64,000 nt of DNA from an uncultured Clostridium sp. (GTDB taxonomy: Bacteria > Bacillota > Clostridia > TANB77 > CAG-508): positions 66,945-130,944 of the forward strand of contig CANAZY010000002.1 in assembly GCA_947365805.1 (NCBI GenBank), in the 5' to 3' direction. Below are positions 1 through 64,000 of the stretch, piece by piece. The position numbers and the translations under genes are program-made. How positions within the stretch are numbered: position 1 is the stretch's first letter; each line of letters begins with the position of its first letter. Below the pieces are notes generated by a model. The model did not search any database. It was not told where the DNA came from and saw only the letters and a list, made by a program, of their open reading frames with translations.

Positions 1-663
1 CATGGTTTCTGATAACATTTTTGCTTCTTCATAAGTTTGCATAAAGGCTCCACTTCCACAAGTAACATCTAGTACAATTTTATTTGCTCCTGCTGCTATT
101 TTTTTACTCATAATGCTAGAAGCAATTAGCGGTATGTTATCAGTACAACTAATGGTATCTCGTAATGCATATATTTTTTTATCAGCTGGTGCTAAATTTA
201 AAGTTTGTCCAATTAAACTAATTCCGATGTTTTTTACATTCTCAACAAACTCTTCTATTGAAATATTCGTACAATATCCTGGGATTGACTCTAATTTATC
301 AATTGTTCCACCAGTAAATCCTAATCCTCTTCCAGACATTTTAGCAACTGGTATTCCAAAAGATGCAATAATGGGAGCTAAAATTAATGTTACTTTATCT
401 CCAACTCCTCCTGTACTATGTTTATCTACCACATTTTTACCAAATATGGATAAATCTAGCATTTCTCCTGAATGTGCCATTGCCATAGTAAGATTCGTAA
501 TCTCTTCATCATTCATACCATTGATATAAATCGCCATAACAAGAGCTGCTGCTTGATAGTCTGTTACATTTCCATTTGTATACTCTTTTATAAAATATTC
601 AATTTCTTCTTTATCTAATATTTTTTTATCTCTCTTTTTCGCAATAATTTCTAATATATTCAT
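1..663 (-). CDS. pdp: pyrimidine-nucleoside (thymidine) phosphorylase, partial (3' end off window)
   Basis: Not in ORF track because it runs off the edge. My minus-strand translation from ATG 663-661 gives MNILEIIAKKRDKKILDKEEIEYFIKEYTNGNVTDYQAAALVMAIYINGM...DKHSTGGVGDKVTLILAP...SGRGLGFTGGTIDKLESIPG. RBS aaaggagagg upstream. Confidence 0.85.
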   Translation of the reverse strand, partial: MNILEIIAKKRDKKILDKEEIEYFIKEYTNGNVTDYQAAALVMAIYINGMNDEEITNLTMAMAHSGEMLDLSIFGKNVVDKHSTGGVGDKVTLILAPIIASFGIPVAKMSGRGLGFTGGTIDKLESIPGYCTNISIEEFVENVKNIGISLIGQTLNLAPADKKIYALRDTISCTDNIPLIASSIMSKKIAAGANKIVLDVTCGSGAFMQTYEEAKMLSETM

Positions 664-859
664 TACTATTCCTCTCCTTTGTTGATATTGTATCATGAAG
701 TAGATTTTTATGCAATTATAATAGTAAGTAATATAATAAGTTGTTTTGGAAACAAGGTTTACTATGAAATCCATTGACAAATAAAATTTGTAATTATAGA
801 ATAGAATTGCTTAAATAATTATATACTAATAATCAATATGATAAAGGAGGAAAAAATAA

Positions 860-1795
860 GTGAAAAAAACACAATTTAAAAAGCATAATAATAGTGGTAT
901 ATCTCTAATAGCTTTATTACTTATCATTATAATTTTACTAACTTTAGTAGGAATTGCCATTTATCTAACAATTGGTAAAAATCAAACTTTTGAAAAAACG
1001 CAAGAGCCAGAAGGAATATCTACACAAAAAGAATCTAAGCAAACAGAATCAATAGATTCTTCTATATTAAAATTGAAGGTTGGAGATTATATTAATTACG
1101 ATACAGGGGTAAGTACCATTGGAAATAATGGCATAGTAACATTTAGAGTATTATATCCCGCTGATTCAAAATACGGTTTGCAAATTGTATCTGACAAAAA
1201 TATAACTACATTGGTATTGGGTGGTAAAGATTTCGAAACAACTGAAGGCACATTCAACAGTGATTTTGAAACAGCAAAAAACAGTTATAATAATGCGATA
1301 GCATTATTAAATAAAGAAACAGAAAAATATATTAATTCCAATTATGCATATGATTCAAGGTCTATAGGAAGTATTCCCACCACACAAAATGGAAAATTTA
1401 TAAATAAAAATCAAGAAAATGAAGGTCCTGTAACTATGAAGTTCCCTTATAATGGAAGCACCATTATAAGTTGTAAAGGTGATGATATGAATTATACAGA
1501 AGATGAAATTGCGATGAAATCGGGAAATATCTCATCAACAGGGGAAAGTTATTGGATAGCATCCCGTTATGTAGAATCACAACCATCTCGTTGTTATTTT
1601 GCCATACGTTATACAAATTCAGCAGGTGCTATACGTACTTTTACTTTATGCTCTTTAGATTCAAAAAAAGATACACAAAATGGAACTCGTAACAAGTATG
1701 GTATTCGTCCTTGTATCTCTTTAAAATCTGATAGTATAAAGATAATCAGTGGAGATGGAACAAGTGAAAATACTGCATATATTATAGGAAAATAA
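860..1795 (+). CDS. secreted/pilin-like protein with class-III-like N-terminus (NSG|ISLIALLLIIIIL)
   Basis: GTG start after RBS aaaggagga. Short basic leader, Gly, then a ~22 aa hydrophobic segment as in type IV (pseudo)pilins, but no Glu at +5. Remainder has no family I recognise. Confidence 0.4.
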   Translation: MKKTQFKKHNNSGISLIALLLIIIILLTLVGIAIYLTIGKNQTFEKTQEPEGISTQKESKQTESIDSSILKLKVGDYINYDTGVSTIGNNGIVTFRVLYPADSKYGLQIVSDKNITTLVLGGKDFETTEGTFNSDFETAKNSYNNAIALLNKETEKYINSNYAYDSRSIGSIPTTQNGKFINKNQENEGPVTMKFPYNGSTIISCKGDDMNYTEDEIAMKSGNISSTGESYWIASRYVESQPSRCYFAIRYTNSAGAIRTFTLCSLDSKKDTQNGTRNKYGIRPCISLKSDSIKIISGDGTSENTAYIIGK

Positions 1796-1891
1796 ATTGC
1801 AATCTGTTCAACTTGTTTGTCCTATATAATTTGTATAAAATAATATATAAGAAAAGAAGAAAATTAGTTTTAATCTAACTTTCTTCTTTTC

Positions 1892-2524
1892 TTATATAAA
1901 ATTTTTAGTAAAACTTCTTCTATGAATTGGGCATAGTCCGTATTCTTTAATTGCTGCAATATGAGTTGCTGTTCCATATCCTTTGTGTTTTTCAAATCCA
2001 TATTGAGGATAAATTTCGTCCCACTGCCTCATAATTCTATCTCTTGTTACTTTTGCAATGATTGATGCTGCTGAAATGCTATAACATAGTGCATCTCCTT
2101 TAATAATCGATTTATATGGAATTCCTAATGTATCAATCCCTTTTAAAGCATCTACTAAAATAACATTTGGTTTGATGGTTAATTCTTTTAAAGAAGTAGT
2201 TAATCCTTTTTTGGTTGCTTCTAAAATATTAATGTTATCGATTTCAGCTTGGTCTATTATTCCCACACCATAACTAATTGCTTCTTCTAAAATTTTATCA
2301 TACAATTCTTCACGCTTTTTTTCAGAAATTTTTTTAGAATCATTAACTCCTTCTATCATAGAATCCCTTGGCATAATCACACTTGCTACTACAACTGGCC
2401 CTGCAAGAGGTCCTCTTCCTGCTTCATCAATTCCACAAATATAATTGATTTCTTTGTTATCACTATAAATTTTTTCTTCTATTTCTTTTAATTTTACTAA
2501 TCGTAATTCTTCTTTTTCTTTCAT
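1892..2524 (-). CDS. rnhB: ribonuclease HII
   Basis: GIDEAGRGPLAGPVV active-site motif; length 210 aa. Confidence 0.9.
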   Translation of the reverse strand: MKEKEELRLVKLKEIEEKIYSDNKEINYICGIDEAGRGPLAGPVVVASVIMPRDSMIEGVNDSKKISEKKREELYDKILEEAISYGVGIIDQAEIDNINILEATKKGLTTSLKELTIKPNVILVDALKGIDTLGIPYKSIIKGDALCYSISAASIIAKVTRDRIMRQWDEIYPQYGFEKHKGYGTATHIAAIKEYGLCPIHRRSFTKNFI

Positions 2525-2532
2525 ATCTTTTC

Positions 2533-3003
2533 CTATTCCAATTTTAAATTCTTCATTTCTGAAAGTTTATAATATGTTTGATGATTTGCTTCAAATCCTT
2601 TTACATAAATAATTTCATTTGTATCGTAATTCACAACATAGCCTTCTGAAATTTCAATTTTTTCTAATCCCATTTCATTTAAATCGTTTTGTGATAATAG
2701 GTAATAGTTGTCTTCATCTTCTATAACATGATTCGAAACGAGCTCATCTATTTTTTTATTTCCTACTACTTCTATTAATTTTATTCCTTTATAATTTGAG
2801 GTATCTTTATTAAATTTTGCTTGTTCTGAAATTGTTTTTGTTTTTGCTTGTATTAACATCATATTCGTATTAACATTTTGTAAATTTGCTTGTTTTATCA
2901 TATTATTTCCTACATAAATCCCTACTGACGCAATGATAATCATCACAATAATAGTAATTACTAAGGTTGTTAATGTAACTCCCTTTTCTTCCGTTTTTTT
3001 CAT
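2533..3003 (-). CDS. pilin-like protein (EEKG|VTLTTLVITIIVMIII)
   Basis: Prepilin-like leader, Gly, hydrophobic helix; lacks Glu+5. Lies 8 nt upstream of rnhB. Confidence 0.45.
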   Translation of the reverse strand: MKKTEEKGVTLTTLVITIIVMIIIASVGIYVGNNMIKQANLQNVNTNMMLIQAKTKTISEQAKFNKDTSNYKGIKLIEVVGNKKIDELVSNHVIEDEDNYYLLSQNDLNEMGLEKIEISEGYVVNYDTNEIIYVKGFEANHQTYYKLSEMKNLKLE

Positions 3004-3158
3004 ATTCTTACCTCCTATCTCTTCTATTATATCGGTTCAAATTTATTATTTCAATAAAATTTTATGATTTTTATGATTCTTTTCACAATTTTTTCACAAA
3101 ACTATTGTATGATATAGGTAATTTAGGATATAGTATTATTTAATTTGGAGGTTTTAAT

Positions 3159-4382
3159 ATGGAGGAAAATTCAAACAACAAAAGGACATATCAAGTAGTG
3201 AATATGCCCGAAAATGAAACAAAAAATCAAAAATCAAATCACACATTTTCAAAAAATGTGCTATTACCATTTTGTTCTGGTATAATTGGTGCAACACTTG
3301 TTATTGGAACATGTATGTATGTTCCAGGAATTCGTAATGTCATTTTACAAGATACAAAGTCAGTAGAAACTTCGGTAAATTCTAGTCAAACTCCTAGTTC
3401 ATTAACTAATATTTCTTTAACTAATTATTCACAAACAGGAATGAGTGTAGCCAATAAAGTTCGCCCATCCATTGTAGGAATTAAAGTAGAATATGTAGCA
3501 AACTCTATTTTTCTTAGAAATTCTACAACTGCATCTGCTGAAGGTTCTGGAATTATTATTTCAGAAGATGGCTATATTTTAACAAATAATCACATTGTTA
3601 ATTCAAGTTCTACTAATTCTTATTATGAAATCGAAAAAGCAAGTAAAGTGAGTGTTTATTTATATAATGATGAAACAGAATACCCAGCAACAATTGTTGG
3701 TACCGATGAACAAACAGACCTTGCTGTTATTAAAATTGATAAAACCGGCTTAACTCCTGCTGAACTTGGAGATTCTAGTAAAGTACAAGTAGGTGAATTT
3801 TCAATGGCAATCGGAAATCCTCTTGGTTTAGAAAGTAGTGTTACTGCTGGTATTATTAGCGCAGTGGAACGCAAAGTAACTGATTCAGATGGAAAAACAT
3901 TTACTTTAATTCAAACTGATGCTGCTATTAATTCTGGAAATAGCGGTGGTGCATTAGTAAATGCAGAAGGAAAAGTAATTGGTGTTAATACTTTAAAACT
4001 TTCAGGTACTGGAATTGAAGGAATGGGATTTGCAATTCCAATCAATTCAACCAAAGATATTTATGAACAATTAATTCAATATAACAAAGTAAAAAGACCT
4101 TATATTGGAATTACTGGATTAGATTTAGACCAAAAAACAGCAGAATATAATAAATTAGTTGTTGGCATCTATGTAAAAGATGTTGAAACTTTCTCTGCTG
4201 CTGAAAAAGCGGGTATTAAAATTGGTGATGTTATTATCGGTGCAGATGGAAAAAATATTACTACTATGAATGAATTAAATGAAATAAAAAATTCTCATAA
4301 TATTGGTGATACCCTTGAAATAAAACTAAATCGAAATGGAAAAGAAATGAACGTTTCTGTTACATTAACAGAACAGCCATAA
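3159..4382 (+). CDS. htrA: HtrA/DegP-family serine protease with C-terminal PDZ domain
   Basis: N-terminal TM segment, trypsin-like core with TNNHIV, DLAVIK and GNSGGALVN motifs, PDZ-like tail. Confidence 0.85.
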   Translation: MEENSNNKRTYQVVNMPENETKNQKSNHTFSKNVLLPFCSGIIGATLVIGTCMYVPGIRNVILQDTKSVETSVNSSQTPSSLTNISLTNYSQTGMSVANKVRPSIVGIKVEYVANSIFLRNSTTASAEGSGIIISEDGYILTNNHIVNSSSTNSYYEIEKASKVSVYLYNDETEYPATIVGTDEQTDLAVIKIDKTGLTPAELGDSSKVQVGEFSMAIGNPLGLESSVTAGIISAVERKVTDSDGKTFTLIQTDAAINSGNSGGALVNAEGKVIGVNTLKLSGTGIEGMGFAIPINSTKDIYEQLIQYNKVKRPYIGITGLDLDQKTAEYNKLVVGIYVKDVETFSAAEKAGIKIGDVIIGADGKNITTMNELNEIKNSHNIGDTLEIKLNRNGKEMNVSVTLTEQP

Positions 4383-4493
4383 AGAATATCAATTATTCAT
4401 TCTATGTTCACAAAATGGACAAAATTATTTTGTATGATAAGAACATGAAACGTATAAGTATAACTTATATTGAAACATCCCCTTTTATTTTCA

Positions 4494-4531
4494 AAAGACA
4501 ACTAGTAGTTTAGTACTAGTTGTCTTTATTT
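4494..4531. terminator. bidirectional intrinsic terminator between convergent genes
   Basis: Stem agacaactagta (4496-4507) / tactagttgtct (4514-4525), flanked by an A-run and a T-run. Confidence 0.6.
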
Positions 4532-5389
4532 TTAAAATACAATAACATCCATTTCATCTGTATAATTTGCATTTCCGTATGGATAAATAATATATAATTT
4601 ATTATCTGGTCCTAACATATAATTATCTGTCTTTTCTAAACGGTAGATATCACTTGTTAAATCTCTTATATACACATTATAACCTAAACGTTTTAAATTT
4701 TGTGCTTCTTCATTTGCAAGTTGCACTTGAGATGAAATTGTATCTTCTACGTTTTTATGGTTCAATCCTTTTATTTCTAAAATTTGATTTAATGTCATTT
4801 CTTCATTCGTACTTAAATTATAGTTATATGTTTGAATAATAACTCTTTGTGGATTATTTCCTTCTTTTAATGTCGAACGAATCACAAGTGATAAAATGTT
4901 GGTATTCACATATGCCATATAATCAACTGTATAAATTGTATTTTGCACTGCATTTTTCATAATATCATTTGCTTTATCAGCAAATAATGATTGTATTTTT
5001 TCATTAAAACGTTCTACTGATGTATTATTTGAAATATTAATAATTGGGATATTCAAATCCATATCATATCGATTCTCTACAACTCGTTTTGTTGATACCG
5101 CTGTGTAAATAATATCTTGGTCCCTTGATGTTTTTGTAATTCCCAATGTATTAATATTAGAGCTTTGATAATCCAATTTATTTTCAAATAATGTCTTAAA
5201 TTTTTTTGCCAATTGAGAATTTTGTTCTGTCATACTAACTGGATCTTGAATCGTATTAGTTGGTTGTGGTCTATTTCCTATCAACACAGAGCCAATCGCC
5301 ATTACAATAGCTACAATACAAATAATAATAATGACCGTAAAACTAACTGTTCTAATTGTTATTTTCATGCTTTTTTCATCCTTTCTCAT
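4532..5389 (-). CDS. membrane-anchored hypothetical protein
   Basis: Long ORF with an N-terminal TM helix (ITIRTVSFTVIIIICIVAIVMAIGSVLIG). Extracytoplasmic domain is faintly DUF3298/DUF4163-like; not assigned. Confidence 0.5.
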   Translation of the reverse strand: MRKDEKSMKITIRTVSFTVIIIICIVAIVMAIGSVLIGNRPQPTNTIQDPVSMTEQNSQLAKKFKTLFENKLDYQSSNINTLGITKTSRDQDIIYTAVSTKRVVENRYDMDLNIPIINISNNTSVERFNEKIQSLFADKANDIMKNAVQNTIYTVDYMAYVNTNILSLVIRSTLKEGNNPQRVIIQTYNYNLSTNEEMTLNQILEIKGLNHKNVEDTISSQVQLANEEAQNLKRLGYNVYIRDLTSDIYRLEKTDNYMLGPDNKLYIIYPYGNANYTDEMDVIVF

Positions 5390-5448
5390 TTTCTTGTTAA
5401 ATTATATCATTATTTACAATAAAATGTAAACAAATTCTTAGATAAATA

Positions 5449-5477
5449 TTGACTTTTTCTTTCATTTGTATTAGAAT
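5449..5477 (+). promoter_or_regulatory. sigma-A type promoter of rplM-rpsI
   Basis: TTGACT (5449-5454), 17 nt spacer, TAGAAT (5472-5477). Confidence 0.5.
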
Positions 5478-5584
5478 AAGTAAGCATTGTATGTTAGAAA
5501 GCAAAAATAAACTTCTCCCCGGTAGTTTATTTTAAGTGTTTCTAATAAAATTATATATAATATGAATGGAGGGTATTTATTACC
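5478..5584 (+). promoter_or_regulatory. structured 5' leader of rplM (possible L13 leader)
   Basis: Hairpin aaataaac...gtttattt around a GC-rich loop ttctccccggta, positioned like the Firmicute L13 leader. No covariance model run. Confidence 0.3.
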
Positions 5585-6019
5585 ATGAATAATACAACAT
5601 ACAGTTTAAAAAAAGAGGAAATTGAAAGAAAATGGTATATCATCGATGCAGAAGGAAAACCATTAGGTAGAGTTGCAACAGAAGCTGCAAAATTACTAAG
5701 AGGAAAACATAAACCTACTTATACACCTAATCTAGATGCTGGTGATCATGTCATTATTATTAATTGTGCTAAAGTAATTTTAACAGGTCATAAATTAGAC
5801 CAAAAAGTTTACAGACATCATTCAGGATATATTGGTGGAATGAAAGAAATTATTGCAAGAGATTTACTTAGCTCTAATCCTGAAAAAGCTATGATGCATG
5901 CTGTAAAAGGAATGTTACCACACAATTCTTTAGGAAGACAAATGGTTAAAAAATTAAGATTATACGCTGGAAACGAGCATGAAAACCAAGCTCAAAAACC
6001 AGAAAAATGGGAATTCTAG
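5585..6019 (+). CDS. rplM: 50S ribosomal protein L13
   Basis: [33 protein letters not shown]. Confidence 0.95.
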
Positions 6020-6041
6020 AAAGGTTAAGGAGGAAAATTAA

Positions 6042-6449
6042 ATGCCTAAAGCAAAAAAAGAAAAAATAATGTTCTATGGTACAGGTAGAAGAAAAAGTTC
6101 AATTGCAAGAGTTCGTTTAGTAGAAGGAACTGGAGTAATTACAATAAATGATAAAAATATTGATGAATATTTTGGTTTAGAAACATTAAAAGTTATCGTA
6201 AGACAACCATTAACAGTTACAAATACATTAACAAAATATGATGTTATTTGTAAAGTAATTGGTGGTGGATACACAGGTCAAGCAGGAGCAATCCGTCATG
6301 GTATTGCAAGAGCATTAAATGAAGCAAATGCAGAATATAGAGCAGATTTAAAATCAAACGGATTCTTAACAAGAGATCCTCGTATGAAAGAAAGAAAAAA
6401 ATACGGTCTTAAAAAAGCTCGTCGTGCACCACAATTTAGCAAACGTTAA
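6042..6449 (+). CDS. rpsI: 30S ribosomal protein S9
   Basis: [14 protein letters not shown]...[19 protein letters not shown]...[12 protein letters not shown]. Confidence 0.95.
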
Positions 6450-6462
6450 AATGTATATCAAA

Positions 6463-6492
6463 AACTCGAAAGTTTTCCTTTCGAGTTTTTTG
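6463..6492 (+). terminator. intrinsic terminator after rpsI
   Basis: Stem ctcgaaag (6465-6472) / ctttcgag (6478-6485) followed by tttttt. Confidence 0.75.
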
Positions 6493-6531
6493 TTATATTA
6501 TAAGTCTCATGGAAAAATGACACATATGAAA

Positions 6532-6560
6532 TTGACAAAAGTTACATAATGTGAGATAAT
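6532..6560 (+). promoter_or_regulatory. candidate promoter of the 74-aa ORF
   Basis: TTGACA (6532-6537), 17 nt spacer, GATAAT (6555-6560). Confidence 0.45.
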
Positions 6561-6606
6561 AGGACTGTTACAAACACACTGATGCTTTTAGCATGGAGGA
6601 ACTTTT

Positions 6607-6831
6607 ATGAAAAACTTAGATTTAACTTTCACTTTCTATCCTGAAGAACAAGTAGTTAATGTATTTCAGGGAGATCACTTTCTTCAATCTGTAGAAATTA
6701 ATAGTAAGGGAGTGATTAATTCCAATGACTTTAACCGCCTTACCAATGCACTTCATCTTTCTTTAGAAGATGAAAAGGAAGATTTGAATTTTGAAATCTT
6801 CCGTTGTTGGAACGAGGCAAAAGCTTCTTAG
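6607..6831 (+). CDS. small hypothetical protein (74 aa)
   Basis: ORF with RBS ggagga, its own promoter and a downstream terminator. No recognisable family. Confidence 0.4.
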   Translation: MKNLDLTFTFYPEEQVVNVFQGDHFLQSVEINSKGVINSNDFNRLTNALHLSLEDEKEDLNFEIFRCWNEAKAS

Positions 6832-6842
6832 GATAGTTCCTC

Positions 6843-6885
6843 AAAAAAAACAGGTTTTGGCTACTATAGCAAAACCTGTTTTTTA
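6843..6885. terminator. bidirectional intrinsic terminator
   Basis: Stem acaggttttg (6850-6859) / caaaacctgt (6870-6879), A-run before and T-run after. Confidence 0.75.
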
Positions 6886-6886
6886 C

Positions 6887-7669
6887 TTAAAATTTCTCAA
6901 TTTGTTTTAATATTGGAAATTCTTTTCTAAATCTTCTTAATTTCTCAATATCTAAATCTTGTACAATAATTCCCTCTTCTTTTTCAATATTGGTCATAAC
7001 TGTTCCATCATAAGAAACAATTTGTGTGTTTCCACATCTTTCTTTTTCTGCAATTCCACCAGTTTGATTACATGCGCAAAAATATACTTGATTTTCAATT
7101 GCTCTTGCTCTTGTTAATATTTCCCAAGCAATTTTACCTGTTGCTTTTCTAAAGCTAGATGGTAAAAATACAACTTCTACGCCATTTTGTGCAAGTGCTT
7201 TAAAGTATTCTGGGTAGCGAAGATCAAAGCATATTCCAATTCCTACTTTAACTCCCTCTATTTCAACAATTCCTAAATCTTTTCCTTTTACAGTATAACT
7301 TCCTTCGTCTATTTTTAGCTCTTCTCTATCTACTGTATACATATAAATCTTATCATATCGATGTATGATATCACCATCTCTATTTATTACAAGAGCTGTA
7401 TTAGTTATCTTATCTGTACCTTCTACTTTTATCGCTAAGCTACCTAAAATAATATTAACATGATTCTTTTTAGCATATTGTTTAAAATTATAAATTATCT
7501 CAGAATCAATGGGCTCTGCTCCTCTATCTTTTCCTGAATATAAAAATTTTTCTGATAAACATATAATATCTGCTTTTTGCTCTACTGCTTCATTCATTAA
7601 TCGAATTGCTGTATCAATATTTTTTTGCTTATCATCTTTGGAATCCATTTGTATTAATGATACTCTCAT
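6887..7669 (-). CDS. carbon-nitrogen hydrolase family protein (nitrilase superfamily)
   Basis: Glu/Lys/Cys triad contexts: ICLSEKF, YDKIYMY, GIGICFDLRYPE. Confidence 0.8.
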   Translation of the reverse strand: MRVSLIQMDSKDDKQKNIDTAIRLMNEAVEQKADIICLSEKFLYSGKDRGAEPIDSEIIYNFKQYAKKNHVNIILGSLAIKVEGTDKITNTALVINRDGDIIHRYDKIYMYTVDREELKIDEGSYTVKGKDLGIVEIEGVKVGIGICFDLRYPEYFKALAQNGVEVVFLPSSFRKATGKIAWEILTRARAIENQVYFCACNQTGGIAEKERCGNTQIVSYDGTVMTNIEKEEGIIVQDLDIEKLRRFRKEFPILKQIEKF

Positions 7670-7739
7670 AATTTCTCCCCTTGTTTTTTCTTATTCTATT
7701 ATAAAATAATACATTTGTAAAGTTGTTTCTTTGAAAATC

Positions 7740-8147
7740 TTACATTTCAGCATCCTGTCTGGTACCCGGATAAAAAAGCTCCGGCTGGTACGCTCCTTTG
7801 GATTTCTCCAATATGCATTCATACCTTCCCTCTTCTGAAAGGGTTACCTTAAACACATGGCACTTTCTTAAAGGCATCTTCGCATTAATAAACTTCTTCA
7901 CTTCATCTGGCGTCCTGCCTGGTAAAAGCATAAACTCCATTATTTCGTCCATTTTGCTGTATGGAATTTGTTTACAATATAATTCCACATCCAGCATCTG
8001 CCGGCTACCTTCTTTCTGAACGGTAATGTTCCACAAATAGGTTGTCCCCCATCTTTGTGTCCACGGAATAAATTTTATTTCATATCCATTCCATTTTCTA
8101 CTTACTGTTTCGATTCTCTGTTTTTTCTTCATGTTATCCTCCTTCAC
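7740..8147 (-). CDS. hypothetical protein in a visibly GC-richer segment than its neighbours
   Basis: 135-aa ORF with RBS gaaggagga. Composition differs from flanks (e.g. ggtacccggataaaaaagctccggctggtacgctcc). Contains one zero-frame CGG codon (8003-8001, agc CGG cag). Confidence 0.5.
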   Translation of the reverse strand: MKEDNMKKKQRIETVSRKWNGYEIKFIPWTQRWGTTYLWNITVQKEGSRQMLDVELYCKQIPYSKMDEIMEFMLLPGRTPDEVKKFINAKMPLRKCHVFKVTLSEEGRYECILEKSKGAYQPELFYPGTRQDAEM

Positions 8148-8174
8148 CTTAATGGTGGCTGTCTAAATTTGCAT

Positions 8175-8220
8175 GTAACTTGCTATATTATAATATGTTT
8201 GACATAATATAGCAAGTTAC
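8175..8220. promoter_or_regulatory. perfect 17-bp inverted repeat (candidate operator) overlapping the predicted promoter of ORF 7740-8147
   Basis: gtaacttgctatattat (8175-8191), 12 nt, ataatatagcaagttac (8204-8220). On the minus strand TTGCTA-17 nt-TATAAT lies inside it. Confidence 0.5.
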
Positions 8221-8229
8221 TTGTCAAAT

Positions 8230-8258
8230 AAATAAGACGTTATAATAACGCCTTATCT
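8230..8258 (-). terminator. candidate lexA terminator
   Basis: Minus-strand hairpin ataaggcgtt/aacgtcttat (one G-U pair) followed by ttattt. Confidence 0.45.
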
Positions 8259-8265
8259 ATTCAAT

Positions 8266-8922
8266 TTACATTTTTCTAAACACCCCAGCAACTTTTCCAA
8301 GTATTTTACAATCTGGTACAATGATTGGATCCATTGTAGAATTTTCTGGTTGTAAACGAATATGGTCTTTTTCTTTATAAAATGTTTTAACAGTTGCTTC
8401 ATCTTCAATTAATGCCACTATAATTTCTCCATTATTGGCACTTTCTTGTCTTTTTACTAGAATGTAATCTCCATCTAAAATTCCAGCTTCTATCATACTT
8501 TCTCCACGAACAGTAAGCATGAAGGATTCACTATTTCCAACAAAATCAATTGGAATTGGGAACGTATCGGTTATATTTTCTACTGCTAAAATTGGTGCTC
8601 CTGCTGTAATTTTTCCGATTACTGGTACTTCAACCATTTCTTTTCCAGAATAAAATTCTTTCATTTGAGTTTGATTTTTATTACCATCTAGTCCACCTTT
8701 TAATAATTTTAGTGTTCTTCCTTTTTGTGATTCTTTTTTAATGTATCCTTTTTCTTCTAATTTAGCAAGATATCCATGTACAGTTGCTGTTGATTTTAAT
8801 CCAACTGCTTTTCCAATTTCTCTTACAGATGGTGGATAGCTATTTAATGCTATTTGTTTTTCAATAAATTTTAAGATTGCTTTTTCTCTTTTATTTAATT
8901 CATTTGGATCTTTTTTTCTCAC
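8266..8922 (-). CDS. lexA: LexA repressor
   Basis: N-terminal winged HTH ([32 protein letters not shown]) and S24 peptidase domain (MLTVRGESM...). Confidence 0.9.
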
Positions 8923-9026
8923 ACCAAATCACTCCCTTTTTTTATTTGTCACCATGGTATCACAAAAAAAAGAAAAAGTCAAACAAAAGTTTGAACTTTT
9001 TCGAAAAATTTGTTCTTTTTTAATTT

Positions 9027-11321
<2,295 letters not shown>

Positions 11322-11577
11322 AGTTATACGTTTCCTCCTTGTATCTTATTATATGTCTAATATTCAAATAGTAATATATATATTTTTTTCTGTATGAGTT
11401 CGACCTTCTCATTTAAGAAAAGTACTATATAGAAGTTCATAACGGATAGTTATCTATATATCTGTCTAGAAATGTTTGGAGAACGGAAGAAAGAAAAAAC
11501 ATATATATTACTATTTTACACTTTAAAAATCTATTTTTTCATAATGTAAAATACATATTTTATTATACTCTAATTTA

Positions 11578-11611
11578 ATAAAAAAAACAACTCTTGTATT
11601 AAGAGTTGTCC
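11578..11611 (-). terminator. intrinsic terminator after rpmA
   Basis: Stem acaactctt (11587-11595) / aagagttgt (11601-11609), with a T-run on the minus strand. Confidence 0.7.
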
Positions 11612-11619
11612 TTTATTTA

Positions 11620-11898
11620 TTATTCTGCTGTTTTTTCCGTACTTACAACTGGGTAAACACTTACTTTCTTTTTATCTCTACCTAGTCTTTCAAATTTAAC
11701 AGTTCCATCAACTAATGCATATAAAGTATCATCACTACCTTTTCCTACATTTGTTCCTGGATGTATATGAGTTCCTCTTTGTCTCATTAATATATTTCCT
11801 GCTAATACGAATTGACCATCAGCACGTTTTACGCCAAGACGTTTTGACTCACTGTCTCTTCCGTTCTTAACACTACCTTGACCTTTCTTATGAGCCAT
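11620..11898 (-). CDS. rpmA: 50S ribosomal protein L27 (starts directly MAHKKGQGS, no N-terminal propeptide)
   Basis: [23 protein letters not shown]... Confidence 0.95.
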
Positions 11899-11947
11899 GC
11901 TTTCTCACTCCTTCCATAGCTTATGTTTATTTTCTATTTTCTAAAGC

Positions 11948-12319
11948 TTACGCTTCTACTTTTTCAGCACTTGCTTCTTCTGCTTTTGGTGCAGTTTTCT
12001 TTGCAGCTGGCTTTTTGATTGCAGTAATTTCAACCTTTGTATATGGTTGTCTGTGTCCTTGTTTTCTTTTATAGTTTTTCTTTGCTTTGTATTTGAAAAC
12101 AATAATCTTTTTACCTTTTCCGTGTGCTACTACTTTTCCTTCTACTTTAAAACCTTTTACATAAGGATTTCCGATTTCAACTTTTTCTCCATCGGCTACT
12201 AAAACAACATGATCAAATGTTACTTTTTTTCCTTCTTCTGCATCAAGTTTTTCGAAAAATACAACATCACCTTCAACTACTTTGTATTGTTTCCCACAGC
12301 TTTCAATTATTGCGTACAT
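11948..12319 (-). CDS. rplU: 50S ribosomal protein L21 with Lys/Ala/Glu-rich C-terminal tail
   Basis: [25 protein letters not shown]... Confidence 0.95.
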
Positions 12320-12422
12320 TCTATGTACACCTCCCTTTTTTGTATACTCGCTAATCCCAAACTTTAGGTAGTTAAACTAAATTAACCTTTATGGACCTTA
12401 ATTAAGCGGATTACAGATAGAT
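12320..12422 (-). promoter_or_regulatory. 5' leader of rplU-rpmA (possible L21 leader)
   Basis: About 100 nt untranslated leader between the predicted promoter and rplU. Position matches the Firmicute L21 leader; structure not verified. Confidence 0.3.
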
Positions 12423-12451
12423 ATTGTATCATAAATCATAGTATTTGTCAA
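12423..12451 (-). promoter_or_regulatory. sigma-A type promoter of rplU-rpmA
   Basis: Minus strand TTGACA (12451-12446), 17 nt spacer, TACAAT (12428-12423). Confidence 0.5.
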
Positions 12452-12495
12452 ACAAATTTTGTGATTTTATTTTATAGTCTTTTTGTAAAAATGTG

Positions 12496-12524
12496 TTGAC
12501 AGCTCATTTTTATTGTGTTAGTAT
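12496..12524 (+). promoter_or_regulatory. sigma-A type promoter
   Basis: TTGACA (12496-12501), 17 nt spacer, TAGTAT (12519-12524). Confidence 0.5.
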
Positions 12525-12588
12525 TGCAAGTGGGAGATGAAACCATTGGGAACCAGAGTTGATTTTTAAGAAAAGGAGGTGAACCCCA

Positions 12589-12945
12589 ATGGATAATCAA
12601 AAAAATATGACATATCTTATCGATATGGTTAAGCAAATTCATGAAACTACTCTATCTTTAGATCAAAAAATCGATGAAAGATTTGATACTTTAGATACAA
12701 AAATTGATACAAGATATGATGCTTTAGACCAAAAGATTGATGCAAGATGCGACGTTTTAGATGCAAGATGCGATTCTTTAGATACAAAGATTGATAAGTA
12801 TTATGAACAAAATCGTAAAGAACATTTTGAAATGAGAAATATGCTTGCACATATTCAAAATGACATTAAAGATTTACGAACGGATATTGATACCGTTTAT
12901 GACTTAGAAAAAGATTCTCGTAAACAATTACGAAAATTATTTTAA
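12589..12945 (+). CDS. small hypothetical protein with 11-residue (33-nt) repeats LDxKIDxRxDx
   Basis: RBS aaaggaggtg. Repeats LDQKIDERFDT / LDTKIDTRYDA / LDQKIDARCDV / LDARCDS / LDTKIDKYYEQ. Confidence 0.5.
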   Translation: MDNQKNMTYLIDMVKQIHETTLSLDQKIDERFDTLDTKIDTRYDALDQKIDARCDVLDARCDSLDTKIDKYYEQNRKEHFEMRNMLAHIQNDIKDLRTDIDTVYDLEKDSRKQLRKLF

Positions 12946-12949
12946 TAAA

Positions 12950-12990
12950 AAAGATACTAAGTTTTGGGCTCTTAGTATCTCTTTTTTATC
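12950..12990 (+). terminator. intrinsic terminator
   Basis: Stem agatactaag (12952-12961) / cttagtatct (12971-12980) followed by a T-run. Confidence 0.7.
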
Positions 12991-13206
12991 TTCTACTTGC
13001 TTAATCTTTCAAAAACATAAGTATCATTTTTTAACCAAAATTCATTTTCTTCACTATTTCCATCTTTTATAGCATCATATGTTTCTAACATAATTCCTGT
13101 AACCACATCAATTTTTCTTAAGACTGGCAAAATTTCTAATTCGTAGTCTGTTAATGGATTTCTTTTTGCATATTGTTTTAAAAAGTATTGTTCTAATTCT
13201 TCTGTT

Positions 13207-13887
13207 TTATCTTTTCATTTTTCGTATAATTTCCTTATCTTCTTTTGTTACTCGATACGATTCTATGATTTTTTGCAATGCTTTATTGTAAGTAAATGTA
13301 TCCAATGTATTGTTTTGTAATAACATCATCGTTTCTTTTGGAAACTTGATATAGCAAATAGAAATTGCCCATGCAACTGCCATTTTTACATAGTAGCCAT
13401 CGTGATGAATGTTATTCAATATTGCTAATACCTCTTTTATATATTCCTCTGTAATATAAAAATCTAATAGCATCACTACTCCAAAACGAATTTCAAACTC
13501 TTTATTAGAATTTATGTATGGTTGTATCAATTCCCACATCTCACTCATATGTTTTTTGGTAAATTTAAGTCCAGCACAGGTAACATCACATACTGCCCAA
13601 TTATCAATTTGGGGTACAAAACTTTTAATATATTTTAATCTTTCTTGTAATTCCATTTTAGCAAGTCCAATGACCATTCCTTGTAGCATAACTTCTTCAT
13701 AATATTCATTTTTTGCAGTTTTTAAGTATGTTCTCCAATCTCCTTTTACAATCTCTTTTGCAAACTCTCTAAGAACTGGTACTCTAATTCCGATAATATT
13801 ATTTATTCCTGGACATAATGAACTATGAAATTTTTGGTATTCTTCATCTGCTAATGAAAATAATGTTTCTCTTATTTGTTTTTCCAT
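13207..13887 (-). CDS. DNA alkylation repair enzyme (AlkD-like HEAT-repeat family)
   Basis: ADEEYQKFHSSLCPGINNIIGIRVPVLREFAKEI...NWAVCD... resembles the DNA_alkylation family. Confidence 0.7.
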   Translation of the reverse strand: MEKQIRETLFSLADEEYQKFHSSLCPGINNIIGIRVPVLREFAKEIVKGDWRTYLKTAKNEYYEEVMLQGMVIGLAKMELQERLKYIKSFVPQIDNWAVCDVTCAGLKFTKKHMSEMWELIQPYINSNKEFEIRFGVVMLLDFYITEEYIKEVLAILNNIHHDGYYVKMAVAWAISICYIKFPKETMMLLQNNTLDTFTYNKALQKIIESYRVTKEDKEIIRKMKR

Positions 13888-13941
13888 TTAATACACCTTT
13901 TTAATAAGGGTCGCACATGATATGCAACCCTCTCATCCTTT

Positions 13942-14901
13942 TTATTCTACTTCTAAAATTGGATCGATTTCTTCATGAAGCATTTTTGTTAATACCTCAC
14001 AACTATGATCAAATTTTTCCTGGTCTTGTGGTTCTAATTTTAATTCAATCATTTCTTTTATCCCTTTACGGTTAATAATTGCTGGAACACCTATAAACAT
14101 TCCTTCATGTCCATATTCTCCATTTTGATACATAGATATTGGCATAATAGCATTTTGGTCTCCTAAAATCGCTTTTACAAGCCTTGTTAATGCAATTCCA
14201 ATTCCATAATAGGTAGCTCGTTTCTTTTCGATAATTTCATAGGCTGCTTGTTGTACTCCTGTATAAATTTTATCTAAATCGGTTAAGTCTCTTCCATTTT
14301 CATTCATAACATCAATTAGCTTTTTACATCCTACATAACAATGTCCCCATGGAACAAAAGATGAATCTCCATGTTCTCCCATGATGTAAGCATGCACATT
14401 TTTACTTGCTACTTCTAAATATTCTCCAATTAAAAAACGAAGTCTTGCTGTATCTAAAATTGTACCAGAACCAATTATTTTCTCTTTTGGAAATCCTGAT
14501 GTTTTATATACAACATAGCTCATTAAATCAACTGGATTACTTGCTACTACAAAAATTCCTTTAAATCCACTTGCTACAACTTGTTTGGTAATATCTTTCA
14601 TGATTTTTGCATTTGCTTTTGCAAGTTCTAATCTTGTTTGTCCTGGTTTTTGATTTAATCCAGCAGTAATCACAACAATATTGGCATCTTTACATTCTGA
14701 ATAATCCCCTGCTTTTATATCCATTTTTGTTGGTGCAAAAGGCATACCATGAGATAAATCCATTGCTTCTCCTTCTGCTTTTTCTTTTACTACATCAATT
14801 AGAACAAGTTCATTAACTCCACCCTGATTTAATAAAGAATACGCCATGCTCATTCCTACAAAACCTGTTCCAACTAATACAATTTTTCTTCTTTCTACCA
14901 T
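13942..14901 (-). CDS. ldh: L-lactate dehydrogenase
   Basis: IVLVGTGFVGMSMAYSL Rossmann fold, VITAGLNQKPGQTRLEL, GEHGDS. Confidence 0.9.
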   Translation of the reverse strand: MVERRKIVLVGTGFVGMSMAYSLLNQGGVNELVLIDVVKEKAEGEAMDLSHGMPFAPTKMDIKAGDYSECKDANIVVITAGLNQKPGQTRLELAKANAKIMKDITKQVVASGFKGIFVVASNPVDLMSYVVYKTSGFPKEKIIGSGTILDTARLRFLIGEYLEVASKNVHAYIMGEHGDSSFVPWGHCYVGCKKLIDVMNENGRDLTDLDKIYTGVQQAAYEIIEKKRATYYGIGIALTRLVKAILGDQNAIMPISMYQNGEYGHEGMFIGVPAIINRKGIKEMIELKLEPQDQEKFDHSCEVLTKMLHEEIDPILEVE

Positions 14902-14959
14902 AAAATCACTCCTTTTTATGTCATTCCATATAATGATAGTATATCACAGTTTTATTACT

Positions 14960-15610
14960 TTATATCACTTTTTTGATATTTTTTCCAATCATTTTTGTAT
15001 ATACAATTAAGTATGAGATTGATAAGCAAAATCCACCAATTACATCACTTGCATAATGAACTCCTAAATAAATACGGCTAATTCCTATTAATAAAATAAG
15101 AAATGATAAAACAGTACAGAGTCCCCATTTTAATAACTTGTTTTTTACATTTCTATAAATGAAATAAACCAAAAATCCATAAAAAGCCATACTTACCATA
15201 GAATGTCCAGAAGGAAAGCTATAGCCAAACTGGTCAATAATCCTATGTTCAATCGGTCTTGGTCTTTGAACTATATATTTTATCATTTGATTTAAAACGG
15301 TTACCATGATTAGATTAAAAACAATATAAAATTTGCATTTTTTATGTTTCATAAAAATCAAAATAAGAATAGTGGTAGTAACAATCCCAATTGCTCCTCC
15401 TAAATTAGTAATTATCTTAAAAATAGAAGTAACTGGATTAGAAATCATACCAGAAACTGTTTTATATACGATATCATCAAATATCCATATTTCATTATCT
15501 AATACATCTTCTATAATGGCAAAAAAAGCGACCATGCAAATTAGTAAAATAACCCATGGTAAATTCTTTTTGATTGTTAGCACTATTTTTCTTTTCAAAC
15601 TTTGTTTCAT
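14960..15610 (-). CDS. PAP2-family phosphatase (BcrC/undecaprenyl-diphosphatase-like membrane protein)
   Basis: KYIVQRPRP, SFPSGHSM, SRIYLGVHYASDV motifs; multiple TM helices. Confidence 0.8.
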   Translation of the reverse strand: MKQSLKRKIVLTIKKNLPWVILLICMVAFFAIIEDVLDNEIWIFDDIVYKTVSGMISNPVTSIFKIITNLGGAIGIVTTTILILIFMKHKKCKFYIVFNLIMVTVLNQMIKYIVQRPRPIEHRIIDQFGYSFPSGHSMVSMAFYGFLVYFIYRNVKNKLLKWGLCTVLSFLILLIGISRIYLGVHYASDVIGGFCLSISYLIVYTKMIGKNIKKVI

Positions 15611-15669
15611 ATTCTTTTTCCATTTCTTTTGTTTTTATGTTATTGTACTACGGGATTTCTAAAATTGCA

Positions 15670-15748
15670 ATAGATGATTCTAGGGACGGGGGTAAAAATC
15701 ATCTTTAAGAAAAAAATGACTTTTACCCCCGTCCCTAGAATCATCTAT
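15670..15748. repeat. GC-rich palindromic element, copy A (perfect 28-bp arms, 23-nt loop)
   Basis: atagatgattctagggacgggggtaaaa (15670-15697) and its exact reverse complement (15721-15748). Shares the core tagggacgggggtaaaaat with 46122-46140. Overlaps the stop codon of the upstream gene. Confidence 0.8.
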
Positions 15749-16821
15749 TTTATATATTCATTTAATGGTTTTACTTTATAATTTAATTCTCCAATTTGTT
15801 CTGTTGGAAGATATCCTGGAGTTGCATTTATAACATCTGGTATACGGTTTACAATGGTTGCACAAGTTAATTCTACGGTTTGTGGTTTTGCAACAGTAAT
15901 TGTGGTATTTGGTTCTCCTTCTATGGTCCATTCATTTTTGTCGTAATCATTACTTGCATATACTTTTCCAATACACTCTGTTTCTAGTGTGATTCCTTCT
16001 TTTGTTTTTGTTGTTACAACTGCACTCATTCCTGTCGCATTTCCTGCTTTTATGGTCATATTTAACGTAGAAGAGAATATATCTTCTGTATGGGTTTGTG
16101 GGATGCATTTTTGTGTTTGAGATTCTACTGTTAATCCTAATTTTTCGCAAAGCCATCCATTTACATTCCACATATAAGATGGTAAAAATTCTCCCTTATT
16201 AATTAAATTTTGTCGTTCTTGTTCTGAAATATTATCTGCAGATGCTATTTTATTTTCAAATTCTTCTAACGATAATCCTGCTCCATGTGCTTGGGCAAGA
16301 GCCACTCCATAATCTTCTACATTGTAGCTTGAACTTCCTTTTATTTTTTGAATCCTTTGGGTTGAACCTGCAATAGAGCTTACTAATTGTCCCCAATAAA
16401 TATCTTGGTATCCACTTCCTGTAATGGTACAATTATTTTTCTTTGCTAGTTCATCAATTTCTTTTGTTAATATAGGATTTGAATTTTCAGGGAAGAATGC
16501 TTCTTCGCAAGTAGTAATAGCATTAATTCCTAATCTAGCACATAATAACAGTGCATCATAAACTTCAGAAAATAAACTTCTTGTTTCTACTACACAAATA
16601 TCTGGTTTTGTCTGTTTTAACATTTCTTCTGCATTTTCTAAAGCTGTTACTTTTACTCCTTTTGCCTCTTCCCCCATAACTTCTCCAATGTCTTTTCCAA
16701 TCACTTCTGGATTTACATCAATTGCCCCAACAACTTCTCCACCTTTTTCATAAACATATCGCATGGTATATACCGCCATCTTTCCTGTTCCATATTGAAC
16801 AACTCTTATCTTTTTATCCAT
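15745..16821 (-). CDS. NAD(P)-binding oxidoreductase, DapB-N-like (2,4-diaminopentanoate dehydrogenase-like)
   Basis: N-terminal IRVVQYGTGKMAVYTMRY dinucleotide-binding motif; overall resemblance recalled from family knowledge only. Confidence 0.5.
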   Translation of the reverse strand: MDKKIRVVQYGTGKMAVYTMRYVYEKGGEVVGAIDVNPEVIGKDIGEVMGEEAKGVKVTALENAEEMLKQTKPDICVVETRSLFSEVYDALLLCARLGINAITTCEEAFFPENSNPILTKEIDELAKKNNCTITGSGYQDIYWGQLVSSIAGSTQRIQKIKGSSSYNVEDYGVALAQAHGAGLSLEEFENKIASADNISEQERQNLINKGEFLPSYMWNVNGWLCEKLGLTVESQTQKCIPQTHTEDIFSSTLNMTIKAGNATGMSAVVTTKTKEGITLETECIGKVYASNDYDKNEWTIEGEPNTTITVAKPQTVELTCATIVNRIPDVINATPGYLPTEQIGELNYKVKPLNEYIK

Positions 16822-16940
16822 TTTTTCACTCTCCTTATTATTATTACCTAGATTATATACTTAAAAAAAATATTTATTCAATACATTTTCTTGTTTTTTG
16901 TGATATAATAATCAAAACGATATGATACAAAGGAGAAAAT

Positions 16941-18117
16941 ATGGATTACAAATTTTTATTGGATATTGGACTAATTATTTTATTTGTTAAGCTTTTTAGT
17001 ATGATAACTGGTAAAATTCACATGCCAAAAATGCTTGGTGGATTAATTGCAGGAGTTATATTAGGACCTGCTGTTTTTAATATCATTCAGTCCAATACTA
17101 TTTTAGAATTTTTAGCAAATTTAGGAATTATTTTTATTATGTTTTTAGCAGGAATGGAGACAAGTTTAAAGAAATTTATGTCTGGCACAAAGAAATTCGT
17201 TATGATTGCTAGCCTTGGTGTTATCATTCCTCTACTATTAGGATTTTTATTTAGTAAATGTTATACACTAGATAATTCCTTAAATCTATTTTTTGGAGCT
17301 GTTATTACTGCAACTTCTGTTAGTATTACAGTAGAATCTTTAATGGAAATGAAAAAACTAAAAACCAATGTTGGTACTGCTATTTTAGGAGCTGGCGTTG
17401 TCGATGATATTATTGGTGTTGTATTTTTAACTTTTATTTTAAGTAATGGAAACTTTTCTCTTGGTGCTATTATTATACTAATTCTTAAAATAATTGTTTT
17501 CTTTACACTTGCTATTGGTATTCGGATTTATCATGTTCCGATTCTTAGAATGGTTAGAAGCCAAACTTCCTCGAAAAGAAGAATTACCAATTTTTTCACT
17601 TGCTTTTGCTCTTTTACTTTCTTATCTTGCTCAAATGTTTGGGGTTAGTGGTATTATTGGGGCTTATATTGCAGGTCTTGTAGTTGGTAATACAAAACAA
17701 GGAAAATTTATTAAAAATAAAATAGATGTATTAGTCTATATGTTATTTTCTCCTATGTTTTTTGCAAGTATTGGACTAAAACTTACTACTTTATCTTTCC
17801 CAAGTTATATTTGGCAATTTATTATTCTATTTACTGCAATTACTATTATTAGTAAAATTATCGGTAATGGATTTGGAGCAAAATTATGTGGATATAAAGA
17901 TAAAGAATGTTTACAAATAGGCATTGGAATGGCAACTCGTGGTGAAATGGCATTTATTATGATTGATGAAGCAAAAAAAATTGGTCTTATTAATGAAGAA
18001 ATCTTTTCAATTATCGTCATTACTGTATTTTTAGTTACCTTCATTACTCCAGTTTTACTTCATTTAAGTTTTAAAACAAAAGAACCAAACATAAATAAAG
18101 AGCAAGTGAATATTTAG
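16941..18117 (+). CDS. cation:proton antiporter (CPA2/NapA-like), contiguous only with a +1 shift at in-frame CGG 17523-17525
   Basis: Two overlapping track ORFs (16941-17648, 17494-18117). Skipping C17523 gives ...IIVFFTLAIGI-G-FIMFRFLEWLEAKLPRKEELPIFSLAFALLLSYLAQMFGVSGIIGAYIAG. Confidence 0.8.
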
Positions 18118-18136
18118 TATTCACCTGCTCTTTATT
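18095..18136. terminator. bidirectional terminator hairpin between convergent genes
   Basis: aaagagcaagtgaata / tattcacctgctcttt with one mismatch. Confidence 0.5.
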
Positions 18137-18324
18137 TATGTTTCTTTTCTATTTTCAATTTTTGTAATTATTTTTAGTGCTTTGGGTCTTTCTAGTAAAA
18201 TTTCATGACCACAACCTTGGCATTTTAATTTAAAATCAACACCAATTCTTGTGATTTCCCATAATTTACTACCACATGGATGAACTTTTTTGGTCCTTAC
18301 AATATCTCCTATTTGGTATTCCAT
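18136..18324 (-). CDS. DUF951-family small protein
   Basis: YQIGDIVRTKKVHPCGS..W.I.R.G.D.K.KC..CGH, typical of DUF951. Confidence 0.6.
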   Translation of the reverse strand: MEYQIGDIVRTKKVHPCGSKLWEITRIGVDFKLKCQGCGHEILLERPKALKIITKIENRKET

Positions 18325-18337
18325 TTTATCACCTACT

Positions 18338-19990
18338 TTATTTTACCGCATGTCTTAAACGTTTAATAACAGATTCTTCCCCAAGTACTTTCATAATTTC
18401 ATACATATCTGGTGTATTTGCTCTTCCTGTTAAGCAAATACGAATAACGGTACTAATGTCTCCTACATGTCCTTTGTAAGACTCTGGATTTTGTTTAAAT
18501 TCTTTTGTCTCTCTTGCATATCCAAATTCTTCTGCCAAATCTTTCATTTTATTAAACCAAGTTTCTTTATCATCTTCTATATTAAAGTATTTCGTTATAT
18601 ATGTTTCAATTATCTTTGCAATTTCTGCTTTGTCATTGATTTTTTGGAATTCATAAGAAACAGGATTTGCAAAGAATTCCTCATCATATAAATAGATAAT
18701 GTTTTCTTTTAAATCTGACCATTTTGCAATATCTTTTCTTGGTTTTAGATTTCCTCTTTCTATTCCCAAAACTTGCAATGTATAATTTTTATCTTTTTCT
18801 AATAAAGTTTTTAAGTTTTTATCATATTTATCTGCCCATGCAATGCCTTCATTATATACTTGTTCTGCACTATATTTTGAAATAACTCTTTTAGAAATGT
18901 CTAAAAGTTTAACCATATCAAACAAGGCTCCACTAACACTCATTTTATTTAATTGTAATTCAAATTCTTCCATATCGGCATCTGGATTTTGTTTTCTCCA
19001 TTGTTCAAAGTTCGAATTTGCAATATTTAATAAATATTCATCTACTGCAAGTTCTGGAATTCCCACTTCTGCATAATAACTTACTGCTGCTTCTGGGTCT
19101 TTTCTTTTACTTAATTTTCTCTTTGCTCCATTATCTTCTTTCATAATTGGTGCAATATGAGCATATTTTGGTGCTTTAAATCCTAAGGTTTGGAATAGTT
19201 GTAAGTGTAATGGAACAGAAGATAGCCATTCATCTCCACGAATAACGTGAGTTGTTCCCATTAAGTGATCATCTACTGCATGTGCAAAATGATATGTTGG
19301 AAGTCCATCGGATTTAATAATAACAATGTCTTGGTCATTTTCTGGAAAGTCAACATTTCCTTTTATCACATCATGGTGTTTGATTTTCTTTTCTGGATTT
19401 CCTTGTGATTTAAAACGTAAAATATATTTTTCTCCGTTTTTAATTTTTTCTATTTGCTCATTTACAGGAATGTGTCTACATTTACTCCATACGCCATAAT
19501 ATCCTGTTCTTTCTTTGGCAGCTTCTTGTTTTTGTCTCATTTCCTCTAATTCTTCTGATTTGCAAAAACATGGATAGGCACATCCTTTTTCGATTAAATA
19601 TTTTGCGTAAGCTTGATAAATTTCTTTTCTTAAAGATTGTTTATATGGACCATAGTTTCCTTTTTCATTTACTTCATCTATCATTCCTTCATCTGGTGAC
19701 ATACCAAATTCTTTTAAAGCTTCAATAATTCCACTAACCCCATTTTCCACTTCACGTTTTTGGTCTGTATCTTCAATTCTTAAAAAGAATATCCCTCCTG
19801 TTTGATTTGCCATCTTTTTAGCAATAACAGATTGATATAATCCACCAATATGTACAAATCCTGTTGGACTTGGTGCAAATCTTGTAACAATGGCACCTTC
19901 TTCTAAATTTCTTCTAGGGTATTTTTCTTCATAATAAGAAATATCCTTTACCTCTGGAAATATCACATTTGCTAAATCTTTATAATCCAT
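18338..19990 (-). CDS. gltX: glutamate--tRNA ligase
   Basis: RFAPSPTGFVHIGG (HIGH) and KLSKRK (KMSKS). Start chosen at MDYKDLANV (ATG 19990, RBS gaagga); the track ORF extends 21 codons further upstream. Confidence 0.85.
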   Translation of the reverse strand: MDYKDLANVIFPEVKDISYYEEKYPRRNLEEGAIVTRFAPSPTGFVHIGGLYQSVIAKKMANQTGGIFFLRIEDTDQKREVENGVSGIIEALKEFGMSPDEGMIDEVNEKGNYGPYKQSLRKEIYQAYAKYLIEKGCAYPCFCKSEELEEMRQKQEAAKERTGYYGVWSKCRHIPVNEQIEKIKNGEKYILRFKSQGNPEKKIKHHDVIKGNVDFPENDQDIVIIKSDGLPTYHFAHAVDDHLMGTTHVIRGDEWLSSVPLHLQLFQTLGFKAPKYAHIAPIMKEDNGAKRKLSKRKDPEAAVSYYAEVGIPELAVDEYLLNIANSNFEQWRKQNPDADMEEFELQLNKMSVSGALFDMVKLLDISKRVISKYSAEQVYNEGIAWADKYDKNLKTLLEKDKNYTLQVLGIERGNLKPRKDIAKWSDLKENIIYLYDEEFFANPVSYEFQKINDKAEIAKIIETYITKYFNIEDDKETWFNKMKDLAEEFGYARETKEFKQNPESYKGHVGDISTVIRICLTGRANTPDMYEIMKVLGEESVIKRLRHAVK

Positions 19991-20067
19991 CTTTTTTCCT
20001 TCTTTCTCTTTCTTAATACTATGTATTATAGCAAAATTCCCTTCTAATTGCAACTTGATTATAAAAA

Positions 20068-20108
20068 ATATGAGGAAAGAGTAATACCACAGTATTAGTT
20101 CTTTCCCC
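20068..20108 (-). terminator. candidate terminator after rnj
   Basis: Minus-strand hairpin ggaaagaactaata...tattactctttcc followed by a T-rich run. Confidence 0.5.
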
Positions 20109-20150
20109 CATTTGACTGATTTTTGTGTTGTCCGCCAACCATAGCAAGAT

Positions 20151-22073
20151 TTATACTTCCATAAAAATTGGTAATATCATTGGATTTCGTTTTGTTTTTT
20201 GGTAAATATAATCTCTTAACGTATCTTTTAAGTTTGATTTCATGGCTGACCATTCTTTAATTTGTTTTTCTTCACATCTTGCAATTTCATCACGAATCAC
20301 ATTTTTTACTCCATCCATTAGGTTTTCCGATTCTCTTACATAAACAAATCCTCTTGAAATAACATCTGGTCCTGCTACAACTTCACCTGTTGCAGAATCC
20401 ATTGTTAATACAATCACAATTAATCCATCTTGTGATAGATGTTGTCTATCACGTAGTACAATGTTTCCAACATCTCCAACCCCTAATCCATCAACTAAAA
20501 TTCTTCCAGATGGTACAGAGCCTGTTAGTTTAGCTTCATTTTCATTCATTTCTAAAATTCTTCCATTTGTTAAAATAAATGTATTTTCCGAGTCTACTCC
20601 CATTTTCTTTGCTGTTTCAATATGTGCAATTAGTTGCCTATATTCCCCATGAACAGGAATAAAATATTTTGGTTTTGTAAGTGCAAGCATTAATTTTTGT
20701 TCTTCTTGACATGCATGGCCTGAAACGTGTACATCTTCTAATGCACTATATACCACTTCTGCACCAATTTTCATTAAATCATCAATAACTTTGGATACGA
20801 ATTTTTCATTTCCTGGAATTGGACTTGCTGATATAATAACTAAATCATTTGATGTGATGGTTACTTTTTTGTGTTCTCCTGTTGCCATTCTCGTTAACGC
20901 AGACATCGTTTCTCCTTGCGAACCTGTTGTAATAATAACCAATTGTTCATCTGTATAATTTCGAATCATATCGATATCAATAAATACATTATCTGGTACC
21001 CTAATATAGCCAAGTTCAATTGCTGTTGTAATCATATTAATCATACTTCTACCACATACTGCAATTTTTCTACCATATTTTACAGCCGAATTTACAATTT
21101 GTTGCACACGATGTACATTAGATGCAAATGTTGCAACAACAATACGTTTCTTGCAATTTAAAAATAACTTTTCAAATACATCTCCCACAGTACTTTCAGA
21201 CATCGTGTAACCTTTTCTTTCAGAGTTCGTACTATCAGACATAAGAGCTAATACTCCTTGGTTTCCAAGTTCAGCAAGTCTTCCAAAATCCATTCTTTCG
21301 TCATCAATTGGAGTATAATCAATCTTAAAATCTCCTGTATGAATCACTGTTCCAACTGGGGTATGAATTCCAAGGGCTACTGCATCAGGGATACTATGGC
21401 AACTTCTAATAAATTCTACTTTTATTTTTCCAAAATCAATGGTTTGTCCTTGTTCTACTATATTTAATTTTGTACTTCTTACTAGTCCATGTTCTTCTAA
21501 TTTATTTTTAATAAGTCCTACTGTTAATCTTGTTGCATAAATAGGAATATTAATTTGTTTTAATAAATATGGAATAGAACCAATATGGTCTTCATGACCA
21601 TGGGTAATTACTAACCCTTTAATTTTTTCTTTATTTCTTTCTAGATAAGTAATATCTGGTATTACTAGATCAACACCTAGCATATCATCTTCTGGAAACG
21701 CTAACCCACAATCAACAACAATCATTTCGTTTTCATATTCAAACACAGTAATATTTTTTCCAATTTCTAATAATCCTCCAAGTGGGATGATTTTTAATGG
21801 ACTTTTTTTGAAATGAAATTCCTTTTCTTCTTGTCGTTTATTCTCTTTTACCACTTTTGTATTTGCTACTTCTCTATTATTCCTTTTTCTTCTTGTTTGT
21901 GCACTTACTTTTTTTTCTTCTTGTTTGCTTTCTAATTTGTTTTCATTTTCTACCTTTTTCTTTTGATTGTTTTTTGGACCATAGCTCCTTGTTCCTCTTC
22001 TTTTGGTAGCAGGCTGTTTGGTATTGTTTCCAATCTCCTTACTAATTTCTTCTGTTTTACGATTTTCTATCAT
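20151..22073 (-). CDS. rnj: ribonuclease J with Lys/Arg-rich N-terminal extension of roughly 85 aa
   Basis: Metallo-beta-lactamase motif ITHGHEDHIG, beta-CASP and C-terminal domains. The N-terminus is a basic low-complexity region. Confidence 0.9.
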   Translation of the reverse strand: MIENRKTEEISKEIGNNTKQPATKRRGTRSYGPKNNQKKKVENENKLESKQEEKKVSAQTRRKRNNREVANTKVVKENKRQEEKEFHFKKSPLKIIPLGGLLEIGKNITVFEYENEMIVVDCGLAFPEDDMLGVDLVIPDITYLERNKEKIKGLVITHGHEDHIGSIPYLLKQINIPIYATRLTVGLIKNKLEEHGLVRSTKLNIVEQGQTIDFGKIKVEFIRSCHSIPDAVALGIHTPVGTVIHTGDFKIDYTPIDDERMDFGRLAELGNQGVLALMSDSTNSERKGYTMSESTVGDVFEKLFLNCKKRIVVATFASNVHRVQQIVNSAVKYGRKIAVCGRSMINMITTAIELGYIRVPDNVFIDIDMIRNYTDEQLVIITTGSQGETMSALTRMATGEHKKVTITSNDLVIISASPIPGNEKFVSKVIDDLMKIGAEVVYSALEDVHVSGHACQEEQKLMLALTKPKYFIPVHGEYRQLIAHIETAKKMGVDSENTFILTNGRILEMNENEAKLTGSVPSGRILVDGLGVGDVGNIVLRDRQHLSQDGLIVIVLTMDSATGEVVAGPDVISRGFVYVRESENLMDGVKNVIRDEIARCEEKQIKEWSAMKSNLKDTLRDYIYQKTKRNPMILPIFMEV

Positions 22074-22360
22074 TTTTCTCTCCCTATTTAAAACTTAATT
22101 TGAATTTATATTTTTGTACAAAAAAGAAAAATCAGTTGCAATAAACTGATTGATTCTAAGAATTTTATAACAATATATCATAAAAAAATATTGCATTTTT
22201 ACCCGAACCTACGATATCTTTTTATAACTCCATAATTATTTTTCTCTTTTTACGAATCTTCCGTTATACTGTTAATATACGATTTTTATCTCTTTTCATA
22301 CATAAAATTTAAATCTCTTCTTTACCAATGTTTGGTAACAATTGTTTTATATTATACTAT

Positions 22361-22392
22361 AAAAAAAAGCAGAAGTCAATACCGACTTCTGT
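22361..22392 (-). terminator. intrinsic terminator
   Basis: Stem cagaagtc (22370-22377) / gacttctg (22384-22391), T-run on the minus strand. Confidence 0.7.
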
Positions 22393-22397
22393 TTTAC

Positions 22398-23513
22398 TTA
22401 CCTCTCTAACCCTCTATTATGCCTAGCCATTAATGTTTTAGTACTTATCACCATCTTCATTCTGTTTTTCTCTTTTTTCTCTTCTTCCTGTTCGTCAATT
22501 TTTCCAATATAGTCCTTTAGCACATTCTGTTCTTGTCTTCCAATTGCTCCTTTTTGTTTTGCATTTATAAATGCATCTCGAATAATAGTATATTGTAAAA
22601 TCTGCTGACGTTTCTCCCTATCTTGATATTTTTCTGGTATTTGATTCATATAAGCTTTAATTGTTCCTATATCCTTACTCATTGCCGTTAGTTCATCTTC
22701 TATCGTCTCTGATGCTGTCTCTTTATCTCCAATCATATCTGATATTGGTTTCATATTTGCAAATATCTGTCCTAACTCACTTTGTTCCTGATTATTTACA
22801 TATCCTAAAACCTTTTGATATGGTTCTAAAACTTTTTGGATAGGGGTAGTAACAGCCATTTGTTTGATATCATCTGAAGTAATTTGCTTAAAGCCCTTCA
22901 CTATATACTCTGATATTTCTGGTATCACTATTTGTTGTTCTACATATGCATTATGTCTTCTCTCATTTTTTTGTATTTCTTCTTGTGTTATATTGGCTAA
23001 TTCACTATTGGTAAATTCTGTTCGTTTAGTTTCAACTTCTCCATCATTTCTTACTGTACAAAATAGATCTAGTCCTTCTTTTGTCAATTCCCAACCTTGT
23101 TTTATTAAATCCTCAATATAATACTCTGGCTCTAATTCCTCTAGACTTGCAAATTTTTGTATTTTTTCTCCAAAATACTGATTTAAAGCTTTTCTAATCT
23201 TATTAGCTTGTATATTCTTTTCTTTCGTAGATGCTAATATAATGGTTTGTCTCTGATTATGTATTTCATATTTTATAGCAAGTTGATTTGTTTCTTGCAA
23301 ACTTTCCGGAAAAATTGTAATTTCAAATCCATCTTGTAATGCTTCTACAGCATATGGCGCATAATACTCCTGTAACGCTTCTTTCTTTTCACTCATTTCT
23401 TCTTTCGTTAAATTTTCAAATATTTCTTTTGTACTATTACTTTTTTCAAGCATTTCCTTTGTTTTTGTAATTTTTCCTTTTTTTTGTAAAAATTTAAAAT
23501 CCATCTTTTTCAT
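22398..23513 (-). CDS. hypothetical protein (371 aa, Glu/Lys-rich, no TM)
   Basis: Long ORF immediately downstream of the ROK gene on the same strand. No family recognised. Confidence 0.5.
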   Translation of the reverse strand: MKKMDFKFLQKKGKITKTKEMLEKSNSTKEIFENLTKEEMSEKKEALQEYYAPYAVEALQDGFEITIFPESLQETNQLAIKYEIHNQRQTIILASTKEKNIQANKIRKALNQYFGEKIQKFASLEELEPEYYIEDLIKQGWELTKEGLDLFCTVRNDGEVETKRTEFTNSELANITQEEIQKNERRHNAYVEQQIVIPEISEYIVKGFKQITSDDIKQMAVTTPIQKVLEPYQKVLGYVNNQEQSELGQIFANMKPISDMIGDKETASETIEDELTAMSKDIGTIKAYMNQIPEKYQDREKRQQILQYTIIRDAFINAKQKGAIGRQEQNVLKDYIGKIDEQEEEKKEKNRMKMVISTKTLMARHNRGLER

Positions 23514-23519
23514 CCTTTC

Positions 23520-24402
23520 TTATAAAATTGTTGCTCCAATCATTCCTGCATCATTTCCTAATTCTGCAAGCTTTATTATTGTTCTTTTGTTTTGAATTGG
23601 TGGCATAATTCTATCTAATTCTTCCTGTAGCTTAGAAAATAAAATATCTTTATAATATACAAAGCTTCCTCCAATCACCAAAACGTCTGCACTACAAATT
23701 CTTGCCATATTTGCAATTCCAATTGCTACAAATCCAATATATCCTTGAAGAATGTCTTCTACTTTGCTTCTATTTTCGGGCTGTTTTAATATTTCTAATA
23801 TTTCTTTACTTGATAAATTTGGATTATCAAAGTATTGTCTTATTTGCGTTTTAAATGCTTTCATAGAAGCATATGTCTCATAACATCCATTTCGCCCACA
23901 ATTACATTTTCGTCCATTTTTTTGGATTATCATATGTCCTGCTCCTCTAATGTCTTCAACTAACTTCCCTTGCAAGAAAACGGCTGTACCAACTCCAGTT
24001 CCTAATCCTAAAAATATTCCATTATGGCATCCTTTTAGTGCTCCATATTCTTTTTCTGCAATTCCAGCACACATTCCATCGTTTTTCGTAAAACAAGGCT
24101 TGTCTATTTTTTCTTTTACTATATTTTCTATATTTACATTGTTAATTTTCAAATTACAAGCATTATCGATATTGCCATTTCGGGGTCTTCCGAGGAACTG
24201 AAATACCTACCATCTCAATATCACCTAAGTTTGTAGATTCTAAAATTACATCCATTTGTTCATAAAGGAATGTTCGAATTGCTAGTTCTAATCCTTGTTT
24301 ATCTTCTTTTGTAAAATTATATTCTCTCTTTTGTACAACTTTTCCTCTTTCTACCAATCCTATTTGGATATGGCTTCCTCCTAAATCAATCCCAATTTTC
24401 AT
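23520..24402 (-). CDS. ROK-family sugar kinase, contiguous only with a +1 shift at in-frame CGG 24192-24190
   Basis: N-terminal part MKIGIDLGGSHIQIG...VGISVP; C-terminal part ...KNDGMCAGIAE...GLGTGVGTA...CNCGRNGCYETYAS. Skipping C24192 gives VGISVP-G-RPRNGNIDNACNLKINN. Start ATG 24402 with RBS gaagggaga. Confidence 0.75.
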
Positions 24403-24433
24403 AATACATCTCCCTTCTTGTCCATCTTTTTTT

Positions 24434-25786
24434 CTAGAAACCATAAGCTGAAAATAAGAAGTTACCCATGTATAATTGTAAACAAGGCACCAATACGACT
24501 AATACAAAGAAGATTAGTACAACACCAACAATACTATATACTAATTGTGGTAATACCATCATAATTTTTTGTATAATATTGTCAATATCAATATCCATAT
24601 ATTCTAATAATTTATCCATCATTTCTGCTAAATCGGTCTTCATTCCAATCTTTAACATCTCTGTAATCATAGAAGATGGTAAGCCAGACTTTTCAAATGG
24701 CTCAATCCAAGATTGTCCGATTAGAATATTATTAATAGATGTTTCAATTAAAGAAAGCATAACGTAATTTTTACTAACATTTTTACTAACTTCTAATGCT
24801 TCTTGAATTCTCATTCCATTGTTCAAATTCAAAAGCATCGCTCTAATCAATCTTGAAAAATCTAAAGAAAAAATTAGCTTTCCAAAGATTGGCATTGTAT
24901 ATTTAAAATAATCAAAATTATATTTTCCTTTTGGAGTACGAATATAAGCAATAATAGCAATCGCAATTCCAACAACTATTGTAGTTGGAAGATACCAATA
25001 AGCAATTGCAAGATTTAAAAAATCTTTAAACCATATCGTAATTGTTGGTAACTGATCGGTTGAGCCTACTGCTTCAAAAACATTTTCAATCGCAGGAATT
25101 GCAAATAAAGTACCAACGATTAACATGATAAGTAATAAAGCGAATTGCGCAATATTTGGTATTAGAATACTTCTAATTTTTTTATTTAAACTAGAAGAAT
25201 CATCTAAATATTTAATTGCCTGTTCTAACGAATTGGTAAGCGAACCAGATAATTCTCCGACTTTTATCATATTAATGTAGATATAGGGAAATATATTAGA
25301 ATAATATTCCATTGTAGTATACATATTTTCTCCTGCTTCTACTCCTGCTAATATATCCTCTATAATACCTCTTAATAAATAATTTTCTGTACTATCAATA
25401 ATCGTTCTTAATGCATGTACATTATTAAAATTTGCCTTTTTTAATAAATAAAAACTTTGTGTAAATATGACAATATCTCTTGATGTTATTTTTTCTGTTT
25501 TCGATAATGCTTGATTAATCTTTTGTATATACGATTGTCTGTTCTTTTCGCGATTTGCCATTAAGTTTGTTGTATTTGCATTTTTAATAATGTCTTCTAC
25601 ATCCTTTATGTTTCTCTTTTTTGTTTTTATTGGCTTTTTCGAAATTGCAATTTGTTCTGTTATATTAATTGGTATTAAATTATTTCTTTTTAATTTTTTT
25701 ATAACAGCACTACGATTGCTTTCTTCAATTCGATTACTAACAACAACACCATTTGGAGTTAATGCACGATATCGATATACTGCCAT
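24434..25786 (-). CDS. pilC: type IV pilus platform protein PilC (GspF family)
   Basis: Two T2SS-F-like repeats, three TM segments, about 450 aa, directly downstream of pilT. Confidence 0.85.
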   Translation of the reverse strand: MAVYRYRALTPNGVVVSNRIEESNRSAVIKKLKRNNLIPINITEQIAISKKPIKTKKRNIKDVEDIIKNANTTNLMANREKNRQSYIQKINQALSKTEKITSRDIVIFTQSFYLLKKANFNNVHALRTIIDSTENYLLRGIIEDILAGVEAGENMYTTMEYYSNIFPYIYINMIKVGELSGSLTNSLEQAIKYLDDSSSLNKKIRSILIPNIAQFALLLIMLIVGTLFAIPAIENVFEAVGSTDQLPTITIWFKDFLNLAIAYWYLPTTIVVGIAIAIIAYIRTPKGKYNFDYFKYTMPIFGKLIFSLDFSRLIRAMLLNLNNGMRIQEALEVSKNVSKNYVMLSLIETSINNILIGQSWIEPFEKSGLPSSMITEMLKIGMKTDLAEMMDKLLEYMDIDIDNIIQKIMMVLPQLVYSIVGVVLIFFVLVVLVPCLQLYMGNFLFSAYGF

Positions 25787-25803
25787 ATAAGAATCTCCTT
25801 CCT

Positions 25804-26904
25804 TTATTTATTTTTCTTTATTCTAAGTTGCATAATCGTTCGGTTTAATGTTTCAATATTTTTTTCCTCTATTTGAGCTTTTGCTTGCTCTAAAGTTATT
25901 TTTTCATCTACGAAAAGTTCTGCAATTGAATTAATTAATCCTATACTTCCTTTTTCTAAATTACTTTGTATCGCATCTTCAATTTCGGATACACTCAGTT
26001 TATCTTTTCTTATTAAACCTGCCACAATATTATCTACTACCATTACTTCTGGTACTAATGCTAGTTTTCCATCTATTCCTTTTAACAATCGTTGCGATAT
26101 AACTAATTTTAATAAAGAGGCAATTAAATATTTGACAGTTTGTTGATCACTAATATCATAAAAGTTAATCATACGGTCAATTGTTTCTGCACATGACTTT
26201 GTATGTAATGTACCAATTACTAAATGACCTGCTTCTGCTGTTTCAATTGCTGCATCCATCGTTTCTTTATCTCGAATTTCTCCTACAACCACAATGTCGC
26301 AATCTTCTCTTAGTGAGTTTTTAACACCATCACTATAAGATAAACAATCCCCTCCAACACCTACTTCTTTTTGTACAATAATGGATTTTTTGGAATGATG
26401 TTTAAATTCAACAGGACTTTCTAATGTTAATATCTTTTTATTTTGTGTTTCATTAATCTCATTAATTAATGCATTTAACGTTGTTGTCTTTCCAGAGTTT
26501 GTCTTTCCAGTTACTAACATTAATCCTTGTGGTTGAAATGTCATACGTCTTACAATATCTGGAACCCCAAGTTCATCAAATTTTGGTAATTCGTTTTTGA
26601 TAATTCTTAATGTAAATAGAGGGATATCTTCAGAAGCAGATATATTTACCCTGAAACGTTTTCCTACATATTCCAAAGAGGTATCTAATTTTTTGGTTTG
26701 TTTATATATATTATCTTTATCAATATTCCCTCTTACTAGGTAATCATATATTTCACTCATATCTTCTGGTGTTAGTTCTTTTGTTTCTTCTACTGGTATC
26801 AAATCTCTTCTAATTCTAAGCATGGGTTTGTTTCCACAAATAAAATGAATATCAGATGCATCTTTTTCAATTGCGTAATCAAATATTTTTTCGATTTGTA
26901 TCAT
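25804..26904 (-). CDS. pilT: twitching-motility (retraction) ATPase PilT
   Basis: Walker A GKTNSGKTTT, DCDIVVVGEIRD, AGHLVIGTLHT. Confidence 0.85.
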   Translation of the reverse strand: MIQIEKIFDYAIEKDASDIHFICGNKPMLRIRRDLIPVEETKELTPEDMSEIYDYLVRGNIDKDNIYKQTKKLDTSLEYVGKRFRVNISASEDIPLFTLRIIKNELPKFDELGVPDIVRRMTFQPQGLMLVTGKTNSGKTTTLNALINEINETQNKKILTLESPVEFKHHSKKSIIVQKEVGVGGDCLSYSDGVKNSLREDCDIVVVGEIRDKETMDAAIETAEAGHLVIGTLHTKSCAETIDRMINFYDISDQQTVKYLIASLLKLVISQRLLKGIDGKLALVPEVMVVDNIVAGLIRKDKLSVSEIEDAIQSNLEKGSIGLINSIAELFVDEKITLEQAKAQIEEKNIETLNRTIMQLRIKKNK

Positions 26905-26926
26905 TTGTATTTTTCCCTCCTATGTA

Positions 26927-28549
26927 CTAAAATATTACTAATTTTTTATTTAATTCTTCTAATGTTGTAATTCCTTCCATTACTTTATAAATTCCATCAA
27001 TTACTAAAGGTTTAAAAGATTGTTTCATAGCACATTCCTTTATTTTTAAAGTAGATGCATCATTAGCAATTAATTCTCTTATCTCATCATCAATATTTAA
27101 AATTTCGAATATTCCAATTCTTCCATAATATCCTGTATGATTACAATATGTACATCCAACAATATCATACGTCATTTTTCCACTAAAGTCAAAGGTTTTA
27201 CCATATTTTTCCCCAATACTATTCATAATTTTTATTTCTTCTTGTGTAAATTCTCTTTGTTTTGCACAATGAGGGCATACTCTTCTTACTAATCTTTGTG
27301 ATACACTTGTAGCAAGAGTACTTGCAATATCATAATTAGAAACACCCATTTTTCGTAATCTTGTAATTACTTCTATACTATCAATTGTATGAATCGTAGA
27401 AAGTACATAATGTCCTGTTTGCCCTGCTTGAAGTGCAATTTCAGCCGTTTCTTTATCACGAATCTCACCTACTAAAATAATATCTGGATCTTGTCTTAAT
27501 ACCGTTCTTAACGAATCAGAAAAACTGGTTTTAGCGTCAATCTCAATTTGATTTAATCCTGGAATTCGAATTTCAACAGGATCTTCAATTGTTGTTACAT
27601 TGATTTCAGGTCTATTTAAATAATCAATAACACTATATAATGTTGTTGTTTTTCCTTCTCCTGTTGGTGCTGCCATAATCGTAATACTATTTCTTTTGTT
27701 AAAACTTTTTTTAACAGTGTCTTCATCTCCTGGAAATCCTAAATCAAATATTCTTTTAATATCTGCATTTTTCTTTAACAATCTTAAAACAAACTTTTCT
27801 CCATATACATTTTTTTGTGAAGAAACACGAATATTATAATCTGGGTATAATAAAATTCTACCATCTTGTGCTTCTTGTTTTTCTTGATGCATATTAGAAA
27901 TTGCTTTTAATCTACCAATTACTTGTGTCTGTTTTTCCTTATCAATATCTCCTGCTGTAAATAATTCACCATCAATACGATAACGAATTTTTAATTCATT
28001 TTCCATTGGCTCAAAATGGATATCACTTGCTCTTTTATCCATCGCTTTTTTAATAACTGTATCAATCAATCCTGTAATATCTGAAAAAGAATTAATTTCA
28101 TTTGTTTTACTTCCTTCTAAAGACTCTAATATTTTCTCAATATTACTATCAAATGTAATATATTTTTCCATAATAAGCCCTTTATTTAACAAAAGTAATC
28201 GGATAGTATCAATAGCTCTTTTATTGGCCGTATCAGAAAAACAAACCTTAACTCTTCCTCCTTCAATATCAAAAGGCACTGCACGATTTCGTCTTAATAC
28301 ATCTAAAGAAATATAATCGTCTAAATTAATTTTTACATCACTTTTTTCTAATAATATCGCTTTTTCCCCTAAAATTTCTCCAATTGCTTGTATTAATCTA
28401 TAAGAATCACATGCCCCTATAATGTTTAATATATCTCCCATCTTTTGAGTTGGGTTGCTTTTTTGATATTCTAACGCTTTCTTTATATCGTTTTCATTAA
28501 TAACGCCTTTTCTTACTAATTCAATTCCAATTGGTTGTCTTTTCTCCAT
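26927..28549 (-). CDS. pilB: type IV pilus assembly ATPase PilB (GspE family)
   Basis: Walker A APTGEGKTTT, DPDIILVGEIRD, TGHYVLSTIHT, tetracysteine CPHC...CTYC. Start at MEKRQPIG (ATG 28549, RBS aaaggagga). Confidence 0.9.
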   Translation of the reverse strand: MEKRQPIGIELVRKGVINENDIKKALEYQKSNPTQKMGDILNIIGACDSYRLIQAIGEILGEKAILLEKSDVKINLDDYISLDVLRRNRAVPFDIEGGRVKVCFSDTANKRAIDTIRLLLLNKGLIMEKYITFDSNIEKILESLEGSKTNEINSFSDITGLIDTVIKKAMDKRASDIHFEPMENELKIRYRIDGELFTAGDIDKEKQTQVIGRLKAISNMHQEKQEAQDGRILLYPDYNIRVSSQKNVYGEKFVLRLLKKNADIKRIFDLGFPGDEDTVKKSFNKRNSITIMAAPTGEGKTTTLYSVIDYLNRPEINVTTIEDPVEIRIPGLNQIEIDAKTSFSDSLRTVLRQDPDIILVGEIRDKETAEIALQAGQTGHYVLSTIHTIDSIEVITRLRKMGVSNYDIASTLATSVSQRLVRRVCPHCAKQREFTQEEIKIMNSIGEKYGKTFDFSGKMTYDIVGCTYCNHTGYYGRIGIFEILNIDDEIRELIANDASTLKIKECAMKQSFKPLVIDGIYKVMEGITTLEELNKKLVIF

Positions 28550-28632
28550 ATCTCTTTCCTCCTTTGTAACTCTTCTTTTATTATACAACAACTTTTTACA
28601 TATGAACACAAAAGTATTCTAATTACCAGAAA

Positions 28633-29061
28633 TTACATAGCTTCCTTCAAAACATATTTTGTTGTTTTGGTATATTCATTATTTTGCCCTATGGTCATTA
28701 ATACTGTAATAACCGTCTTATCATTTATGTTTTCACTTACAAATTGCAAATTTGCAATATTTTCACAAATTTTAATATGATTAAAATAAATATCATGCTC
28801 CTGAAATGTAAATGTATTGCCTGTATGAAAAGAAATAGACGTATCTGTTTGTTGGACAACAAAATTTTGCTTATTGGTTGTTTCTTCCAAAAAATACATA
28901 TGAAATCTCGTTATTTGTGAGAGATTATTGCTACTATTATCTAATTGATTAACATTGGTATAAAAGAAAGATGTAATGGTAGCAATTGTTCCAATTACGA
29001 TTATCATAGCTATTATATAAACTAGAATACTTGTTATGGTTAAACCAGAATTTGATTTCAT
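28633..29061 (-). CDS. minor pilin/pseudopilin-like protein (MKSNSG|LTITSILVYIIAMIIV)
   Basis: Prepilin-like N-terminus without Glu+5; located inside the pilus operon. Confidence 0.5.
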   Translation of the reverse strand: MKSNSGLTITSILVYIIAMIIVIGTIATITSFFYTNVNQLDNSSNNLSQITRFHMYFLEETTNKQNFVVQQTDTSISFHTGNTFTFQEHDIYFNHIKICENIANLQFVSENINDKTVITVLMTIGQNNEYTKTTKYVLKEAM

Positions 29062-29072
29062 GATTCTCTCCT

Positions 29073-29504
29073 TTATTTTGTAATAAGTGTAGAAACTTCA
29101 ATTTTTTCAACTTTTTCTTGTATGGTGTATTCTACTGTTACGTTTAAAATTTTAATTAAATCTACCTTATCTCTATTTCCTTCTATTTCATTATACTTTT
29201 GTAATTGTGTACTTACATTATAACCTTTTGGTATTGTATCATTTTCTTCTAGCTGTTTTACTATTTGTTCTATCTGATTATGGTCAATTTGCTCATATGG
29301 TTTGGTTTTTATTTCTTCGATTACATCAATTATACAATTGGTTGCAATTGCATTTCGATTTTTAGCAGTTGTCGTCATATATAAATTATAAAAAAGGCTT
29401 GTCATTAACCCTACAAAAGTAATCATCACAATTATTCCAATTGCGATATCCATAGTAGTAAAACCTTTATTTTCCTTTATTGTTAATTTATACTTTTTGT
29501 TCAT
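29073..29504 (-). CDS. minor pilin/pseudopilin-like protein (KENKG|FTTMDIAIGIIVMITFVG)
   Basis: Prepilin-like N-terminus with Asp, not Glu, at +5; inside the pilus operon. Confidence 0.5.
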   Translation of the reverse strand: MNKKYKLTIKENKGFTTMDIAIGIIVMITFVGLMTSLFYNLYMTTTAKNRNAIATNCIIDVIEEIKTKPYEQIDHNQIEQIVKQLEENDTIPKGYNVSTQLQKYNEIEGNRDKVDLIKILNVTVEYTIQEKVEKIEVSTLITK

Positions 29505-29513
29505 ATCTCACCT

Positions 29514-30326
29514 TTATTTTATCATATAATTTATTAAAAAATTAGTGCCTATTAGCATTATTATATTAGCAATGCACATATAAAACGCAAGTGGCTTCTT
29601 AGTATTATTGGTATAAACCTTTTGAGAATTATGTGATTTAATATATAATAGCATATTTTCAATTCCCATAATAAGAATACTGAATAATACCGTAAAAATT
29701 GCTACATATTCATTCGTAACAATTAACATATATAAGACCAAAATTGCTATTTGTATGGTGTCATTTGTTTTTAAATCCTTTTGAAAACAAATTGTATCTA
29801 TAAATAGTAAAATAAGCATCATACCTAAATATATCGCATATTTATACACGTTTTTAACATCTAATGTGCATGAATATATGATATATAAAATAGATACCAA
29901 TACCCCATAATATACAACGGACTTTTGCATTGTATTTTTCTCTTTATTAATTCCTGCTATTAAAAATAAACTTGCAAAATAGAGAATTCCTAATCCTAAA
30001 TAAATCATTTTTTCTACTTGCAAGAAGTAAATATCAATTTTTAAAGATAATCCAAATAACACAAAGACAATACCTGTTAATAATTCAAATAAAAAATATC
30101 TTACTCCAATCGGATTGTTACAGTAACGACATTTTCCTTTTAAAAACAAGTAACTTCCTATTGGAATCAAATCTAAGATTCCCAATTTATGATTACAGTT
30201 AGGGCAATAGGAATGTTTATGTGTTATATTTTCCTTTTTAGGTAAACGATATGTAGCAAGAGTAAAAAAACTACCAAAATATATTCCTATTATAAATAAA
30301 ATAATAAATAAAATTGTCTCAACCAT
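29514..30326 (-). CDS. pilD: prepilin peptidase (A24 family, PilD/ComC-like)
   Basis: N-terminal Zn-finger domain CPNC...CRYCNNPIGVRYFLFELLTG, polytopic membrane body. Start at MVETILF (ATG 30326, RBS aaggagaagg). Confidence 0.7.
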   Translation of the reverse strand: MVETILFIILFIIGIYFGSFFTLATYRLPKKENITHKHSYCPNCNHKLGILDLIPIGSYLFLKGKCRYCNNPIGVRYFLFELLTGIVFVLFGLSLKIDIYFLQVEKMIYLGLGILYFASLFLIAGINKEKNTMQKSVVYYGVLVSILYIIYSCTLDVKNVYKYAIYLGMMLILLFIDTICFQKDLKTNDTIQIAILVLYMLIVTNEYVAIFTVLFSILIMGIENMLLYIKSHNSQKVYTNNTKKPLAFYMCIANIIMLIGTNFLINYMIK

Positions 30327-30393
30327 AACCTTCTCCTTATAAATTTTAAATAAATGGCATATACAATTCTTTGCATATGCCATCTAGTATTTT

Positions 30394-30621
30394 TTATTGT
30401 GTTACATTGTATACAATTGCATTTGTGTCATTAAGTAAAGTATTTAACGCATAATCTTCTTTATGAGCAGCATTTACATAGTTTTGACCAGCTTGTTGTG
30501 CCATATTAAAAATACCACGTTCACCTAATGTTAGACTGATTGTAATACCAGCTAAAATTAATAATACAATAATAGTAATAACTAATGCTACTAGTGTAAT
30601 ACCTTTTTGTCCTTTTAACAT
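30394..30621 (-). CDS. short type IV pilin candidate (75 aa; MLKGQKG|ITLVALVITIIVLLILAG)
   Basis: RBS aaggagga. Prepilin leader, Gly, hydrophobic helix, very short C-terminal part. Sits between the pilMNO-like genes and pilD. Confidence 0.6.
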   Translation of the reverse strand: MLKGQKGITLVALVITIIVLLILAGITISLTLGERGIFNMAQQAGQNYVNAAHKEDYALNTLLNDTNAIVYNVTQ

Positions 30622-30683
30622 AAAAAATTCCTCCTTATTATTTTTTTGATTTGTATATATTTATGATATAAATATAACCCTAG

Positions 30684-31082
30684 TTATTTTGTTCCTGTAT
30701 TTGGCAAATAATTACCTTTTTCATCAGGATTCGTTGTATTCGTTTTATTTTCATTTGCATTGGTTTGATTGGTTGTACTTGATGTAACAGTATTGGTAGT
30801 ATCTGCAAATGGGTTTACTTTTCCTTTTTGATAATCTTTTGTTTTTTCGTATATTTTTAAATCATTCCCATTAATTTCACGAATAATTGGCGTCATCATA
30901 TCTTGGGTATCTTCCACTGTTTTTTCCAATTCTTCTTTTATATTATTGGGAGTTTCATATTGTTCTATTTTAGGTACCACTTTATTCATTGGAATATAAT
31001 CATAAAGAAATACTCCCAATACTAATAGGATAGCAAGCACTAACAATAAAACAATTATGATTTCTTTTATCATTGTTTTCAT
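30684..31082 (-). CDS. membrane-anchored protein with Thr/Asn-rich tail (pilus operon)
   Basis: N-terminal TM (IIIVLLLVLAILLVLGVFLY); start/stop overlap with the neighbouring gene. Confidence 0.4.
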   Translation of the reverse strand: MKTMIKEIIIVLLLVLAILLVLGVFLYDYIPMNKVVPKIEQYETPNNIKEELEKTVEDTQDMMTPIIREINGNDLKIYEKTKDYQKGKVNPFADTTNTVTSSTTNQTNANENKTNTTNPDEKGNYLPNTGTK

Positions 31083-31744
31083 TATGAATTACCTCCTTGT
31101 GATGATTGTGCATTCTCTTGCACATCACTGGTATCTGAATTGTTTTTTGTAGTATTGGCTATTTTAATTGAAATATCTTTTACTTTAAAAGTAGCCTGTA
31201 AATTTTCTGTATTTCCTTCAAAAGGTGCAATCTTTGTATTTTCAATTTTAAAGTTTAAAGAAGAATCATTTTCTAATGCTGCTATAAATTCAGAAATAGA
31301 TACATAACTTCCTGTTGCCGAAAAATCTAAATCATATTGATTCGTAACACCAGATGCATTTTGATTTACTTGAAATTTTAATATAATTCCATTTTTAGTG
31401 GCATGATTTCCTATTTTAGTCCACAAATATTCCATTTCATATTGTACTCCCTGTGTTGCTTGCTCAATTTCTTCTTGTGTACTATATAAAATTTTATCAT
31501 TATACTCTTCTTTTGCAATCGTTAATTGCTTCATACTATCATTTAATTCTGTTATTGCTTTAGGTCGATCCACACTTGTTAAATTGCTTACTCTTTGAAG
31601 TTCCATGTCTAATTTATCGCTCTCTTCTTTAATTGCAAAAACCGATAATACTTTTCCCCCTAGAATGTCTAGACCATCAAACATCATGAGATATCCTACA
31701 AAAACTAATATTACAATTAACAATATTATTAGTATCTTTCTCAT
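31082..31744 (-). CDS. PilO-like pilus assembly protein
   Basis: N-terminal TM plus coiled-coil plus globular domain, positioned after the pilM/N-like gene. Assigned by architecture only. Confidence 0.4.
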   Translation of the reverse strand: MRKILIILLIVILVFVGYLMMFDGLDILGGKVLSVFAIKEESDKLDMELQRVSNLTSVDRPKAITELNDSMKQLTIAKEEYNDKILYSTQEEIEQATQGVQYEMEYLWTKIGNHATKNGIILKFQVNQNASGVTNQYDLDFSATGSYVSISEFIAALENDSSLNFKIENTKIAPFEGNTENLQATFKVKDISIKIANTTKNNSDTSDVQENAQSSQGGNS

Positions 31745-31761
31745 ACTTTAAACTTTCTCCT

Positions 31762-33405
31762 TTATTCGATTGGCAATTTTCCTTCAATGACTGTTTTTAT
31801 TAAACCAGTTTGTCCATCTCTTTGTCCACTATCAGATACTACATTTAATAAAATTCCATCTTCTTTTATCTTAGACTTAAAATATCCTAATTGTTCATAA
31901 TTATACGATTGTACATTTATAACAATATTTACCCCAGATGTATTTTCAATAGAAGTAATTTGTATTCCTTTTGGTGATATATACATAATTTGGTTTAAAA
32001 GAGTTGGAATTGCATTTTTTCTTCTATTTTTTTCTTGTGTTTTTGTCGTTAGTTCATCTAATCTTTCTGTCATTGTTACATATTTACTTGTATTAGCACG
32101 TAATTTTGATGTATCTTCATTTACCCTAGCAATTTCAACATTTACTTCATTAATTGCATTAAGAACCTCTTGTTTCTTATTTTGAATTGCTTTATTTAAC
32201 CCAAAACTAATACCACTGTACATTAAAATCAATATAAAAATGCCAATAGCTAGTCTTATTAATGCAACTTCTCCCTTGGTGATTTTTTCACCAAAATCCA
32301 TACTAACATTAAAATGAAAACTTGATTTTTTATTTGTTTTTGAATTTGCTTGCTTTGTTCCAATTTCTTTTGTAAGCCAATCTGGTATTTTATCTTTAAA
32401 TGTTTCTTTCTTAAAATTTATTCCTTTCAAGCCTTCTCCAAGTCCATCTAATGCAAGCGCAATTGCAGAATTAACTTCAATATAATCTTTTATATTAACT
32501 TTGGCTTGAAGCTTATTAATAAAGTATGGTTTCAAAATTTCACATTTAATATCTTTTAAATATTCTTGAAAATAAATATCAATATTATTAACGACAGATG
32601 CTGTACCTGTTATATACACTTTATCAATACGATTTAAGCTTTGATCAATCATCTTTCTAACCCCTGTTACAATGTTATATAACGTAGGCATAATATCATC
32701 TAAATATTCATTTTCTTCGTATTGTAGGTCTCTCCCTTCTTGTGTATAAATCGTAGAATTTTTACATATTTCATATGCTTTAGAATAAGAATTCTCTTTT
32801 GCATTTATCAAAGATAAAATTTGACTTGCTCCCTCATCCATTCCTTGTACATTTACAATTTTTTTATCAATAACTGTAGTGATTGTAGTTTTATCCTCAA
32901 TATTAACAATTAATACGTTTTCCTTTTCCTTATAATCTAACAAATTTCCAATTGTCATTCCAATTGGTGCTTCTGAAACAAGCCTATATCCTTCTAATTG
33001 CTGTTCTTTTTTTGCAATATCTGCTTTACTTGCTGATATGTGTATTGCTTTTACTTTTTCTTTATCCTCTAAATCATTTACTAGAACATATTTTGTTTCA
33101 TAAGCATCCTTATTTACTGCATTATCATAGCAAATTGATTCAAATTCAGTATGGATTACATGTTGCATATCTTTTTTATTTAACAAACTAAACAAATAAA
33201 AATAGTTATATTCTTCATTTGATAGGTTAATACTAATTGGTGTTTTATAACTATAGGTTTCTTCAATTACTTGTTTAATTGCATCATTTAATTTATCGAA
33301 AAACTTAATACCAAAGGAGTCAATTTTAATATTATCATTGTCTTTTGAAACTTTGGCATATTTAATTACATTATTTTCAATATATAATCCCAAACACGTT
33401 GACAT
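31762..33405 (-). CDS. PilM-like actin-fold protein fused to a TM and PilN-like C-terminal region
   Basis: About 370 aa cytoplasmic N-terminal part, TM (VALIRLAIGIFILILMYSGISFGL), coiled-coil and C-terminal domain. First gene of the pilus operon. Confidence 0.55.
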   Translation of the reverse strand: MSTCLGLYIENNVIKYAKVSKDNDNIKIDSFGIKFFDKLNDAIKQVIEETYSYKTPISINLSNEEYNYFYLFSLLNKKDMQHVIHTEFESICYDNAVNKDAYETKYVLVNDLEDKEKVKAIHISASKADIAKKEQQLEGYRLVSEAPIGMTIGNLLDYKEKENVLIVNIEDKTTITTVIDKKIVNVQGMDEGASQILSLINAKENSYSKAYEICKNSTIYTQEGRDLQYEENEYLDDIMPTLYNIVTGVRKMIDQSLNRIDKVYITGTASVVNNIDIYFQEYLKDIKCEILKPYFINKLQAKVNIKDYIEVNSAIALALDGLGEGLKGINFKKETFKDKIPDWLTKEIGTKQANSKTNKKSSFHFNVSMDFGEKITKGEVALIRLAIGIFILILMYSGISFGLNKAIQNKKQEVLNAINEVNVEIARVNEDTSKLRANTSKYVTMTERLDELTTKTQEKNRRKNAIPTLLNQIMYISPKGIQITSIENTSGVNIVINVQSYNYEQLGYFKSKIKEDGILLNVVSDSGQRDGQTGLIKTVIEGKLPIE

Positions 33406-33600
33406 CTATTTCTCCTTCGTTATTTTTCCTAATTGTATGATTTACATTTTTTCTCTTTTAATACATTAATTTTTATCTAAAATTTACAATTCTACATATA
33501 TTTTGTCGATTTTTACCATATTGTTATTTTATATCTATTTATTGAAAAGTCAATACTTTTCGCCTATTTGTAATTTAAATGTAATACAGATGTAATATAA

Positions 33601-34920
33601 CTATACAACGCTATTTTTCCTCATTTTGCAAATAAAAAAACCATCTGTATTTTGTTCTGGCAAAATGTTTCTTGTTTCTATTATTTGCAACTTATTTTTT
33701 CTATCTTTTTCCACCTCTTGCAGTTTTATTATTTTTTCTATCACTTCTTCATTTTCTTCTTTTAGAATACTACAAGTCGAATAAACTAATTCACCACCTG
33801 GCTTTAAATAATTACTAGACACTTTCAAGAGATTTTCTTGAATTTCTCGAATTTCTATCATATCTTCTTTTGTTTTTTGCCATTTAATATCTGGTTTTCT
33901 TTTTAGAACACCCAACCCCATACAAGGGACATCTAGTAATATTTTATCAAACCTTTCATTAAATTTTTCCTCGTATACAATTGCATCTTTTGTTTGTGCT
34001 TGAATTATTGATATTCCTAGTCTTTGTGCATTTTGTTCTACTAATTTAACACGATGTTCATGAATATCCCATGCTACAATATCCCCAACATTTTTCATCA
34101 ATTCTGCTAAATGTGTTGTTTTTCCTCCAGGTGCACTACATGCATCTAATATCTTTTCTCCTGGCTTTGGAGATAACATATACCCAATTTCACCTGCTCC
34201 TTCATCTTGAACAGTAAACAATCCTTCTTTAAATACATCTAAATTAGAAATATTTTTAACATTCTTTAAATAAAAAAAATTCGGAATTTGTGCTTGCTCA
34301 TATGCAATTTGTTTTTCTTCTAATTTTTGTTCTAATTCTTTGCTTGTTATTTTTAGTGTATTTACTCGAATTGTGGTTCTAGGCTTTACATTTGAATTTC
34401 TACATATTTCTTCTGTTTTTTCTATTCCGTATTGGTTTATTAATCTTTCTACTATCCATTTAGGCATTGAATATACTTTTGAAATTCTATCAAAATTATT
34501 TTCTATTTTTTTCAATTCCTCATAATCGCTCTTTTCTACTTTACGAAGAATGGCATTTACAAAACTAGTGGATTTATATCCATACTTTTTACATAGATTA
34601 ACACTTTCATTCACTGCTGCACTTTTGGGTATTTTATCTAAAAACACAATTTGATAAATTCCCATACGTAAAATAGTTTTAATCCATTTTGAAATTTTAT
34701 TTAATTTTATCTTAGAATGCTTTTGTAAAATGGTATCAATTGAAAGTTTCCAAGTAACTGTACCATATACAATCTCAGATATTAAATTAATATCTCTTGT
34801 ATTTAATTTTTCTCTTTCTTTTTCAAGACATTCATCTAGTACCAAATTCGAATATCCATTCTCTTCTTCTATTTTATATAAAATTTTTAAAGTTACTTCT
34901 CTTGCAAAATCCAACTTCAT
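33601..34920 (-). CDS. rsmB: 16S rRNA (cytosine967-C5)-methyltransferase
   Basis: NusB-like N-terminus, SAM site DACSAPGGKT, DVPCMGLG, catalytic STCS. Confidence 0.85.
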   Translation of the reverse strand: MKLDFAREVTLKILYKIEEENGYSNLVLDECLEKEREKLNTRDINLISEIVYGTVTWKLSIDTILQKHSKIKLNKISKWIKTILRMGIYQIVFLDKIPKSAAVNESVNLCKKYGYKSTSFVNAILRKVEKSDYEELKKIENNFDRISKVYSMPKWIVERLINQYGIEKTEEICRNSNVKPRTTIRVNTLKITSKELEQKLEEKQIAYEQAQIPNFFYLKNVKNISNLDVFKEGLFTVQDEGAGEIGYMLSPKPGEKILDACSAPGGKTTHLAELMKNVGDIVAWDIHEHRVKLVEQNAQRLGISIIQAQTKDAIVYEEKFNERFDKILLDVPCMGLGVLKRKPDIKWQKTKEDMIEIREIQENLLKVSSNYLKPGGELVYSTCSILKEENEEVIEKIIKLQEVEKDRKNKLQIIETRNILPEQNTDGFFICKMRKNSVV

Positions 34921-35042
34921 TTTTTTCTCCTTCTTTTATTTTTGCTTATTATATCATATATCTCTTTTTCATCATATTTATTTTATCAATTTTCTCAACA
35001 TTTGCAAGAATTATCAACATTAAAAAAGTAAACAAATAAAAA

Positions 35043-35074
35043 TAAAAACCGGATTCTTTCTATGAAATCCGGTC
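35043..35074 (-). terminator. intrinsic terminator
   Basis: Stem accggatt (35048-35055) / aatccggt (35066-35073), T-run on the minus strand. Confidence 0.7.
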
Positions 35075-35079
35075 TTATT

Positions 35080-36321
35080 TTAACTATTTTTATCTTTATA
35101 AATTTTCAAAATATCTTTTATGCTCATCTTTGTTCCGTAATTTAAAATAGCAGATGAATAAATCTTAATTGAAATATTAGCAATCACAATAATACTAATT
35201 ATCATAATTCCTATCGATAGTGCAATTTGCATTGTTGTTGCCGTTCCCATCATAACACGAAATGGCATACTAAATGGTGCTGAAAACGGAAATAGTGATG
35301 CAAACACATTGATTGTGCTAGTTGGGTTCATCATTGAAAAATAAGCTAAATAAAATCCAATTACCGCTAAGATTGCAACAGGCCCATTGGCGGAATTAAT
35401 ATCTTCTGGTTTTGATACTGTAGACCCTGTTAAAGCATATAAAAGTGAATATATTGCATATCCCAATATAAAATATACAATAGTAAGTACAGCAAGCATT
35501 GGTGTAATTTTAGATACATCGATTATATTGGATAATAATCCTGGCTCTAAAAATAAATTACAAGAAATAACACTTACTAGAATAATACCAGCTACTTGTA
35601 TTAATCCTACGATTCCAATTCCAATCGTTTTTCCAAGCACAATCGTTCTTGGGGTAGTAGACGTAACCAATGTCTCCATAATTTTTGAGGTTTTTTCTGT
35701 TGTAATTGAGCTAGATACTTGATAAGCACAAAAGTAAATTGCATAAAATAATACAATTGATAATAACATAATTGCAAAGATATTTCCACTAGCAGGATTT
35801 TCATTTGTTTCTACTACATCCATTAAAAAAGCTGGCGTCAAATTTGCTAGTTGTTCACTACTAAGTCCTAGTTTTCCAATTTGAATATCTTTATATAATG
35901 TTCCTAATGCTTCTACAACTTCGTTTGCTCCATCTCCCATACCCATACTATCTACTACATAAGAAATCATAATTTGATTATCTTGTTTGTTGATAAGCAT
36001 CGCTGCATAAATTTCTTTTTCATCAATTTTTTGTTTTAATTCTTCTTTGGTTAGCTCTGTTTGTTCAACCTTAAAATTTTTCCCTAAATTCATTTCGTTT
36101 AGTAACTCTAATTTTCCTTCATAGATATTATCGTTATCTACTAACAAAATAACATCTGTTTTAGATACTTCTTCTTCATTTCCTGTTACCTTATGTAATA
36201 AATTAGGAACATTAAATCCTATGATAATAATTAGAAAAATAACTAAATTTGAGATAATAAATGATTTTCTTTTTATCATCTCTTTCATCGTAAAGGATGC
36301 TACTGTCCATAAATGTTTCAT
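35080..36321 (-). CDS. ABC-2 type transporter permease (NatB-like)
   Basis: N-terminal TM, large extracytoplasmic loop, then five C-terminal TM helices. Overlaps the ATPase gene stop by 4 nt. Confidence 0.75.
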   Translation of the reverse strand: MKHLWTVASFTMKEMIKRKSFIISNLVIFLIIIIGFNVPNLLHKVTGNEEEVSKTDVILLVDNDNIYEGKLELLNEMNLGKNFKVEQTELTKEELKQKIDEKEIYAAMLINKQDNQIMISYVVDSMGMGDGANEVVEALGTLYKDIQIGKLGLSSEQLANLTPAFLMDVVETNENPASGNIFAIMLLSIVLFYAIYFCAYQVSSSITTEKTSKIMETLVTSTTPRTIVLGKTIGIGIVGLIQVAGIILVSVISCNLFLEPGLLSNIIDVSKITPMLAVLTIVYFILGYAIYSLLYALTGSTVSKPEDINSANGPVAILAVIGFYLAYFSMMNPTSTINVFASLFPFSAPFSMPFRVMMGTATTMQIALSIGIMIISIIVIANISIKIYSSAILNYGTKMSIKDILKIYKDKNS

Positions 36322-37214
36322 TTATTATCACCTACCTTTTCAATAAATATCTCTTCTAAACTTGGTCGTTTTAGTTCAAATTTATTAACCTCTACATTGG
36401 CATTTGTAAGCATTGTTAATAATTTTCTTGCTTTTTCTTCATCATCAAGTGCAATTCTATAGTCATTATCTTTTGAAAATGTAATTTCTAATCCTACATC
36501 TTTAATGTATTTATCTACATTTTCTTTCGTTGCAAGTTCTAAACAATTACATGGATAACTCTCTTTGATTTGTTTTAAATTTCCCTTTAAAACAGTAACT
36601 CCTTTGTTCATAATCACAACATCTGTACAGAACTCTTCAATTTGCGTCATTTGATGGCTTGACATGACAATATATTTCCCCTCTTGAATTAACTCTACCA
36701 TTACTTCTTTTAAAATTTGACTATTCACTGGGTCTAGCCCACTAAATGGTTCATCAAGCACAATTAGCTCTGGATTATGCATAACTGCTGTAATAAATTG
36801 AACTTTTTGTTGATTTCCTTTTGATAATTTTTCTGCTGGCAGGTCTAAATATTCATCAACTTCTAACTTCTTTGCCCAATACTCTACAGCACTTTTTGCT
36901 TCTTTTGGTTTCATTCCTTTTAATTTTGCAAAATAAATTAATTGGTCACGTATTTTAGATTTTGGATAAATCCCTCTTTCTTCTGGTAAATAACCAAAAT
37001 TCACATTTTTCCTAGTAATTTCCTTGCCATTCCACGTAACACTACCTTGATCCTTTTTTAGAATACCAAGAATCATTCGAATCGTTGTGGTTTTTCCTGC
37101 TCCATTGGTTCCAAGTAGTCCAAAAACACCTGGTTTATCAATACAAAACGAAATATCATCTACTGCAACTTTATCCATATATCGCTTTGTCACATGTTCT
37201 AATTTTAGTCCCAA
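36318..37214 (-). CDS. ABC transporter ATP-binding protein (NatA-like)
   Basis: Walker A GTNGAGKTT, signature LSKGNQQK, Walker B LIVLDEPFSGLD. Start TTG 37214 after RBS aaggaggg; the upstream part of the track ORF looks spurious. Confidence 0.85.
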   Translation of the reverse strand: MGLKLEHVTKRYMDKVAVDDISFCIDKPGVFGLLGTNGAGKTTTIRMILGILKKDQGSVTWNGKEITRKNVNFGYLPEERGIYPKSKIRDQLIYFAKLKGMKPKEAKSAVEYWAKKLEVDEYLDLPAEKLSKGNQQKVQFITAVMHNPELIVLDEPFSGLDPVNSQILKEVMVELIQEGKYIVMSSHQMTQIEEFCTDVVIMNKGVTVLKGNLKQIKESYPCNCLELATKENVDKYIKDVGLEITFSKDNDYRIALDDEEKARKLLTMLTNANVEVNKFELKRPSLEEIFIEKVGDNK

Positions 37215-37387
37215 TTTAATCCCTCCTTTTATAAAACGTATTATAACACACTTCTTATATAAATGGTCTATTTTTTGTAAATTTATTATCTCAAATTCTA
37301 TTTTTAAATCATTTTTTAAAATTTGTATAAAATTCATGATTTTGGAAAATATATGATTGATACTTAAAAAACGGAGGTTGATGATAA

Positions 37388-37600
37388 ATGAGCGTTGAGA
37401 AACATTTAAAAGTAACAGGAACATCTGAAATTTCTTGGAAAGATGCTATTGTACAAACGGTAACAGAAGCCGCAAAAACAATTGACTATATTACTGGAAT
37501 TACTATTTTAGAACAAAAAGCAAAAGTAAATGGAAAAAAGATAACGGAATATTTAGTTGATCTAGATCTAACTTTTGTAATTGAGCGCGATAGAGATTAA
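37388..37600 (+). CDS. dodecin-family flavin-binding protein
   Basis: 70 aa: KVTGTSEISWKDAIVQTVTEAAKTI..I.GI.ILEQKAKV..GKITEY.V.L...F, typical dodecin. Confidence 0.75.
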   Translation: MSVEKHLKVTGTSEISWKDAIVQTVTEAAKTIDYITGITILEQKAKVNGKKITEYLVDLDLTFVIERDRD

Positions 37601-37616
37601 AAAGGGAGGGATTTTT

Positions 37617-38081
37617 TTGAAACCAATTGAAACAAAAAAAGATTATCAAGCCTATGTTGACCAGAAGTCACCTAATTCACCTATTATCAAAAATTGTTTT
37701 AATGCATTTTGGGTTGGTGGATTGATTTGCTCGATTGGTCAAATTATTTTTAATTATTGCAAATACCGTGGAATGGATGTGCAAATGTCAAATACCATTG
37801 TATCGATTATTTTAATTGGCCTTAGTGCTTTTTTAACAGGGCTAAATCTATTTAATCGAATCGGAAAATTCGCAGGGGCAGGTTCTCTAGTGCCTATTAC
37901 TGGATTTGCCAATTCTATTGTATCACCTGCAATGGAATATAAATCCGAAGGCTATGTTATGGGAGTTGGAGGTAAAATGTTTACTGTAGCAGGTCCTGTA
38001 CTTGTTTTTGGTATTTCTGCTTCTATTGTTGTTGGTATTTTATATCTTATTTTTAACACGCAATCTATTACACTTGTGTAA
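37617..38081 (+). CDS. spoVAC: stage V sporulation protein AC
   Basis: KDYQAYVDQKSPNSPIIKNCFNAFWVGGLICSIGQ...VPITGFANSIVSPAMEYKSEG. TTG start 37617 after RBS aagggaggg. Confidence 0.85.
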   Translation: MKPIETKKDYQAYVDQKSPNSPIIKNCFNAFWVGGLICSIGQIIFNYCKYRGMDVQMSNTIVSIILIGLSAFLTGLNLFNRIGKFAGAGSLVPITGFANSIVSPAMEYKSEGYVMGVGGKMFTVAGPVLVFGISASIVVGILYLIFNTQSITLV

Positions 38082-38097
38082 AGAAAGGAAGGAAACT

Positions 38098-39102
38098 ATG
38101 CAAAAAATTGGAAAACAAACCATAAAATTAGACACTCCACCCACTATTTTACAAACAGCTTCTATTGTTGGACCCAAAGAAGCAGATGGTCCACTTGCAA
38201 GCTATTTTGACCAATGCCTAGAAGATGAATTTTGGGGTGAAAAAACTTGGGAAAAAGCAGAAAGTAAAATTATTAAAGAAACTGTGGCTATGGCAATTGC
38301 AAAATCTGGTATTCCTAGTGAAAAAATCGACTTTTGCTTTGCAGGAGACTTATTAAATCAATGTATTTCTTCAAGTTTTGGGCTTCGTGAATTAAATATA
38401 CCATTCTTTGGAATTTTCGGTGCTTGTTCTACTTTTGTAGAAGCACTTTGTATGGCAAGTGTTTTTTTAGAAGGTGGTGCTGGGTCTTATGCACTTTGTG
38501 CCGCCTCTAGTCATTTCTGTAGTGCAGAAAAGCAATTCCGATTCCCACTAGAACTCGGAAACCAACGTCCACCTTCTTCTCAATGGACTGTTACTGGTAG
38601 TGGTGCAGCCATTGTTGCAAAATCTGGTATGGGACCATATATTACTCATATCACTCCTGGAAAAATAGTCGATATGGGAATTAAAGATGCCAATAATATG
38701 GGAGCTGCCATGGCCCCTGCTGCTTTAGATACGTTACTTACTCATTTTAAAGATACAGGACGTGCTCCTAGTTATTATGATGCTATTTTAACAGGAGATT
38801 TAGGATATGTAGGAAAAGAAATTTTAATCGAAATGGCTGAAACAAAAGGCTATAATATAAAATCCAACTATAATGATTGTGGTGTTTTAATTTTTGATAA
38901 AGAAAAACAAGATACTCATTCAGGAGGAAGTGGTTGTGCTTGTTGTGGAACTGTCTTTTCTGGATATTTGTTTAAAATGCTACAACAAAAGAAATATAAG
39001 AAAATTTTGCTTATGGCAACTGGTGCTTTAACCAATTCTACTACTTCGCAACAAGGTGAATCGATTCCTGGTATTGCCCATGCTATAGCAATTGAACTTT
39101 AG
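38098..39102 (+). CDS. spoVAD: stage V sporulation protein AD
   Basis: IGKQTIKLDTPPTILQTASIVGPKEADGPLASYFD...GACST... thiolase-like fold. ATG 38098 after RBS aaggaagga. Confidence 0.9.
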   Translation: MQKIGKQTIKLDTPPTILQTASIVGPKEADGPLASYFDQCLEDEFWGEKTWEKAESKIIKETVAMAIAKSGIPSEKIDFCFAGDLLNQCISSSFGLRELNIPFFGIFGACSTFVEALCMASVFLEGGAGSYALCAASSHFCSAEKQFRFPLELGNQRPPSSQWTVTGSGAAIVAKSGMGPYITHITPGKIVDMGIKDANNMGAAMAPAALDTLLTHFKDTGRAPSYYDAILTGDLGYVGKEILIEMAETKGYNIKSNYNDCGVLIFDKEKQDTHSGGSGCACCGTVFSGYLFKMLQQKKYKKILLMATGALTNSTTSQQGESIPGIAHAIAIEL

Positions 39103-39116
39103 GAGGTGTACAAGAT

Positions 39117-39504
39117 ATGGAGTTTTTTAGTTCAATCGATTGGATGCAAATGCTTCGCTGCTTTATTGTTGGTGGACTAATTTGTATCATCGGACAAATT
39201 TTAATTGATAAAACAAAATTAACACCTGCTAGAATTCTCGTTATTTTCGTAACAACTGGTGCAATTTTGGGAGGACTTGGACTATATCAATATTTAGTTG
39301 ATTTTGCAGGTTGTGGCGCAACCGTTCCTCTAACTGGATTTGGGAATGCTCTTGCTAAAGGTGCCATTGATGAAGTTGCAAAATCTGGATTTGTCGGTGC
39401 CTTTATTGGAGGAACCAAAGCTGCCGCTGGTGGAATTGCTGCTGCCGTCTTCTTCCGGATATATTGCATCTCTTATTGCAAAGCCAAAAATGAAAAAGCA
39501 ATAA
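39117..39504 (+). CDS. spoVAE: stage V sporulation protein AE (SpoVAEB-type); conserved C-terminus only with a +1 shift at in-frame CGG 39456-39458
   Basis: FIVGGLICIIGQILID...GATVPLTGFGNALAKGA. Skipping C39456 gives ...AAVFF-G-YIASLIAKPKMKKQ* (stop 39502-39504), matching the usual ...VFGFIAALIFKPK end. The zero frame gives an unrelated tail RIYCISYCKAKNEKAII. Confidence 0.8.
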
Positions 39505-39563
39505 TTTAAGTAAAAAAGAAAGACTATTAACAAAATACTTTTAAATACTTTGTCAACAGTCTG

Positions 39564-39597
39564 TAACGGTAAATGATTAATACATTTACCGTTTTAT
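39564..39597. terminator. intrinsic terminator between convergent spoVAE and the Rpn-like gene
   Basis: Stem aacggtaaatg (39565-39575) / catttaccgtt (39583-39593) followed by tttt. Confidence 0.7.
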
Positions 39598-40503
39598 TTA
39601 TTCATCTATTTGTTTAATCTGTTCTACACTTAAATTTGTAACCTCGCAAATTAGTTCTATTCCCAACCCTTTTCTTAACATATTTTTTGCCACATCAATT
39701 TTATTTTCTTCTCTTCCCTCTTCTCTTCCCTCTTCTCTTCCCTCTTCTCTTCCCTCTTCTCTTCCTTCTTTCAATCCTTCTTCTTTTCCTTGTCTTAGTC
39801 CCTCTTCTTTTGCATATTCCATTGCGCCATTATAATCTCTTAAACCTTTATCACGTAATTCGGCTATTCTTTTTGTTGCTTCATCTCCCACTAAATAATC
39901 TAGTTCTTCCTTCGCTTTTTCAATCACCTTGTTTTTTTCTACTGCCATTTTTACTTTTTCCCCCTTTGTATTATCTATAAAGTATAACCATTCTTCCTTC
40001 TTATTTTCTGGTTCTTTACCTCTTTTAATAAATTTTTGTAACTCTATAAAATGTATTTCTAATACATCTGTTAACATTTTATCCTTTTCAACATCTTCTA
40101 CTATATGCCATTTTGTATGATACTGTTTTGTATCAAAATAATTAAAATCTAATAAATTAATTGTTATTGTTTTCTTTAATTTATAAAAAGATTCTCCTGC
40201 TGATATCCCTTGTGTATATAATTTACTCCAGTAAAATAAAGTTCTCTTCTCCATATTTTGATAATTTACAATTTGCATTTCTATATTAATTTGAACATTG
40301 TTATTCGTTAATGCTTTTATATCCAATATTCCTGTTTTATCACCTAATTCAGATTTTTCTAATTGTAAATCTTTTTGAATTTCTACTTCTTTTATTTTCT
40401 CTTCTAAAATTCCAGACAATAAATCTTTTAGTATATCCTCGTTTCCTTTGCTTCCAAATATTTTTTTAAATATAATATCATTTTTTGGTGTTAATTGTTT
40501 CAT
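39598..40503 (-). mobile_element. Rpn-family (YhgA/transposase_31-like) PD-(D/E)XK recombination-promoting nuclease gene
   Basis: N-terminus KNDIIFKKIFGSKGNEDILKDLL...GILDIKA...INIEMQI...KRTLFYWSKLY, typical of this family. C-terminal EGRE repeats. No terminal inverted repeats seen. Confidence 0.65.
39709..39768. repeat. 12-nt tandem repeat (about 5 copies) encoding (EGRE)n in the Rpn-like gene
   Basis: ttctcttccctc repeated perfectly at 39709, 39721, 39733 and 39745, plus a variant copy. Confidence 0.8.
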
Positions 40504-40794
40504 GTTTTATTCTTCCTTTCTTATTATAGCATTTGTGTATTGAAATTTCAATCTTAAAGACAATTTTTTCGTTTTTCACCACCTTTTTTTATAATTTGTT
40601 CTTTGTTTGGATAATATAAATTTCATAAGTTGTCACAACCTAAGATGTATCAGATTAAATTCATTTGAATAAATACTCTTTTATTATACTACTATTTTTT
40701 CATTTTTCAAGAAGATTTTTTCGACATAATATTCTATTTTTCTACAAGATAAAAATAAAAAGACGAAATTTAATTTTTCGCCTTTTTGATATTC

Positions 40795-64000: not shown

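What the first reader, a model, noticed from the sequence alone, without database searches (positions are those of the whole stretch)
24434..33405. Complete type IV pilus operon whose pilins all lack the canonical Glu+5
The operon has a standard core: pilM/N fusion, pilO-like, pilin, pilD, two minor pilins, pilB, pilT, pilC.

All three operon pilin-like N-termini deviate from the G|FTLxE rule:
- 30394-30621: KG|ITLVA
- 29073-29504: KG|FTTMD
- 28633-29061: SG|LTITS

Glu+5 is established as important for pilin N-methylation, registry and assembly in classical T4P. The candidate major pilin is only 75 aa (about 68 aa mature), essentially a helix plus a short tail, unusually small for a type IVa pilin. 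PilM and PilN functions appear fused into one 547-aa protein.
Basis: partly seen in the sequence, partly recalled or inferred. Interest (0 to 1): 0.6.

Follow-up and report, generated by a model that had tools for sequence, protein, structure and literature searches.

The report
Glu5-less pilus operon, dead PilD
A complete, conserved pilus gene cluster of an uncultured mouse-gut Clostridia bacterium builds its fibre from a tiny subunit that lacks the acidic residue thought near-universal in bacterial pilins, and its own processing enzyme has lost the protease motifs, making it a natural test of what those features are for.

Summary
The operon is real, at the stated coordinates, on the minus strand. 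Its order is PilM-PilN fusion, PilO-like, an unnoticed 132-aa membrane protein, 75-aa pilin, PilD-like, two minor pilins, PilB, PilT, PilC.

- **Major pilin:** Ala replaces Glu at +5. This is invariant in 28 of 28 aligned homologues, and none of the 150 best representatives is acidic there.
- **Minor pilins:** "All pilins lack an acidic +5" is only partly right. The 143-aa minor pilin has Asp+5 (Asp or Glu in 49 of 52 homologues; Glu in sister families). The 142-aa one has none.
- **PilD is not standard:** it keeps the four-Cys N-domain but has no Peptidase_A24 match, no GxGD motif, and Asn at the first catalytic Asp.
- **Other peptidase:** a stand-alone A24 peptidase with both Asp motifs lies elsewhere in the genome and in 40 of 41 relatives.
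- **Paralogues:** about 20 more genes carry the same leader fused to binding domains.

I found no paper describing this system. Verdict: a new variant of type IV pili, with function inferred and no expression data.

The parts
31762..33405 (-). PilM-PilN fusion, 547 aa: actin-like ATPase domain (1-325), linker, membrane/coiled-coil helix (377-476), small alpha/beta domain (482-543)
   Evidence: No Pfam hit. The AF2 model has pLDDT 82.4. The ten best Foldseek PDB matches are PilM, 5eou_B E 7.5e-18 and 2ych_A TMt 0.75. Atlas clusters carry PilM_2 and PilN.
31082..31744 (-). PilO-like bitopic protein, 220 aa
   Evidence: No Pfam hit. The profile of 24 orthologues has M. xanthus PilO 3jc8_Oa as best PDB match, E 0.011, colinear 71-207 against 64-203. 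Conserved position in all related operons.
30684..31082 (-).
   Evidence: No Pfam or NCBIfam hit. The Atlas finds only unnamed Bacillota clusters. It sits between the PilO-like gene and the pilin in 22 related loci.
30394..30621 (-). Major pilin candidate, 75 aa (68 aa mature if cut after Gly7): leader MLKGQKG, then ITLVALVITIIVLLILAG, with Ala at +5
   Evidence: N_methyl scores 18.1 bits, below the 21.2 cut-off. 3463 homologues. Ala+5 invariant in 28 of 28. Aligned in register to MshA. Strong RBS.
30339..30386 (-). Stem-loop with an A/U-rich tail just after the pilin stop codon: terminator- or attenuator-like
   Evidence: -20.7 kcal/mol, z -4.93, 0 of 200 shuffles fold as well. A strong hairpin at the same place in 15 of 15 related operons, with different stem sequences.
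29514..30326 (-). PilD-like protein, 270 aa (the open frame runs up to 30383): conserved four-Cys N-domain on a degenerate peptidase domain
   Evidence: PF06750 scores 104.6 bits; no PF01478 match. All 120 best homologues carry PF06750 only. No GxGD in 34 of 34; Asn at position 127. Orthologues in family f5 keep GID and GxGD.
29073..29504 (-). Minor pilin, 143 aa, G|FTTMD, with Asp at +5
   Evidence: Acidic +5 in 15 of 15 cross-family orthologues and 49 of 52 homologues. The best PDB profile match is geopilin 9egp, E 0.0083, N-terminus only.
28633..29061 (-). Minor pilin, 142 aa, G|LTITS, with no acidic +5
   Evidence: 0 of 18 orthologues are acidic at +5. Geopilin N-terminus match at E 0.021.
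26927..28549 (-). PilB extension ATPase with an MshEN N-domain (the open frame runs up to 28609)
   Evidence: T2SSE 337 bits, MshEN 34.8 bits. TIGR02538 412 bits, below its 675 cut-off. Orthologues are 538-549 aa.
25804..26904 (-). PilT retraction ATPase, 366 aa
   Evidence: T2SSE 151 bits. TIGR01420 pilT_fam 317.4 bits against a 319.1 cut-off.
24434..25786 (-). PilC platform protein, 450 aa
   Evidence: T2SSF matched in two stretches, 99.6 bits. GspF 167.7 bits, below cut-off.
860..1795 (+). Paralogue outside the operon: 311-aa protein with the same kind of leader (SG|ISLIA)
2533..3003 (-). Paralogue outside the operon: 156-aa pilin-like protein (KG|VTLTT)
   Evidence: no Pfam hit.

Best explanation
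This is the only type IV filament machine of a small-genome (1.67 Mb) uncultured mouse-gut Clostridia bacterium.

It most likely assembles a retractable pilus. The shaft would be made of a 68-residue, mostly helical subunit in which Ala replaces Glu5. One minor pilin that keeps an acidic +5 (Asp here) and one that does not would start or cap the fibre.

The operon's PilD homologue has lost the GxGD motif and, here, the first catalytic Asp. It is therefore probably not the leader peptidase. Its strongly conserved zinc-finger N-domain (the N-methylase domain of PilD) is what selection keeps.

Leader cleavage is probably done by the stand-alone A24 peptidase encoded on another contig.

About 20 further genes with the same leader and helix, fused to carbohydrate-binding or adhesin-like domains, would be processed and displayed by the same machine.

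Shown: gene content, conservation, motif loss, paralogue family. Inferred: cleavage site, which enzyme cuts, methylation, filament formation, display.
For: **One machine only.** The genome has a single PilB/PilT pair and a single PilC.

**Conservation.**
- The gene order is kept in 17 of 80 loci fetched with the pilin profile and in sister families f3, f4 and f5.
- The PilD-like profile matches 41 of 41 related genomes.

**Major pilin.**
- Ala+5 is found in 28 of 28 aligned homologues.
- The 150 best of 30332 representatives have no acidic +5 (A 130, S 11, T, G and V 1 each; 6 missed by my pattern, none acidic).
- A terminator-like hairpin follows the pilin gene here and in 15 of 15 relatives, as expected for a highly expressed major subunit.

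**PilD-like.**
- It has PF06750 only.
- No GxGD in 34 of 34 sequences; position 127 is D in 16, E in 10 and N in 8.
- The N-domain is 68% identical on average, the rest 41%.
- Orthologues in family f5 still have GID and GxGD and pass PF01478 (4 of 4 f5 genomes). The decay is therefore secondary.

**Stand-alone A24 peptidase.**
- It is the only PF01478 match in the genome, at 65.3 bits.
- It is found in 40 of 41 relatives.
- Both Asp motifs are kept in 13 of 13 aligned sequences.

**Paralogues.** Their C-terminal domains include fn3, F5/8 type C, CBM26, GLUG, tail collar and FGE-sulfatase-like.

**Literature.** Glu5 is dispensable for cleavage but needed for homopolymer assembly in studied pili (passages of PMC4471445).
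Against: - There is no expression or protein evidence. No run on record as RNA holds the stretch.
- The cleavage site is assumed from the motif only.
- PilD-like keeps a near-invariant Glu129 (33 of 34) and Asp177 (29 of 34) in its membrane domain. A relocated active site is therefore not excluded.
- The fold match of that domain to the GxGD protease FlaK is only middling: Z 8.6, rmsd 5.2, 149 residues aligned, rank 12.
- Family f5 has Glu5-less pilins together with an intact PilD. The two oddities are thus not mechanistically tied.
- The true major subunit could be one of the other short paralogues elsewhere in the genome.
- The N_methyl score of the pilin is below Pfam's cut-off.
Confidence: 0.6

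Rival explanations
1. PilD-like is still the leader peptidase and uses a relocated catalytic pair, such as Glu129 with Asp177. The stand-alone A24 enzyme would then serve another purpose.
For: Glu129 is kept in 33 of 34 and Asp177 in 29 of 34 sequences, both in the membrane domain. The gene keeps its place next to the pilins in every operon. The membrane domain keeps its length and helices, and FlaK is the longest structural alignment at 149 residues.
Against: There is no PF01478 match, whereas f5 orthologues score about 40 bits. GxGD is absent in 34 of 34. The first Asp varies among D, E, N and, in f4, A. In family f2 the N-domain stands alone as a 117-134 aa ORF. The C-domain is far less conserved than the N-domain.
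Confidence: 0.15
2. The machine acts mainly as a short pseudopilus, a type II secretion-like piston or display device for the many leader-bearing binding proteins, and does not make a long adhesive or motility pilus.
For: Each positive genome holds dozens of leader-bearing paralogues, with up to 52 first-look candidates in a 1.4-Mb genome. There are 19 in this genome with binding-type domains. The shaft subunit is very short, at 68 aa.
Against: PilT is present and conserved in f1, f3 and f4. A hairpin after the pilin gene suggests high subunit output. Relatives carry up to five tandem major pilin genes of 136-173 aa, which is typical of exposed, varying fibres.
Confidence: 0.2
3. The Glu5-less N-terminus is only an uncleaved membrane anchor, the 75-aa protein is not a fibre subunit, and the operon is a decaying relic.
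For: The N_methyl score is below cut-off. The peptidase domain of PilD-like has decayed. There is no RNA evidence.
Against: All ten genes are intact here, and the order is kept across four families. PilD-like is found in 41 of 41 genomes. Contigs of four other runs show only point differences and in-frame insertions, among the differences listed. The in-register match to solved pilins and the conserved Gly at -1 also argue against this reading.
Confidence: 0.05

Closest known systems
Type IVa pili of monoderm Bacillota (Clostridioides difficile, Clostridium perfringens, Streptococcus sanguinis)
   Same: PilB, PilT, PilC, PilM, PilN and PilO-like proteins; pilins with a short basic leader ending in Gly; minor pilins beside the peptidase gene; fused PilM-PilN is common in Bacillota.
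   Different: The major pilin has Ala, not Glu, at +5. Only one minor pilin is acidic at +5. The operon's PilD has no peptidase motifs. A separate A24 peptidase is present. The gene layouts of the named species are recalled, not tested here.
Archaeal type IV pili and archaella (PibD/FlaK-processed)
   Same: [quoted passage not shown] The acting peptidase would lack the methylase domain, as the stand-alone A24 enzyme does here.
   Different: The machine here is bacterial: PilM/N/O, PilB with an MshEN domain, and a PilT retraction ATPase. Gly at -1 and Thr at +2 follow the bacterial motif.
Tad/Flp (type IVc) pili
   Same: Very short, mostly helical pilins, and a peptidase (TadV) without the methylase domain (passage of PMC10191384).
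   Different: Flp pilins keep Glu5 (recalled). Tad systems use TadA/B/C and have no PilT or PilM/N/O. Here a methylase-type domain is kept on a separate, peptidase-dead protein.
Tip minor pilins lacking Glu5 (GspK/PilK/PilX class)
   Same: A pilin without Glu5 inside a type IV filament system. Known filaments are capped by a subunit lacking Glu5 (passage of PMC10191384).
   Different: There the exception is one low-abundance cap. Here the pattern is reversed: the shaft subunit and some 20 paralogues lack it, and one minor pilin keeps it.
Geobacter PilA-N (geopilin domain 1)
   Same: A truncated major pilin of about 60-70 residues. It is among the best PDB profile matches for all three pilins here.
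   Different: Geopilin has Glu5, as the alignment shows (GFTLIEL), and pairs with a separately encoded PilA-C (recalled). No such partner is evident here, since the 132-aa gene also accompanies long pilins in relatives.

Membership tests
Type IV pilin (class III signal peptide) | Short hydrophilic leader ending in Gly | tested here: met
   MLKGQKG|I. Gly7 is invariant in 28 of 28.
Type IV pilin (class III signal peptide) | About 21 mainly hydrophobic residues after the cut site, forming the N-terminal helix | tested here: met
   ITLVALVITIIVLLILAGITISL. It aligns to the MshA and geopilin N-termini.
Type IV pilin (class III signal peptide) | Glu at +5 | tested here: not met
   Ala in 28 of 28. 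None of the 150 best representatives is acidic. The 143-aa minor pilin has Asp; the 142-aa one has Ser.
Type IV pilin (class III signal peptide) | Pfam N_methyl (PF07963) at or above the gathering score | tested here: not met
   18.1 bits against 21.2 for the 75-aa pilin. No hit for the two minor pilins.
Type IV pilin (class III signal peptide) | Cleavage by a prepilin peptidase and assembly into a filament | not testable with these tools
   No proteomic or RNA data are available.
Bifunctional prepilin peptidase PilD (MEROPS A24A) | N-terminal four-Cys (methylase) domain, PF06750 | tested here: met
   104.6 bits. C41, C44, C66 and C69 are invariant in 34 of 34.
Bifunctional prepilin peptidase PilD (MEROPS A24A) | Peptidase_A24 domain, PF01478 | tested here: not met
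   No hit at E up to 0.1. The own-genome search finds only the gene on contig C23. All 120 best homologues lack it.
Bifunctional prepilin peptidase PilD (MEROPS A24A) | Two catalytic Asp residues, the second in GxGD | tested here: not met
   Asn stands at the first site here (D 16, E 10, N 8 of 34). GxGD is absent in 34 of 34 but present in f5 orthologues.
Bifunctional prepilin peptidase PilD (MEROPS A24A) | GxGD-protease membrane fold | tested here: inconclusive
   FlaK 3s0x_B: Z 8.6, rmsd 5.2, 149 residues aligned, rank 12 among helical bundles. Foldseek finds nothing.
PilM (actin-like pilus assembly ATPase) | PilM fold | tested here: met
   The ten best Foldseek matches are all PilM, E 7.5e-18 to 1e-14.
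PilN | Membrane helix, coiled coil and ferredoxin-like domain; PF05137 | tested here: inconclusive
   The architecture fits. There is no Pfam hit. Atlas neighbours carry PilN in 35-65% of members.
PilO | Sequence or profile match to PilO | tested here: inconclusive
   Profile against PDB: 3jc8 PilO, E 0.011. No Pfam hit.
PilT/PilU retraction ATPase (TIGR01420) | Score at or above the curated cut-off | tested here: inconclusive
   317.4 bits against 319.1, with full-length coverage 4-346 of 366.

The most novel reading that the evidence does not exclude
A bacterial PilB/PilT/PilC machine polymerises its shaft without the Glu5 to N-terminus salt bridge, as archaeal filaments do. The single acidic-+5 minor pilin would act as the primer or stop unit. 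The peptidase-dead PilD would have become a dedicated pilin-modifying or sorting factor, uncoupled from cleavage. That factor would let one machine handle dozens of lectin-tipped modular pilins, which may be the main surface-display route of this reduced-genome gut lineage.
Probability: 0.3. Interest if true: 0.8.

Novelty: new variant of a known kind. Interest (0 to 1): 0.62.

Why it matters
Glu5 and the bifunctional PilD are textbook constants of bacterial type IV filaments. The role of N-methylation is still called a mystery (passage of PMC10191384).

Here nature has separated these features:
- a conserved machine whose shaft subunit has no Glu5;
- a methylase-type domain kept on a protein without protease motifs;
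- cleavage presumably handed to a separate enzyme.

Sister families give the intermediate states. Family f5 has Glu5-less pilins with an intact PilD. Family f2 has canonical Glu5 pilins with an N-domain-only gene.

This gives a ready comparative and biochemical system for three questions: what Glu5 does, what methylation does, and whether the two PilD activities depend on each other.

The leader family is also very large, with 30332 representative clusters at 50% identity, and unannotated. It marks a major class of surface proteins in gut Clostridia.

Tried and rejected
- **Complex prediction** of the two minor pilins (alignments A5 and A6): median score 0.31 against the mark of 0.32, so no verdict. 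Five earlier hand-ins met a full queue.
- **Expression:** no RNA holder is listed for the operon. The two runs guessed as RNA are probably DNA and are kept as contigs, so they say nothing on expression.
- **Foldseek, PDB:** nothing for the PilD-like model.
- **Pairwise BLASTP:** PilD-like against the stand-alone A24 peptidase gave nothing meaningful.
- **Profile of PilM-N against PDB sequences:** only coiled-coil noise.
- **NCBIfam:** no family for either peptidase-type protein.
- **Literature:** no paper holds the motif strings GITLIAL, GITLVAL, ITLIALVIT or ITLIALIIT. Searches on major pilins lacking Glu5 and on inactive prepilin peptidases listed nothing by title or abstract on such a system. 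I read none of those papers.
- **Promoter scan:** no more sites than in shuffles (69 against 73.7).
- **Split-pilin idea, rejected:** I considered that the 75-aa pilin is a split pilin whose globular half is the 132-aa gene. That gene also accompanies 136-173 aa pilins in relatives.
- **Class-wide range:** 10 of 300 scored genomes match at E up to 1e-8, all in f1 or f3. This threshold may miss the more divergent f4 and f5 pilins, so it is a floor.


Full report
**What is there**

Between 24434 and 33405, on the minus strand, lie ten tightly packed genes:
- a 547-aa protein
- a 220-aa protein
- a 132-aa protein
- a 75-aa pilin
- a PilD-like protein
- a 143-aa pilin-like protein
- a 142-aa pilin-like protein
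- PilB
- PilT
- PilC

PilB, PilT and PilC match T2SSE, T2SSE and T2SSF at 337, 151 and 99.6 bits. PilT scores 317.4 bits on pilT_fam against a cut-off of 319.1.

The 547-aa protein has no Pfam hit. Its AlphaFold2 model (pLDDT 82.4) has PilM structures as its ten best Foldseek matches, with 5eou_B at E 7.5e-18 and 2ych_A at TMt 0.75. The model continues into a long helix and a small alpha/beta domain, as PilN does. Atlas neighbours carry PilM_2 and PilN.

The 220-aa protein is PilO-like only by a weak profile match (3jc8 PilO, E 0.011).

The window lies in a 1.67-Mb, 29% G+C genome that is 97% complete. This genome has no other PilB/PilT or PilC. Near-identical DNA occurs in mouse-gut metagenomes of 12 studies.

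**The pilins**

The 75-aa protein reads MLKGQKG|ITLVALVITIIVLLILAG.
- It has 3463 homologues of similar length, nearly all of 75 aa among the best 120. These are unnamed, or called FliL or PulG by one source.
- In an alignment of 28, Gly7, Ile8, Thr9, Leu10 and Ala12 (that is, +5) are invariant.
- Its profile's best PDB match is the MshA pilin (E 0.0022). The alignment puts Gly on Gly and Ala on Glu5.
- N_methyl scores 18.1 bits, below the 21.2 cut-off.
- A profile search of 1.84 billion representatives finds 30332 proteins at E up to 0.001 and 18188 at E up to 1e-10.
- Of the best 150, none is acidic at +5: A 130, S 11, and T, G and V 1 each. Six were missed by my pattern; five of these have Ala at -1. 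Their median length is 228 aa, so the module heads many larger proteins.

The 143-aa protein is different. G|FTTMD has Asp at +5.
- Across 15 orthologues from four families the column is Asp 10 and Glu 5.
- Of 52 homologues, 48 have Asp and 1 has Glu. The other 3 did not fit my pattern; two of them are N-terminally cut gene calls.

The 142-aa protein has Ser or Thr at +5, once Ile, in 18 of 18 orthologues.

The usual pattern is all subunits with Glu5 except a cap (PMC10191384 passage). Here it is reversed.

**Major-subunit status**

The pilin has a strong ribosome-binding site. It is followed by a stem-loop at 30351-30386 with an A/U-rich tail: -20.7 kcal/mol, z -4.93, and 0 of 200 shuffles fold as well.

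A strong hairpin with a different stem sequence sits at the same place in 15 of 15 related operons (z -3.5 to -8.0 against mononucleotide shuffles).

The ATG at 30383 lies inside this hairpin. The PilD-like gene therefore most likely starts at 30326, behind its own AAGGAG, giving 270 aa as in orthologues.

**PilD-like**

Only PF06750, the N-terminal domain, matches, at 104.6 bits. PF01478 does not match, and a search of the whole genome with PF01478 finds only a gene on contig C23. All 120 best homologues carry PF06750 alone.

In 34 aligned sequences:
- The invariant residues are concentrated in the N-domain, including the four Cys.
- Mean pairwise identity is 68% in the N-domain against 41% in the rest.
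- No sequence has GxGD.
- The position of the first catalytic Asp is D in 16, E in 10 and N in 8; it is N in the window.
- Glu129 (33 of 34) and Asp177 (29 of 34) are kept, so a moved active site cannot be excluded.

The model (pLDDT 84.8) gives nothing with Foldseek. With VIA-align it gives FlaK at Z 8.6 over 149 residues, rank 12, which is inconclusive.

**Evolutionary series**

The PilD-like profile matches 41 of 41 related genomes in five families of one order. Loci fetched from these genomes show the following states:

| Family | Operon | Major pilins | Acidic minor pilin | Operon PilD |
|---|---|---|---|---|
| f5 | no PilT | Glu5-less (GISLIAL) | Glu5 (G\|YSMIE) | keeps AGIDKE and FGMGDIKY; passes PF01478 in 4 of 4 genomes |
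| f4 | same order as the window | Glu5-less | Glu5 (G\|FVVAE, G\|YTIAE) | no GxGD; Ala at the first Asp site |
| f3 | same order as the window | Glu5-less (Val at +5) | none found | no GxGD; membrane domain too diverged to place the first Asp site |
| f2 | rearranged | canonical KGFTLIELI | not applicable | N-domain-only ORF of 117-134 aa |

Loss of Glu5 therefore came before, and does not depend on, the decay of the peptidase domain.

**The other peptidase**

The C23 gene (250 aa) has PF01478 at 62.7 bits and no N-domain. PF01478 matches 40 of 41 relatives (the one miss is a genome 94% complete). In 13 of 13 aligned sequences from all five families, both Asp motifs are kept.

**Paralogues**

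The genome has 18 N_methyl-like matches, all of the GITL type. A pattern scan found no ORF with Glu at +5.

Nineteen paralogues of 153-599 aa were collected, and 17 leader-bearing proteins were scanned. Their C-termini include fn3, F5/8 type C, CBM26, GLUG, phage tail collar and FGE-sulfatase-like domains. Two more lie in the window, at 860-1795 and 2533-3003.

In an even draw of 300 scored genomes of the class, 10 have the module at E up to 1e-8. All are in f1 or f3, each with 5 to 18 or more scored copies.

**Reading**

Glu5 is dispensable for cleavage, but Glu5 mutants do not form homopolymers (PMC4471445 passage). It pairs with the N-terminal amine of the next subunit (PMC10191384 passage).

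This lineage has evidently solved assembly without it. How it does so is unknown. I infer three steps:
- cleavage by the stand-alone enzyme;
- a retained, non-proteolytic role for PilD-like (methylation or pilin handling);
- priming or capping by the two minor pilins.

None of these steps is shown.

**Prior notes and literature**

I reached these independently before reading it. My work adds:
- the acidic-+5 minor pilin;
- the f5/f2 intermediates;
- the stand-alone peptidase counts;
- the post-pilin hairpin.

I found no paper holding the motif strings. The listings showed no description of such a system. Of the papers cited, I read passages of PMC10191384 and PMC4471445, and saw PMC3584216 only as a listing.

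Noticed in passing
window 860-1795 (+) and 2533-3003 (-): Two more genes with the Glu5-less pilin-type leader (SG|ISLIA, 311 aa; KG|VTLTT, 156 aa) lie far from the operon. They flank an RNase HII-like gene.
   Followed up: partly
window 26927-28609 (-): The PilB N-terminus carries an MshEN domain (34.8 bits) and a sub-threshold c-di-GMP-binding motif match (27.9 bits against 38). This hints at c-di-GMP control of extension.
   Followed up: no
window 30751-30758: Contigs of two other runs carry in-frame insertions of 12 and 6 bases in the Asn/Thr-rich tail of the 132-aa protein. This looks like strain-level length variation.
   Followed up: no
window 23520-24444 (-): The ROK-family kinase just downstream of PilC is read as two ORFs (93 aa, then 210 aa). 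It may be a split or frameshifted gene, or a sequencing error.
   Followed up: no
L120-L122 (family f2 genomes G037, G025, G033): A sister family has canonical KGFTLIELI pilins in tandem and a PilD N-domain-only ORF of 117-134 aa in the pilus operon. Small A24-only ORFs (156-190 aa) lie on other contigs, so this looks like a naturally split PilD.
   Followed up: partly
genome contigs C11:1292-2764 and C31:2476-4029 (outside the window): Two leader-bearing paralogues end in an FGE-sulfatase-like domain. Earlier notes of this scan link that family to diversity-generating retroelements in relatives. I did not look for one here.
   Followed up: no
genome contig C3:78116-78250 (outside the window): A 45-aa ORF holds only the leader and helix of the family and ends at a TAA inside the match. 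It is probably a truncated paralogue.
   Followed up: no
L086:7001-9591; L045:5947-7465: Relatives carry up to five tandem, near-identical major pilin genes of about 155 aa in place of the single 75-aa gene.
   Followed up: partly
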